A stretch of DNA of 64,000 nt, from assembly GCA_977020255.1 (NCBI GenBank), contig CDROCS010004273.1, positions 1 through 64,000 on the forward strand, written 5' to 3'. This DNA is from Obrimoposthia wandeli (Eukaryota). The position numbers and the translations under genes were made by a program. The notes beneath the pieces are model-generated. The model was not told where the DNA came from. It saw only the letters and a program-made list of their open reading frames with translations, and did no database searches. Within the stretch, counting starts at the first letter, position 1; each line of letters opens with the position of its first letter. Of the stretch, positions 1 to 64,000 are shown in pieces.

Positions 1-821
1 CTAGGTGTTAGTAGAGCAGATTCTTGGCCACCCTCTGAACGTTTAAAAATCAACGCAGTGAACTCATCAACGCTGCCATCTATGACAAATGTATTATCTT
101 CCATCGGAACTTGTTCAACAGGAACTGCTCGATCAAATGCACGCAAAAATGCCTTCATTAAGGCTTCAGCATCTTGAGCTTCTGAATACAAACCATCGGT
201 CTCTAGAGCGATTTCTTGCAATAAATTTTTATCCGCTAAATCAGATAATGCCAAGGTGTGTATATTTGCCCCGGCGTCACGATATTTTTGCAATACCGAC
301 GACATTAATTTTTTTCGCTCTTGGGTATTTATTTGCTCAGCATTAGCAGCATCAGATTCTGCCATATCGACCTTGCCATCGGTTAATAAAATAATGCTTT
401 GCTGAAAGCCGCTATCAGCGTTCAATCCCCAAGCAGCATCGTTTAGCGCTCCAGACAAATTAGTCTGCAAACCTAAAGAAGAGATACCTATCGCTGAATC
501 TTTTGCCTGTTTACGCCAAGCATCATCTACTTTGGTAACAGGGACAAGATTATTAACATAGCGACCAAAGGTCCAAATACCAGCTTGGGCACCCTCAGGC
601 ATCAATTCTAATAACAAATTAAGTGCAGGAATGCGGAGATTATTCGGATCGGTTTGTTTCATGCTACCCGAAATATCGATAATAATGCGCACATCAAAAG
701 GGAGGGTTTTATCATCTTTTTCAGCCGCTATTGTCGCTACTGGAAAAACAGCACTTAACGCGCTAGATAATAAAAGGAAGGCGAATAGCCTCCCCCCCGA
801 ATACAAAAGATCTCTGAACAT
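1..821 (-). CDS. Secreted von Willebrand factor A domain protein (partial, runs off the window start; TIGR03503-like)
   Basis: Absent from the ORF track. Manual translation from ATG at 821 gives MFRDLLYSGGRLFAFLLLSSALSAVFPVATIAA (signal peptide), then DVRIIIDISGSMK (MIDAS DxSxS) and IILLTDG. The frame stays open to position 1. Confidence 0.85.
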   Translation of the reverse strand, partial: MFRDLLYSGGRLFAFLLLSSALSAVFPVATIAAEKDDKTLPFDVRIIIDISGSMKQTDPNNLRIPALNLLLELMPEGAQAGIWTFGRYVNNLVPVTKVDDAWRKQAKDSAIGISSLGLQTNLSGALNDAAWGLNADSGFQQSIILLTDGKVDMAESDAANAEQINTQERKKLMSSVLQKYRDAGANIHTLALSDLADKNLLQEIALETDGLYSEAQDAEALMKAFLRAFDRAVPVEQVPMEDNTFVIDGSVDEFTALIFKRSEGGQESALLTP

Positions 822-848
822 TTCAGAACTCCATCAGGGGGAAAGGTT

Positions 849-1517
849 TTATAAAGTCGACTCTAAAACACGACGACCATTTTCAGTAATATGCCAACGA
901 ACACCGTCTTTACCATGCACCCTACCCGCTAGACTACGAACAGTAAGAACATTTAAAGTCTTCAACACGGTACTTTCGTCTTGGTTCACTTCACGGCACA
1001 ACCCAGCCAATGATCGAAAGATAAATCGTCCGCTGGAGAGAATCTTCAACACACTATTTGAAGTCACATCCAACTCATCTTGCATTGTTAGAATATTAGG
1101 ATCCTGAGCATTAATATCCTGCTCGGTTTCCGTATCAATCAATGGCAATAAATTGGTTCGAATCATACGTAAATCTTGCTGTACTTCTTCGACGCGCTGT
1201 TTAGCGACTTGCGCTTCGTTAAAGATTCGATCTGATAGATTATCAATCACAAAACGTGATAACAACGCAGAGATCAAACAAAAACCTGTAAAAATCAATA
1301 ACCTAGATGGGTCGCCTTGGCTTTCCAGTACTAACTCACTATTCACCAGGTCCAGCACCACGGGAACTAAAAATGAAGCGCCGACACCCACTACTAAAAA
1401 CCGAGGTAAACTTGCCGCATCAGGATCCTTTTCACCGTATAGATAATAATTTACCAAGCCACCAAAGATACCCGCAAGTAACATGACGGTTGCCATGATA
1501 AAAATATGATTTGCCAT
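849..1517 (-). CDS. YEATS-associated three-TM-helix (YLATT-like) membrane protein with C-terminal winged-helix-like domain
   Basis: N-terminal LAGIFGGLVNYY, LVVGVGASFLVP and LLIFTGFCLISAL helices, a coiled-coil, then IFRSLAGLCRE...WHITENGRRVL (wHTH-like). Family recognised from motifs. Confidence 0.7.
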   Translation of the reverse strand: MANHIFIMATVMLLAGIFGGLVNYYLYGEKDPDAASLPRFLVVGVGASFLVPVVLDLVNSELVLESQGDPSRLLIFTGFCLISALLSRFVIDNLSDRIFNEAQVAKQRVEEVQQDLRMIRTNLLPLIDTETEQDINAQDPNILTMQDELDVTSNSVLKILSSGRFIFRSLAGLCREVNQDESTVLKTLNVLTVRSLAGRVHGKDGVRWHITENGRRVLESTL

Positions 1518-1717
1518 TTTTTTGACCTCTCATCCATTAGAGTGCGAATTCATTTCGCTCCCTAAATAAAGCTCCATTTACATTAATAACGCAGCAACAT
1601 CGAGCGCTCCTGCTTTAAAACTAGCAAAGAATCTCGAGTTCGCCACAACGGAAGAGAAAAAAATCACATATTTGAATGAGTTAGCGCTATTTTAGGTCAA
1701 TAGCGCTAATAAAGACG

Positions 1718-2059
1718 TTAATTCTGTGGAGAAAATTTAGCTCGCAAGAAATTAAACAATGACAGGAAGGACATCAATATCAGGCCCATAAACAGACCTG
1801 CTAGCATATAAATTACTGCATCTAGAATGGGTGAGTCATTCTCTAAAAAGGTTCTAAACAAGATGACAATAAAAGCCGGTGCATAATCTGAAGAATCAGC
1901 CGTCAAAGGTGCTGGCGTGAACAACAATACAGCCCCTAATATTCTAATGATCGCCTTCATGTCTTTCTGCACTACCCAAAAAAACATTTTCTCCCACGCC
2001 CAAAAACACGCAAGAGCAGACACTGCATATACCAGCCACTGGATAATATTATCAAACAT
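1718..2059 (-). CDS. Hypothetical inner-membrane protein (3 TM)
   Basis: Hydrophobic ORF. The likely ATG at 2059 overlaps the ycgN stop (TAATG coupling). Confidence 0.7.
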   Translation of the reverse strand: MFDNIIQWLVYAVSALACFWAWEKMFFWVVQKDMKAIIRILGAVLLFTPAPLTADSSDYAPAFIVILFRTFLENDSPILDAVIYMLAGLFMGLILMSFLSLFNFLRAKFSPQN

Positions 2060-2499
2060 TAAGCTTTCCATATTATGCGGCTTTGCCACTCCTCCTCAGA
2101 AATCTTATCGTCAGGTATCCCTTTGCCTTGCAATGAAATACCAGATTTATGTACAGATTCTGGGTCTCCACTGATCAATGGATGCCAATCATATAAAGGC
2201 TTACCTTCTGCGACTAAACGATAAGCACAGGTATCAGGCAACCAATGAAAGCTATGAGCCTGCTCTGGAGTCAACCAAATGCACTCAGGCACCTTTTCAT
2301 TACGAGTTTGATACACAGTACAAGAACAATCATTCTTATCCATGTATCGGCAATGAACATCGGTGTAATACACCTCATCGGTATCTTCGTCTTCTAACTT
2401 ATGCAGGCAGCAGCGTGCACAGCCATCACACAACGACTCCCACTCTTGCTTAGACATCTGCTTTAGAGTTTTTGTCTCCCAAAACGGCTGAGCACTCAC
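2059..2499 (-). CDS. ycgN: YcgN family cysteine cluster protein (UPF0260)
   Basis: FWETKTLKQMSKQEWESLCDGCARCCLHKLEDEDT and WLPDTCAYR signatures. Confidence 0.93.
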   Translation of the reverse strand: MSAQPFWETKTLKQMSKQEWESLCDGCARCCLHKLEDEDTDEVYYTDVHCRYMDKNDCSCTVYQTRNEKVPECIWLTPEQAHSFHWLPDTCAYRLVAEGKPLYDWHPLISGDPESVHKSGISLQGKGIPDDKISEEEWQSRIIWKA

Positions 2500-2789
2500 T
2501 CGTCGTCATCTCGCTTGCAAAATACATCGAGGCCTAAACCTAGGTTTTCTTTTGGAGGCGGCATTTGTAAATAAAAGCCTTTCTCTGAAATTGAAGCGAT
2601 TACCTTCTCGGCATCGGCACGCGCTAGCTTGCGATCAGGAGTGATAATCATCTTAGTCACAAGTTCAGGGCGACCAAACGTTTCCAACAAAACTTCAGGA
2701 ACACGAGATAAATCGTCCGCCAAAGAAACATACAGGTACGTTTCTTCCTTACGGCGACTTTTATAAATATTACACAACAATTTAGTCAT
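2496..2789 (-). CDS. ycgL: YcgL domain protein
   Basis: CNIYKSRRKEETYLYV...GFYLQMPP; sits between rnd and ycgN as usual. Confidence 0.92.
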   Translation of the reverse strand: MTKLLCNIYKSRRKEETYLYVSLADDLSRVPEVLLETFGRPELVTKMIITPDRKLARADAEKVIASISEKGFYLQMPPPKENLGLGLDVFCKRDDDE

Positions 2790-2806
2790 AACAGCCCATC
2801 TAAATT

Positions 2807-3964
2807 CTATTCAATGCCAACATCGGCTTGCGCTAAAGAGTTCAGCAGAACATCACCAATTTCATCTTTTCGCCAACCCAACAGAGGTTCAGGCAAACTA
2901 TAAGGGCCGCGAGGATACCCAGTTCGCAATAAGGCTTCCAGTGTTTTCTTTTTTACCAACATATCTGCTGGAATGTCGATACTGTCAGCACGAACAGTCA
3001 CGGCTTTTTTCAATACTTTAAGCTGCTCACCCGCCTGAGGTGACAAAGGTTTTTGCAGCGCATCAGGCCAATGCTCTTCATCAACTTTCATAGCTTCGGC
3101 AATCACACCCAAAGCTTCCTCACCAATACGCTGGCGAGTATGAGGTTTCATTCCTGCTCGAGCAAGATCCCCTAGATGCGCAGGCTGATATCGCGCCATA
3201 TTCCAAAGCACGCTATCTTCAACCACTTGCGAACGAGGAACATTCCAAAGCCGTGCTGTCTGATCTCGCCAAATAGCCATTTGCTGCAAAACATATTGTT
3301 CTTGTGGTCGTAGCTTCCATGCCAACTTAACCTTGCGGTATTGCTGACTGTAATCATCTGAAATCTGCCCTAACGCCAATATGCGAGCACAATCTTCCTG
3401 CCACCAAGATAGTCGCCCCATATCACCCAGCAGAATCATTAAACGCTCGTAGCACTGATACAGATAAAAAACATCCGCAACCGCATACTCAACCTGCTGA
3501 GGGCGTAATGGCCTTTGCAGCCAATCAGAGCGTGTTTCTCCTTTATCAATATCCAGATCAAGTACAGCCTTCACCAACCGCTGAAAACCCATAATGCCGC
3601 CCAAGCTTCCTAAGGCTGCACCAATTTGCGTATCCGCAACAGGCGATGGTGTCGTCCCCGCTAAGCGATGACAAACCTCCAAATCTTCTGAACAGGCATG
3701 AAATACCTTTACAACTTGCTGATCATTTAGCAGCTCTGCAAAGCTAGTCCAATCCGTTATTTCCAATGGATCGACTAAATAACAAGCCTGTGCATCCGCA
3801 ACTTGAACTAACCCTGGTTTCGGATAGAACGTCGAGGTACGCATGAATTCAGTATCTAATGCGATGAAATCTTGTGCTTGCCATAATTGACAATACTTCA
3901 CTAAATCACTATTTGTAGTAATCCAAATTGGTTCAGGAATGGAATCCAAAATATTAATGCTCAC
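2807..3964 (-). CDS. rnd: Ribonuclease D
   Basis: IALDTEFMRTSTFYP, KVFHACSEDLE, DWLQRPL, YAVADV (DEDD exonuclease) plus HRDC region. Confidence 0.95.
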   Translation of the reverse strand: MSINILDSIPEPIWITTNSDLVKYCQLWQAQDFIALDTEFMRTSTFYPKPGLVQVADAQACYLVDPLEITDWTSFAELLNDQQVVKVFHACSEDLEVCHRLAGTTPSPVADTQIGAALGSLGGIMGFQRLVKAVLDLDIDKGETRSDWLQRPLRPQQVEYAVADVFYLYQCYERLMILLGDMGRLSWWQEDCARILALGQISDDYSQQYRKVKLAWKLRPQEQYVLQQMAIWRDQTARLWNVPRSQVVEDSVLWNMARYQPAHLGDLARAGMKPHTRQRIGEEALGVIAEAMKVDEEHWPDALQKPLSPQAGEQLKVLKKAVTVRADSIDIPADMLVKKKTLEALLRTGYPRGPYSLPEPLLGWRKDEIGDVLLNSLAQADVGIE

Positions 3965-3990
3965 TCAATATGTATTTTATTTTCTAGAAA

Positions 3991-4593
3991 TTAGCTCATT
4001 ACCCTACGACCCGACAAGGCATGGTTTAGCGTACCACCATCCACCAAATCGAGCTCGCCCCCCATGGGAATACCATGGGCAATGCGACTAACAACAATAC
4101 TTTCAGGCAACATATCCATAATGAACTGCGCCGTTGCCTCCCCTTCTACCGAAGGATTCGTTGCCACAATGACTTCTTTAATCGCTTGCTGCTCAACCTT
4201 ACTCTTTAAGTCCGCTAAACCGAGCTCAGCAGGACCAATGCCATCAATCGGGGACAAATGGCCATATAGAACAAAATACTGCCCTCTGAAGTCCACGCCT
4301 TGCTCTAATGCTAATACATCAGAAGGCGACTCGACGACACACAAGGAGTCAGTTGATCGCTGAGTATCACTGCAAATGGGACACAAATCAGACTCAGCAT
4401 AATTCCGGCAAGATTGGCAATGATCTAGTTTATTCATCGCTTGCTGCAAACTATGACTTAAACGCTCAGCCCCCAACCTATCTTTTTCTAACAGATATAA
4501 CGCCATACGTTGCGCGGACTTAGGCCCAACACCCGGCAATACCTGAAAAGAATCAATCAACTGCTGTAGAGCAGCAGGCAGCTTCATTGCCAT
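3991..4593 (-). CDS. recR: Recombination mediator RecR
   Basis: LPGVGPKSAQRMA HhH, C4 zinc finger, TOPRIM ATNPSVEGEATA, GGELDLVDGGTL. Confidence 0.97.
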   Translation of the reverse strand: MAMKLPAALQQLIDSFQVLPGVGPKSAQRMALYLLEKDRLGAERLSHSLQQAMNKLDHCQSCRNYAESDLCPICSDTQRSTDSLCVVESPSDVLALEQGVDFRGQYFVLYGHLSPIDGIGPAELGLADLKSKVEQQAIKEVIVATNPSVEGEATAQFIMDMLPESIVVSRIAHGIPMGGELDLVDGGTLNHALSGRRVMS

Positions 4594-4663
4594 AATTAAA
4601 CATTCCTAAGTAGTAAGCCTAAATTATTAAGCTTAAACATGAGCCCAAATATTTACTTAGAAA

Positions 4664-4990
4664 CTAGAAAGGAAGTTTCATACCTGGTGGCAAACCCATA
4701 CCTGCTGTCATGGAAGACATCTGGCTTTGATTTTGCTCTTCGATTTTACGCACTGCATCATTTACTGCAGCCGCCAACAAATCTTCTAATAATTCTTTAT
4801 CTTCACTCATAATACTGTCATCAAGCTCAACACGCTTAACATCGTGACGACCCGTCATAGTAATTTTAACCAAACCTGCACCAGATTCTCCCGTAACTTC
4901 AGAGTTTGCTAACTCTTCTTGGGCTTTCTGCATCTTTTCTTGCATCTGCTGGGCTTGCTTCATCAAGTTACCCATTCCACCTTTCATCAT
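4664..4990 (-). CDS. ybaB: YbaB/EbfC nucleoid-associated protein
   Basis: [22 protein letters not shown]...GESGAGLV...[11 protein letters not shown]; lies between dnaX and recR. Confidence 0.96.
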
Positions 4991-5049
4991 GGCTATTTCC
5001 TCTTTAACGTATGCTTAATTTAGTGATCAAATACTTGATCGTTATGTAA

Positions 5050-6993
5050 TTAGTTTATCGCTGTAATGGGCCGAATAGAACCTTCAATAATATGAGCTTC
5101 AAATTCTGCCACTAAAACCTGCACCACTTCGTCTTCCATTATCGCATGGCCTGCTTGAGCGAATTGCTCTGCCATTAATCGAGTGCGTCGCTGGTGAGGA
5201 GTCTCGCCTCTGGGCAACTGAACATACATCTGCAACTGCACAGAAAACCCCGTAATATCAGACAATACCTGTTCAATACGCTGACGCTGCCCATCATTGT
5301 ATAAGGCACCTTGATCAGGGTCGACATCCATGAGTAATTGATTCTCATGGCGACTAATGAGTGCGCTATTTAACGCTATCGCCATCGGCATACCGGCTAG
5401 AGGTAAGTGCCTAACCCATTGCCACCAGTTAAGATTCGTCAACTGTTGCCAATCAAAATCAAAAGTCGCTTCAGGTAAAATATTTTTATTAACCTGAGCA
5501 GATTTTTGTGCAACAGATTCTGTGCTAGCAACAATTGGCAAAGGGTTAATTAATAGATCAGCCGCGCCTATCTTAACAGGCCCTTGTTCTTCAATTAGAC
5601 TTTCGTCAACTGCAACGACTTCAACTATTTGCTCTATTGAATAGCTTTCAGAGCTACCGTCATTGCTAACTGCAGGACATTCAATGACAGGCTCTTGGAA
5701 AACTGGGGATTCATGAACAGGCGTTTCAATTCTTTCAATAGCTGGCTCAGGCGCCATTCCCGAGTCAGCTAGTAGCTTTTTTTCTTCAATCTCAACCGCC
5801 TGTTTCTGGCTTTCTTCTGGACGCTCTAAAACGACAGAATCTATAAGAACTTCAGCAGATCCTGGCGCTTGCAAAGAACTCACCAAGTCCAGGTTGAGTG
5901 GCGCACTATTAACGGGCTTAAATGCTAGCATGCGCAATAGAATCATTTCAAAACCTTGACGCGGATCCGCTGCCAACGGCAAATCTTTACGACCAACTAA
6001 CGCCGTCTGATAGAACAACTGGATATCCTCAGCACGCATGGCTGCTGCCAGTTGCATAATCGCCGCTTTATCACCTTCCGTATTATCCACTGAACTCGGC
6101 GCTACTTGAGCAACCGCGACTTTATGCCACAACTGCATAAGTGCTTGAACAATCTCGTCATAATCCGGACCGTGCTCAGCCATCGCAGAAACTAAACGCA
6201 ATAACTCGGCAACTTGACCCCTTGCTAGAATCTCAGCAAGCTTAAAAACTCGGCCACGATCAATCGTACCCAGCATCGCATTAACCTGATGCTCAAAAAC
6301 CTCACCTTGACCATAAGCAATGGCCTGATCGGTTAAACTTAACGCATCTCGCATACTGCCTTGGGCAGCACGGCCCAATTGCCACAGCGCCGCATCTTCA
6401 TAGCGAACATCTTCCGCTTTTAAGACGGTTTCTAAATGTGAAACAATCTTTTCCGGCGTCATATTCTTCAGGCTGAATTGCAGGCAGCGAGAAAGCACAG
6501 TAATCGGCAATTTCTGCGGATCAGTGGTCGCTAATAAGAATTTTACGTGTTCTGGGGGTTCTTCTAGAGTTTTTAATAACGCATTAAAACTGTGCGTCGA
6601 TAACATATGAACTTCATCGATCAAATAAACCTTATAACGGCCTCTTGTCGGTGCATATTGAACGTTATCGAGTAATTCGCGAGTATCTTCAACCTTGGTT
6701 CGTGAAGCCGCATCAACTTCGATCAAGTCGACAAATCGACCTTCTGCAATTTCACGACAGGAAGTGCATTCTCCACAAGGAGTCGCACTGACACCTTGCT
6801 CGCAGTTTAGACATTTCGCCAGAATTCGAGCAATCGTTGTTTTACCCACACCCCGAGTACCGGTGAATAAGTAAGCGTGATGCAAACGTTGATCGTTTAA
6901 GGCATTAATAAGGGCGCGTAACACATGCTCTTGACCCACCATTTCAGAAAAGAAACGCGGACGCCATTTACGTGCAAGTACCTGATAACTCAT
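5050..6993 (-). CDS. dnaX: DNA polymerase III subunit gamma/tau
   Basis: MSYQVLARKWRP, GTRGVGKTT Walker A, DAAS, IDEVHMLS, SRC motif. Confidence 0.98.
   Translation of the reverse strand: MSYQVLARKWRPRFFSEMVGQEHVLRALINALNDQRLHHAYLFTGTRGVGKTTIARILAKCLNCEQGVSATPCGECTSCREIAEGRFVDLIEVDAASRTKVEDTRELLDNVQYAPTRGRYKVYLIDEVHMLSTHSFNALLKTLEEPPEHVKFLLATTDPQKLPITVLSRCLQFSLKNMTPEKIVSHLETVLKAEDVRYEDAALWQLGRAAQGSMRDALSLTDQAIAYGQGEVFEHQVNAMLGTIDRGRVFKLAEILARGQVAELLRLVSAMAEHGPDYDEIVQALMQLWHKVAVAQVAPSSVDNTEGDKAAIMQLAAAMRAEDIQLFYQTALVGRKDLPLAADPRQGFEMILLRMLAFKPVNSAPLNLDLVSSLQAPGSAEVLIDSVVLERPEESQKQAVEIEEKKLLADSGMAPEPAIERIETPVHESPVFQEPVIECPAVSNDGSSESYSIEQIVEVVAVDESLIEEQGPVKIGAADLLINPLPIVASTESVAQKSAQVNKNILPEATFDFDWQQLTNLNWWQWVRHLPLAGMPMAIALNSALISRHENQLLMDVDPDQGALYNDGQRQRIEQVLSDITGFSVQLQMYVQLPRGETPHQRRTRLMAEQFAQAGHAIMEDEVVQVLVAEFEAHIIEGSIRPITAIN
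5741..5801 (-). promoter_or_regulatory. dnaX programmed -1 ribosomal frameshift cassette (SD-like + A_AAA_AAG + 3' stem-loop)
   Basis: On the minus strand: AGGCGG (5801-5796), in-frame A AAA AAG (5782-5776), a 6-nt spacer, hairpin GCTG-A-CTCGGG/AATGGCG/CCTGAG-C-CAGC (5769-5741), and a -1-frame TGA at 5767-5765. Confidence 0.8.
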
Positions 6994-7108
6994 GGAAAAT
7001 CCGTCAATTTAGATGATCTTAGATGGATATCATAACGGGAAATGAGTCGAAAGTCAGAAACAATTAAATTAGAAAATAATAGAGGAGGTATAACCAAGAA
7101 AAATTGGA

Positions 7109-7220
7109 GATGACCCCTACCAGCCACACCTCGGCACACAAATCCACTTCTACCGTTGCTCCCTTCCGGGCCTGGCGGAGTTCCTAGTTTCTTGTTGCGA
7201 AGGGACCGATAAGGGCCACC
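7109..7220 (-). ncRNA. ffs: Signal recognition particle RNA (4.5S)
   Basis: Minus strand carries CCAGGCCCGGAAGGGAGCAACGG (helix 8 GNRA loop). The 5' GGTGGCCCTTATCGG pairs with the 3' end, and the location upstream of dnaX is canonical. Ends approximate. Confidence 0.95.
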
Positions 7221-7348
7221 ATAACACGCTGCGATTCAAGCAATGCCTGAATGCTGGCGCCATTATCCCCATCGAATAAATAAAAGCAAGCCAAATTAAC
7301 AAGTTAGAAGGTTTTTATTAAGATTTATTGATTTCTCAAGCCTGTTGC

Positions 7349-7624
7349 TTAAATATTTTGTTCAAGTAAGCTCAATAAACCCTGCTCAATAACTTCTGCA
7401 CGGGATAAACCGAGCTCAGCTGCCAAGACATCCAGAACATCAACTACCTCAGCATTCAATTTCACTTCCACGCGACGCATACCTTTATGCTTATCACGAT
7501 TTCGCTGCAACCGCTTACTCAATTTGAGTTGAGTACTGCGATCATACGGACTGGTTTTTGGGCGTCCACGCTCTGGGCGTGAAAACATATCGATCGTCGT
7601 ACGATCTTCGAGTTGAATAGACAT
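7349..7624 (-). CDS. ybfE: YbfE family ribbon-helix-helix protein (LexA-regulated protein family)
   Basis: DRTTIDMF..RGRPKT..RNRDKHKGMRRVEVKLNAEVVDVLD..GLSRAEVIE resembles E. coli YbfE. Confidence 0.85.
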   Translation of the reverse strand: MSIQLEDRTTIDMFSRPERGRPKTSPYDRSTQLKLSKRLQRNRDKHKGMRRVEVKLNAEVVDVLDVLAAELGLSRAEVIEQGLLSLLEQNI

Positions 7625-7783
7625 AATAACAATAAATACGAGAGAGCCAGCTATTATCCTAATCAGTGCAAGAAAAGCAATACACTAAGTACATTCTTCC
7701 TTGCCAAAAAACCTGCTTAGCCCTAACGTAGGGTGATAAACGAATAAATATTGAATAGACAATTGAAAAACAAGGGATTCTTC

Positions 7784-10184
7784 ATGCCTCTGACTGGCAA
7801 TACACCAACCCCATTACTCGCAAATCAAGTATCAACTCGCATTGACCCGCAACAACTGGCCTTTAAAAGCTCAAGTGAACTGCAGCCTTTCAAAGGGGTT
7901 TTAGGTCAAGAGCGTGCTGAAAATGCAATTCGCTTCGGTGTCGGCATGGATCGCCCTGGATACAACATCTTTGCCATGGGCGATAATGGCACCGGCCGCT
8001 CCTCTTATATTCGTGAATACCTAAAAGATCAAGCCACTAAGCAGCCAGCCCCCAGTGACTGGTGTTACGTCAACCACTTTGCTAACCCAAGAGAGCCTAA
8101 AGTTCTAGAACTGCCTCCTACACAAGCTCTAGCGTTCAAAAGCATTCTTGACGAGCTGATCAATAACCTTTTAGCAACCTTCCCCGCAGTTTTTGAACAC
8201 CCTAGCTACCAACAGAAAAAATCTACTATCGACCATACTTTTAATCGTAAGTACGACAAGGCATTAGAGCTGGTAGAGAAAGAAGCTTTAAAGGTTAGCA
8301 CAGCAGTATTTAGAGATTCAGCAGCCATTAGCTTCACCCCTATGAAAGAGGGAAAAGCTCTAGATGAAACAGAGTTTGCGCAACTTGACGAACCTGATCG
8401 CGAAGCCTTTCATCAAAACATTGCTATGCTTGAGCAATTTTTAAATGAAGCCCTTTCCGAATTGCCTCAATGGAAGCGTGAGTCGAACAACGAACTGCGC
8501 GCGCTCAATCAAAGCACCATTAACGAAGCTTTGATTCCACTATTAGAACCTATCGAAGCGAGCTATCAAGATTTCTCTACCGTGCTAGAGTTTTTAGCCA
8601 CTATGCGTGAGCACTTACCTAAAATAATTTTAGAAGAGCTGATTGATGAACGTATTATGGAAACACGAGATGAGTACGTTAAACGAACTATCTTAGAAGA
8701 AACTATTCAGCCCAACATTGCGGTATGCCACGAACACAACGAAGGGGTACCGGTTATTTATGAGCCTCATCCAAGTTACGGCAACCTTTTTGGTCGCATT
8801 GAATTTTCAAGCGACCAAGGCGCACTTACAACCAACTATCGGAAAATAAGCCCGGGCTCTTTACACAAAGCAAACGGTGGTTATTTAATTCTAGATGCCG
8901 AAAAACTTCTCGCCGAACCTATGGTTTGGGATGCTCTTAAGCGCGCCATCAAATCACAACAATTAAAAATGGAATCCCCTTATTCTGAACTTGGTTTAGT
9001 TTCAACAACCACCCTACTTCCCGGAGTTATTCCATTAAACATTAAACTGGTCTTAATTGGCTCGCGCAATGTGTACTACCTTTTACAAGAATATGATGAA
9101 GACTTTAATGAACTTTTTCGCACTCTTGTCGATTTCGATAGCGAAATCCCTAGAACCCCAGAGCATATTCACGCTTTTTCACGCCTACTAAAAAGCCGCA
9201 TTGAAGAGCAAGATTATGCAGACATAAGTGATGCAGGAAGTAGCCCGTTTAGTTGAATACAGCTCACGTTTAGCAGAAGATCAGCAATACCTCTCCGCAC
9301 GTATCGGTGATTTATTTGAGCTATTAGCCGAGGCTGAGTTTTCACGTAAAAACCAACAGTCACCACTCGTGGAAAAAGAGCATATTGATCAAGCGTTAAG
9401 CGCAAAAGAAGAGCGCACAGGGCGAATTTACGACCGCATCCACCAGCAAATGCTGGACAATGTCATCCTAATCGAGACCGAGGGTGAAGCGATTGGCAAG
9501 GTTAATGGTTTAACGGTGATGACCATAGGGGATACCCGTTTCGGCACCCCCGCTCGCATTAGCGCCACCGTTTACCCGGGTTCACAAGGTATTCTCGACA
9601 TCGAACGAGAAGCCAACTTAGGGCAAGCCATACACACGAAGGGCGTAATGATTTTATCAGGCTACCTAGGTCACAAATACGCACAAGACTTTCCTCTCGC
9701 GATCTCCGCCAATTTAGCAATGGAACAGTCTTACGGTTACATTGATGGCGATAGCGCCTCACTAGGAGAGCTTTGCTGCTTAATATCAGCCTTGATACAC
9801 CAACCACTGAAACAAACTTTTGCTATTACTGGCTCAATTAATCAATACGGAGAGGTTCAAGCGATTGGTGGGGTCAATGAGAAAATTGAAGGCTTTTTCC
9901 GTCTATGCAAAGCTCGCGGCTTAAATGGCGAACATGGCGTTATCATCCCTTTCGCCAACATTAGAAATCTCGCATTAAAGCAAGAAGTGGTTGATGCAGT
10001 AGAAACTGGAAAATTCTTTATATATGGCATTAAGAAGGTCGATGAAGCGCTGGTATTATTGATGAACCGAGATGTTGGAGAACCCTGCAAAAATAACTAC
10101 TTCAGTAAAGACAGTATTAATTACGAGGTGATAAACCGCTTAAAGCAGATTGCTGATGTAGCAAGCAATAAAAAGAAAAATTAA
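7784..10184 (+). pseudogene. Lon-like AAA protease family protein (AAA_32 + Lon_C; YcbZ/LonH-type) split by one frameshift
   Basis: LGQERA, GDNGTGRSS, GSLHKANGGYLILD in 7751-9256; IDGDSAS, TGSINQYGEVQAIGGVNEKIEGF in 9228-10184. An extra A at about 9238-9239 (GGA[A]GTAGCC) breaks ...SDAGVARLVEY. Likely start is ATG 7784. Confidence 0.85.
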
Positions 10185-10207
10185 TGCAGCTAAATAGAAA
10201 CTAACAA

Positions 10208-11824
10208 CTAAGCCTCGACAGCCTTTAGCAACGCAAGTTTCAATGACTGCAAAGTGACAGGCTTAGTTAAAACGCCATTCATTCCAATATTATCGCACTC
10301 AATACGCTCCTCGTTACTAACACCCGCTGTTAAAGCGAAAATAGGAATTTTGGAGCCTTGACGTCTCAACTCTCTCGTCGCGGCGAAGCCATCTAAAACA
10401 GGCATATGACAATCCATCAAAATCAAATCGGGTTGAACATCATCAATACAGTCCAATAACTGTTGCCCATCATTCACCACAGAGACATCTATAGATAGCT
10501 TTTTAAGCAGCTTTTCTATGACCTTACGGTTAATTGGGTTATCTTCGGCAACTAGAACTTTCAGCCCTTCTATTTTTGAAACATCTTCATTAGGAAGCTC
10601 AATACTCTCATCTAGAGTACCAATCCGAACAAGTACCCTGACCGTAAATACTGAGCCTTGGCCCAATACACTGTCGACAGATATATCACCAGACATTAAC
10701 TGAACAATTTGACGGCACAAAGACAAACCCAAGCCCGTACCCCCATAGACGCGTGAAGTATGAGTCTCAGCTTGCTGATAAGCATCAAATATATTGTCCA
10801 AACTCATGGGATCAATGCCAATTCCAGAGTCTGAAATCGTTAAGATCAATGGTAAACCTTCATCACCAGCTGCCTGCGAATCAACGTCCAAAGAAAAACT
10901 AATTTCACCGCCACTCGGAGTAAATTTGAGCGCATTACTTAACAAATTCATAATTAATTGCTGTAGACGTATGTTATCAGCAATCAAAAATTCAGGCACA
11001 TCAGAGCCTATCCTCTGATGATATTGAATCGATTTCTTGATCATTGGCGCATGAAACATTGAATTTATTTCTGCCATCAAATCGCTTAATTTAAACGACC
11101 TAGGGTCTAGTTCTAACTTTCCTGCTTCAATCTTTGATAAATCAAGAACATCATTCACTATCCCTAGCAAAGCACGACCAGAATTATGTATGTCTTCTAA
11201 AAAGCTATGCTGCTCTGGCGTTAAATCCATATCCGCTAGGATATCGGCCATACCAATAATGCCGTTTAGAGGCGTGCGGATCTCATGACTCATATGAGCT
11301 AAAAATGCAGATTTTGCCTGTGAAGCTTTAACCGCTTGTTGCTGCTCAAGCTCAGCACGAACAACTCGATGAGCTAAGTGTTCCGCACGCAATATGTCGC
11401 GATAAGATCTTAATGCATTGATTATCGCCAGATTAAGTCGATCCGTTGTCGCCTCAGTTTTAGCAATATAGTCATTAATATCGTATTCATTAATAACCTG
11501 ACGCTCAGGTGCTAACCCAGGTTGGCCAGTACGCAATAAAATACGCGTTGTGTAGTTATTCAACTGATCTCGAATATAGCTAACGACCTCAAAACCACTA
11601 TTCTCAGTTTCCATAACAACATCTAATAAAACAATGGCAATATCATCACGCTGAGAGAGGATCTGAATGGCTTCTTTCGCTGAACTGGCACAAATTAGTT
11701 CTAATGCGTGATCTTCAAAACGAAAACGTGACAATACTAAACGCGTCACCTGAATAACGGTTTCATCATCATCCACAACCAGTACTGGAATACGATCCGG
11801 TAACAGATTGACGACTTCATCCAT
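10208..11824 (-). CDS. Cytoplasmic hybrid histidine kinase (REC-HisKA-HATPase-REC)
   Basis: VLVVDDD...LLDVVME REC; [18 protein letters not shown]; [10 protein letters not shown]; DSGIG; GGTGLGL; C-terminal [15 protein letters not shown]. No TM segment. Confidence 0.92.
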
Positions 11825-11980
11825 GTTTTAGCTCCATACTTCTGATAATCAACTTCTTATAATAATTAGCATATTTATAGTGTGGATTAAATAAACCGAT
11901 TGTCCAGTGGTTAACTTCATAATACACTAAGTGCACTTACTCAGTTAAAGCAAGAAAATGCTAAACAGAGTAAATATTGT

Positions 11981-12068
11981 CTTGTCGGGGTGCCTCAATT
12001 AAGAGGCTGAGATCACAAATGTGGATCCCGTTGAACCTGATCTGGTTAATACCAGCGTAGGAAACAAG
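11981..12068 (+). promoter_or_regulatory. TPP riboswitch
   Basis: GGGGTGCC...GGCTGAGA...CCCGTTGAACCTGATCTGGTTAATACCAGCGTAGGAA consensus; P1 CTTGT/ACAAG; upstream of thiC. Confidence 0.97.
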
Positions 12069-12176
12069 ATGGAAGAACGCTTAAACTATCTGAATTTAAA
12101 ACTCAGGAACCGATTCCAGCTCGAGATAAAACTCGCCTCAGTAATTCGGTATTTAATGAAACAGCCTCTTCCATAG
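12069..12176 (+). CDS. Putative 35-aa leader peptide (uORF) directly after the TPP aptamer
   Basis: ATG immediately follows the P1 3' strand (TAGGAAACAAG-ATG); translation MEERLNYLNLKLRNRFQLEIKLASVIRYLMKQPLP*. No homology evidence. Confidence 0.35.
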   Translation: MEERLNYLNLKLRNRFQLEIKLASVIRYLMKQPLP

Positions 12177-12318
12177 CCGTCATTCGCTCTATCCCTGTTA
12201 TCTCTAGCTCTATATTTTGAGAGGTAGAGAAATAGATAGACAGAGCACTTTTGATGACGCGCCCTACCTTCAGAATTCAAGTTAGACAGATCAATTAATT
12301 ATTCTCAATATGAGATAG

Positions 12319-15381
<3,063 letters not shown>

Positions 15382-15385
<4 letters not shown>

Positions 15386-15597
15386 CCAAAATCAGCATAC
15401 GTATTAATGGCGAAGGCCTAATCGTCAATGCCCAAAGCTCACTTAGTCAGGCACTTACATTATCGCCTGCAGTAGGCGATGAGAAGGATTTCGTCATCGC
15501 TTTAAATCAAAACTTCATTGCTCGCAGTCAATATGACAGCACGCTATTAAAAGCCGGTGATGACATTGAATTGTTATCTCCCATGGCAGGAGGCTAA
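15382..15597 (+). CDS. thiS: Sulfur carrier protein ThiS
   Basis: [13 protein letters not shown]...[13 protein letters not shown] with C-terminal diglycine. Confidence 0.95.
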
Positions 15598-15599
15598 CC

Positions 15600-16424
15600 T
15601 TGAAGAATATCAATAACAACGCCATTAACGAGAGTATCAAAGAAGGCTTGAACCTCTACGATCAAACATTTAGTTCACGCTTGCTGGTAGGCACAGCCCT
15701 ATACCAATCCCCAAGCATAATGGCGCAAGCGATTGCTGCGTCAGGCAGTGAGATGATCACATTATCATTACGTCGCCAGGACCCTAGTAATAATCAAGGA
15801 CAAACTATCTGGCAGCACATTCAACAAAGCGGCTGCGCCTTATTGCCCAATACGGCCGGTTGTCATAGTGCGCAGGAAGCTATTACTTTGGCACAAATGA
15901 GCCGAGAAATGTTTGCTACCGACTTTATCAAGCTAGAGGTGATAGGCGATGACTACAACCTTCAACCGGACCCTTTTGAGACAGTTAAGGCAGCTGATAT
16001 TCTGATTAAAAAAGGCTTTAAGGTTTTGCCTTACTGCACGGACGACCTAGTATTATGTCAGCGTTTATTGGAAGTTGGCTGCCAGGTATTAATGCCTTGG
16101 GGCTCACCCATAGGTACCGGCAAAGGTTTGATGAATCCTTATAATTTACAAACGATTAGAGATCGCTTTCCAACCACCAGCCTCATCATAGACGCGGGTA
16201 TTGGTAAGCCTTCCCAAGCGATGGCCGCCATGGAAATGGGATTTGATGGCATCTTGCTCAATACCGCCATCGCCAAAGCGCACGACCCAGTACAAATGGC
16301 ACAAGCCTTTGCTCAAGCAGTCAATGGTGGACGCCAAGCTTATTTAGCCGGCCTGATGGAGAGTCGCCAAACCGCGAGCCCATCAACCCCAACTTTAGGG
16401 ACACCCTTTTGGCAACAACAATAG
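15600..16424 (+). CDS. thiG: Thiazole synthase ThiG
   Basis: [51 protein letters not shown]. Confidence 0.97.
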
Positions 16425-17995
16425 TGGCAACAAACGAAGTTTCAGAAGATATGCCTCAACAAAGCACAGCCCAACAAAGTCGACCTATCGTTTGGAGCAT
16501 CGCTGCATCCGATTCTGGAGGCGGCGCGGGTATCCAAGCCGATCTGAATACGATTCATAGCTTGGAGTGTCACGGCTGTACTGTAATTACGGCCATCACT
16601 GCACAAAACAGCGTCTCAGTATCCAAAATACACCCGATATCCGCTGTCGATTTAGCCGCACAATGGCAAGCCCTAGAAAAAGATTTACTCCCTAAGGCAA
16701 TTAAAATTGGCTTATTACCCGAACCGAGTACTCTACGCTGGTTGGCTAGACACCTTAAAGAGCTGCGTCTCACGAACGATTTTTTCTGTGTTTGGGATCC
16801 GGTATTAAAAGCCAGTACGGGAGCTCGTTTTTTAGATGCTTTCGATCGTGGGGAAATCAACCCCTTACTTCAACAAGTAGACCTCATCACGCCCAACTTA
16901 CAAGAAGCAGAGATGCTGACCAAGATTACGATAGAATCGTATTTGGACATAACCCTAGCCGCCAAACAATTACTCGATCGTGGCGTTAAGAATGTGCTTA
17001 TTAAAGGCGGCCATTCTTTTGAGAATAGCGATGTTTGTCGAGACTACTTTGCCAATGAAGAGGGTTCTTTTTGGCTTTCTCATGTTAAGCAAAATCAGCC
17101 AAACAATCACGGCACTGGGTGCACACTCGCCTCAGCGATCGCAAGTTTCGTTGCCCTTCAAAACTCTCTCAGCGACAGTGTCGTTCTTGCCAATCGTTTT
17201 ATCCAGCAGGGGCTGAGACTCGCCGCACCACAAGGCAAAGGCGCAGGGCCCGTTTGGCAAACTCGCCTAGAAAACAACCCAGCTGACCTGTCCGAATTGA
17301 GTAAATCAGCACAGTCCTTCGTAACTCAAGAATCTCCACTGGCTAAAATAGCCTTCGCACAGGAGCTAAACCTCGGTTTATACGCAATCGTCGATAATCT
17401 GATTGATTTAGAACGCTTAAGCCAGCAAGGGATTAATACCCTGCAATGGCGAGATAAGAGAGAAAATAGAGCGGATGAGATTAATGATTGCAAGACGAAC
17501 TTACAAAAGGCGATCAAGCTATGCAAGCAACAAGACATCCGGCTCTATATTAACGACGATTGGCAATTGGCTTTGGAGTTTGGAGCCTACGGCATTCACT
17601 TAGGGCAAGAAGATCTCGAACAGCTACAACCAGAAGACCTCAAACGCATACAGAATCAAGGAATTCGCCTAGGAATCAGTTGTCACAATGAAACTGAATT
17701 AGCGTATGCCCACAGTTTAAAGCCGAGCTATCTAGCCTTTGGCCCTGTTTTCACACCCAATTCGAAAATTGTCGACCACTCTCCAATAGGGTTTACAAAA
17801 CTTAAAGTATGGCAAAGCAGTTATGGCAAAATCTACCCAACCACCTGCATTGGCGGCATAGAGTTAGATAATATGGGTGAAGTCTTGGCAACGGGAATGA
17901 CATCCATCGCGGTTATCTCAGCACTCAGTAATAAAGAGAATAGCTCAGCTTTCATCAAGGCGTTCTCTGAACAAACCTCCAAACAAGTCTCTTAA
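16409..17995 (+). CDS. thiDE: Bifunctional HMP/HMP-P kinase ThiD - thiamine phosphate synthase ThiE fusion
   Basis: [35 protein letters not shown] (ThiD), followed in frame by [33 protein letters not shown] (ThiE). True start may be GTG 16424 or ATG 16451. Confidence 0.92.
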
Positions 17996-18199
17996 GCAAC
18001 TTTATAAGCCCAAGAGCTGGGTATTCATTTAATATTCGACCTTAAATACTTACCCAAACTAACAATTACATAACCTAACATCTGTTTTTACAGATAAAGG
18101 CGCGAATTAATCTGGCAAGGAATGCTGGGTTATGGAAGTATGTGCGCCATATTCGATCGATTAAACCTCGACTACCTAATTATAAATAGAAGCAACATC

Positions 18200-19012
18200 A
18201 TGTCAGAAGCACGCGTATTACTCGAAATTAAAAATAAAATTGCCTATGTCAGCCTAAACCGTCCAGAAAAACACAACGGTCTAGATATGGGAATGTTCAA
18301 AGAGATGATCGCTACAGCGAAGAGAATCCGTAAAGATCGCACTATTCGCGCGGTCATTATGCATGGCAACGGACCTTCATTTTGTGCAGGATTGGACTTT
18401 GGGGCTCTCAGTAAAGACCCAATAATGATCCCTAAGGTTTTTCTAAAAATGCCTTGGACCAAAATGAATATCGCTCAGGAAATTGCTCATATCTGGCGCG
18501 ACCTTCCTATCCCGGTTATCTCAGCGATTCATGGCAACTGCTTTGGTGGCGGCATGCAGATCATTCTGGCAACGGATTACCGCATCGCCACCCCTGATAG
18601 CAAGATGTCTATTTTAGAAATGAAATGGGGTTTAATCCCAGACATGAGCGGCATGGTGACATTATCACGCTTAACCCGTGTTGATATCGCACAAGAGCTA
18701 ACGATGACAGGTCGGTTCTTCTCAGGGATCGAAGGGGCTGAATACGGCCTTATCAGTAAAGTCAGTGACAACCCAATGGCTGACGCTGAAGCACTCGCCA
18801 ATGACATTGCCAGCAAATCACCTGATGCGATCGCCGCAACGAAGTATCTATTTAAGAAGACTTGGAAAAAGGATACTTGGGGAGCCCTTCTTTGGGAACG
18901 CTGGACTCAAGCGCGTTTATTAGGCCGTAAAAATCAACGCATTGCGATGGCGAATGGTATGGCGAAAGATGGCAAAGTTAAACCCTTTTTAGACCGAACT
19001 TCATTTAAATAA
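18200..19012 (+). CDS. Enoyl-CoA hydratase/isomerase (crotonase) family protein
   Basis: LNRPEKHNGLD, FCAGLDF, AIHGNCFGGGMQI, EMKWGLIPDMSG. ATG 18200 is preferred over the track start at 18122. Confidence 0.93.
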   Translation: MSEARVLLEIKNKIAYVSLNRPEKHNGLDMGMFKEMIATAKRIRKDRTIRAVIMHGNGPSFCAGLDFGALSKDPIMIPKVFLKMPWTKMNIAQEIAHIWRDLPIPVISAIHGNCFGGGMQIILATDYRIATPDSKMSILEMKWGLIPDMSGMVTLSRLTRVDIAQELTMTGRFFSGIEGAEYGLISKVSDNPMADAEALANDIASKSPDAIAATKYLFKKTWKKDTWGALLWERWTQARLLGRKNQRIAMANGMAKDGKVKPFLDRTSFK

Positions 19013-19026
19013 AGTCAATACATAGC

Positions 19027-19061
19027 CAATCCTTAACTTCATAGGGATGATTTAAGGATTG
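19027..19061. terminator. Inverted repeat between convergent crotonase and doxX genes
   Basis: CAATCCTTAA...TTAAGGATTG, 10-bp perfect IR. Confidence 0.5.
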
Positions 19062-19091
19062 AGCCGAGTACGTTGCCTAAGTAGCAACGTA

Positions 19092-19547
19092 CTACTTCAT
19101 AACATATTTAACCAATAACCTGTCAAATGCTAGCTTCCCTGGACCATAAAAGAATAAAACCATCATCATCAAACCCCAAATTAAATGATCCTTTTCACCT
19201 GCGAAACTTAGATCAGCGTACGAGATTGCTGCAACAATATTTAAAATAAATAGAGCCACAACATTTAATCGTGTCAGCAAGCCGACAACTAACAAAACAG
19301 GAATCACTAATTCTGCTGCCGTTGCCATCCATGCAGCCAAAACCGACGAAATGAGCGGCACGCTATATTCATATTCGAATAACATCAAGGTCGTATCCCA
19401 AGATTGAATCTTGGTTAGCCCCGACATAAAGAATACCTTTGCCAGCCAAAAGCGCAGAAACAGTAAAAACACCGACTGAGTCATTTCAATTTTATCTAAT
19501 GAAAATTTGGCTACTGAACTAATACTCTTTATGTTAATCATTATCAC
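19092..19547 (-). CDS. DoxX family membrane protein (BufD-like)
   Basis: LRFWLAKVFFMSGLTKI, AAELVIPVLLVVGLLTR, GPGKLAFD. Confidence 0.92.
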   Translation of the reverse strand: MIMINIKSISSVAKFSLDKIEMTQSVFLLFLRFWLAKVFFMSGLTKIQSWDTTLMLFEYEYSVPLISSVLAAWMATAAELVIPVLLVVGLLTRLNVVALFILNIVAAISYADLSFAGEKDHLIWGLMMMVLFFYGPGKLAFDRLLVKYVMK

Positions 19548-19564
19548 GCTCTTTCAATTGTTAT

Positions 19565-20380
19565 TTAAGCATTCACACTAAAACCAACAACCAAAGCCGA
19601 TTGCAAGCTCATCGCTAGTAACTCTGAGACTGACGATTGGAATTCTAGTTCCGCAATTTGTGCAAAAGATTTTTCACTCTCAATCGCCGTAAAAAATTGA
19701 AACTCATCATGGCTTAATTTTGAGATAACCATGTCGAAATTGGTATTACGCCGAACCATCAAATAACCGCCTCCTACATCTAAGTCAACTGAAGCCATTT
19801 CGTCACTGCTCTCTTGATTCACTCGCCAAATTTCATCAACAGGATAAGCAGACGCCATAATTCCAATACTAGGGTCTAGCTTGAAAACAATATTGCCCTG
19901 CTGCTCCTCCTCAACAAATGCGAGGTTTTCAAGAGACTGAGTCTGAGCCCCCATACCACCCGCATTAAAAGCCCGATGCCATAACCATTCTAAACGAGCG
20001 CTATCCGGTAAATACAAAAGGTGCTGTGTAGAATCATGAGAAGCAATAAAATCGACTAAGTAATCACCTAGATGCTCGCCATAGTCCCCTAAATCAGGAG
20101 AGCCCGAAGGGTACTTACGTAAATACCCCGCAACCATATGAGTAAAGAATTGCTCGCCCACCAGCTTCAAGCAAACGGGATAAACTCCCATAAGTGCAGT
20201 TGTTATTCCGCCTAATATACTGCCGCGATAGATAGTTAAGCGATCTTGAGCAGATAGCGCTTCTGAGCCGTTAATATCCACGCAAGCATTATCGACATTA
20301 CCGGCCGTTGGATTAAATATTCCTCGATAAAAGCTTTCTTGCCATACTTTCATCGCTTCTAAATCAGTATTACTGGTCAT
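19565..20380 (-). CDS. DUF2063 / HvfC-BufC family peptide-modification chaperone
   Basis: RLTIYRGS, ALMGVYPVCLKLVGEQFF, YPSGSPDLGDYG, YLPDSARLEW. Overlaps the DUF692 stop by 4 nt. Confidence 0.9.
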   Translation of the reverse strand: MTSNTDLEAMKVWQESFYRGIFNPTAGNVDNACVDINGSEALSAQDRLTIYRGSILGGITTALMGVYPVCLKLVGEQFFTHMVAGYLRKYPSGSPDLGDYGEHLGDYLVDFIASHDSTQHLLYLPDSARLEWLWHRAFNAGGMGAQTQSLENLAFVEEEQQGNIVFKLDPSIGIMASAYPVDEIWRVNQESSDEMASVDLDVGGGYLMVRRNTNFDMVISKLSHDEFQFFTAIESEKSFAQIAELEFQSSVSELLAMSLQSALVVGFSVNA

Positions 20381-21213
20381 GTATAAGCCCGCATTTTCTC
20401 ATCCGCTTTGGCCGCTTCAGCCCTAAGGATTGAAAAATCAGGTACATCGGTATCCCATTCAATTAGAGTAGGGACTGCACCAAAACGCGTTAAGGCCGCA
20501 CAATACAAAGCCCAAACAGGAGGTTTAACCTGATAGCCATGCGTATCAAATAAATAGCCTGGCATTTCTTCATAGCCTGCTAAATGAATCTCTTTGACTT
20601 TATCGATAGGAATGCCGGATAAATATTCATAAGGGTCAAAGCCATGATTGATCGCACTGACGTAAATGTTATTAATGTCTAACAGCAGGTCGCAATCAGT
20701 AGCTTGGCTAATACCCTTAATGAATTCGGCTTCTTCCATATCCGTAGAATGAAAAGTGAGATAAGAAGACGGATTTTCAATGAGTATCTTGCGCCCTAAA
20801 AACTCTTGAACTTGATGTATCCGTTCAATCAAATGTTGCTGCGTTTGTTGAGTGTAAGGCAAAGGGAGTAAATCATGAGTATATTGGCCCGCGACTGAAA
20901 CCCAAGCAATATGGTCAGAAATGTAGGTCGGCTGCAGGCGCTCTGCTAGATTTTTTAAACGTTTTAGATATTCGAAGTTGAGTGGATCAGCACTGCCCAA
21001 AGACATGCCAACACCGTGTAGCGTTATCGGATAATTTTCACGAATTTGCTCTGCGCGCTGAATAGGCAAGCCACCATCAGCCATATAGTTATCGCTTAAT
21101 AATTCAAACCACGGTACATCTGGCTGAGTTTCAAAAACTTCCTGATAATGACTAGACCGCAACCCCAGCCCCGCCCCTTCAATTGATTGAGCAGTAAATG
21201 CACCCGTAGTCAT
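20377..21213 (-). CDS. DUF692 multinuclear non-heme iron oxidative enzyme (MNIO; BufB/HvfB-type)
   Basis: GLGLRSSH, WFELLSDNY, LHGVGMSLGS, SDHIAW, LIENPSSY, LLDINNIYVSAINH, EIHLAG, DTH, LIEWD. Confidence 0.96.
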   Translation of the reverse strand: MTTGAFTAQSIEGAGLGLRSSHYQEVFETQPDVPWFELLSDNYMADGGLPIQRAEQIRENYPITLHGVGMSLGSADPLNFEYLKRLKNLAERLQPTYISDHIAWVSVAGQYTHDLLPLPYTQQTQQHLIERIHQVQEFLGRKILIENPSSYLTFHSTDMEEAEFIKGISQATDCDLLLDINNIYVSAINHGFDPYEYLSGIPIDKVKEIHLAGYEEMPGYLFDTHGYQVKPPVWALYCAALTRFGAVPTLIEWDTDVPDFSILRAEAAKADEKMRAYT

Positions 21214-21243
21214 AGTGATCCTTAGCGATCATGAATTTCGACT

Positions 21244-21284
21244 ATAAAATAGCACTGTTAAGAGAGAACTCAGTGCTATTTTAT
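21244..21284 (-). terminator. Intercistronic stem-loop between precursor and MNIO genes
   Basis: 14-bp perfect IR ATAAAATAGCACTG/CAGTGCTATTTTAT with a 13-nt loop and only a short U tract on the minus strand. Confidence 0.6.
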
Positions 21285-21303
21285 TTTTCACACAGTACTA
21301 AGT

Positions 21304-21570
21304 CTACTTTGCGCCTTTAACTGTACCGCCAACAATCTTGCTGCATGTCCCTTCAGGAACATAAACCCATTCGTCAGCCATAGAATCTGCAGATGCTTGA
21401 CCAGCACAACCATGTTTACTAGTGCCGCAGTCATTCATACCAGACTTAACAATACCCTGGCACTTCTCAAAACCAGGCTTCCCAGCTAATGCTGCAGGTG
21501 ATACCGCTGATAAACCTAAAGCTAGTGCACCGGCAATAGCGCCACTCATGATCGTTTTAGTATTTTTCAT
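21304..21570 (-). CDS. DUF2282 / BufA1-type bufferin RiPP precursor with signal peptide
   Basis: Sec signal ending AALA; EKC.G...NDC....HGCAGQ...[16 protein letters not shown] with four Cys. The GGAG SD favours ATG 21570 over 21582. Confidence 0.92.
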
Positions 21571-21819
21571 TTTCGACTCCATGTATTTGTTTTTGTCGTT
21601 CTAAATATAGCAATAAATTACTTCTTCGCAAGAAAAGGCAAAATGCCTCATATACTTCATTCATAAGTTGGGCACAGCACTCATCATATAGTTCAATTAT
21701 TTATATTTTTATTTCAAACAAGACCGCATTGTCGACATTTATCGCCCAACTTATTACATACTTTATGTCACACTAGAACTATCAAAAAATAGAACCATTA
21801 AGAAAATAGAAGCACCTAG

Positions 21820-23586
21820 ATGAATACAGCAGAAGATGAGACCTGGCACCTACAATCTGATCAGCAGTTTACGCTGGGTCAATCCTCACATAAAGGAGCC
21901 AAAAAACAAAACGAAGATGCTATCGGCATCCGTATTCCTGAGGGAGTAACACAGAGCCACAAAGGCTCTGTCGCCATCATCGCTGATGGTGTGAGTGCTG
22001 CTGAAGCGGGCAAAGAAGCAAGCGAGACTTGCGTCCGTAACTTTCTTTCCGATTATTACTCCACACCCGATACTTGGAGTGTAAAACAAAGCACAACTAA
22101 GGTGCTCACGGCACTGAACCGTTGGTTATATAGCCAAGGCCAGCGCTTTAGCGATGCTCAAAAAGGCTACATCAGCACTTTAAGCTGTATCGTTTTAAAA
22201 TCGAATACCGCTCATATATTTCACGTCGGAGATACCCGTATTTACCGTATGCGTAATGGTGACCTTGAACAACTCACTCGTGACCATACAACCGTAATCA
22301 GCTCCACACAAACCTATCTAGCCCGCGCAATGGGTTTGGATGTAAAACTCGACGTCGATTACCGCAGTACCGATATTGAGCAAGGAGATATTTTCTTTTT
22401 GTCGACCGATGGTATTCATGATTTCATATCGAATCAACAATTGCGCAACCACCTTAAACCCCTCACCCATCTAGAAACTGATAACTTCGAAGAAAGCTGT
22501 GAGCAGCTAATTAATCTAGCGGTGCAACAAAAAAGTAATGACAATCTTAGCTGTCAGATTATTAGAATAGACAAATTACCTAGCCAAAATTTAAATGATG
22601 TACACCAGAGGCTGATCGACCTCCCTTTTCCCCCGGATCTTAATATAGGCATGTCGATTGATGGCTTACGTATAGAGAAAGAGCTTCACGCCAGTAATCG
22701 CAGTCAACTGTATAAAGTTACCGACATAGAATCTGGGGAAATATACTGTATGAAAACCCCCTCTGTGAATTACAACGACGACGCAGCCTATATTGAACGT
22801 TTCATTCTAGAGAGTTGGATTGGAAATCGTATTAGAAACCCACACGTATTGAAAGTCACAGGGTTCAATCGTCCTAAAAATTACCTTTATTATCTAACCG
22901 AATACATTGATGGTATTACGCTGGAGCAGTGGATTAAAGAAAATCCAAACCCTCCTATTCAAGATGCCATCGTCATTATTCAGCAAGTTCTGAAAGGTCT
23001 TCGAGCCTTCCATCGCCGCGAAACAATTCACCAAGACCTAAAGCCCGGCAATATTATGCTGGATATAAATGGCGAAGCAAAAATAATTGATTTTGGATCC
23101 TGCCACGTTAAAGCTATTGCTGAGATAGCGACACCTTTAGAGCGTGACGGGATTTTAGGGACCGCGACCTATGCGGCTCCTGAAGCCGTATTACAGGGCC
23201 AAAGCCTGCAACAAAGTGATATTTTTTCAGTAGCCGTTATTCTATTTGAAATGCTAACGAATAAACTGCCATTCTCGGGTAAATTAGAGTCCTGTCGAAC
23301 CAAAAAAGCCTACTTAAAAACAAAATACATTCCTAGCTATGAACTGAATCCGCTAGTTCCCGTCTGGCTAGATGGGGCGATTAAAAAGGCTTTACGATTT
23401 GAGTCGAATGTTCGACATGGGGATGTATCCGAGTTTCTATATGAAATTGAACACCCTAACCCTAAATATAAGAAAACCTACAATGTGGCGCTATTAAATT
23501 CTAACCCCAGCCTTCCATGGCAGTTACTATCGGGGGGGTTATTTATCGCATTGTGTGTGTCGATTTATCACGATATGAATTCATAG
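21820..23586 (+). CDS. Bifunctional PP2C phosphatase / Ser-Thr protein kinase with C-terminal TM
   Basis: NEDA, IADGVS, HVGDTRIYR, STDG, SNDN (PP2C); CMK, HQDLKPGNI, IIDFG, GTATYAAPE, DIFS (kinase); hydrophobic C-terminus. Confidence 0.93.
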   Translation: MNTAEDETWHLQSDQQFTLGQSSHKGAKKQNEDAIGIRIPEGVTQSHKGSVAIIADGVSAAEAGKEASETCVRNFLSDYYSTPDTWSVKQSTTKVLTALNRWLYSQGQRFSDAQKGYISTLSCIVLKSNTAHIFHVGDTRIYRMRNGDLEQLTRDHTTVISSTQTYLARAMGLDVKLDVDYRSTDIEQGDIFFLSTDGIHDFISNQQLRNHLKPLTHLETDNFEESCEQLINLAVQQKSNDNLSCQIIRIDKLPSQNLNDVHQRLIDLPFPPDLNIGMSIDGLRIEKELHASNRSQLYKVTDIESGEIYCMKTPSVNYNDDAAYIERFILESWIGNRIRNPHVLKVTGFNRPKNYLYYLTEYIDGITLEQWIKENPNPPIQDAIVIIQQVLKGLRAFHRRETIHQDLKPGNIMLDINGEAKIIDFGSCHVKAIAEIATPLERDGILGTATYAAPEAVLQGQSLQQSDIFSVAVILFEMLTNKLPFSGKLESCRTKKAYLKTKYIPSYELNPLVPVWLDGAIKKALRFESNVRHGDVSEFLYEIEHPNPKYKKTYNVALLNSNPSLPWQLLSGGLFIALCVSIYHDMNS

Positions 23587-23603
23587 CGTTATTCTTTCAC
23601 GGT

Positions 23604-24470
23604 TTACTCTGGAACAATAACTTGGCACAGACTAAAAGCTTTGCCATCACCACGGTCAAGCTGCTTAACGAGACTAGGCAATACCTTGTCCAGTTTCGCT
23701 TTTAACGTCCACGGCGGGTTGATTACAAACATTCCCGCAGAAGTCATACCCAGCTCATGACTGTCGTCAGCTAAACCTAGTTCGTATTGATGAACATTTT
23801 TAACACCAGCCTGCTTCAACTTACGCCACATAGTATCAATGCGCTTACGCTCTACGACTGGATACCAAATAGCATACGTTCCAGAACTAAACTTTTTATG
23901 TGCCTTAATAACCGCATCAATCACATCTCGATAATCGGTTTTCATTTCATAAGACGGGTCTATCAAGACCAGAGCACGACGACTAACAGGAGGAACGAGT
24001 CCTAATAAGCCCTTTAAACCATCTTCTTGCTTAATGCGTATCTTACGGCCAGCCGCCATCGATTCAGATAAAATACGAAAGTCGCTAGAATGAAGCTCAA
24101 ATAACCACGCTTTATCCTTTTGGCGATCTGGCTGAGTCACATAATGATGTGCAATTGCAGGAGAACCCGGGTAGAAATTCATCCCGCCATTATTACTGCC
24201 CTGCTGTTGATTAATCGCATCGACCACATCAAAGTAGGCACCTATCTGAGGCGAATCAATACGCTTAAGCTTTGCAATACCTTCTTTGTATTCTGCCGTT
24301 TTATTCGCATTGGCTGAACGCAAGTCATACAAACCCGCCCCAGCATGGGTATCAATATAATCAAACGGTGCATCTTTCTTATTGAAATGCTCTAGGCATT
24401 CAACTAATACGATGTGCTTTAAGACATCAGCGAAATTACCCGCATGATAAGAGTGGCGATAGCTCAGCAA
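23604..24470 (-). CDS. rlmJ: 23S rRNA (adenine2030-N6) methyltransferase RlmJ
   Basis: LSYRHSYHAGNFADVLKH, YIDTHAGAG, YPGSP, LIDPSYE, AIWYP, INPPW. TTG start at 24470 inferred. Confidence 0.96.
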   Translation of the reverse strand: MLSYRHSYHAGNFADVLKHIVLVECLEHFNKKDAPFDYIDTHAGAGLYDLRSANANKTAEYKEGIAKLKRIDSPQIGAYFDVVDAINQQQGSNNGGMNFYPGSPAIAHHYVTQPDRQKDKAWLFELHSSDFRILSESMAAGRKIRIKQEDGLKGLLGLVPPVSRRALVLIDPSYEMKTDYRDVIDAVIKAHKKFSSGTYAIWYPVVERKRIDTMWRKLKQAGVKNVHQYELGLADDSHELGMTSAGMFVINPPWTLKAKLDKVLPSLVKQLDRGDGKAFSLCQVIVPE

Positions 24471-24530
24471 AATAGACTCGATCTTTAACAAAGAAAAGGG
24501 GTTGGAGGATATAGTTAGATTTTCAACGAT

Positions 24531-24935
24531 TTAAGGCGTTGAAACAAGCTGCTTTTGATACTGAATAAGAATATCTGTGAAATCTGCGAGCATTGCGGCT
24601 CGATTTTCAAGACTATCGTGATACATCTCGCTCGTAAGGTAATAAGACTTAGGGGTGGTCATATATCTTTTTAAGGTTGGCATGACCTTGCGCAGATGTT
24701 TGCCTTGTAGAGGCAACGTATTTTGAACAGCTCCGGAAGCTGATTTATCCTGCAGTTTCTGCAATGCGATTTTATGGCGCAAAAGCAGCAGAAGATTATC
24801 ACTATGACCCGAATGAGTCTGATGATCATCTTCTCCTGCCTGCTCGCCTATCGCCTCTGCATTAGATGCAAACACAACAGGACAAGCCACAAATAAAAAT
24901 ATAATAGCTAGTCGTTTAATAAACAGTTGCCCCAC
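24531..24935 (-). CDS. Hypothetical secreted protein
   Basis: Signal-peptide-like N-terminus; follows the upstream lipoprotein with overlap. Confidence 0.6.
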   Translation of the reverse strand: MGQLFIKRLAIIFLFVACPVVFASNAEAIGEQAGEDDHQTHSGHSDNLLLLLRHKIALQKLQDKSASGAVQNTLPLQGKHLRKVMPTLKRYMTTPKSYYLTSEMYHDSLENRAAMLADFTDILIQYQKQLVSTP

Positions 24936-25681
24936 TCACAACGCACAAGAATGTAGCTATTATCTGGACATTGCACATCGTAAACTTCGTGGGGCCAATC
25001 AGTCTTAATCACTTTAACATTCGCACCAGGGCAACCCGAACGCTTAGCTAACTTTTCTACAACGTATAACGAACGCCCAAACTTCCGCTGCTTTTTTTCT
25101 TGTAAAGCTGCTGATTTCTCTAATAAATCTTTACCATCCCTCTGGGCGCGTCGTTGAAGGTCAACCAAAGTAGGATAAAACTGATTATTATCCCGTAAGT
25201 CATAATCGCCATCGTTAAACTTGGATAGCATATTCAGACACAATTTTACTTGGTCACCGCTTTCCGCCAAAATACCTTTCATTTCGGCCTCAGCATCTTC
25301 TACAACTTGAGTTGTTATACCTAAAGCGATATTAGCGCCCGTTACATCACGGTCTCCAGATACCAGCATAATTTCACGGGTTAACCCATAATCAGCACCT
25401 TCAACAAAGGCACCATTACGACGCCACCAATTCGTCTTAGCCTGCCATGCCACCTGCTTCGCTTTGCTGCTCATATCCTGGCAATGCTCCACCCACAAAC
25501 GTAACTGAACATCCGTTTGCAGCGCATAATATACAGCCTGCCCTGTTGACGACTGTGGAGCCGCCGAGCAACCAACCAATAGAGATAGCATCAACGCAGA
25601 CATTAAGATTCGCAGATGATTAATAAATCGATTGGATTTATAAAGATACGACATGAATATTCCTTTTGAGATTTCTAGCAC
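24908..25681 (-). CDS. Hypothetical lipoprotein
   Basis: Lipobox LLVGC; Cys-paired C-terminal domain (GC..QC..RCEWGNC). Real start is probably downstream of the track start. Confidence 0.7.
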   Translation of the reverse strand: MLEISKGIFMSYLYKSNRFINHLRILMSALMLSLLVGCSAAPQSSTGQAVYYALQTDVQLRLWVEHCQDMSSKAKQVAWQAKTNWWRRNGAFVEGADYGLTREIMLVSGDRDVTGANIALGITTQVVEDAEAEMKGILAESGDQVKLCLNMLSKFNDGDYDLRDNNQFYPTLVDLQRRAQRDGKDLLEKSAALQEKKQRKFGRSLYVVEKLAKRSGCPGANVKVIKTDWPHEVYDVQCPDNSYILVRCEWGNCLLND

Positions 25682-25715
25682 GAGAATTTAATAAGATATG
25701 AACTAATAGTAGAGC

Positions 25716-26024
25716 TTATGCAGACAAGGGGCCAGCATTCGCAGCGACTTTTTCTAACCAAACCGTTACATCGGCGACAGAAAAAGGCCATTCCAAAGTT
25801 AAGCTAGTGGATTCATCCAATAACACAGGAATTTTTTCACCATATAAATCAAGCCATAATGGATGATCAATAATATCCTGCAGGTAAATTTCAAAGTTAG
25901 CTTGCTCAGACAAAGCAAGCATATCTGGCTGACTGAATACTTGTTGTAAAACATCTTGCGCAAGCTCGCATAAATGGCAAGCCTCCGTCGATAATAATAA
26001 AATAGCCAAAGCAATGATTCCCAA
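25716..26024 (-). CDS. Glutaredoxin-like protein (DUF836 family)
   Basis: STEACHLCELA, YGEKIPVL, LEWPF. Start uncertain. Confidence 0.8.
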   Translation of the reverse strand: MGIIALAILLLSTEACHLCELAQDVLQQVFSQPDMLALSEQANFEIYLQDIIDHPLWLDLYGEKIPVLLDESTSLTLEWPFSVADVTVWLEKVAANAGPLSA

Positions 26025-26057
26025 GGCTTATTGATAGTAAGCGCTAGTATAAAGCAA

Positions 26058-27203
26058 TTATTCCAATAAGTTGGACATCATATCTGCACGAGCATTAACG
26101 GCATTATTAAGCCCTTGGTTGTAAGCTTGAAAGATATCTTTTATATGGTCATCTGGAAACATCTGATCAACCAAAGAATTCAACAGTGTTTGTGGGTCGG
26201 CAAACGACTTCGCCTGCTCTAACGCTGACAAATAATCATCATTGTAGCCTAATAAAGATGAAGACAAATTCTCCAATTCAGCCGTCGGTAATTTGGGTTG
26301 AACTGAATTATAAGCCCGACTCACTGAACTAAATGACTCCTGACGTAAGTTCAAACTCATAGATGCTAATTCATCGCCATCAAAACCAAGCTGCATCGCT
26401 TGCTCCAATGCACCACCAAGATCACCCGAGAAGAACGTTTTGGAAAGTTTCTCTACATTTTGTAGAAGGTTAGTCAGAGCGGCCTGCTCTCCTTCATCCA
26501 AACTCCCCATAACATCCATCTGCCATTCTGTCCCCTGCTCAAATCCTGCGGCAGCGATATATTGGTGACCTTCCTGCCCTGCGTTCGAAAAGGATTTAGA
26601 TGATTGCATGAAACTTAGAGATATTTTATCGCCATCTTTTGTCATTAATTCTAAAGACATAGAATTCTGCTGGCTAGCTTGACTACTGAAGTGACTGCCT
26701 TCAAATCTAGGCATTTTTGTATTTAGGCTGACATCGTTAGACTTGTTTCCATACTCGCCGTTTTCCATATCGTTGAGTCCAGCATTAATCAAATCACGAC
26801 CTTCTGTGATCTCAGCTTTTAGCTCATCAGTTAACAAGCCCATGTCTTTCAATTGCTGCTCAGCTTGATCGTATCCCTTGGCAATACCTCCCTTTGCAGC
26901 TTCTAAGCGTTGTTGAATACGAGCATCATCAGCACCTTGCGACCTCAATTGATCCAATCCGCGTTGAACATGATCCAGCATAGTGCTCGCGACGTCCTGA
27001 GCATTTTTCTTATTTCCCAAGTGCAAGCCAGATGAAGAGGTACCCGTCGCCTGACTAACCCCTCGCTTGACATTATCGCCAACGACTTCAGAAGCTTTTG
27101 CCTCATGGCGCTGCCCTTGATTATCTTGAGCAGCATGAGAATTGCCTTTATACGAACTAGGCTGGACATTAATTAGATTGGGATTAAAGTGCATAACAGT
27201 CAC
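26058..27203 (-). CDS. DUF5610 domain protein
   Basis: DVASTMLDHVQRGL, AKGGIAKGYDQA, TKDGDKISL, GSLDEGEQAAL, DELASMSLNL. Preceded by a sigma28-like promoter. Confidence 0.75.
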   Translation of the reverse strand: MTVMHFNPNLINVQPSSYKGNSHAAQDNQGQRHEAKASEVVGDNVKRGVSQATGTSSSGLHLGNKKNAQDVASTMLDHVQRGLDQLRSQGADDARIQQRLEAAKGGIAKGYDQAEQQLKDMGLLTDELKAEITEGRDLINAGLNDMENGEYGNKSNDVSLNTKMPRFEGSHFSSQASQQNSMSLELMTKDGDKISLSFMQSSKSFSNAGQEGHQYIAAAGFEQGTEWQMDVMGSLDEGEQAALTNLLQNVEKLSKTFFSGDLGGALEQAMQLGFDGDELASMSLNLRQESFSSVSRAYNSVQPKLPTAELENLSSSLLGYNDDYLSALEQAKSFADPQTLLNSLVDQMFPDDHIKDIFQAYNQGLNNAVNARADMMSNLLE

Positions 27204-27226
27204 CAGATTAAATTGCGCTATAGGTT

Positions 27227-27253
27227 ATAGCGGCCATTCAAGCCAGTGCTTTA
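27227..27253 (-). promoter_or_regulatory. Sigma28 (FliA)-type promoter
   Basis: TAAA-N15-GCCGCTAT on the minus strand versus consensus TAAA-N15-GCCGATAA; 24 nt upstream of the DUF5610 start. Confidence 0.65.
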
Positions 27254-27282
27254 GCTATTTTTAGTATTATTTTTTATTCACA

Positions 27283-28410
27283 CTACTCTACAGGGTTTGG
27301 GCACTCAAACCGCGTAGGGTCTAGCTTACAGCGTACTTTACGCTGTATACGAAGCATCAGCCCGTCGTAATAGTCAGCTTCTCTGAGCTCAATACGCGCC
27401 TGCTGCATCATCACTTCATAGTCCTGCTTTTCTTTATCAGGAATTTTAATCCACCAATGAGAAGGGATTTCACCTGTTTGCACGTTTAATTGCTTGATCA
27501 CACGATCGAATCCTTTAAAAAATCCTTCCCGAATAATTTGAGCAACCTCCGTAGGGAATTTGTCTTTTAATCCAATCATCTGCATAGTCGCTTGAGAAAA
27601 TGGATAATCAATAATGCCACCATCCGGCTCCATTCCACGATAGAGTTCCATGAAACCATAAGCGACTAACGGCGCTGGAAGTACATCAACCGCGCCATTA
27701 TTAAATTTATTAGGAGCCCCAACTAGGCTAGACGGAACCGGAGTAGCCCCCAGTTTCAACACCATTTTTACCTGGGTAATATCATAATCAAGTACCGCAA
27801 TACGCTTGCCAGCAGCCTTAGTTAATGAGTTTATTTTTCTATCATTAACAAATATATAAGCAGCGCCTGCAGGAGCAACACCCAATACCGTATAATGCTC
27901 ATTTTCAAATTTCGCGGCCATCTTTGAGCTAGTCAGCGACTTCAATAACAACTTCATATGTTTAAGTGAAGGTAACGCCCCAACCGAATCAATCGTGCCG
28001 CTGAATTTATTGAATGTTCTAGCTTTCATGCCGGTCATAAGTGCTGCATCACATAGACCCGCTTTTAGATCTTCGGCTAAGATTGATTCGCTTGTATAAG
28101 CTTCCATCTCAACCTCAATCCCCATACTCAACAGGTCTGTTTTTTGATCCTGTGCCGCTGAAAATATAGGACCAGAACGTCCTGCAAGATCCCAAATACA
28201 AATACGTCGCTTAGCCTGGCCGTTCGCCCATTGCTCAGGATATAGCTGTTGAATAGCCAAAATTCGCTGCTCTAATGTTAACGTTTGATTCAGTGCCTGT
28301 TTTTTCAGGGCTTGCTTATTTAGAGGTTCATTGTCTTGCGAAAAAGCATGTACAGATGTCACTAGACTAAATATTAAGCCTAGAAAAACAGTAATAAATT
28401 GAGCTCTCAT
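27283..28410 (-). CDS. Putative solute-binding protein (DUF6091/AdeT-like, DctP-related fold)
   Basis: Signal peptide; ICIWDLAGRSGP, AEDLKAGLCDA, GKRIAVLDYD, KFNNGAVD, CKLDPTRFEC. Confidence 0.8.
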   Translation of the reverse strand: MRAQFITVFLGLIFSLVTSVHAFSQDNEPLNKQALKKQALNQTLTLEQRILAIQQLYPEQWANGQAKRRICIWDLAGRSGPIFSAAQDQKTDLLSMGIEVEMEAYTSESILAEDLKAGLCDAALMTGMKARTFNKFSGTIDSVGALPSLKHMKLLLKSLTSSKMAAKFENEHYTVLGVAPAGAAYIFVNDRKINSLTKAAGKRIAVLDYDITQVKMVLKLGATPVPSSLVGAPNKFNNGAVDVLPAPLVAYGFMELYRGMEPDGGIIDYPFSQATMQMIGLKDKFPTEVAQIIREGFFKGFDRVIKQLNVQTGEIPSHWWIKIPDKEKQDYEVMMQQARIELREADYYDGLMLRIQRKVRCKLDPTRFECPNPVE

Positions 28411-28467
28411 CTATATTCCATTTTTTATTATTATAAGGACGAATTTCAATAACTGATCTATTCCATT

Positions 28468-28496
28468 AAAAAAAAAGCCGCAATAGCGGCTTCTTT
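28468..28496 (-). terminator. Rho-independent terminator after the chalcone-isomerase-like gene
   Basis: AAGCCGC/AATA/GCGGCTT stem with an A-run giving a minus-strand U tract. Confidence 0.8.
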
Positions 28497-28513
28497 ATAA
28501 CATTAATAAGCGA

Positions 28514-29077
28514 TTATGCTTCGCCTAACATGCCTTCCTTTAGATCGTCCTGAATAGGGTCTTCAGATAACCAAATGCCAAACAAGGCCTTTTTAAACTC
28601 TAAGCCAGGAACGACAACCTTAGTTTCGCCGTTACGCACTACGCTAACACCTGCACCAGGAACGTACTGGAGATCAAATACATCATTATCTTCAACAGCT
28701 TCTCTAAGTGCACCGATTAGTAATTCAACTTCTTTTTGAATAGGTCCTAAGTGACCACCTGTTGATTTAACAAAGCCATCTAATGTCGCTTCGCTCATTT
28801 TTTCGCCATCAATTAAAGATGATGTAATGTATAGACGAATAGTCATCGCTTCATCAGCGGCAATCAACGCCTCAGCATCTGAGCTTTTTTCGTTTAGATA
28901 AAGAGCACCAACGTATAAATTCAAGAAGAATTTAGAGCGAATACCGGCTCCATTTAAAGCCAGTGACTGTTCCGCGACTTGGATGCTATCAGCAATTTCA
29001 ATATCATTTATTTCTTTAGCTTGAACCATTGGCAACAATGATATACTAATAATAAAGCCCGCTAGAATGCGTAACAT
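28514..29077 (-). CDS. Chalcone isomerase-like periplasmic protein (Chalcone_3)
   Basis: Signal peptide; LNGAGIRSKFFLNLYVGALYL, FKKALFGIWL. Confidence 0.9.
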   Translation of the reverse strand: MLRILAGFIISISLLPMVQAKEINDIEIADSIQVAEQSLALNGAGIRSKFFLNLYVGALYLNEKSSDAEALIAADEAMTIRLYITSSLIDGEKMSEATLDGFVKSTGGHLGPIQKEVELLIGALREAVEDNDVFDLQYVPGAGVSVVRNGETKVVVPGLEFKKALFGIWLSEDPIQDDLKEGMLGEA

Positions 29078-29216
29078 AAGGATTCCTTTTTAATTTTTAT
29101 TGGGTGAGTCAGAATGAGTGTCTTTTATATTGATCTAGTCGATCAATTGCAAGCATTTTAGGCTATATCAGGCCAATTTCAATCATTCAATTGACCCGAC
29201 ATTACATTGCTATGAA

Positions 29217-29681
29217 TTATCGAAAATCAGACACATTCTTTGCTACAAACTTAAGTGTTAATTCGACCAAATTCTCACCAGTATCATGAAAGCGCTCATC
29301 ACAAGCCGCTATTTCATCGACCAAGTCGCTGGCTAGCTGATCAAAGGTATCGATACGTTCCTCTTCGTTACTCGGCACCTCAGCATTAGGGAAGTAACCA
29401 ACAATCTGCTGTACGACTGCAAGAGTATTTTTCGCTCGAATTCTCTTCAAGGCTTCCAGCATGTCCTTGACCAAAGCCCCAGAGTCATGATGAAAAAGCT
29501 GACCAAAGCCCCCATTCTCCATTTCGCGAGATAAGCAGTCTATGCAATAAATAGCCTTCTCTGCAGCATTTAAGTCGGAATACCCTAGCTCAGCTTTTTT
29601 ATCAAAAATCACATCTGTAATTTGTAAAAATGCGTCGGTTTCATCGGCAACTTCTAAAGCTGCCTGAATCTCCATATTCAT
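29217..29681 (-). CDS. DUF4375 / DMP19-like protein
   Basis: EMENGGFGQLF, ALKRIRA, CDERF; strongly acidic. Confidence 0.8.
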   Translation of the reverse strand: MNMEIQAALEVADETDAFLQITDVIFDKKAELGYSDLNAAEKAIYCIDCLSREMENGGFGQLFHHDSGALVKDMLEALKRIRAKNTLAVVQQIVGYFPNAEVPSNEEERIDTFDQLASDLVDEIAACDERFHDTGENLVELTLKFVAKNVSDFR

Positions 29682-29857
29682 GTGTGCCCTTCTCGCTATT
29701 TAAATGTCGTTAGAAATACAATGATTGCTCTGAAGTAATTTAGCCTACCTAAATTTGATTGACAAACATTTGAATAAATAGAACACCCATTCTTTATAAA
29801 GACCAACAAAAGGCTTATTTTATAATAGGAACACATTATAAAATTTTCCCTCTTATA

Positions 29858-31603
29858 TTATGAAGAACAACTGTAATGCGACACACCACCCGCCTCGAAG
29901 AACTCAAACGGCTTTAGCTTATAAAACTTCTGCTCAATGTCTGCCGATTGTTCATCATAGGGCTGAGTCATAACGTCTTGTAGCTCTCTAACCATAGAAT
30001 ACTCCCACAAGGCCGCTTGCTGATACGCTGGTGCAAGAAACCATTCTCGTAAATTGTATTTTGGATTGACGAGTTTCATCTGTTTAGACAGTTCTTCGCG
30101 AGTCGAAATTGAAGGTTCCTTGGTATCGGTGCCACTCATACGATTAAGCGCTTTCCATTTCCCCAACCAATCAGACCAGCGTTGAACGATCTCTGCGGAA
30201 TCCGCCTTCTGCCGCACATTATTGTAAAAACTTTTTTCGAGTAAACTCATATCGTCAGGTATCCCTGATAACTCACGAAAGAAAATAGTGTAATCAACCT
30301 GCGTTTCCAGCATCAAGGTTTCAAGCTCACTGAACAACTCTAAGTTAAACGAATTAAGACCCAGCTTGGCAGCCCACATTGTTTCCATCTTAGCTTGCAT
30401 TACCTTGGCAAAACCACGGCGAATATCTTCAAGCTTTTTCACAGCGCCTGGATACGCTGACATCAACGGTAATAATGAGGTCCAAAACATGTGGAAATTA
30501 CGCTCCGCTGCAACAGGCTGATTCATGAAAGAGAAATGATGCCCTCCCCCTGTCCAGGGTTGAAATTGTGGATTGTATTCATCACAAAACCCGAAAGGAC
30601 CGTAGTCAAGAGTAAATCCACCCGCCGCACAATTATCACCATTGAAATTACCTTGGCAGTAGCCAACTCGAATCCAGTTCGCCACCAGCGAGGTTAGCCT
30701 TTCACGGAACTCTCGCGCGAGCAAAACGACCTTCTCGGAGATGGTTAAATTTTTGTCGATGACATCACTGTATTCACGCTCGATCAAGTGCAGCACAATC
30801 ATCTCAAGTTCCGCCATCGCTTGCGGATGTTCATTCTTACGGGCACGGCGACTGAATAACTCCAGCTGACCTACCCGAATAAACGAGGGAGCTACACGCG
30901 TAGAAATCGCAACGGCATTAGATACCATCACATCTGGGTCTTTCATATACGACCCTTGCGAGTACCAAGGTCTACTCACCTCCTCAGTTTTCGAAACATA
31001 CAAACTCAGAGATCTCGAAGTTGGCACTCCAAGCGCATGCATATGTTCTTGCGCTAGAAACTCACGAATACTCGACCGCAAGACTGCACGCCCATCAGCG
31101 CCGCGGCAATAAGGTGTACGACCGCCCCCTTTCAGCTGCATTTCCCAGCGTTGTCCATTAATGATCGCTTCAAGCACAGACATAGCACGCCCATCACCAT
31201 AACCGTTGCCAGTTTGAAACGGGCATTGCTGCACGTATTCAGTTCCAAAGATTGAAAGGGCATAACCTGTCGCCCAACCGACCTTGCGCAGCGGCTCAGG
31301 AACAGCGGTAAGATCACCAGAAAACATGCGAATGAAATCCGGCGTCTCTGCCAAACTGTCGGCAAAGCCCAACTCACTGAAAAAGTCTTTGCTGTGTGTT
31401 ATGTACTCTGGGTTTTCAATTGGCGTGGGGCTGACGGGCACATAATGACCTGAAAACACTTGTCTAGGCATATGATCATCACCATTCTCCTTAGAATCTG
31501 GATCACAGCTAAGCGTATCCATAAGGGAGTAGTCTGCTAACTTCGCGAGATCGTCAATCGTCGCTACAGTCGATATAGAATGTTTGGGATGTCGCTGTGT
31601 CAT
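29858..31603 (-). CDS. selO: Protein adenylyltransferase SelO/YdiU family
   Basis: [54 protein letters not shown]-terminal SCSS. Confidence 0.93.
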
Positions 31604-31749
31604 AGGTCGATGTACCAGTTAGTCTGTTCAGCTCATGATTTTATGTCATCGTGCTTTAGATAGCACTTAGAACCTAATCCTGTAGTAAAGTGAAGTATGG
31701 CTTCTTACAACCAGATCACAGAATAACTCAAGCAAGGTAGCGTAATAAC

Positions 31750-32220
31750 ATGCCCGATAAGAAAAAGTTAATTATTATTGCTCATGCCCCCTCTGAAAAT
31801 ACCAGCAGAATGCTACAAGCGGTCATTAAAGGCGCTAACCATCCTGATATTGCCAATGTGGAAGTTCAATACATTGCTCCATTAGATACTCAGGCCAACG
31901 ACATTCTAACCGCACAAGCAGTTATTATTGGGACTACCGAGAATCTTGGTTACATGGCTGGTCTAATTAAAGACGTATTTGATAGGTGTTATTACAATTG
32001 TCTCGACCATACCCAAGGACTGCCTATAGGTTTTTATATTCGTGCAGGCCACGATGGTACCGGAACACGTAAAGCACTTGAAACCATCACCACAGGCTTA
32101 CGCTGGCGATTGGTACAAGAACCTTTAATCTGCAAAGGTGATTTTGATGAAGTATTTATTGAACAGTGCGAAGAATTAGGTTTGGCCATGGCAGCGAGTT
32201 TAGACGCTGGCATTATTTAA
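31750..32220 (+). CDS. Flavodoxin family protein
   Basis: HAPSENT, GTTENLGYMAGLIKDVFDR, RAGHDGTGT. Confidence 0.88.
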   Translation: MPDKKKLIIIAHAPSENTSRMLQAVIKGANHPDIANVEVQYIAPLDTQANDILTAQAVIIGTTENLGYMAGLIKDVFDRCYYNCLDHTQGLPIGFYIRAGHDGTGTRKALETITTGLRWRLVQEPLICKGDFDEVFIEQCEELGLAMAASLDAGII

Positions 32221-32569
32221 AGTCACTAATATTTTCCGAAGAAAAAAGCCGCTAGACTTTATTCGCCATGGCGAAAAGCTCGCTTAGTCGAGCGCCATCT
32301 AGTTACAAGAAGACTTCAATTAAAACAAAAAACTGCACGCTGTTTCAAACTGACAATTAATGTCACAAAATGCCAAAACCCTTTAACAATCATTACTCTA
32401 GCAACCTTTATAGTATTAATGAGGCCTATTCATGCAGCCTTACGCTCAATTAATTATTTGGTATGATTTTTGATAGGTATAAATAGATGTATATCCATTT
32501 GTATATAAATTAGCGACAAGACACCTAGTTCTCAATATTAACTAGAGTAGAAATTAAGAAGGTGCAGTA

Positions 32570-32809
32570 ATGAGTAACAAGCAGAATTCAAACGTCATTC
32601 ATGTTGACTTTAGTTCACGTAAAACACATAAAGTTTGCAATGGTACTCAATCATTTTCTCAATTAATTGGCAATGTTATACCTACCGCGGATGAAGGCTC
32701 TGATGAATGGCCTGAAGACCTCACGCCACGAGAGCGTTGTGACCAGTTGAAACTTGACCTAGAGTTTTTACGCCAGATGAATGATATTCCACCTGTGAAA
32801 AAGTATTAA
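32570..32809 (+). CDS. Small hypothetical protein
   Basis: AGAAGG SD, own terminator and NVIHVDF motif; no family recognised. Confidence 0.6.
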   Translation: MSNKQNSNVIHVDFSSRKTHKVCNGTQSFSQLIGNVIPTADEGSDEWPEDLTPRERCDQLKLDLEFLRQMNDIPPVKKY

Positions 32810-32818
32810 ATAAAAGTC

Positions 32819-32850
32819 AAAAGAAAGCCCGCTATTGCGGGCTTTCTTTT
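32819..32850. terminator. Bidirectional Rho-independent terminator
   Basis: AAAAGAAAGCCCGC-TATT-GCGGGCTTTCTTTT perfect IR between convergent genes. Confidence 0.9.
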
Positions 32851-32855
32851 GTCAC

Positions 32856-33608
32856 TTATGCAGTTCCTTCAGCCCCAGACTCAGCAGAGACCTTTCCCGC
32901 CCTTTCGGCATACTCTTCTTTATTCTCAGAGAAGCGATGGGTTAAAAATTCAGAGTGATCTCGAGTTAAAAGCGTAAAACGAAATAGCTCTTCCATCACA
33001 TCAACCACACGATCACGATAGGAAGAATCCTTCATCGAGCCATCGTCGTTAAACTCTTTCCAAGCCATCGCCACAGACGATTGGTTAGGAATAGTCAGCA
33101 TACGCATCCAACGTCCTAATACACGCAAGCTGTTCACGGCATTAAACGATTGCGAACCACCACTCACCTGCATCACTGCCAGTGTGCGCGCCTGAGTCGG
33201 ACGAACACTGCCTAAACTCAACGGTATCCAGTCAATCTGGTTTTTAATCACAGAAGTAATCGTGCCATGCAGCTCAGGGCTCGACCATACCATCCCTTCT
33301 GACCATATCGCTAATTCATGCAGCTCTTTCACCTTCGGATGATCATAGCTTTCACGATCAAACATGGGTAAATCCGTGGGGTCATAAATTTTAACCTCTG
33401 CACCAAAGCTCTCAAGAATCGCAGCAGCTTCAAACGTAAGCTTTCGGCTATACGATTCTGCACGTAGTGAACCATAAAGCATGAGTATACGCGGCGCATG
33501 AGTTGACCTTGGCTTATCGAAACTGGCTAAGGTCTGTTCTATTGTGTGCTTCGGTGCATAATCAGGCGTATTACCTGATTCTTGCTCCGATACGTGAGAA
33601 TCCGTCAT
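32856..33608 (-). CDS. arsH: NADPH-dependent FMN reductase ArsH
   Basis: [60 protein letters not shown]. Confidence 0.95.
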
Positions 33609-33610
33609 GC

Positions 33611-36010
33611 TTATTTACGCTTCTTAAATGTTGGCTTACCGGCTCTTTTAGCGCCTTCCTGCTTAACGCCCGCCTTTTCGGCGATAGACTTCTGCAGCTT
33701 CTTACCCGGCTTTTTACCCGATGATTTAATACCCGGCTTAGATCCTGGCTTACCGAAGGGCTTCCCAGATGGGCGAGTTCCTGTAGGGCGATTACCTTCA
33801 GACTGACCTTGTCCAGATTTAGCCTGACTTCCTGTACCTGCTCCTGTTCTTGAGCCTGGTTTAGCCGCTTCGCCCTGACCGCCTGGGCGACCACGAGTAC
33901 TTAGACCTGCTTTATTTTGTAGGCGCTTAAAGCGATGCTCTTCGGGCTCGGCATGTGGAATCAAAGCATTCTTGCCTGCACCAATCATGTCTTCGCGACC
34001 CATTTCTTTTAGGGCATCACGCAGCATTGGCCAGCTTTTCGGATCGTGATAACGCAAGAACGCTTTCTGCACACGACGAGATTTCAACTCGGTATGCACA
34101 ACCATCTTCTTCGATTTATAACTGATGCGCTGTAACGGGTTATGACCCGAGTGATACATCGCTGTCGCTAATGACATTGGCGATGGATAGAAGGTCTGCA
34201 CTTGGTCAACGCGGTATTTATTGCGTTTAAGCCAAACGGCTAAGCCCAACATATCTTCATCTTCACAGCCTGGGTGAGCGGCAATGAAGTACGGAATTAG
34301 ATACTGCTTTTTACCGGCTTCTTTCGAGTACTTCTCGAACATATTCTTGAATTTGTCGTACGTTCCCATCCCCGGCTTCATCATCATATCCAAGGTATTC
34401 TTCTCGGTATGCTCAGGGGCAATTTTCAAATAGCCGCCAACGTGATGGGTCACTAGCTCACGAACGTATTCTGGATCTTCTACCGCAAGGTCATAACGTA
34501 AACCGGAAGCAATCGCGATACGCTTAATACCCGGCAAGGCACGGGCACGACGATATAGCGACGTAGTCTGCGAGTGATCGGTAACCAAGTTAGTACAAAT
34601 ACTTGGGAATACACACGATAGACGACGACAGCTGGCGTGGATCTTCGGGTCCTTACAGTTCAGGTGATACATATTGGCCGTTGGCCCACCTAAATCTGAA
34701 ATCGCGCCAGTAAAACCGGGAGCATGATCACGAATATCTTCAATTTCTTTAAGCACTGATTCTTGGCTACGGCTTTGAATCACACGGCCTTCGTGCTCGG
34801 TAATCGAACAGAAGCTACAACCACCAAAGCAACCGCGCATGATATTGACCGAAAAACGAATCATATCGTAAGCAGGAATTTTGGCATCGCCATAAGAAGG
34901 ATGCGCAATACGCTTGTACGGCAACGCAAATACCGCATCCATTTCTTCGGTCTCGAGAGGAATCGGTGGTGAGTTAACCCAAACTTCTTTATCACCATGG
35001 CGTTGAATCAAGGCATGGGCGTTTTGCGGATTACTTTCTAGGTGCAAAATTCTTGATGCGTGGGCGTATAACGCCGAGTCAGCACGGACTTTTTCGAACG
35101 AAGGCAAACGAATCACAGCGGTCGCGTGATCAATATTCAGCTTTCTGTGCAATGGCATCGGTACGATTTTGACCACACTTTCGTGCTCTTCCATATCGCC
35201 TTCAGAGCCATCCTTATTCGTCGAACATGTCTGGTTCTTGGTATCCTTCATTTCATAAGGATTTGGAATTTCATCCAAGCGACCAGGCCAATCGATGCGC
35301 GTTGAGTCAATTTCTGTCCAGCCAGCAGGCGTTGCGTCACGAATAACAGCAGTGCCTCGCACATACTGAATTTCTTTCATTGTTTTGCCCGCAGCAAGCT
35401 TATGGCTCACCTCAACAATGGCGCGTTCAGCGTTACCGTATAATAGGATATCGGCGCCTGAGTCGATTAATACCGAGCGACGAATTTCATCACTCCAATA
35501 ATCGTATTGCGCAATACGGCGTAAGCTAGCTTCAATACCACCAATCATCAGGGGAACGTCTTTATACGCTTGCTTACATTTTTGACTATATACAATTACC
35601 GCACGATCAGGACGTTTACCCGATACACCATGAGGCGTATAGGCATCATCGTTTCGAACTTTAAGGTCGGCGGTGTATTTATTAATCAGGGAATCCATGT
35701 TGCCTGCACTAACAGCAAAATACAGATTCGGCTTACCCAATGCTTTAAATGCGTCTAGGTCATTCCAATCAGGCTGACAAATAAGCCCTACACGGAAGCC
35801 TTGGGATTCTAGTAAACGGCCCATGATCGCCATACCGAAACTTGGGTGATCGACGTAAGCATCACCACAGACAATAATAATGTCGCAAGAATCCCAGCCA
35901 AGCGCGTCCATTTCAGCTCGTGACATTGGCAAAAACGGCGCCGTGCCGTAGCACTCTGCCCAATATCTTGGGTACGAGAAAAGTTCAGGGGCTGGAATTA
36001 CACTTAACAT
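33611..36010 (-). CDS. ygiQ: YgiQ family radical SAM protein
   Basis: [55 protein letters not shown]; long basic low-complexity tail. Confidence 0.96.
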
Positions 36011-36144
36011 TGGGAGCTCACTAAAAGGCAGGCCTAAATTGATTAAAATTTAAGCTGGGTAAATCTGAGTAATTTGATCAGGTATTATCTATGGGTGCAT
36101 TTTCGCAAAATTAAGCCGAATGAGCAAAATTACTTTCACTCTAT

Positions 36145-36417
36145 TCATACAGAAGATGAATTATTCGCAGTATCCGCTACCTCCCTTTGTATCTCTAATA
36201 GACAATTGCGACATAAACAGCCCGTTTGAGCGGCACTAAATCCCTCTTGTTTGAGATAAGCGAATTCATCTGGCCCAAGCCCTACACCCCAGCACTGGCA
36301 CTGTTTGATATCAGCTGCATTGCATACAAAGTCTGCTGAACAACGCGGACAGATAGTCGCTGAGACCTTTAATACACTGTCATGTTCTTTATCTGCTTCT
36401 TTTTTGGACTCGGCCAT
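36145..36417 (-). CDS. Cysteine-rich CWC family protein
   Basis: CPRC..FVC....CQCW....CLCRNCL pattern. Confidence 0.85.
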   Translation of the reverse strand: MAESKKEADKEHDSVLKVSATICPRCSADFVCNAADIKQCQCWGVGLGPDEFAYLKQEGFSAAQTGCLCRNCLLEIQREVADTANNSSSV

Positions 36418-36521
36418 TTAAGTACTCATGCAAAGGCTGTATAATTTGGCCTCAATTTTATAGGTCGCGGGCTTTCAGAGCCAGCGCTTAAGCCACTTAA
36501 GTATTTTTCAGGGTATATCCA

Positions 36522-38111
36522 TTGATCTCAACCGCTAATATCACCATGCAATTTGGCGCTAAGCCATTGTTTGAAAACATCTCCGTAAAGTTCGGTGATG
36601 GCAACCGCTACGGCTTAATTGGTGCCAACGGTTGTGGTAAATCTACCTTTATGAAAATCCTAGACGGCAGCCTTGAGCCTTCTGCGGGTAACGTCTCTGT
36701 ATCGCCAAACGAGCGTCTAGGAAAATTACACCAAGACCAGTTCGCATTTGAAGAGCAAGTTGTTATCGATACGGTAATGATGGGCAATAAAGAACTTTGG
36801 GCGATCAAAGAAGAGCGTGATGCAATTTACGCCAACCTTGAAGCCACTGAAGCCGAATACATGCACGCGGCTGAGCTAGAAAGCGAGTTCGCAGACATGG
36901 ATGGCTATACCGCTGAATCTCGTGCGGGCGAACTATTATTAGGCGCAGGTATTGATTTAGCACTTCACTCTGGCCTTATGTCTGGCGTTGCCCCTGGTTT
37001 GAAAGTACGTGTACTTTTAGCCCAAGCACTTTTCTCTAACCCAGATATATTGTTACTTGATGAGCCAACCAACAACTTGGACATCAATACCATTCGCTGG
37101 TTAGAAAGCTTATTAGACGACATGAAGTGCACGATGGTAATCATCTCGCACGATCGCCACTTCTTAAACTCTGTGTGCTCGCACATGGCCGACATCGATT
37201 ATGGGGATATCAAAATCTTCCCAGGTAACTACGATGACTACATGATCGCATCGACTCAGGCGCGTGAACGCCAGCAGTCTGATAATGCGAAGAAGAAAAC
37301 TCAAATGGCTGAATTGCAGCAGTTCGTTAGCCGTTTCTCGGCTAACGCTTCTAAAGCTAAGCAAGCAACCTCTCGTCAGAAGCAACTTGATAAGATCACA
37401 CTTGATCACATCAAACCTTCAAGCCGTCAAAACCCATTCATGCGTTTTGAATTCGAGAAGAAGCTTCACCGTACCGCTCTTGAAGTTGAGAACTTGGGCC
37501 ACAGCTACGATGCTGAGATGTTATTCAAGAACTCTAATATCATGATCCCTGCGGGCGAGAAAGTTGCGATTATTGGTGCCAACGGCGCAGGTAAGACCAC
37601 TTTCATGAAGTGCTTAATTGACGAAGTACAGCCAACAGAAGGTTCAATTAAGTGGTCTGAAAATGCATCTTTAGGTTATTACGCTCAGGATCACGAATAT
37701 GAATTCCCTGCTGAAATGGAGATGTTCGAATGGATGTCTCAGTTCCGCACGCCAGAGCATGATGACCAAGCCGTTCGTGGAACGCTAGGTCGCTTATTGT
37801 TCAACCAAGACGATATCAAGAAAAACGTTAAGGTATGTTCAGGTGGTGAAAAAGGTCGTTTATTATTTGGTAAGTTGATGATGGAAAATCACAACGTATT
37901 ATTACTCGATGAGCCAACCAACCACATGGACATGGAATCGATTGAGTCGATCAACCTTGCATTAGAAATGTTCGAAGGAACTTTGATCTTCGTATCTCAC
38001 GACCGTGAGTTCGTAAGTTCTTTGGCGACCCGCATCATCGAAATTAAGGATCACGAAATCGTAGATTTCCACGGTACTTATGACGAATACTTACGCTCTC
38101 AAGGCATCTAA
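36522..38111 (+). CDS. ybiT: ABC-F family ATPase (YbiT-like)
   Basis: Two ABC cassettes (GANGCGKST and GANGAGKTT; LLLDEPTNN and LLLDEPTNH), no TM domain; TTG start. Confidence 0.92.
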
Positions 38112-38158
38112 TCTCTCAAGGAAACTAAGGTTGCCCTGACAGTTTAATATTCGAGAAA

Positions 38159-38198
38159 TAGCGCTACTTAGATTATCTAGGTAAGCGCTATTTTTTTG
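38159..38198 (+). terminator. Terminator after the ABC-F gene
   Basis: TAGCGCT-A-CTTAG...CTAGG-TA-AGCGCTA followed by a T run. Confidence 0.65.
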
Positions 38199-38263
38199 AC
38201 TTATGATTTTGAAACATTTCCCTTAGTTACAGAGCCGTAATTGGAAAACGTATTAAGCACTGC

Positions 38264-38370
38264 ATCAAGTAGTTCCTTTGAGGGTACGCCGTGAATACGC
38301 CGCTTCGCTCTCCATGTAGGCTCGTATTTCGCATCCCTGCGAAATGACGCCCCTAAAACGAACCACTTAA
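38264..38370. repeat. Long imperfect palindromic element 1 (REP/MITE-like)
   Basis: Outer IR ATCAAGTAGTTCCTTTGAGGG vs CCCTAAAACGAACCACTTAAT (17/21 match); inner hairpin ATTTCGCA-TCCC-TGCGAAAT; contains CGCCGTGAATAC. Confidence 0.7.
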
Positions 38371-38528
38371 TACATCACCAGAGACAACAACCCAGATTAA
38401 CAACCTCCAGAGAACAAACACCCGACGGCTAGAACTTAAACTCAGCGACCAGCACTTTTTCTGTAAACTTTCTATTTTGATTTTGGTTCAATATCACTCA
38501 AGTTTCCAAGCTGGTAAAGCGCTAGCAT

Positions 38529-38680
38529 TTCGCGGATCGGTGTTGGGTGTGTTGTTTAAGGCCTTCTGAGGGAGCGAAGCGCCGTGAATACATGGAGCGG
38601 CTAAGATCCCGAAGAGAGTCTACAGGGACGTATTCACGACGTGCCGCCTAACGACATACCCAACATCGATCGCAAGCGAA
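38529..38680. repeat. Long imperfect palindromic element 2 (same family)
   Basis: GATCGGTGTTGGGTGTGT/ACATACCCAACATCGATC outer IR; inner CGCCGTGAATAC/GTATTCACGACG; shares motifs with element 1. Confidence 0.72.
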
Positions 38681-38724
38681 CTGCGATTTAAAAACCAAAA
38701 CCGTTGATGCTCTTGCTTTTAATC

Positions 38725-39963
38725 TTAGCTTTTCTGCTTATCAAAAAGAAAATTCTGCTCAACCAAGGCAAGCTGCAACAACAATTCGTTATGCGCACTC
38801 TCAGAGCGATACTTCTCTTCAAACAGACCCGCCGCTACTTTTTTCTGGCGACTGTTTACTTTTTGCAAACCCACTAAGGCAGAATCAACATCAGAAAGAT
38901 TTAACTGGAAACCCGCATTCAAAGCCTCAACCCGCTTCGCCATTAAAAACTGCTCAATATGCAAAGGAAATAAGCCAACAGGAATCCCCGCCTTCATAAA
39001 TAATGATACCGAATTAATACCACCATTTAAAATCGCAAACGTTGATTTGTCTAAAATATCACGCATATTCACGGGCTTATCAATATACAAAATATGCTTA
39101 GATTGGTGCGCCTGAATAATTGAATCTGGTATACCGTCAGCTAAAACAATGGCACTGCATTCAATCGCCTGAAGTGTTTTTAATAATACCGACGTCTCAG
39201 CGGAACCCTTAACATGGCAATAAATCTTTGGCCCTTTAAAGTGAGGAAATACAGCCGCTTCAGAAGCTGCAGGTATCGAAGCCCCTACGTAAGAAGTCTT
39301 ATGCCTTTGCTCAGCACTGCGATAACCATAGTGATCTAACTCTGAATACGTCTGAAAAACACACGTATCCAGATCAGAAAATAAGTCAGCCAGATTATTG
39401 ATTCTAGGAATAGAGAACTCTATGCAAACCTTATTCACCACCTTAACCAAATCATCCTCATAGCGAACGATATCGTTTTTAGCCAAATCTCCAGGAAAGA
39501 AAACCCCAGCTGGGCGATTATCATCCGGCACAGAAAAAGGCATGCCTATCGCGATTTTAGGAATATCTCTCCCCCCCCTCGCTAGCCAACTTCGTGCTGA
39601 TAACAAAGCAGTAGGTGCATGATCAAACAATATTAAATCGGGCTTTATAAAAGAATAAAGACTACGCCAAGCACTCACTAAACCTAAAAGTGCATCACTA
39701 TGATGGTAACCGCATCGACGCAATAAATCGGCATAACTCCTAGGCGCCTGTTTATCTAAACCCAGCTCAGCAGTAGAGTCAGTAAATGGGGCTGCAACAA
39801 TATTAATATCTACATCGACAAATAAACGTTTAAGCTTAGAAACATCACGAGCCGCCACCCAAACTTCATAACCCTTGCCTTGGTAAAACCGCGCAACAGC
39901 TTGCAACGATAATAAATGCTGATAATCAGTACCCAATTCCCAACATAATAAAATACGCGACAC
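38725..39963 (-). CDS. GT-B fold glycosyltransferase-like protein
   Basis: RILLCWELG..H, PDLILFDHAPTAL, ILNGGINS..AGIP..FPLHIEQ resemble the UDP-glycosyltransferase N- and C-domains. Confidence 0.65.
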   Translation of the reverse strand: MSRILLCWELGTDYQHLLSLQAVARFYQGKGYEVWVAARDVSKLKRLFVDVDINIVAAPFTDSTAELGLDKQAPRSYADLLRRCGYHHSDALLGLVSAWRSLYSFIKPDLILFDHAPTALLSARSWLARGGRDIPKIAIGMPFSVPDDNRPAGVFFPGDLAKNDIVRYEDDLVKVVNKVCIEFSIPRINNLADLFSDLDTCVFQTYSELDHYGYRSAEQRHKTSYVGASIPAASEAAVFPHFKGPKIYCHVKGSAETSVLLKTLQAIECSAIVLADGIPDSIIQAHQSKHILYIDKPVNMRDILDKSTFAILNGGINSVSLFMKAGIPVGLFPLHIEQFLMAKRVEALNAGFQLNLSDVDSALVGLQKVNSRQKKVAAGLFEEKYRSESAHNELLLQLALVEQNFLFDKQKS

Positions 39964-40051
39964 ACTTTCCCCCTAAGCTTAAACTTTAATTATTCTTATC
40001 AAATCGATTTTAAACAAAGCCAAGGGTAAAGCAAGATAAAGCGATAGGCAC

Positions 40052-40075
40052 AAAAAAGCAGCCTAGAGGCTGCTT
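40052..40075 (-). terminator. Rho-independent terminator
   Basis: AAGCAGCC-TAGA-GGCTGCTT with an A-run on the left. Confidence 0.75.
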
Positions 40076-40097
40076 ACAATAGAATAAAAGTTACGCA

Positions 40098-40388
40098 TTA
40101 ATAACAAATAGCGCCCTGTTGGAAACTATCATCAATATCGACCGTCCAAGCAACATGGTGCTTCTCAATTTCGGTTAACAAACGCTCCACCCTTAACCCC
40201 TGAAATTGAACCGCTAACATCGTCCGATAAGATAAAGTAAGACTCTCATCATTCAATGCCATTACCTGCTCTGTTGAAAATGCACCGCTTTTAACAAGTT
40301 CTTTTCGCCACAGATTAACATCTTTTTCATTGGTCACCATTTGATCGACCAACGGTTGAATTAAACTTGCTTTATCGAGTTGACCCAT
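40098..40388 (-). CDS. Hypothetical protein
   Basis: ORF downstream of the AraC gene; ATG 40388 (MGQLDK) preferred over the track start. Confidence 0.6.
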   Translation of the reverse strand: MGQLDKASLIQPLVDQMVTNEKDVNLWRKELVKSGAFSTEQVMALNDESLTLSYRTMLAVQFQGLRVERLLTEIEKHHVAWTVDIDDSFQQGAICY

Positions 40389-40551
40389 AGTCTTGCTCCA
40401 TTCTGGCTGCTTAAGTACTAATAACTGTGGGCTCGTTTTACCCAAAACGCCAGTTATAAATAGCAAAAGTGTATTGCCAGAAAGTAAATAAAGTGGAAGT
40501 ATTTAAAAGAATCATTCCTAAATTGCAACAACAAGTCTCAAGCTATTGATT

Positions 40552-41574
40552 CTAAACTTTATTTTTTTGATTCCGGTATTCGATAGGAGTTACCTCAGTC
40601 CAGCGCTTAAAAGCTCTGTAAAAGGTGCTTGGCTCTGAAAAACCTGTCAGATAAACAATTTCATCAATGGTTTCATCCGTATTCGCTAATAAACGCTTGG
40701 CTAAATTACAACGATAATCAGCTAATAGCTGATTAAAATTAGTATTCGCTTCGGCTAAACGAGTCCTGAGTGTTCGGGGCTTAATATCCAACTTAGAAGC
40801 CACCTGCTCAAGGTTTACCTGACCCGTTTCCAATATCTCACCAATTATACGATTAACGCGCGCAACCACATCCTGTCGTTCAAGCTTTGCTACATGCTCA
40901 CTCGCTAGCTTCTCATGAAGATGTAACAGCTCAGGCTCTGCGTGCAATGAGGGAATTTCAAGAATATCAGCATTGAAAAATAAACGATTATCCTTCTGGC
41001 CAAAGGAGACATCACACCCGTAAAGACGCTGATGTTCTGACGCATCGATTTGTAACGAATGAGTGAAGTGAACCCTATCGAGTTTAAACTTACCGTCGGT
41101 AACGTAATTAAAGAACTTAACGAGGCTAAAGGCGACCGCTTCGGACAAATGCCGTAAATCTATTACCTTCTCACTGGAAGAGGAGACCTCAATAGAAGCT
41201 TCACCATCGATCATTTCAAACGTTGCCAAAGTAGCATCACTTAATAAACGCTGATAATTCAACGAGCGGACTAAACCATCGCCAAAGGTAGGACTGCTCA
41301 AAAATAGATATTGTAAAACCTGCCCTTTGTAGACAGGCATTTTTTCGGCAATATGTAAGCCAATATGAGGATCCCCACTAACGTCCTCCAACACGTGCCA
41401 GAACAAATTCTGAGCATCATGAGGTGTGCGGGCATTGCGATCGTCTAACAACTCCGCTTTTACGCCACAACGTTCAAAAATCAAGGGAACATCAAGTTTC
41501 AATTCCAGCATACCTTGATAAGCAAGCTGCAATAAGATTCCTGAATCCCGAAGTTCTGCTATTCCACCTGACAT
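40552..41574 (-). CDS. AraC family regulator (AraC_binding_2 / OruR-like N-domain)
   Basis: LSSPTFGDGL, VSFGQKDNRL, RTLRTRLAE, YLTGFSEPSTFYRAFKRWT. Confidence 0.93.
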   Translation of the reverse strand: MSGGIAELRDSGILLQLAYQGMLELKLDVPLIFERCGVKAELLDDRNARTPHDAQNLFWHVLEDVSGDPHIGLHIAEKMPVYKGQVLQYLFLSSPTFGDGLVRSLNYQRLLSDATLATFEMIDGEASIEVSSSSEKVIDLRHLSEAVAFSLVKFFNYVTDGKFKLDRVHFTHSLQIDASEHQRLYGCDVSFGQKDNRLFFNADILEIPSLHAEPELLHLHEKLASEHVAKLERQDVVARVNRIIGEILETGQVNLEQVASKLDIKPRTLRTRLAEANTNFNQLLADYRCNLAKRLLANTDETIDEIVYLTGFSEPSTFYRAFKRWTEVTPIEYRNQKNKV

Positions 41575-41759
41575 AAGCTCAATTTTTAAAATTTAATAGA
41601 TCCGAATTTTGACAGAACAGGCGCTGACTGCAAGCACTCATTGGCCAAACTGACGCTATTAATCAGCAATCACAGCCAATGGCCTTATTCCTCAGCGGTT
41701 TAAACTGATAAGTAATTATAATTTTAAACTCACTACGTACAGATACATCAGGATTTACC

Positions 41760-42632
41760 ATGAACTCATTTACTCGCGTCCGAATTAACGAAACACCTGG
41801 CACACTCAATCAATACCGTCGCGCACTTTTCTCCAAAGGCATCAAAACAAAGACCCCAAAACTTCCAACAACGCGTATTACGTTGAGCGACATAACAGCC
41901 GACCCGAAGAAAGTTGAAAAGTATTCTGAAGTTTGCGGATTCGAACAAGACAGCAAACAGCTGCCTATGACCTTTCCTCACCTCCTTGCGTTCCCATTAC
42001 ATTTAGAACTTATGCTATTGCGTGACTTTCCATTTGCAGTAATGGGCATGGTCCATGTTCGTAATGAAATATCCCAGCATAGAGCAATCAAAATCTTCGA
42101 AACCATGGATGTTTCCTGCTATTTCTCAGATATAAGAAAAACTGAAAAAGGCTATGACATCGATATCAAAACTGACATTCATATTGCCGGAGAGATTGTA
42201 TGGGAAAGCATAAGCACTAACCTAGTACGCCAGAAAACAGACATAACTTCTGTGGCTAAAAAGGCTGAAGCAAACACACTTCCTGAATATCCACACAAAG
42301 AGTTCTGGAACCTATCTACCGACCTTGGCCGTCGCTACGCTTTGGTTTCTGGTGACTCCAATCCAATCCACTTATTTTCACTAAGCGCAAAACTGTTTGG
42401 CTTCAAAGGTCATATTGCTCATGGTATGTGGAGCAAAGCACGCATGGTAGCTGCCCTGTATAACAAACTCGATAGCGAAGCCTGCAAAGTCGTCGTTGAT
42501 TTTAAACTCCCTATATTTTTACCGACTTCGATTCAATTGAATTACGAATTAAAAGATAACTCCATTGAATTTGATATCCGTGACAAATCAGGAATTAAGC
42601 CTCACTTAAAAGGCTCAATTGAAGCGCTATAA
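41760..42632 (+). CDS. MaoC/PaaZ-type acyl dehydratase (double hotdog)
   Basis: TFPHLLAFPL, GMVHVRN, GRRYALVSGDSNPIHL, IAHGMWSKAR, FKLPIFLP. Confidence 0.92.
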   Translation: MNSFTRVRINETPGTLNQYRRALFSKGIKTKTPKLPTTRITLSDITADPKKVEKYSEVCGFEQDSKQLPMTFPHLLAFPLHLELMLLRDFPFAVMGMVHVRNEISQHRAIKIFETMDVSCYFSDIRKTEKGYDIDIKTDIHIAGEIVWESISTNLVRQKTDITSVAKKAEANTLPEYPHKEFWNLSTDLGRRYALVSGDSNPIHLFSLSAKLFGFKGHIAHGMWSKARMVAALYNKLDSEACKVVVDFKLPIFLPTSIQLNYELKDNSIEFDIRDKSGIKPHLKGSIEAL

Positions 42633-42825
42633 AACAATAAGCCCAATCGAACAGGGTTAGTTAAGAAGCTATACGCCTCAGACCAACCCTTATCGGTTAA
42701 AGATTATGTAAAACCCCACCCCCTTGATCAATATTTAGCGAGCAGAACGCTTTAAGACTGTGCCCAGCGTTTCATTTCTGGTTAAATAAGAGAAAAATAA
42801 ATAATGAAAACTGGACGACTCACCT

Positions 42826-43572
42826 ATGCCTGCAAGCGACCAACACTCTAAATTTCTCCATACACTTTTAAAACTACCCGTAGCTTTGCTTGCCTTAAGC
42901 TTAAGTGCAACCAGCATCGCAAACGATGGCGGCTTTATCGGTGCTTACATAGGCACTTCAAGCTCTCTTGATACAGAGAAGTCGAGTGCTTCTTTCAAAA
43001 TATTAACCGGTGCTCACATCACATCCCGAATCAGCCTAGAATTCGGCTATGTTAATTTTGGCGATACAAGCTATAACGATCCGACCGCGATTAATCTTGA
43101 CGATAACAATAGCAATATATCTTTTAAAGACGCTAATCATGGGTCAATCAGTTTTGGCCAACTTGGAGATGCTACGCCTGTTGACGGAGGACGAGATACT
43201 TACGATAACAAAGGATCAAGTAGCTTCACCGGCATGAACAAATTCACACCAGAAGGTGCACTAATCAACTTACGCTATCGCTTCCCTATTCTCGACAGCT
43301 TAGATTTTTTTGTCAAAACAGGTTTTTTTGCTTGGGCAGCTGACTATGAGACTATAAAAATCACAGCAAGCCAAGATGGCTCCATCGTTCGTATAGCTGA
43401 AAAGAAAACTCAAACATCTGGGGTGAATGCAATATCTGGAGGAGGCTTTATTTATCGACCAATCCCTCAGTTATCACTTCGAGCTGAGCTAGAAAGCACC
43501 GCGATAAGCAGTGGTGATATGCCTCGTACTCGCCTACAGAATATTAGCTTTGGTACTAACTGGGAATTTTAA
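42826..43572 (+). CDS. Outer membrane beta-barrel protein (OmpA-like TM / OMP_b-brl)
   Basis: Signal peptide, LEFGYVNFG, FFVKTGFFAW, C-terminal aromatic BAM signal GTNWEF. Confidence 0.8.
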   Translation: MPASDQHSKFLHTLLKLPVALLALSLSATSIANDGGFIGAYIGTSSSLDTEKSSASFKILTGAHITSRISLEFGYVNFGDTSYNDPTAINLDDNNSNISFKDANHGSISFGQLGDATPVDGGRDTYDNKGSSSFTGMNKFTPEGALINLRYRFPILDSLDFFVKTGFFAWAADYETIKITASQDGSIVRIAEKKTQTSGVNAISGGGFIYRPIPQLSLRAELESTAISSGDMPRTRLQNISFGTNWEF

Positions 43573-43628
43573 TTCCCAGCTTCAGCTTTCAAAGAAGAAC
43601 TCTGGATATTTTGCAATATGCAGAGTTA

Positions 43629-45983
43629 TTATCGATTATTTTCAATAGATTCAAGCAATTCTCTCAATTCCTTTAAATGCAAAGGTTTGCTTAAATGGTC
43701 ATCCATACCTGCCGCTAAACATTGCTCTACATGCTCAGTTAAAACATGAGCCGTTAAAGCAACGATCGGGCAAGCCTCACCTGGCTGGCCATATTGCCAT
43801 TTCCGAATGATTTCAGTCGCTTCAAAGCCATTCATCCTAGGCATTTCGCAATCCATTAATATCAAATCCAAAGCGGCTCCAGACTTAACAATGCCAATAG
43901 CCTCCTGAGCACTCGACGCCTCAATCATCCGATGCCCCAACTTGCGCAACATCGCGCTGAGAACTCTACGATTAATTTCATTATCATCAACCCCAAGAAC
44001 AGTTAGCTCTGTAGCCACCTGAACCAGTCCACCACCCTCATTCGCCTCACTTACATTAGCCGTCTCGCTAACATTAACAGGTCTTCTATTACATACCAGA
44101 GGTAGCTCAACTGTAAAACTACAATACTCCCCTACTCGACTTGCAACACTGATCTCTCCGCCCATCAAGTGCGTTAGTTGACGGCAAATAGCCAAGCCTA
44201 AACCATTACCTCCATGGCCTGAATAGAGTGATGAATCCGTTTGATGAAATCGATCAAAAACTTTCAATTGCTGCTGCTTGCTAATACCAATGCCATTATC
44301 CCAAACAGTAATTATTAACTTATTAGCCTCAGAACCCGCCATCTCAGAATACTGGGCTTTAATGACAACCTTGCCTTGATGGGTAAACTTAATTGAATTA
44401 CTTAATAAGTTAATAATTATCTGCTTAAGACACTTTTCATCTCCATAATAATTTACCGGCATATTAGGTGATAATTCTATTTCGACTGAAACCTGACTAT
44501 CACCGGCCTGCTGTTCCAGCATTTCACAGCACTGCCTACATAACAGCTCAAAATCAAAAGCGACTTCATTTAATTCAACCGCCCCACGAGAGAGATTATC
44601 GTAATCCAATTCAGCACTCACCAGATCCAATAAATATTTCCCTGAAGACGATAAAGTACGAATATAACCAAACTGAGTGGGATTCAAAGGCGTCTCTTTA
44701 AGAAGATCTGTCATACCAATAATTCCATTAAGCGGTGTGCGGACTTCGTGGCTAAACTGTGCGATCCAGTCTTTTGCTGAATCAGGAATGGCCTGTACCT
44801 TAGAACGAAACCCGACAACCTTTTCAATAACCTTTTCTCTCTCAAGCAATACACAAGTCAAAACAACTGCCTGCAATAAAATACTTCCACCAATAGCATT
44901 ACTGGTTAAAAAATTAGTCGGTAAAAGCGCCAATTTATGCATAATATAAATACACGTCGCAAGTGCCGCAATACCATAACTTATAATATAATAATGAGAA
45001 TTATCAGCATAAATATGCCGATTGATAGTTGTTAAGTACGATAAATGAATTGCAATGGCGACACCTAGCACAGCACAAAGATAGCTAGATAACTCAGCTG
45101 GAAGTAACCAAAGTAAAACAATGCCAAGGACCGCAACGACATTAAAAGCGTAGTATATTTTACTAAGTGATTTTGAGCCCTTTAGCTGAAGAAAATGCCA
45201 CGTAAAAATATTGGCAGACAAGATCACCAAGTACCCTAGAAATAAACTGGCGATATAATTGAAGCGGGGATCAACAGGCCACAAATACTCAAAATTCAGA
45301 CCTAAATGATTGGCATACATTAGACCAAATACTGACAAATCAGCGGCCAAAAAAATGAATAAATAATTATTTCGAGTAAGATAGAGGCTGATATTAAAAA
45401 TCACAAACATGAGCAAAATACCAAAATACAACCCGTATGATAAATTCTCATTGTTAGCTAAACGCCAGAATTCATTTTCTTTATGAACAAATATAGGCAA
45501 TAGCACCCCTACGTTCGACTCAGCGCGAAAATAGATAACAAGGTCTTCTTTCGCTTTCAGATCTAATGGCAAGGAAAAATTACGAAACATAATTTCCCTC
45601 TCACTATAAGGAAAAACGCCACCCAGCTGCCAATTATTACTTTCCCCTAAAGAACTTTCCACAAATATTGATAATCGATGCAATCTAGGATTCGCAAATT
45701 CTAAAATACGTTCCAACGCAACATTTTCAACGTTCTTAAGCTTAAAGCGCCCCCATGCCCCCGATTTTAAGTTACCAAGATTAAGCGGATACTCAGCAAC
45801 TTTGTGCCAATGTGAGCTAGCAAGACCTCTCACTTGAGAAAACTCATACGTAACTTGATCCTCTATAAGATACTCAAGCTGAGTCACAACAACTGTTAAC
45901 TGATGAGAGACTTCATTAGCATACGAATACATCGTATTAGCCAACAAAACAAAAACAATCAAAATCCGTCTAATTAAGTACAA
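43629..45983 (-). CDS. 7TM-DISM hybrid sensor histidine kinase (RetS/LadS-like)
   Basis: Periplasmic DISMED2-like region, YGLYFGILLMFVIFN and further TM helices, [31 protein letters not shown]-terminal REC ILMDCEMP. Confidence 0.9.
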   Translation of the reverse strand: MYLIRRILIVFVLLANTMYSYANEVSHQLTVVVTQLEYLIEDQVTYEFSQVRGLASSHWHKVAEYPLNLGNLKSGAWGRFKLKNVENVALERILEFANPRLHRLSIFVESSLGESNNWQLGGVFPYSEREIMFRNFSLPLDLKAKEDLVIYFRAESNVGVLLPIFVHKENEFWRLANNENLSYGLYFGILLMFVIFNISLYLTRNNYLFIFLAADLSVFGLMYANHLGLNFEYLWPVDPRFNYIASLFLGYLVILSANIFTWHFLQLKGSKSLSKIYYAFNVVAVLGIVLLWLLPAELSSYLCAVLGVAIAIHLSYLTTINRHIYADNSHYYIISYGIAALATCIYIMHKLALLPTNFLTSNAIGGSILLQAVVLTCVLLEREKVIEKVVGFRSKVQAIPDSAKDWIAQFSHEVRTPLNGIIGMTDLLKETPLNPTQFGYIRTLSSSGKYLLDLVSAELDYDNLSRGAVELNEVAFDFELLCRQCCEMLEQQAGDSQVSVEIELSPNMPVNYYGDEKCLKQIIINLLSNSIKFTHQGKVVIKAQYSEMAGSEANKLIITVWDNGIGISKQQQLKVFDRFHQTDSSLYSGHGGNGLGLAICRQLTHLMGGEISVASRVGEYCSFTVELPLVCNRRPVNVSETANVSEANEGGGLVQVATELTVLGVDDNEINRRVLSAMLRKLGHRMIEASSAQEAIGIVKSGAALDLILMDCEMPRMNGFEATEIIRKWQYGQPGEACPIVALTAHVLTEHVEQCLAAGMDDHLSKPLHLKELRELLESIENNR

Positions 45984-46119
45984 TATCTCTTCCCAAAGTT
46001 GTTACCTCGACCACTACATCGTTACCACAAGTAACACACCTAACTAAAGCGTTACGGCATATAGTGATAAATATAGTATTATATCCCCGTACTGCTTAAT
46101 AAATAACACCATTAAAATA

Positions 46120-46136
46120 CTGGCATCAAAATTGCT
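46120..46136 (+). promoter_or_regulatory. Sigma54 (-24/-12) promoter upstream of the AraC gene
   Basis: CTGGCAT-CAAAA-TTGCT with exact GG-N10-GC spacing, about 50 nt before ATG 46187. Confidence 0.6.
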
Positions 46137-46186
46137 TTAGAACTAGATTAATAAAAAAAACAATAATAGCGAACCGGTAAGTCATA

Positions 46187-47248
46187 ATGATTCAAAGTTC
46201 AATTTCAGTAGCGCTTATTCGCCCACTCATTGATGCCGTGAGTAATAAAACACCCCACATCGAGCCTCAATCGGCGATCGATCCGCGCCTCATGAAATTG
46301 CTTAAAGATCCCGATGCTAGAATACCAACATTAGATGCTGATATTTTAATTAATTCCCTTATCCGCACAAGTAATTCTAATTCGCTATGTGTATTTTCAG
46401 CCCAGAAGTCGGTAGCGCAAAGCAGTTGCCAACTTCAACACCTATTTTTATGCTCTAACACATTACGTGAAGCTCTATACTACTTAGAAAAATTCTCTGC
46501 ACTCTTAAGTGACAATCTCGAAATCAACGTCACCCGTACTCGTGACAACATAATCAAAGTTAAATTCCCCGTTAGCGAACACAGTTATTTATCCCAAGAA
46601 CGTTATCGTAGTGAATTGCTTGTTGGCATGATTTTAGGCTGGTTAACACAGCTTTGCGGAAATGAGATGCACATTAATGGCATAGAACTGCCATTCCCTC
46701 AGCCTAGCTATTCGACAGATTATAGCCAGTTCTGGAAAACCGACATCACCTTCAACTCAATCGAATGCTCAATCAAGTTCCAAGCTAAATATCTAGATCA
46801 AGGCCTACACAATACCAACCCCCACATCTTAAATATGATCAAAAGAGATGTTGAAGAGCAATATAGGAAACTAACCCGCTCAGGCTCACTAGCCGAACGA
46901 ATTAAGCGCGCACTAGAACAAGATAAATTAAACCTTAAAGCCAACCAGCAAATTGTTGCAGAACACTTTCATATCAGTGCCCGCACACTAAATCGACACC
47001 TACAAAAAGAGAACACCTCATTAAAACAAGTCATCACAGAATGCCGAGTTAGCAAAGCAAAACAGCTTCTAATAGAAAGTGACCTCAACATCGAACAAAT
47101 TGCTTTGCAGCTAGGACTCTCTGGACGTAGAACTCTAGACCGTATATTTATTAAACAAACCCAAGACAGCCCAGCCCAATACCGCAACAAGCAAAAATAC
47201 CAACCAAGAGCTAATGAAAGCAACATCGCTTCTGCCGTTGCTTTTTAA
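46187..47248 (+). CDS. AraC family transcriptional regulator
   Basis: SNTLREALYYL, ISARTLNRHL, IEQIALQLGLSGRRTLDRIFIKQT..SPAQYR. Confidence 0.88.
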   Translation: MIQSSISVALIRPLIDAVSNKTPHIEPQSAIDPRLMKLLKDPDARIPTLDADILINSLIRTSNSNSLCVFSAQKSVAQSSCQLQHLFLCSNTLREALYYLEKFSALLSDNLEINVTRTRDNIIKVKFPVSEHSYLSQERYRSELLVGMILGWLTQLCGNEMHINGIELPFPQPSYSTDYSQFWKTDITFNSIECSIKFQAKYLDQGLHNTNPHILNMIKRDVEEQYRKLTRSGSLAERIKRALEQDKLNLKANQQIVAEHFHISARTLNRHLQKENTSLKQVITECRVSKAKQLLIESDLNIEQIALQLGLSGRRTLDRIFIKQTQDSPAQYRNKQKYQPRANESNIASAVAF

Positions 47249-47253
47249 GCGCA

Positions 47254-47823
47254 TTAAGCAAAACCTAATAATCGCACCTTCATTACCGATGCAACCGTCA
47301 TAGCATCGGTAATTTCTCCAGACATAACCCGCTGAAAAACCTCCTCAAAAGGCAGTCGCGCAAGAGTAATATCTTCAGTATCTTCTAACGACATATCCCC
47401 TGCCAATAAGTCCTCTGCTATAAATGTAAAGCCTTGCTCCTGAGTAATCGAATTACTCAAATGCATTGATAGTACCTGCCGCCATTTATGAGCACGATAA
47501 CCTGTCTCTTCTTTCAACTCTCTTTGCGCGCAACCTAAAGCCGATTCACCCACAGGAGCTCCCCCCATAGGCAATTCCCAATGATACTCCTGTAACGGAT
47601 AACGAAACTGCCCTACCAATAAGGTATCGCCATTTTCAAATAGAGCAACAATGGCGACCGCTCTATTTTTAAAATTCACCGTGCCGTAAATACCTTCTCC
47701 ACCCGCAGGGTTTATAACTTGATGTTCCTCAACTCGAATCCAGGGATTATCGTATTTAACTTCTCGACTCAAGGTTTGCCACGGACTATCAACAACCCCT
47801 AATTTTTCATCATTGCTGCTCAC
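47254..47823 (-). CDS. NUDIX hydrolase (ADP-ribose pyrophosphatase-like)
   Basis: Nudix box GGAPVGESALGCAQRELKEETG; QFRYPL. Confidence 0.92.
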   Translation of the reverse strand: MSSNDEKLGVVDSPWQTLSREVKYDNPWIRVEEHQVINPAGGEGIYGTVNFKNRAVAIVALFENGDTLLVGQFRYPLQEYHWELPMGGAPVGESALGCAQRELKEETGYRAHKWRQVLSMHLSNSITQEQGFTFIAEDLLAGDMSLEDTEDITLARLPFEEVFQRVMSGEITDAMTVASVMKVRLLGFA

Positions 47824-48416
47824 AAAATTTCTCCGCTACGTCGCTTCTCTAGCGTTAGTTTTTTCAGACCGTAATAAAAAATCAAAAATACAATACCCGC
47901 TACGACACCCAATAGATGAGCATTTGCTTCTACGCGACCACCAATCATACCCAGCATTGCCATATCATCATAAAACGGCGTCTGCTCCCACATGACTTTT
48001 GCAACAATAACAACTAAAAAGCAGGTAGCGATACGACGACTGTAGAATTGTGAAATAAAGGGGGCAACTAACAATAGCCCATGCAAAATACCCGAGAGCC
48101 CAACATAACGCTGAAGATAATCTGCATAGAAATACAAACCAATACCAACCACCAGCAAACACCAAACAAGCAATAACAACCCTAATAGATTATTCAAATG
48201 CCTTCCTGCGATATAAGCCAGTAAAACGAGCCCCATTGCATTACCTAGCATATGCATTACTGACAAATGAACAAAATGAGCACTGACTAAACGCCAAATC
48301 TGGCCATCATCAATCGCTGCACGGTCAAACATCAACCACTCAGAGCTCATTGGCTCAAACAGCGCAAGAACGACAACAATGACCAATAACAAAATATAAA
48401 GCAGATAATCGCGCAT
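47820..48416 (-). CDS. rrtA: Rhombosortase
   Basis: WRLVSAHFVH, HMLGN, YVGLSGILHG (catalytic Ser), EANAHLLG (catalytic His). Confidence 0.92.
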   Translation of the reverse strand: MRDYLLYILLLVIVVVLALFEPMSSEWLMFDRAAIDDGQIWRLVSAHFVHLSVMHMLGNAMGLVLLAYIAGRHLNNLLGLLLLVWCLLVVGIGLYFYADYLQRYVGLSGILHGLLLVAPFISQFYSRRIATCFLVVIVAKVMWEQTPFYDDMAMLGMIGGRVEANAHLLGVVAGIVFLIFYYGLKKLTLEKRRSGEIL

Positions 48417-48464
48417 CTAAGCTACCAAAATAAAAGTATTATAAGCTGACGCAAGACATTGCTT

Positions 48465-50353
48465 CTAGATTTTTCTACCAACCCGAAAACTGAGTAACAA
48501 TAAGACGAAGGAGAAAATGGAGATCCAATAACCACCACCCGCCTTTTTATTAGCAACCTCCGGTGAATACTCGACAGACTTAGGTACCTGATAATTAAAT
48601 GCCTGCTGCTGACTGGCAACCAATAAGCGCTGATTAAAGTCAAAGCTGGCTTTACTAAAAATTCCGCCAGACTCGGTATAGCTCTGACCACTAGCAAGAT
48701 TTTGATTATCTATACTAAATGGACGTGAAGAAACTGCCTCCATTGAAACGTGCAAATACACCTGAGAATAAGCACTCAAATCAACGCGATCAGCAAAGGA
48801 AATACGATTCCAGCCTCGCGAAACAGTGCGTAATGCCGTTGAATGAATTTCACCACCCACCCGCCCACTCCTCCCAAACTTTGAGTTTTCAACCCTTTCA
48901 CTCCCCACGCTACCCCCACCTTGTCATCATGACCCAAATTGTTACCAAGCTGCTGATAAGGCAAAGTAATCGTTCCACGTACTTTATTTCCAACCTGAAT
49001 ATTAGAGATTTCAACACCACTCATATTGCCATGGTAATCCAAGCTAGCAGGAAAAGAAGAAGAGCCAAAATAATTTTGACCATAAGCATCGTTATAGACA
49101 TCCAACTGGTCACCCCGATTTTCTAGTTGATCAAGATCATCTCGACCATCAGCCTCCTCAATATCAACCAACTTATGCTCAGCGACATCGTTTTGAGGAC
49201 CCGCCCGCCCATACCCAACCCAATCATCAACATGAGAAATCAACAACCCCTCTCCTGGCAAGGCGCTATCAAGCAACGACTGCTGTCGATACTCCAATAA
49301 AAAGTGCTCACCATGGCGAAAAGGATCCAGCCAAACACGCATCGCTTCAGGAACATGAGTCGCACTGGCGAGACTAAACTCAAATTTATCACCCTCAACG
49401 TCTTCAGGCTTTAGAAAACCCGCCTTAGTCTTCGACCAAGCCATCATATGAGCAGGAGAGTTACCCGAATAACCGCCATGGCTATTCCAGCTCCCCAACC
49501 CCATCAAACCCCAGCGCCCAATGCCATTAGAGTCGCCTTGGCGATCATAAAGATCAGGCAAGGCAAATAATAAATGCCCCATTTCATGACTAATAATACC
49601 AATAGTTGCCAAATGATTTTGGTGCTGCTCACCAAACATCGCGAAACTATCTAGCCCAGTACCATCCAGAGATACTCCTGATATATCAGATTTATGGGCC
49701 CATACACGAGGTTCTGGGGCAGAACTTCCGCCATAGGCATTTTCATACCCCGCAACTATCAACACAACTGCCAACTCATTAGAGCTGAGCTGGGCATCTC
49801 TATTAAGGTCGAAATCTGAGAAATCTATATAACGATCAATTTGGGCAAGCGCATCGCGCACCAGATCCTGACTCTTAGACCCATAATTATCACCAAAATT
49901 GGGGTGCGCATAAGGTAATTGCACATCAATAATCCCGTCATTAACGATCCCTTCGGTTTCTTGTGCAGCCTGGATATTAAATTGCTGGTATGAGTTTTCT
50001 AAATAGTAGCTAGCCACACTGCTAACCCCCTCTTGAGTAGAGAAGATTAAATCCTGAAATTCACTCCGAGAATAACTAAAGTCTTGATCAGTAAAAGAGA
50101 GGCGCAATAGCAAAACAGGCTGAGATACTTCACTAGCGGCAGAAGTGGCCTGAACAGACACTGACAACTCTTGCTTAAAGGTCGGTGTTGATAGCTGTTT
50201 TAAATTATTAGCAGATAGCGAGTGATATACATCAACTGAATTAAGGTCAACATACTCATTCATTGGCACAGCAATCGTAGTGGCATGAGAGCCCGTGATC
50301 ACAGCGAAATAAACAATACATAAATGACAGACGAAACGAGTAATAAACAACAT
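48465..50353 (-). pseudogene. M6 family (immune inhibitor A-like) metalloprotease with GlyGly-CTERM, split by a frameshift
   Basis: HEMGHLLFALPDLYD zinc motif, GEHFLLEYRQ and GEGLLISHVD in 48776-50353. The C-terminal piece 48465-48908 ends KKAGGGYWISIFSFVLLLLSFRVGRKI. The frame break lies within 48776-48908. Confidence 0.85.
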
Positions 50354-50550
50354 ACGTTACCTAAAAACCAAGTGCATACACTCAATCTAGATAACAGCTG
50401 TTCATTTATCTTTCGAAATTACAATTCAAAACCAGACAGTATTTTAGTGACACTGAACAAGTGTTTAAGCGTCAATTACACCATTCGTCAAATACTCGTC
50501 ACACCTCTTCGTCAATAAACATTACATTTATTACAAAGCCATACGCGTTG

Positions 50551-51525
50551 TTACGCATAGAGAGCTACAAACTCCACCACACGCTTTTCCATCCAATAAG
50601 CCTGATCCTTATTAATCTCGATGAACCCTACATGCCCCCCTGATTTTGGCACTTCTAGCGATAGCCACTCACTGGCACGAGCCTCGGCATAAGGAAAGCA
50701 AGCCTCAGGTAAAAATGGGTCATTCTCAGCATTCACCAATAAAGCAGGTATTCGAATATCTTTTAGTACAGGCTTACAGCTGCTTTGCGCCCAATAATCA
50801 GCAGCGTCTTTAAAGCCATGAATAGGGGCAGTATAGCGATCATCAAAATGCTGGAATGTTTTAATCTGATAATAATCTTCTGCACTGACGTGATCTGGAA
50901 AATCTAGCGCTTTAGCTTCAATTTTTTCCTTAAGATCTTTCAAGAATCGCCACATGAATATCTTATTTCTACACTCTGCCAAACGATGTGAGCTGGCGGC
51001 TAAATCACACGGCACAGAAAAAGCGACGACCGACTTAATACAATCCGGCAAATCCAGACCCTGCCGACCTGCATACAAGAGACTTAAATTTCCACCCATA
51101 CTGAAACCGATCAAGTGAATATTTTGATAACCTAAACCATAGGCATGTTCCACGACACGCTTTAAATCATCTGTCGCGCCACTATGATAAAAGCGTAAGG
51201 TTTTATTCATTTCTCCTGAACAAGAACGAAAATTCCAAGCCAAGGCATCCCAACCTTGAACATTAGCCTCACGAGCAACGCCTGCCACATAAGGACGCTG
51301 CGAATGACCTTCTAAGCCATGTGAAATAATCAGTAAAGTTTTACCATTACGCGAATTAGATGCACGACTCCAATCAAGGTCTAAAAAGTCACCATCGTCC
51401 GTCACCAAACGCTCTCGCTGGAAATGCTCAGTATCGATACGACGAATTAAGGTCGGCAAAATACTTTGAACATATCCATTAGCTAACAAGAAAGGCGGGC
51501 GGTAGTTACTATCGATAACAGGCAT
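50551..51525 (-). CDS. yheT: YheT family alpha/beta hydrolase
   Basis: DGDFLDLDW, HGLEGHS, NFRSCSGE, GFSMGGN, NAENDPF, GGHVGF. Confidence 0.92.
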   Translation of the reverse strand: MPVIDSNYRPPFLLANGYVQSILPTLIRRIDTEHFQRERLVTDDGDFLDLDWSRASNSRNGKTLLIISHGLEGHSQRPYVAGVAREANVQGWDALAWNFRSCSGEMNKTLRFYHSGATDDLKRVVEHAYGLGYQNIHLIGFSMGGNLSLLYAGRQGLDLPDCIKSVVAFSVPCDLAASSHRLAECRNKIFMWRFLKDLKEKIEAKALDFPDHVSAEDYYQIKTFQHFDDRYTAPIHGFKDAADYWAQSSCKPVLKDIRIPALLVNAENDPFLPEACFPYAEARASEWLSLEVPKSGGHVGFIEINKDQAYWMEKRVVEFVALYA

Positions 51526-51629
51526 GTCAAAACTCTAAAGCTCAAAAAAATTGAGCCTTAGACTAACAGAGAGGATAAAGCGTGAATATTAAAAATAGAA
51601 TAAGAATTAAAAGTAGAGATACAAAACGA

Positions 51630-51962
51630 CTACGCAGCGAAACGACGTTCTAAGTATTTGGTAATTTTTTCACTGCTGTACAGCCAACGAGTCTCTTGGC
51701 CCTGACGCCCTTCTATACGCAAGCAAGGCACTCGCACCTCACCACCACCATGAATAAGCTCATTACGGTATGCATTAACGCGTTCAACATCCTTTTCTAC
51801 AACCCTCAAACCCAATTGCTGACAACGACGTTTGATTTTAATAGAGGTCGGGCATGTCTTACAAAAGTACAACTGAATTCGACGGGATTCTCGATCTAAC
51901 GAAGATTGCTCCTCACTCGAGCGTGAAACAGGCTTCACCTTAAACCACTGGTCGGCGAACAT
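51630..51962 (-). CDS. Glutaredoxin/GST-N domain protein
   Basis: LYFCKTCPTS, GGEVRVPCLRIE, WLYSSEKI..YL. ATG at about 51962 (MFADQW) preferred. Confidence 0.8.
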   Translation of the reverse strand: MFADQWFKVKPVSRSSEEQSSLDRESRRIQLYFCKTCPTSIKIKRRCQQLGLRVVEKDVERVNAYRNELIHGGGEVRVPCLRIEGRQGQETRWLYSSEKITKYLERRFAA

Positions 51963-52211
51963 GAAACAAAAACCCTGCATGCGATATTTGACAGACATTA
52001 ACAATGATCCGAATAAGCAACGAGACAACTGGCGCGCTATTCTACGAGTAAAATATTAAAAATCTAGCACTTTCGAAAGTGATTTATTGACCTACCGCAG
52101 GAGACTGCTGAATCAGGATAATTAAGCCAGCCGCCATAAGGGCTGTAAAAATTAACAACCCTCTCATTCGCCGACAAAAAGGGCAGTCCTTTGCCCGCTT
52201 TTTAAGCATAA

Positions 52212-53060
52212 TTATTGAATCGCCTTATTACGAGAAAATGAAGGTAAGCTGGTAAATTCATCCCAATGCATCCAAACCGCTTCCGCTTTGCCAACAATAT
52301 TTTCAGCTGGCACAAAAGACATTGCCTCACCCGTCGCTGTATTACGCCATAAGCGACTATCAGAACTACGACCTCGGTTATCACCCATCATAAAATAATG
52401 GCCCTCTGGCACAGTCCATTCACCTTCTGGACCAAAATTAGCACCCGGAGTCCACTGCACTTCATGAGGACCCGTATCCAATGTTTCTTCTAATAAATAC
52501 TTAACTGGGCGATGTTTAGGCTCAGCAGATTTAACGGCAATGCTCTTCTCTTCGCCATTAATGATTAACTGACCACCTTTATAGACCACGTGATCTCCAG
52601 GTAGGCCGATAACACGCTTAATAAAATAACGTTTATCATGCGGTGGGAAAAACACCATCACATCACCACGCTCAGGCTCATTAATAGCGACCAATAAATT
52701 GCGGAATACCGGCATACGCAAGCCATAATGAAACTTACTCACCAAGATAAAGTCGCCTTTAACCAAAGTAGATTCCATTGAACCAGAAGGAATTTGAAAC
52801 GGTTCAGCAATAAAAGATCGCAAAACAAAAACCACTACTAAAACAGGGAAAAATGATTTAGATTGCTCAATCCAAACCGGCTCTTTTGCTGCCGACTCCA
52901 GTGCTTGTTTACCAGCGCCTTGCCCATCTAACAAATTTATTTGTTCCACACGTTTTGGCAAAAAGAATAACTTATCAGCAAGTGCAACCAAGCCAGTCAC
53001 GACGGTAAGTACCATCAAAATCAGGGGGAAATCAATATCCATAATATCTAAACTATTCAA
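52212..53060 (-). CDS. lepB: Signal peptidase I
   Basis: EPFQIPSGSMESTL, GDFILVSKF, FIKRVIGLPGD, MMGDNRGRSSDSR. Confidence 0.97.
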   Translation of the reverse strand: MNSLDIMDIDFPLILMVLTVVTGLVALADKLFFLPKRVEQINLLDGQGAGKQALESAAKEPVWIEQSKSFFPVLVVVFVLRSFIAEPFQIPSGSMESTLVKGDFILVSKFHYGLRMPVFRNLLVAINEPERGDVMVFFPPHDKRYFIKRVIGLPGDHVVYKGGQLIINGEEKSIAVKSAEPKHRPVKYLLEETLDTGPHEVQWTPGANFGPEGEWTVPEGHYFMMGDNRGRSSDSRLWRNTATGEAMSFVPAENIVGKAEAVWMHWDEFTSLPSFSRNKAIQ

Positions 53061-53110
53061 ACCGTATAATTATTAAGAGCAAGCATTGTAACCACACCTT
53101 ATCAGCATAG

Positions 53111-54472
53111 CTAGCGCCCTGGAGGACTATAACCCGAGAATTGTTGTGCAATATCAGCGGCATAATTATCAGTCATACCCGCCACATAATCCAATACTCG
53201 CATATAGGCTTGATAAAGCGTCCAATCAGCTTGCGGCGCACTCGGGCCCATCATTTCAAGCACCCGGCTATTACGAAAAGTTGAGTGGCCCGTATCAATC
53301 AACTCTTTTGCTGCTTGTAGAAACGCGGTCAATAAATTTGCCAAAGTAGAATACGCGCCCACCTCAATCGCTGTTTTGCGAGGATCTTTAAAGATGCGCT
53401 CACGTGCTAGCGCCTTGGCACCATTAATTGCATTTCTAACAACCTCAGGGCAATGATCACTTAACTCACCCACCAAAGTACCTGCCAAAATCTGTGCTTC
53501 ATTATCTAAGAATGCTTGGCTTGCGGCGGCAACCATTTTCTCCATCGCTTTACCCCGCAACATAGACAAACGTCTGCGTTCATTATCAGCACTATCAAAA
53601 TCAGATTTATAACGGCCCCAATCATCGGCCAATAGTGGCTTTAAAATAGCTTCGACTTCTTCGTAACGTAAAATCCCAACCTCGATACCATCTTCCAGAT
53701 CGATTAAGCCATAACAAATGTCATCAGCGATTTCCATTAGATAAACCAAAGGATGGCGGCACCACTTACTGACAACCCCATCTGAATCAACGCCTTGAGG
53801 AATCAACCCTAAATCAGTAGCAATACTATTAAGGATCGGAAATTCACTTTGAAAACAGCCAAATTTATGCGCCTTAGCACCTGAGGCCGACGCATGCTGA
53901 ACAGTCCAAGGGTATTTTAAAAAGGTACCCAACGTCGCTTGCGTAAGCCGCATACCGCCACTAAAACGGTGGTACTCAACCTGAGTGATAATACGGAACC
54001 CCTGAGCATTACCCTCAAAAGTACATAAATCAGCCTTCTCCAGCTCATTCAAACCTTCCAGCAACACCGCATTCTGAGGATCTAAAAACCAATGCCGAAT
54101 CGCATCCTCACCCGTATGCCCATAAGGAGGGTTGCCAATATCATGAGCTAAACACGCCGCCTGCAATATAGCGCCAACATCACCAGGAGTAATCGACTCA
54201 GGGAAAGATGAATTATTAGATTTTAAGCCTTCACCAACGCTATAACCCAAGCTCCGCCCAACACAACTAACTTCCAAACTGTGAGTTAAACGGCTATGCA
54301 CATGGTCATTTTCGGATAACGGGTGTACTTGTGTTTTGCGATCTAAACGACGAAACGCACTCGAAAATACGATTCTATCTTGATCTTTGTGAAACGGTGA
54401 GCGACCCGCCTCGTAACGTATCGTCGTTTCGCCCACTCTCAGAGGCTGCAATAACTTCGTCCAATCCATCAT
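53111..54472 (-). CDS. dgt: Deoxyguanosinetriphosphate triphosphohydrolase
   Basis: RRLDRKTQV, RLTHSLEV, AHDIGNPPYGH, FEGNAQ, ADDICY, YVAGMTD. Confidence 0.95.
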   Translation of the reverse strand: MMDWTKLLQPLRVGETTIRYEAGRSPFHKDQDRIVFSSAFRRLDRKTQVHPLSENDHVHSRLTHSLEVSCVGRSLGYSVGEGLKSNNSSFPESITPGDVGAILQAACLAHDIGNPPYGHTGEDAIRHWFLDPQNAVLLEGLNELEKADLCTFEGNAQGFRIITQVEYHRFSGGMRLTQATLGTFLKYPWTVQHASASGAKAHKFGCFQSEFPILNSIATDLGLIPQGVDSDGVVSKWCRHPLVYLMEIADDICYGLIDLEDGIEVGILRYEEVEAILKPLLADDWGRYKSDFDSADNERRRLSMLRGKAMEKMVAAASQAFLDNEAQILAGTLVGELSDHCPEVVRNAINGAKALARERIFKDPRKTAIEVGAYSTLANLLTAFLQAAKELIDTGHSTFRNSRVLEMMGPSAPQADWTLYQAYMRVLDYVAGMTDNYAADIAQQFSGYSPPGR

Positions 54473-54501
54473 ATTTTTATCTGCCTCATTTAAACTAAGT
54501 G

Positions 54502-55380
54502 TTAAACAAAATCATGCTTATTGCGGTATTTATGCGCAGGATAACTACCCAACATACGAATATCTTTAGCAAAAAACTCTAACTCTGATAACGCATTCCC
54601 CATACTCAACTGATCAGGATGACCGACTAAATCAATATGAAAATGACTCGCCTCCATCGTACCGCCATCCATATAACTTTCCAGCTTAATCAGATTCACT
54701 CCATTAGTGGCGAACCCTCCTAGCGCTTTATACAAAGCCGCAGGCATATTCCTAACTGTAAATAGTAAGCTAGTAATGTAATTTTTATTCGCATCAAACG
54801 ACTCTGTACTGGCTGTTTTTGCCAACACAATGAAACGTGTCGTATTACCACTAATATCTTGAAAATCTTCTTCGACTATATTTAGGCCATACAATTCAGC
54901 CGCTAATACCGAAGCAATCGCAGCGTGTGTTTTGCCGGAGCCTTTCGATTTTTCATCCGCATTGTAAGCAGCCAAATCCTTTGCCGAAAGTGCCGTATCA
55001 ACAGCGGCAATCGCCTTAATATTCAGATCAGCCAAGTGATGAAAACACTGAGCCAAAGCTTGAGGATGCGAACTTACCGTTTTGATGTCCGTCAATTCAA
55101 CGCCAGGTAAAGCCAATAAACAGTGATTAACGGGCTCAAAGTGCTCAGTAATGATCTGCAAATGCGTTTTAGGCAGTAATCGATAAATTTCTTCAACCCG
55201 ACCTGCCGTCGAGTTTTCCAAAGGAATCATCGCGTATTCGGCCTCGCCCTGCTCAACCATCAAGATTGCAGTCTGAAAATCATCACAAGCAAAAGCATAA
55301 TGATCAGGAAATACTTTTTTACACGCCAGATGGGAGTAAGCGCCCGATACACCCTGGTAAGCTATTTTATGTTTATCCAT
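54502..55380 (-). CDS. Monofunctional prephenate dehydratase (PDT-ACT)
   Basis: AYQGVSGAYS, PLENSTAG, SHPQALAQC, NTTRF, TSLLF, ALYKALGGFATNGVNLIKLES. No chorismate mutase domain. Confidence 0.93.
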   Translation of the reverse strand: MDKHKIAYQGVSGAYSHLACKKVFPDHYAFACDDFQTAILMVEQGEAEYAMIPLENSTAGRVEEIYRLLPKTHLQIITEHFEPVNHCLLALPGVELTDIKTVSSHPQALAQCFHHLADLNIKAIAAVDTALSAKDLAAYNADEKSKGSGKTHAAIASVLAAELYGLNIVEEDFQDISGNTTRFIVLAKTASTESFDANKNYITSLLFTVRNMPAALYKALGGFATNGVNLIKLESYMDGGTMEASHFHIDLVGHPDQLSMGNALSELEFFAKDIRMLGSYPAHKYRNKHDFV

Positions 55381-55553
55381 TACATCTTCAAATTTGGTGG
55401 TTCTAATTAATAGTGCACGCTAAGCACTCTACACAATCTATCATTCAAATCAGTGTACTCCAGACAGTCTTGTCCTTATACGATTTTGTTATGACTGTTG
55501 ATCTTAATATCTTTTTACGCTACTTTGAAGAAAAGCACTTGAGAATAATAAAA

Positions 55554-56639
55554 ATGAGCCGTGCGTCCTTGAATTTAAGCTATGACGTGGTATTAGAGTC
55601 GTTAGGTATACGCCCTATTAACCACTTCAGTAATAGCCGTGAAAGCCTATCCCCGCAAGAACGCCTGAAACAAGTTAAGTTTCAAGCTAAACGCTTTGTT
55701 GACGACTTCAAACTCATCAACCAACAAGTTCAATTCATGCAAACTTTTGATCTTGTATCCGTACCTTATCTTGTAAAATCAGCATTTGGGAATGCGACGA
55801 GCCTGCTTAACCCATATTTATACGTTACCAATCGCCTTATGGTTCTGCAATTTTCGACCCCATCAGGCACAAAAACTTTATTATTTTCACCTTCTGACTT
55901 TGAAGCCAATGCTGAAACCCCACACGTTCGACGCTGGCAACGATGGATGGGAAGATTTAAAAAAACATTTCAGTCCATTATTACGCCAACACACAATACT
56001 GTTGAAGATATTTTAGACAGTATAGGAATCACCCCCGAACAAGTTGATTTCATCTGTTACGACCATCTACAGACTCAAGATTTAAGAAAGTGGCTCGGCA
56101 GCTATGAGCAACCCGCTTATTTTCCTAATGCAAAACTGCTCGTTATGCATCAAGAGTGGGAAGCAGTGAAAGACCTTCTACCAGTGCAAAGCTATTGGTA
56201 CTGTCCTGATGGCGTTGAAGGTATTGATCCCAACAAAATAATACCGCTACACAGCAGCATCATACTTGGGGATAGCATTGCCCTCATTCAGACACCCGGC
56301 CAAACCCAAGGTAGCCAGTCGTTAGTCGTCAATACTGAAACAGGGATATTGGTATGCAGCCAAAATGGCATTTCAGTCGACAATTATTCTCCTGAACATT
56401 CAACAATCTACGGCATTGCAGACCACGCCAACAAACATCAACTCGCCGTCATTCCTAATGGTGAACAACCCGAATTACGTCTCGACCAGTACATTTCGAT
56501 GATTTTAGAAAAAACAATCGCAGACAAACACCCTGAAGATGATCGCTTTTACAATATAATTCCCTCATCAGAGCTCAGTGCTCGCTGGCAACCCTTTGCT
56601 CTACTTTTAGCCTTTTGGAAGTTAAATTTGGTGGTATAG
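55554..56639 (+). CDS. Metallo-beta-lactamase-fold protein, apparently lacking metal ligands
   Basis: GITPEQVDFICYDHLQTQD, FPNAKLLV, TPGQTQGSQS fold motifs. Start uncertain (55413, 55491 or 55554); C-terminus may be frameshifted. Confidence 0.6.
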   Translation: MSRASLNLSYDVVLESLGIRPINHFSNSRESLSPQERLKQVKFQAKRFVDDFKLINQQVQFMQTFDLVSVPYLVKSAFGNATSLLNPYLYVTNRLMVLQFSTPSGTKTLLFSPSDFEANAETPHVRRWQRWMGRFKKTFQSIITPTHNTVEDILDSIGITPEQVDFICYDHLQTQDLRKWLGSYEQPAYFPNAKLLVMHQEWEAVKDLLPVQSYWYCPDGVEGIDPNKIIPLHSSIILGDSIALIQTPGQTQGSQSLVVNTETGILVCSQNGISVDNYSPEHSTIYGIADHANKHQLAVIPNGEQPELRLDQYISMILEKTIADKHPEDDRFYNIIPSSELSARWQPFALLLAFWKLNLVV

Positions 56640-56802
56640 AGACATTTGCCCAGCAACAACCCCAACCACTCCAAACCCAAGCATCTTAGATCCAATCATT
56701 TCTGTGCCGGTGTAGAGGGGCACATGATGTCAGAATACAATCACCTCTATTCGCGCTATTATTATTCTAATATGCAAGACAACCTCATATCTGAGTGATT
56801 CA

Positions 56803-57917
56803 ATGAAACGTCGCCAATTTTTAACCAAAGCTGCTTCAAATACTGCCCTACTACCCCTTATTCTATCTGCTACGCCTTCATTCTCAGACAGCTTCGATGA
56901 TTTTGTGAAAGCACAGCTTGAAACTTTAAACATAATTTCAAAAAGCAAAGAATGACTACCAAAGCTTGCAAAGGCGCTATGGCGCCTTTGAAGACTATAA
57001 ATCTGACATTGAACAAGAGTGGCAACAAAGCCGAGGTATTAATCAGATGTGGAGTTGGAGCCGCAACCGACCTACAAAAAAACGGTCATCGACGGAGATC
57101 GCTTTAGTTACAAAGTAACGGATAGCAAAGACGGTTTAGATAAAATAAAAAACGGCCAGCTTAAAAAAGACATCCAGCGACTATTACAAAAAACAGAACG
57201 CGAGGCCGCACTAAGCGATCTCCAACAACAGCAATGACGGGTGAAGCACCGAACCGACATGCAATCGGCTATGTTGGCAAAAATGGGCACGGTCTCTACG
57301 GTATCGAAAAACGCCAGAAATTATCAGTGCGGCCTGATAATAGAGGGGAAATAATCGTCGTTAAAATCCCACTCGCCAAAGAGCTCCCTTTTAAGCGCGC
57401 TGAAAAATACCTAGCGAGCGCAACAAAAGCGGCAAAAAAATGGAAAATTGATCCAGCCCTCGTCATGGCGATAGCTCATACAGAGAGCCACTTCAACCCC
57501 CTTGCCCGTAGCCACATCCGCGCTTTGGTTGCGTAAATGGTGCCATCAAGTCACCGGTAAAGTGCCAGCAGGCAAATGTATGGTAAATCTGATGCATGAT
57601 AGTGAACTTTTACAGTAAATTTCAATCTCGATACGGGCAGTGCTTACCTAAGCATGCTGCAAACCCGCTACTTAAAACGCATCAAAGATCCTCAAGCACG
57701 TCTACTTTGCACCATCGCCGCCTACAATACCGGAACAGGAAATGTTGCCAAGGCCTTTATTGGCCGCGCCTCAATGCAACGAGCGTCTCCTGTTATCAAT
57801 CAGCTCACCCCTGAACGCGTATTTGAAATTTTAAAAAATGATTTACCGTATAAAGAAACCCGCAAGTATTTAGTGAAAGTAACCAATCATATGGAGAATT
57901 ATAAAAACCTGCTGTGA
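56803..57917 (+). pseudogene. MltC-like lytic murein transglycosylase (DUF3393 + SLT), multiple frameshifts
   Basis: MKRRQFL N-terminus; fragments LVMAIAHTESHFNPLARSH and AAYNTGTGNV...LPYKETRKYLVKV in different frames. Confidence 0.8.
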
Positions 57918-57952
57918 AAGTAGATTCTCCAACCTTGGATAAAAAGCAAAAA

Positions 57953-57983
57953 AAAGGCCAGTATTCAATGAATACTGGCCTTT
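57953..57983. terminator. Rho-independent terminator between convergent genes
   Basis: AAAGGCCAGTATTC-AAT-GAATACTGGCCTTT, 14-bp perfect IR with an A run. Confidence 0.88.
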
Positions 57984-58010
57984 AATTTATTCTAAAGCTT
58001 TCAGTCGTAA

Positions 58011-58348
58011 TTAAGCCGCACTGGTCTCAGCATCGACTGGGGTAAAACGCCCTTCTAAGTATGCAATAATATCACCCGACTCATACATCCAAGTAACTTC
58101 ACCATTATCTTCTTCAATACGCAGGCAAGGTACTTTCAGCTGACCGCCGCCTTTCACTAATTCTTCTTTAAACTGCTCACTGCGCTTAGCATCGCGAGTT
58201 TCTATGTTTAACGCACCACGCTTCATCGCACGACATTGCGCAAAATGAGCAATGATGATGCAAGGCCAATTTGGACGTCTTATTGATAACTTTCGCCGGA
58301 CAGTTTAATGTCAAAATTGACACCTAATATCGCTCGAACTACAACCAT
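58011..58348 (-). pseudogene. Glutaredoxin/GST-N domain protein, frameshifted
   Basis: MVVVRAILG start at 58348; C-terminal half MKRGALNIETRDAK...GGQLKVPCLRIEE..WMYESGDIIAYL; the middle is out of frame. Confidence 0.8.
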
Positions 58349-58484
58349 CGTACTCTCCTATGCCCAATTGGGCCGGTATCATTGTTTAGTCTAATTGGCG
58401 CGCATTATACTCGTCTAACCGTCAGTAGCTAGCAGTCAGGTCAATCTCCTTGCCTGCATTACCTGACTAGGGTATAAAGCCTCT

Positions 58485-59354
58485 ATGAAAACTCCAAAAC
58501 GAATACAACCCTTAATTGATGATGGTGTAGTGGACGAAGTCCTCAGCCAATTAATGAGTGGAAAAGAAGCTACTGTCTATGTTGTGCGCTGCGGCGAATC
58601 TCAAGAAAGCGGCCAAGCAAGCTTTAAGCAAGCCGTGCAATATCAAGAAGGACGAAAGAGCAAAAATAGCCGTCGCCAACGTGCGATGGAGAAAGGCTCT
58701 AAGTTCGGTCGCAAACAACAAGAAGAGTCTTGGCATAATGCCGAGGTTGATGCCTTGTATCGCTATAAGCTGGCGTATGCAGCGATGCTGCTTTTTGGCT
58801 GCTTCGATGGTTATCTTTGAATGGAATTGAACCACATATGACGATGACGGTGAAGTTGCTCCGCGTCTAAGCAGTGTATCCGCCTGGAAGACAGCTGGCG
58901 AGACAACACTTTCTGGTGACTGAATGATGCTGGTGGCGGGTAATTCATGGCGATCTGTCCGAATTCAACGTACTTGTCGATGACTACGGCCCGGTCATTA
59001 TCGATTTACCACAAGCAGTCGATGCAGCGGCCCGAACTCAACCCGCGGAAGTCGATGCTTGAGCGTGACGTCAACTCTTTCGCTCTAATATGAGTACTGA
59101 TACAAGTCGGTATGTACGAACTTTTGCTGAACTACGCTAAAGAGATGTGGGCCTTGTACGAGGATGGTGATTTAACCGCCGATACTGAGCTAACCGGTCT
59201 GTTTGAAGAGCCTGAAGTCGATGCCGATGTTGATTCGGTTATGGATGAAATCCGATCGGTGCTTGCCGAAGGCATGGCGCGTCAGAAGCGCTTGAAAGCG
59301 CCAGTGTCTTCACCTACAGAAGAACTGCAGGCAAAAGCATACCCAAATCATTAA
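58485..59354 (+). pseudogene. PA4780-family RIO1-like protein kinase, multiple frameshifts
   Basis: MKTPKRIQPLIDDGVVDEV..LMSGKEATVYVV; later pieces encode HGDLSEFNVLVD..IIDLPQAVDAA and YAKEMWALYEDGDL. Confidence 0.85.
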
Positions 59355-59361
59355 AAGTAAG

Positions 59362-61244
59362 TCAGCTTATGACGCTGCTGTACAGATCTCCCTGATAACG
59401 CAACTGCTCACAACTCCCAAAACCCGCCACTTGCCTCACCTTATTTCGGGCAAAGATTGGCACACTAATTCCTGCTAAGAATCGACATTGAATATCCAAC
59501 GAAATATCAGCCTTACCTGCTAACTGCTGATCTTAATACTGTTTTTGTATCTATGAATCAGACGTAGCAGTTTATTCCACTATATTCAAGTTTACTTAAC
59601 TTTGGCCTCGAGCAGTGACCGCACTGTTGCGGCGCGGCCTGATCATCAAAATAACTGGTTAGAAACCAGCAGTATCCAGTTTCAAGCGTACCAGCGCTAT
59701 AACTTAATCTCTTTCTCTTCTTTATCGACAAAGTAATGATGCAATGTTTTTAACAAGGACCGTCAAATGCTTTAAAATACCTCAGTCATTTTTTTACTTT
59801 CCAGCGCAATCAGCTGCTTCTCCGCTAAATAATCCAGTGCCGTAATGATTCGACTGCGCTCTGTTTGATAAGTATTAAACAAAGCATCAAAATCGGGAGC
59901 ACCCACAAACTCTTAAACTGACAATTATCAAATATCACCTGCGAAAATTAATCAACTCATATTTAAACACTTAATAATATGAGTTCTTTATCTTGGCAAA
60001 GACTTATACTTAAATTCTGCAAAATAAGCGTACATCGGTTTAATGACCTTCATCATTTCCAACTGCACCAAAAGCGTTTTCAGCGGCAACTGACGGATAT
60101 TACTGGCATTCGATAAACCAACCACTTGCAGTTCCCACTCAGTCACATCCGACTCTCGTTTTGAGGGCTTACTTTCATGGCGGATATTTTCTAACAAAAA
60201 CTCAATCGCTGAAAGCTCAGGTGTATCACCGTAGACAGAAATTTACCAACGTGTTTTGACATGAGATGACCGATATTGAAGCTGCCCATCTTCCAGGCTA
60301 CCGACCCTGAATCGATTTTTTGGCAGATCATATTATGCAAAACATTTCTTAGACTTATCAATCCCCATCCCAAAGGCGATAGTCGCCACAACATCAGTAG
60401 TTCGACGCCCATGAATCTGCTTGGCATCTGAATCAAACCCAGCATGGTAAGCCACGGCATTGATGCCTGCGGCATGTAAATAGCCGGCAACTCGTTCGGC
60501 GGTATGCTGCAAGGTCACATAAACAATGCCCGCGGTAGAAGTATTGCTTGCTGAAAAAATTTGCTGCTGATGCCGAATATGCTGAACCAATACCTGAGAC
60601 TTCTCCGCCTCGGCCACCGGCACAACCGTCAAATCTAGATTCCCACGATAAAAGCCTGTCTGAATGATATGCTGCGGCTGAATTGAAAATTTCGCCGCCA
60701 TATCATTTTTAACTTTTTTAGTGGCCGTGGCGGTTAACAATAGAACCAACGAAATGTTTAATTCTTGGCAATAGACAGGCAGCTTCAAATAATCTGGACG
60801 AAAGTTATGACCCCATTCCGAGATACAGTGGGCTTCGTCTACCACCAGCATCGAAATAGGCACCGCATTAATAAACTGGCGAAAACGTTCATTTTTAAAA
60901 CGCTCAACCGAGACCATCAGTATTTTTATTTTACCCGAACGCACATCAGCCATGACTTGCTGGCTTTGATCACCGGTTAAGGTCGAATCGATACTTGCAG
61001 CCGCAATGCCCTTGCTCTTCAAAAACTCTAACTGATCTTTCATAAGTGCAAGTAAAGGAGATACCACCAACGTGACATGAGGCAAATGCAATGCGGTAAG
61101 CTGATAGCACAACGACTTACCTGACCCCGTCGGAAAAATAGCCAGAGACGATTGCCCAGCGATTAATTGTCGAATCGTTTGTTCTTGCCCACCCCGGAAT
61201 TGATCAAAACCAAATGTTTGTTTTAGCGAGGAAAGTAAGTTCAT
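59362..61244 (-). pseudogene. RecQ family ATP-dependent DNA helicase, multiple frameshifts
   Basis: FPTGSGKSLCYQL, VSPLLALMKDQ, VDEAHCISEWGHNFRPDY, ATIAFGMGIDK. The downstream C-terminal part (FNTYQTERSRIITALDYLAEK) lies in broken frames. End approximate. Confidence 0.88.
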
Positions 61245-61621
61245 ATCAGTGCCATAAAGAATTCAATGGCGCTTAATTTAACCTCAACTTAGCGTTTCAC
61301 CTAATTTCATGACAGCTGCCATGTTAAAAAAGGGTGATACATCTCTCATTTTAACTAATATAAAAAATAAATATAAATCACGCCTTAGAATTAGCTCCCA
61401 TTAAAGAACTAACATCCATAAGTATAATTACTTATTTACAGAAAAAATATTAGTACTCTGGAACTACCTCTGCTCTATTAGTGAGCATGTTAAAATTCAT
61501 CGCATTAACAAACTCTTACGTTCATACAAAAAAGTGTCGAAATTGCGATTTTAATTCAATTGAATCTATAAAACTTCACTGATAGGATGCGCAGCTCAAT
61601 TAATAAGGACATACATTAAAA

Positions 61622-62274
61622 ATGAAAATGACTTCAATTACTTCTTTATTCATAGCGGCGGCAGTTGCACTTACTTTAGGTGGCTGTAGCTCTTCAATGG
61701 TTAAGCGTAACGCCGATCAAGAATTCCCATTAGCCGTTACAACAAGCACACCCGCTTTCATTTTCCCGATCAGCCTTCACGGTGTACCTGGTGATACAAC
61801 TGAAATTGGTTTAGCAATTTCTGGTGGTGCAGTATCTGGACGGTGCATCTGTTTCTGGCCAATATACGAGGTGTTGTTGGCAACCTATCTTGGACTCTTG
61901 GCGAAAATATGCGTCGTCAAGCTGGCCGTGACGTTATGGAAATGACCGGTTCTGCAGAGAAGCATGCTATTGAACTAGATGAGAAAATGAAAACTCTTAC
62001 TAGCAAGCTTAAAGATCTTGGCGCGATCAAAGATAAGAACTATGATTTCAAATATGTAATCGTACTTCACGTTGACTCTGCAAGTGGTATGCAGATTCCT
62101 TTCATGAAGAAAGTAACTGCTTTTGGTGGTGTTATGGATATGGAAACTCGTAAAATCGTTTCTTACATCGAAAAAGATATTACTCTAGCGGAAGGTGCTG
62201 TTCTTGGACAAATGCCTGTTGAAATGAACAAAATCATTGCTGAGCTATTAAATGCTCCAGAACTTGAGTCTTAA
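61622..62274 (+). pseudogene. Hypothetical lipoprotein split by frameshift(s)
   Basis: Lipobox TLGGC in 61622-61945; continuation in 61843-62274; own SD and terminator. Confidence 0.6.
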
Positions 62275-62317
62275 TTTGACATTAATCCCTAGGGATTAAA
62301 GAAGATTCATATTGAAG

Positions 62318-62346
62318 AGGACGAATAGAAATATTCGTCCTTTTTT
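62318..62346 (+). terminator. Rho-independent terminator
   Basis: AGGACGAATA-GAAA-TATTCGTCCT followed by TTTTT. Confidence 0.88.
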
Positions 62347-62409
62347 GTATTTAACAATAAGAAAAGCCATCGACATTAATCGACGACCCTTATTTAAAAT
62401 AACAAAGCG

Positions 62410-62526
62410 CTAAACGGAGAAAGCACCCGGCATCGCTTTTTTAGCTGCTTTTGCTGCTTTCTTTTCTTTTGGTGTTAAAACCGCTTGCTTCTTAACCGCT
62501 TTTTTACTGTCTTGTCCTTTACTCAT
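62410..62526 (-). CDS. Small Lys/Ala-rich basic protein (38 aa), not in the ORF track
   Basis: GAAGGAAGG SD, then MSKGQDSKKAVKKQAVLTPKEKKAAKAAKKAMPGAFSV*. Confidence 0.7.
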   Translation of the reverse strand: MSKGQDSKKAVKKQAVLTPKEKKAAKAAKKAMPGAFSV

Positions 62527-62871
62527 GATGCCTTCCTTCAGATAAAACTAATAAACTTAAAGTCAGCTTGAGCCAACCTAAGGTCTGACTACACAGTGAT
62601 TGCAGCAATTCAGTATGGCCCTATGGATGATCAATAGATAGGAATAGCTTACACTAAAGTCCAAAATTCAAAGAGCCTGTCGATGCTATGTACAATGACA
62701 TCATCGAGCCTTACTGGCACAGCATCTCGTTAAAGAATTTTATTCAGATGCTTCGTTTGAATACAAGGTAATTAATTACCTCAATAATCAGAAGTAAACG
62801 CTTAACGGTCAATATCGTTTGTTTTTTAAACGATAAATTCTGCACATTTACAATTTATAAGAGATGACACC

Positions 62872-63398
62872 ATGAGAATAGATAATTGCATGAAATACAT
62901 AATCATATTAATGCTGGCAACAATCGCGAATTTAACTCACGCCTTTGCCTATACCCAAGAATTTACTGAAATAGAACTTCAAGAAAAAATAGAAGCTATG
63001 ATGCCTCTAGAAAAGAAGAAGTACTTTATCACCCTAATCGTCACCTCTCCTAAGCTAGACTTACTCGAGCAATCTAACCAACTGAGCATAAAAGCAAATA
63101 TCGCCGTACAGGCTCCAGGTAAGATAAAAGGCACAGGTTCTCTCACCATATCGGGCTCTATAACATACAACCCAGCTCAAGGTGCTTTTCATCTATTAAA
63201 CCCAATCATTGTCGACCTTCACATCAATGGCGTTCCTGATATATACCAACCTAAAATCAAACAGCTGGCACAATCTGCAACCAGTAATATCACGTCTCAC
63301 TATATGGAAGCAGTCTTTAAAGCAAAAAACTTGCCAAATCCGTATTAGAGTCCGTTATTATCAAGAATGAGAAACTTTTGATTAATTTTAACATCTGA
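62872..63398 (+). pseudogene. DUF1439 family protein, frameshifted near the C-terminus
   Basis: FTEIELQEKIEAMMP.EKK..LIVTSPKLDL..GSITYNPAQGAFHL. The track ORF stops at 63348, but an alternative frame continues AKSVLESVIIKNEKLLINFNI* to 63398. Confidence 0.7.
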
Positions 63399-63500
63399 TA
63401 ATAAGCGCTTATTTATGTGTCTATGTCTTACCCGCGGCAAAGATATTGCTGCCGCTTTAACCAATTTTTGAGCAGGGCGCTGCCAAAAATAGCAGTGAAA

Positions 63501-63869
63501 ATGAGGAATTACGAGCAATTTAATAAGTTTTGTGCGGAATTACCGGCAACGACCTATGTCATTCAATGGGGGAATTCTCACGTATGGAAAGTAGGTGCTA
63601 AAGTTTTCGCAATCGGAGGTTGGAGTGAAGATAAACAGCCTGCTTTTGTCTTTAAAACATCGGATTTAGACTTTGCATTTTTAACAGAATCTGAAGGCTA
63701 TAAGCCAGCACCTTATTTTGCGAATCGAGGTATGAAATGGATACAACACTTCTATAGCACGCAAGAGACTGATGAGGATTTATTATATTACCTTAAAGAA
63801 TCTCATCGCATTGTTTCACTTGGCTTAACAAAAATAAAACAAAAAGAGCTTGGGCTAAATCAAACTTAA
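63501..63869 (+). CDS. MmcQ/YjbR family DNA-binding protein
   Basis: FCAELPATTYVIQWG..HVWKVGAKVFAI..PAPYFA..GMKWI..SHRIV. ATG 63501 preferred. Confidence 0.88.
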   Translation: MRNYEQFNKFCAELPATTYVIQWGNSHVWKVGAKVFAIGGWSEDKQPAFVFKTSDLDFAFLTESEGYKPAPYFANRGMKWIQHFYSTQETDEDLLYYLKESHRIVSLGLTKIKQKELGLNQT

Positions 63870-64000
63870 GTTAGATGTCACTTCTTTTCTCTAAGTAGCG
63901 CTACAAATAGAACTATAAAACAAACTAGTACATATAACAGCAAACCTGTTATTTATGCGTAACGAGGTAAGTTTTTATCATTAACATTCTGGTAACCATC

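What the first reader, a model, noticed from the sequence alone, without database searches (positions are those of the whole stretch)
19092..21570. Intact bufferin-type RiPP cluster (DUF2282 precursor - MNIO DUF692 - DUF2063 - DoxX) in a marine gammaproteobacterium
Seen: four co-oriented genes. The exported precursor carries four Cys (EKC, NDC, HGC, GTC), followed by a full MNIO motif set, a DUF2063 partner and a DoxX membrane protein. Established: in Caulobacter BufA1/B/C/D the MNIO converts the two central Cys to 5-thiooxazoles, giving a periplasmic copper-binding peptide, and the outer Cys form a disulfide. Inference: this strain makes a copper-buffering modified peptide of about 59 aa (GKPGFEKC...GAK). 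Unlike the characterised locus, no ECF sigma/anti-sigma pair is adjacent, so its regulation and the product in this lineage appear uncharacterised. This is the strongest specialised-metabolism signal in the window.
Basis: partly seen in the sequence, partly recalled or inferred. Interest (0 to 1): 0.75.

Follow-up and report, generated by a model that had tools for sequence, protein, structure and literature searches.

The report
Ordinary bufferin copper-peptide operon in Oleispira
This is an intact four-gene operon of the already described bufferin family, in which an iron enzyme most likely turns two cysteines of a small exported peptide into copper-binding rings; it is a clean but ordinary example in a marine oil-degrading genus.

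Summary
Four co-oriented minus-strand genes at 19092-21570 encode:
- a DUF2282 precursor (29-aa Sec-type signal plus 59-aa core, Cys at core positions 8/19/26/47);
- a BufB-type MNIO (NCBIfam equivalog above its cut-off, with all nine positions that align to the MbnB Fe ligands present);
- a DUF2063 partner whose confident model matches the MNIO partners TglI and NGO1945;
- a DoxX membrane protein.

The closest relatives are Oleispira genomes, which carry the operon in the same chromosomal slot. All four genes are under purifying selection.

The interpretation as a Buf1-type bufferin (captophorin) is supported, but the locus is an ordinary member of a family with thousands of described clusters. 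The missing adjacent ECF sigma/anti-sigma pair is the majority state: 34 of 40 related DUF2282 loci also lack one.

- A stable hairpin follows the precursor gene here and in the seven relatives folded, with unrelated sequences, so it is probably an attenuator.
- DoxX is absent from the same site in four other Oleispira-type genomes.
- Many more distant relatives carry an ECF-type promoter motif without an adjacent sigma gene.

Chemistry, copper binding and regulation remain untested here. The scan had already noted bufferin-type operons on other DNA (s1-241123, s1-241192, s1-232413).

The parts
21304..21570 (-). bufA: DUF2282 (Buf1-type) precursor of 88 aa. The signal peptide is coded by 21484-21570 and the 59-aa core by 21307-21483, with Cys at core positions 8, 19, 26 and 47.
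   Evidence: PF10048 E 2e-21. GGAG ribosome-binding site before the ATG at 21570, and relatives start at the same Met. The four Cys are invariant in relatives. Hydrophobic N-terminal segment followed by an Ala-x-Ala site. dN/dS 0.016 against L127.
21244..21284 (-). Hairpin in the 90-nt bufA-bufB spacer: a perfect 14-bp stem whose 3' arm runs into a U-rich stretch. It is a candidate partial terminator (attenuator).
   Evidence: MFE -24 kcal/mol, z -3.0, and none of 200 shuffles fold as well. The seven relatives folded (L001-L006, L008) also have a strong hairpin at the same place, with unrelated sequence.
20377..21213 (-). bufB: MNIO (DUF692) maturase, 278 aa.
   Evidence: NF050167 MNIO_BufB 370.7 bits, above the 310 cut-off. 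PF05114 E 2e-105. H66, H101, E146, D179, N182, H210, D223 and H225 align to the MbnB Fe ligands; E252 is inferred from the conserved Glu in the 3BWW alignment. All nine are invariant in 81 sequences.
19565..20380 (-). bufC: DUF2063 partner protein, 271 aa. Its start overlaps the bufB stop by 4 nt (ATGA).
   Evidence: PF09836 covers residues 13-108. The AlphaFold model has mean pLDDT 92.5. The best structural matches are TglI of the TglHI complex (8hi7_A) and NGO1945 (3DEE), each at probability 1.00. The ATGA overlap is seen.
19092..19541 (-). bufD: DoxX-family membrane protein of 149 aa counted from the ATG at 19541 (the longest ORF starts at the GTG at 19547).
   Evidence: PF07681 E 6e-16 and an HvfX-family hit. 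Hydrophobic segments. The L001 orthologue starts at the equivalent ATG. dN/dS 0.074.
19067..19095 (-). Hairpin overlapping the bufD stop codon, between the convergent bufD and enoyl-CoA hydratase genes. It is a possible operon terminator but has no clear U tract.
   Evidence: MFE -24.5 kcal/mol, z -4.8, and none of 200 shuffles fold as well.
21604..21631 (-). Candidate sigma-70-type promoter (TTGCGA, 16 nt, TATATT, with TG before the second hexamer).
   Evidence: Consensus scan, which found fewer promoter-like sites in the region than in shuffles. The site is conserved in L001 and L127 but not in L002 or L003. Consensus match only; not shown to be active.
21661..21696 (-). Upstream block conserved in all Oleispira-type loci. 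It begins with TTGAAC (21691-21696) and is a candidate -35 element or operator.
   Evidence: Alignment of the upstream regions of the window, L001-L004, L081, L082 and L127. The GAAC box resembles the -35 part of the ECF-type motif found in more distant relatives, but the -10 part differs.

Best explanation
This is a Buf1-type bufferin (captophorin) operon, bufABCD, of an Oleispira-like marine gammaproteobacterium. The proposed mechanism is inferred by homology. In the cytoplasm, the iron enzyme BufB, working with its partner BufC, oxidises the two central cysteines of the 88-aa precursor (core Cys19 and Cys26) by four electrons each, giving 5-thiooxazole rings. The Sec machinery then exports the peptide and signal peptidase removes a 29-aa signal. 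Core Cys8 and Cys47 form a disulfide that staples a small beta-sheet fold. The resulting 59-aa periplasmic peptide binds one copper ion through the two heterocycles and buffers excess copper. DoxX (BufD) is an accessory membrane protein that is not needed for the modification. A hairpin just after bufA probably stops part of the transcripts, so precursor mRNA would exceed enzyme mRNA. Shown here: gene content, intact motifs, fold of BufC, synteny and purifying selection. Inferred: the chemistry, export, copper binding and attenuation.
For: Domain assignments come, and the BufB equivalog model scores above its curated cut-off. All nine positions aligned to or inferred from the MbnB Fe ligands are present and invariant in 81 relatives. 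The four Cys and the surrounding family motifs are invariant in relatives, including loci from Cupriavidus and from a Caulobacteraceae genome that carries sigF-nrsF. Cys spacing is 11/7/21 here against 11/8/21 in Caulobacter BufA1. The BufA model, at moderate confidence, shows a two-stranded sheet that includes CysI and a short helix after CysIV, as described for BufA1. The BufC model (pLDDT 92.5) matches the MNIO partners TglI and NGO1945. The genes are tightly packed, with an ATGA overlap between bufB and bufC. The operon is syntenic in eight Oleispira-type loci. dN/dS is 0.016-0.16 for all four genes. A marine metatranscriptome holds a 166-nt contig identical to part of bufB. Published experiments on homologues show 5-thiooxazoles, 1:1 copper binding, a requirement for BufB and BufC, and that DoxX is dispensable (PMC11626156; PMC13097082).
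Against: Nothing at this locus has been tested biochemically. The nearest characterised precursor-type relative in my set is only about 35-42% identical. No copper-homeostasis gene or metal regulator lies near the operon among the neighbours I scanned. The metal specificity of bufferins outside Caulobacter is open: homologous operons respond to gold, cadmium or chromium, or are under virulence control (PMC11626156; PMC3511200). The metatranscriptome contig could derive from contaminating DNA. The attenuator role of the hairpin rests on structure prediction only.
Confidence: 0.85

Rival explanations
1. The peptide is made as described, but in this organism its physiological role is not copper detoxification. 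It might handle another metal, protect against oxidative, chlorine or sulfur stress together with DoxX, or scavenge scarce copper in seawater as a chalkophore would.
For: Homologous operons are induced by gold, cadmium and chromium, or are under virulence regulators (PMC11626156; PMC3511200). The authors themselves suggest that DoxX points to other stresses (PMC12452194). No copper gene lies beside the operon here. DUF2282-DoxX pairs without an MNIO gene exist in metagenomes.
Against: In the one system tested in depth, the peptide was selective for copper among mixed metals and protected against copper. The related captophorins tested so far also bind copper (PMC12538549).
Confidence: 0.15
2. 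The MNIO installs oxazolone-thioamide pairs, as in methanobactin, rather than 5-thiooxazoles.
For: The two structures are isomers that are hard to tell apart, and related products were first reported as oxazolone-thioamides (PMC11252979 and PMC13097082).
Against: Later work reassigns DUF2063-dependent MNIO products to 5-thiooxazoles. The evidence includes alkylation-assisted NMR, the 305-nm absorbance, and a preprint on selective labelling of bufferins. The MbnB model scores far below its cut-off here (71 against 325 bits).
Confidence: 0.05
3. The cluster is a silent or decaying relic with no current function.
For: The accessory gene bufD has been lost at this site in four related genomes. Expression evidence is limited to one short metatranscriptome contig. 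The Microbulbifer homologue was not detected as expressed in the laboratory.
Against: All reading frames, catalytic residues and cysteines are intact. dN/dS is 0.016-0.16 across the operon. Synteny is kept across species that have diverged to saturation at synonymous sites.
Confidence: 0.03

Closest known systems
Caulobacter vibrioides buf1ABCD (CCNA_03363-03366), bufferin 1
   Same: Same four gene families in the same order. The precursor has a Sec signal and four conserved Cys with the EKC, NDC, CAG and GTC contexts. The MNIO belongs to the BufB subfamily, and DoxX is the last gene.
   Different: There is no adjacent sigF-nrsF pair. The core is 59 aa rather than 68 aa. The CysII-CysIII spacing is 7 rather than 8, and a His sits two residues before CysIII. 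Precursor identity to a Caulobacteraceae orthologue is only about 35%.
Cupriavidus gig (gold-induced genes) operon; represented here by the Cupriavidus sp. locus L058
   Same: Same four-gene layout and the same 7-residue CysII-CysIII spacing, with a His before CysIII.
   Different: The Cupriavidus locus has a divergently transcribed ECF sigma gene and a long insertion after the signal peptide. Precursor identity is about 42%.
Oxazolin/HvfABC, fontiphorin and bulbicupramide (EGKCG-repeat captophorins)
   Same: An MNIO plus DUF2063 pair, often with DoxX; 5-thiooxazole chemistry; copper binding.
   Different: Those precursors carry EGKCG repeats and are not DUF2282 proteins. The HvfB, HvfC and HvfX models score below their cut-offs here.
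Methanobactin MbnABC
   Same: The same enzyme superfamily and the same Fe-ligand set; both modify cysteine to give a copper-binding heterocycle.
   Different: The MbnB model scores 71 against a cut-off of 325 bits. The partner is a DUF2063 protein, not MbnC. The precursor is exported by Sec and is not cleaved from a leader peptide. The product chemistry differs.

Membership tests
Buf1-type bufferin cluster (captophorin class) | Precursor of the DUF2282 family (PF10048) | tested here: met
   75.9 bits, E 2e-21, against a cut-off of 22.4.
Buf1-type bufferin cluster (captophorin class) | N-terminal Sec signal peptide on the precursor | tested here: met
   Lys-rich start, a hydrophobic stretch at residues 6-30, and an Ala-x-Ala site conserved in relatives. 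No dedicated signal-peptide predictor was available, so this is a feature-based call.
Buf1-type bufferin cluster (captophorin class) | Four conserved Cys (CysI-IV) in the family motif | tested here: met
   Cys37, Cys48, Cys55 and Cys76 of the 88-aa protein are invariant in 19 aligned relatives. Spacing is 11/7/21.
Buf1-type bufferin cluster (captophorin class) | Adjacent MNIO of the BufB subfamily with an intact iron site | tested here: met
   NF050167 scores 370.7 bits, above the 310 cut-off. All nine ligand positions are present.
Buf1-type bufferin cluster (captophorin class) | DUF2063 partner protein with a C-terminal peptide-recognition (RRE-like) domain | tested here: met
   PF09836 matches the N-terminal domain. 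The full-length model (pLDDT 92.5) matches TglI and NGO1945, and matches MbnC and an RRE protein only weakly.
Buf1-type bufferin cluster (captophorin class) | DoxX gene (frequent, not obligatory) | tested here: met
   PF07681 E 6e-16. The gene is absent in four sister genomes.
Buf1-type bufferin cluster (captophorin class) | 5-thiooxazoles at CysII and CysIII and a CysI-CysIV disulfide in the mature peptide | not testable with these tools
   Needs mass spectrometry, UV and NMR on the expressed peptide.
Buf1-type bufferin cluster (captophorin class) | Copper binding and protection from copper stress | not testable with these tools
   Needs binding assays and a mutant phenotype.
SigF/NrsF-regulated buf1 locus (Caulobacter type) | Adjacent ECF sigma and NrsF anti-sigma genes | tested here: not met
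   No tblastn hit in the whole window with two sigma queries and two anti-sigma queries. The same holds for 34 of 40 related DUF2282 loci.
Buf2 bufferins (6/12 Cys) | Six or twelve conserved Cys and a match to the BufA2 model | tested here: not met
   Only four Cys. NF050166 scores 21.9 bits against a cut-off of 60.
Oxazolin/Hvf type | EGKCG-repeat precursor and an HvfB-type MNIO | tested here: not met
   No such repeats in the precursor. NF003818 scores 243 bits against a cut-off of 360.
Methanobactin Mbn | MbnB equivalog, MbnC partner and MbnA precursor | tested here: not met
   TIGR04159 scores 71 bits against a cut-off of 325. The partner is a DUF2063 protein.

The most novel reading that the evidence does not exclude
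In Oleispira-type genomes the buf1 operon has a regulatory design not yet described for bufferins. A conserved post-precursor attenuator hairpin would set the ratio of precursor to enzyme. Control would come from a factor encoded elsewhere, acting on the conserved block that begins with TTGAAC. That block keeps the -35 part of the ECF-type motif seen in more distant relatives but has a different downstream element. DoxX would be a facultative add-on that is gained or lost within the genus.
Probability: 0.3. Interest if true: 0.3.

Novelty: new member of a known kind. Interest (0 to 1): 0.15.

Why it matters
It matters little beyond annotation. The locus adds a cold-adapted, hydrocarbon-degrading marine genus to the hosts of bufferins and gives a compact 59-aa core to test. 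Two side results could help people who study the family. First, presence or absence of DoxX among close relatives is a natural test of what that gene contributes. Second, the hairpin after the precursor gene, and the ECF-type promoter motif in relatives that lack a linked sigma gene, bear on how these operons are regulated outside Caulobacter.

Tried and rejected
- Functional link between the divergent PP2C-phosphatase/Ser-Thr-kinase gene and the operon. Outside the Oleispira-type loci, only 2 of 76 related genome loci have any kinase hit within 6 kb, so I read it as lineage synteny.
- Caulobacter-type control. No sigF or nrsF homologue lies in the window. The published sigma-F site (GTAACC, 16 nt, CGAA) has only a loose look-alike at about 21730-21757, with three mismatches and a 17-nt spacer. 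It is conserved in L001 and L127 but deleted in L002, L004 and L082, so I do not put it forward.
- An 11-nt perfect inverted repeat (21663-21673 and 21744-21754). It is only partly conserved in L001 and absent in the other relatives, so I did not pursue it.
- Sequence searches of the PDB with the precursor and with BufC found nothing useful. A fold search with the moderate-confidence BufA model gave no significant match.
Folding was used instead.
- The large representative protein search and the word-based homologue search were not used, because the family scans left nothing open.
Full report
**What is there.** Window 19092-21582 holds four co-oriented minus-strand ORFs of 92 (88 from the better start), 278, 271 and 151 (149) codons.
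- Pfam assigns them to DUF2282, the MNIO family (MbnB_TglH_ChrH), DUF2063 and DoxX.
- NCBIfam places the enzyme in the BufB equivalog: 370.7 bits against a cut-off of 310. The HvfB, ApyH, MbnB and ChrH models all fall below their cut-offs.
- The flanking genes are unrelated. On one side lie an enoyl-CoA hydratase and apparent thiamine genes; on the other lie a divergent PP2C-phosphatase/Ser-Thr-kinase fusion and RlmJ.
- No metal-related gene was found in the ten ORFs scanned between 24.5 and 36 kb, apart from an ArsH.

**Gene starts and packing.**
A GGAG lies 6 nt upstream and overlaps the earlier ATG at 21582, and all close relatives begin at the equivalent Met-Lys.
- DoxX probably starts at the ATG at 19541.
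- bufB and bufC overlap by ATGA. bufC and bufD are 23 nt apart. bufA and bufB are 90 nt apart.

**Precursor.**
- The 88-aa protein has a Lys-rich N-terminus, a hydrophobic stretch and an Ala-x-Ala site. Cleavage there leaves a 59-aa core with Cys at positions 8, 19, 26 and 47.
- In an alignment of 19 relatives, the invariant positions are the four Cys and the residues that flank them (Glu-Lys before CysI, Asn two residues before CysII, Gly two residues after CysIII, Gly two residues before CysIV). The set includes a Cupriavidus locus and a Caulobacteraceae locus that carries sigF-nrsF.
- Caulobacter BufA1 has its Cys at core positions 12, 23, 31 and 52. The CysI-II and CysIII-IV spacings are therefore identical, and the central loop here is one residue shorter, as in Cupriavidus.
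- The AlphaFold model is only moderately confident (pLDDT 60). It shows the two-stranded sheet that includes CysI and a short helix after CysIV, as reported for BufA1.

**Enzyme and partner.**
- I mapped the HMMER alignment to MbnB (7TCR) onto the published ligand list. His66, His101, Glu146, Asp179, Asn182, His210, Asp223 and His225 align to the MbnB iron ligands.
- The alignment to MbnB ends before its last ligand, Glu239. Glu252 is therefore inferred from the conserved Glu in the 3BWW alignment.
- All nine positions are invariant in 81 aligned MNIOs.
- Pfam recognises only the N-terminal domain of BufC. A model built on 25 sequences is confident throughout (pLDDT 92.5). Its best structural matches are TglI from the TglHI holoenzyme and NGO1945 (3DEE), the DUF2063 reference structure, with MbnC and an RRE protein further down the list.

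**Origin, conservation and selection.**
- The best genome matches are Oleispira MAGs (MNIO 78-90% identical; taxonomy). A metagenome contig, L127, carries a 99% identical precursor.
- In eight Oleispira-type loci the operon occupies the same slot, between the kinase gene and the hydratase gene.
- Against L127, dN/dS is 0.016 (bufA), 0.075 (bufB), 0.160 (bufC) and 0.074 (bufD). All four genes are under purifying selection; the precursor is the most constrained and BufC the least.
- bufD is present in the window, L001 and L127. It is missing at the same site in L002, L003/L081, L004 and L082, with at most a 21-residue trace in L002. This fits the experimental finding that DoxX is not needed for modification or for copper protection in Caulobacter.

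**Regulation.**
- No SigF- or NrsF-like gene is in the 64-kb window. Only 6 of 40 related loci with a DUF2282 precursor have a sigma gene within 6 kb.
- A sigma-70-like site lies at 21604-21631. A block that begins with TTGAAC (21661-21696) is conserved in all Oleispira-type loci.
- In more distant relatives, 20 of 69 non-redundant upstream regions carry an ECF-type two-box motif: a GAAC- or GTAA-type -35 box, 14-18 nt, then a GTCT-type -10 box. It lies 70-167 nt before the start codon. Dinucleotide shuffles gave a mean of 1.4 regions with the motif (maximum 6), and the opposite strand gave 5. Only one of the 20 has a sigma-like gene within the flank.
- I chose that pattern after looking at these same sequences, so the enrichment is biased upwards. 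It still suggests control by an unlinked ECF sigma in many marine relatives.
- The Oleispira block keeps the -35-like box but not the -10 box. Regulation here stays open.

**Hairpin after the precursor gene.**
- A perfect 14-bp stem (21244-21284) running into a U-rich stretch lies between bufA and bufB (z -3.0).
- The seven relatives folded (L001-L006, L008) have an equally strong hairpin at the same place, with unrelated sequence and mostly followed by U runs.
- Conservation of structure but not of sequence points to a partial terminator that would raise precursor transcripts above enzyme transcripts. That is an inference.
- The two main bufferin papers do not mention terminators or stem-loops.

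**Expression.** A marine metatranscriptome contains a 166-nt contig identical to 20937-21098, inside bufB. It also holds a second contig from a relative that covers the bufA start. The data are contigs only, and DNA carry-over cannot be excluded.

**Comparison with what is known.**
- Bufferins were defined in 2024. The MNIO and the DUF2063 protein convert CysII and CysIII of a Sec-exported DUF2282 peptide to 5-thiooxazoles. CysI and CysIV form a disulfide. The peptide binds one copper ion with very high affinity and protects against copper (PMC11626156).
- Surveys describe thousands of such clusters with bufA, bufB, bufC and doxX as the core (PMC12452194). These are grouped with the EGKCG-type peptides into the captophorin class (PMC13097082). 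A marine gammaproteobacterial example of the EGKCG type has been characterised (PMC12538549).
- No paper in the library links Oleispira to this family.
- The scan's earlier notes list other bufferin-type operons on other DNA, one of them already judged ordinary.

**Verdict.** This is an intact, selected, uncharacterised member of a well-described family, so interest is low. The chemistry, the metal specificity and the regulator remain to be shown by experiment.

Noticed in passing
L092, L097, L098, L100, L103, L110, L114, L117, L119-L121, L123, L124 (e.g. L100:2501-3413): In 13 of 47 metagenome loci, a DUF2282 precursor gene is followed directly by a DoxX gene, with no MNIO or DUF2063 gene in the 2.5 kb downstream. 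In L100 the next gene is a PdxH-type pyridoxamine-phosphate oxidase. This hints at a precursor-DoxX link that does not depend on the maturase.
   Followed up: partly
Upstream regions of bufA in L007, L088, L092, L094, L096-L098, L100, L105, L107-L111, L114, L116, L118-L120, L122: An ECF-type promoter-like motif (a GAAC- or GTAA-type -35 box, 14-18 nt, a GTCT-type -10 box) lies 70-167 nt before the precursor start in 20 of 69 non-redundant relatives. Shuffles gave a mean of 1.4. Nearly all of these loci lack a sigma gene within the flank. The pattern was chosen after the fact.
   Followed up: partly
window 21820-23586 (+): A 588-aa fusion of a PP2C phosphatase domain and a Ser/Thr kinase domain is transcribed divergently from bufA. 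Its position is conserved in all Oleispira-type loci (88-94% identity) but not in other relatives of the operon.
   Followed up: partly
window 19565-20380 compared with L127, L001, L002, L081, L082: BufC diverges much faster than its neighbours: 79% identity to L127, against 92-100% for the other genes. It is still under purifying selection (dN/dS about 0.16).
   Followed up: yes
window 21781-21813: In the DNA-type runs X2 and X3, very short contigs (31-40 nt, 2 mismatches) pile up to a depth near 2,000 on this AT-rich stretch with 16-nt direct repeats, between the kinase gene and bufA. The neighbouring depth is about 6. These are probably matches to abundant low-complexity words elsewhere in the sample.
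   Followed up: no
window 29858-36010 (-): SelO/YdiU-family protein adenylyltransferase (29858-31603), ArsH (32856-33608) and a YgiQ-family radical SAM protein (33611-36010). These are ordinary annotations and appear unrelated to the operon.
   Followed up: no
window 14243-17995 (+): By their translations, these genes look like a thiamine operon (thiO-, thiS- and thiG-like genes and a fused thiD/thiE). This was not checked with family scans.
   Followed up: no
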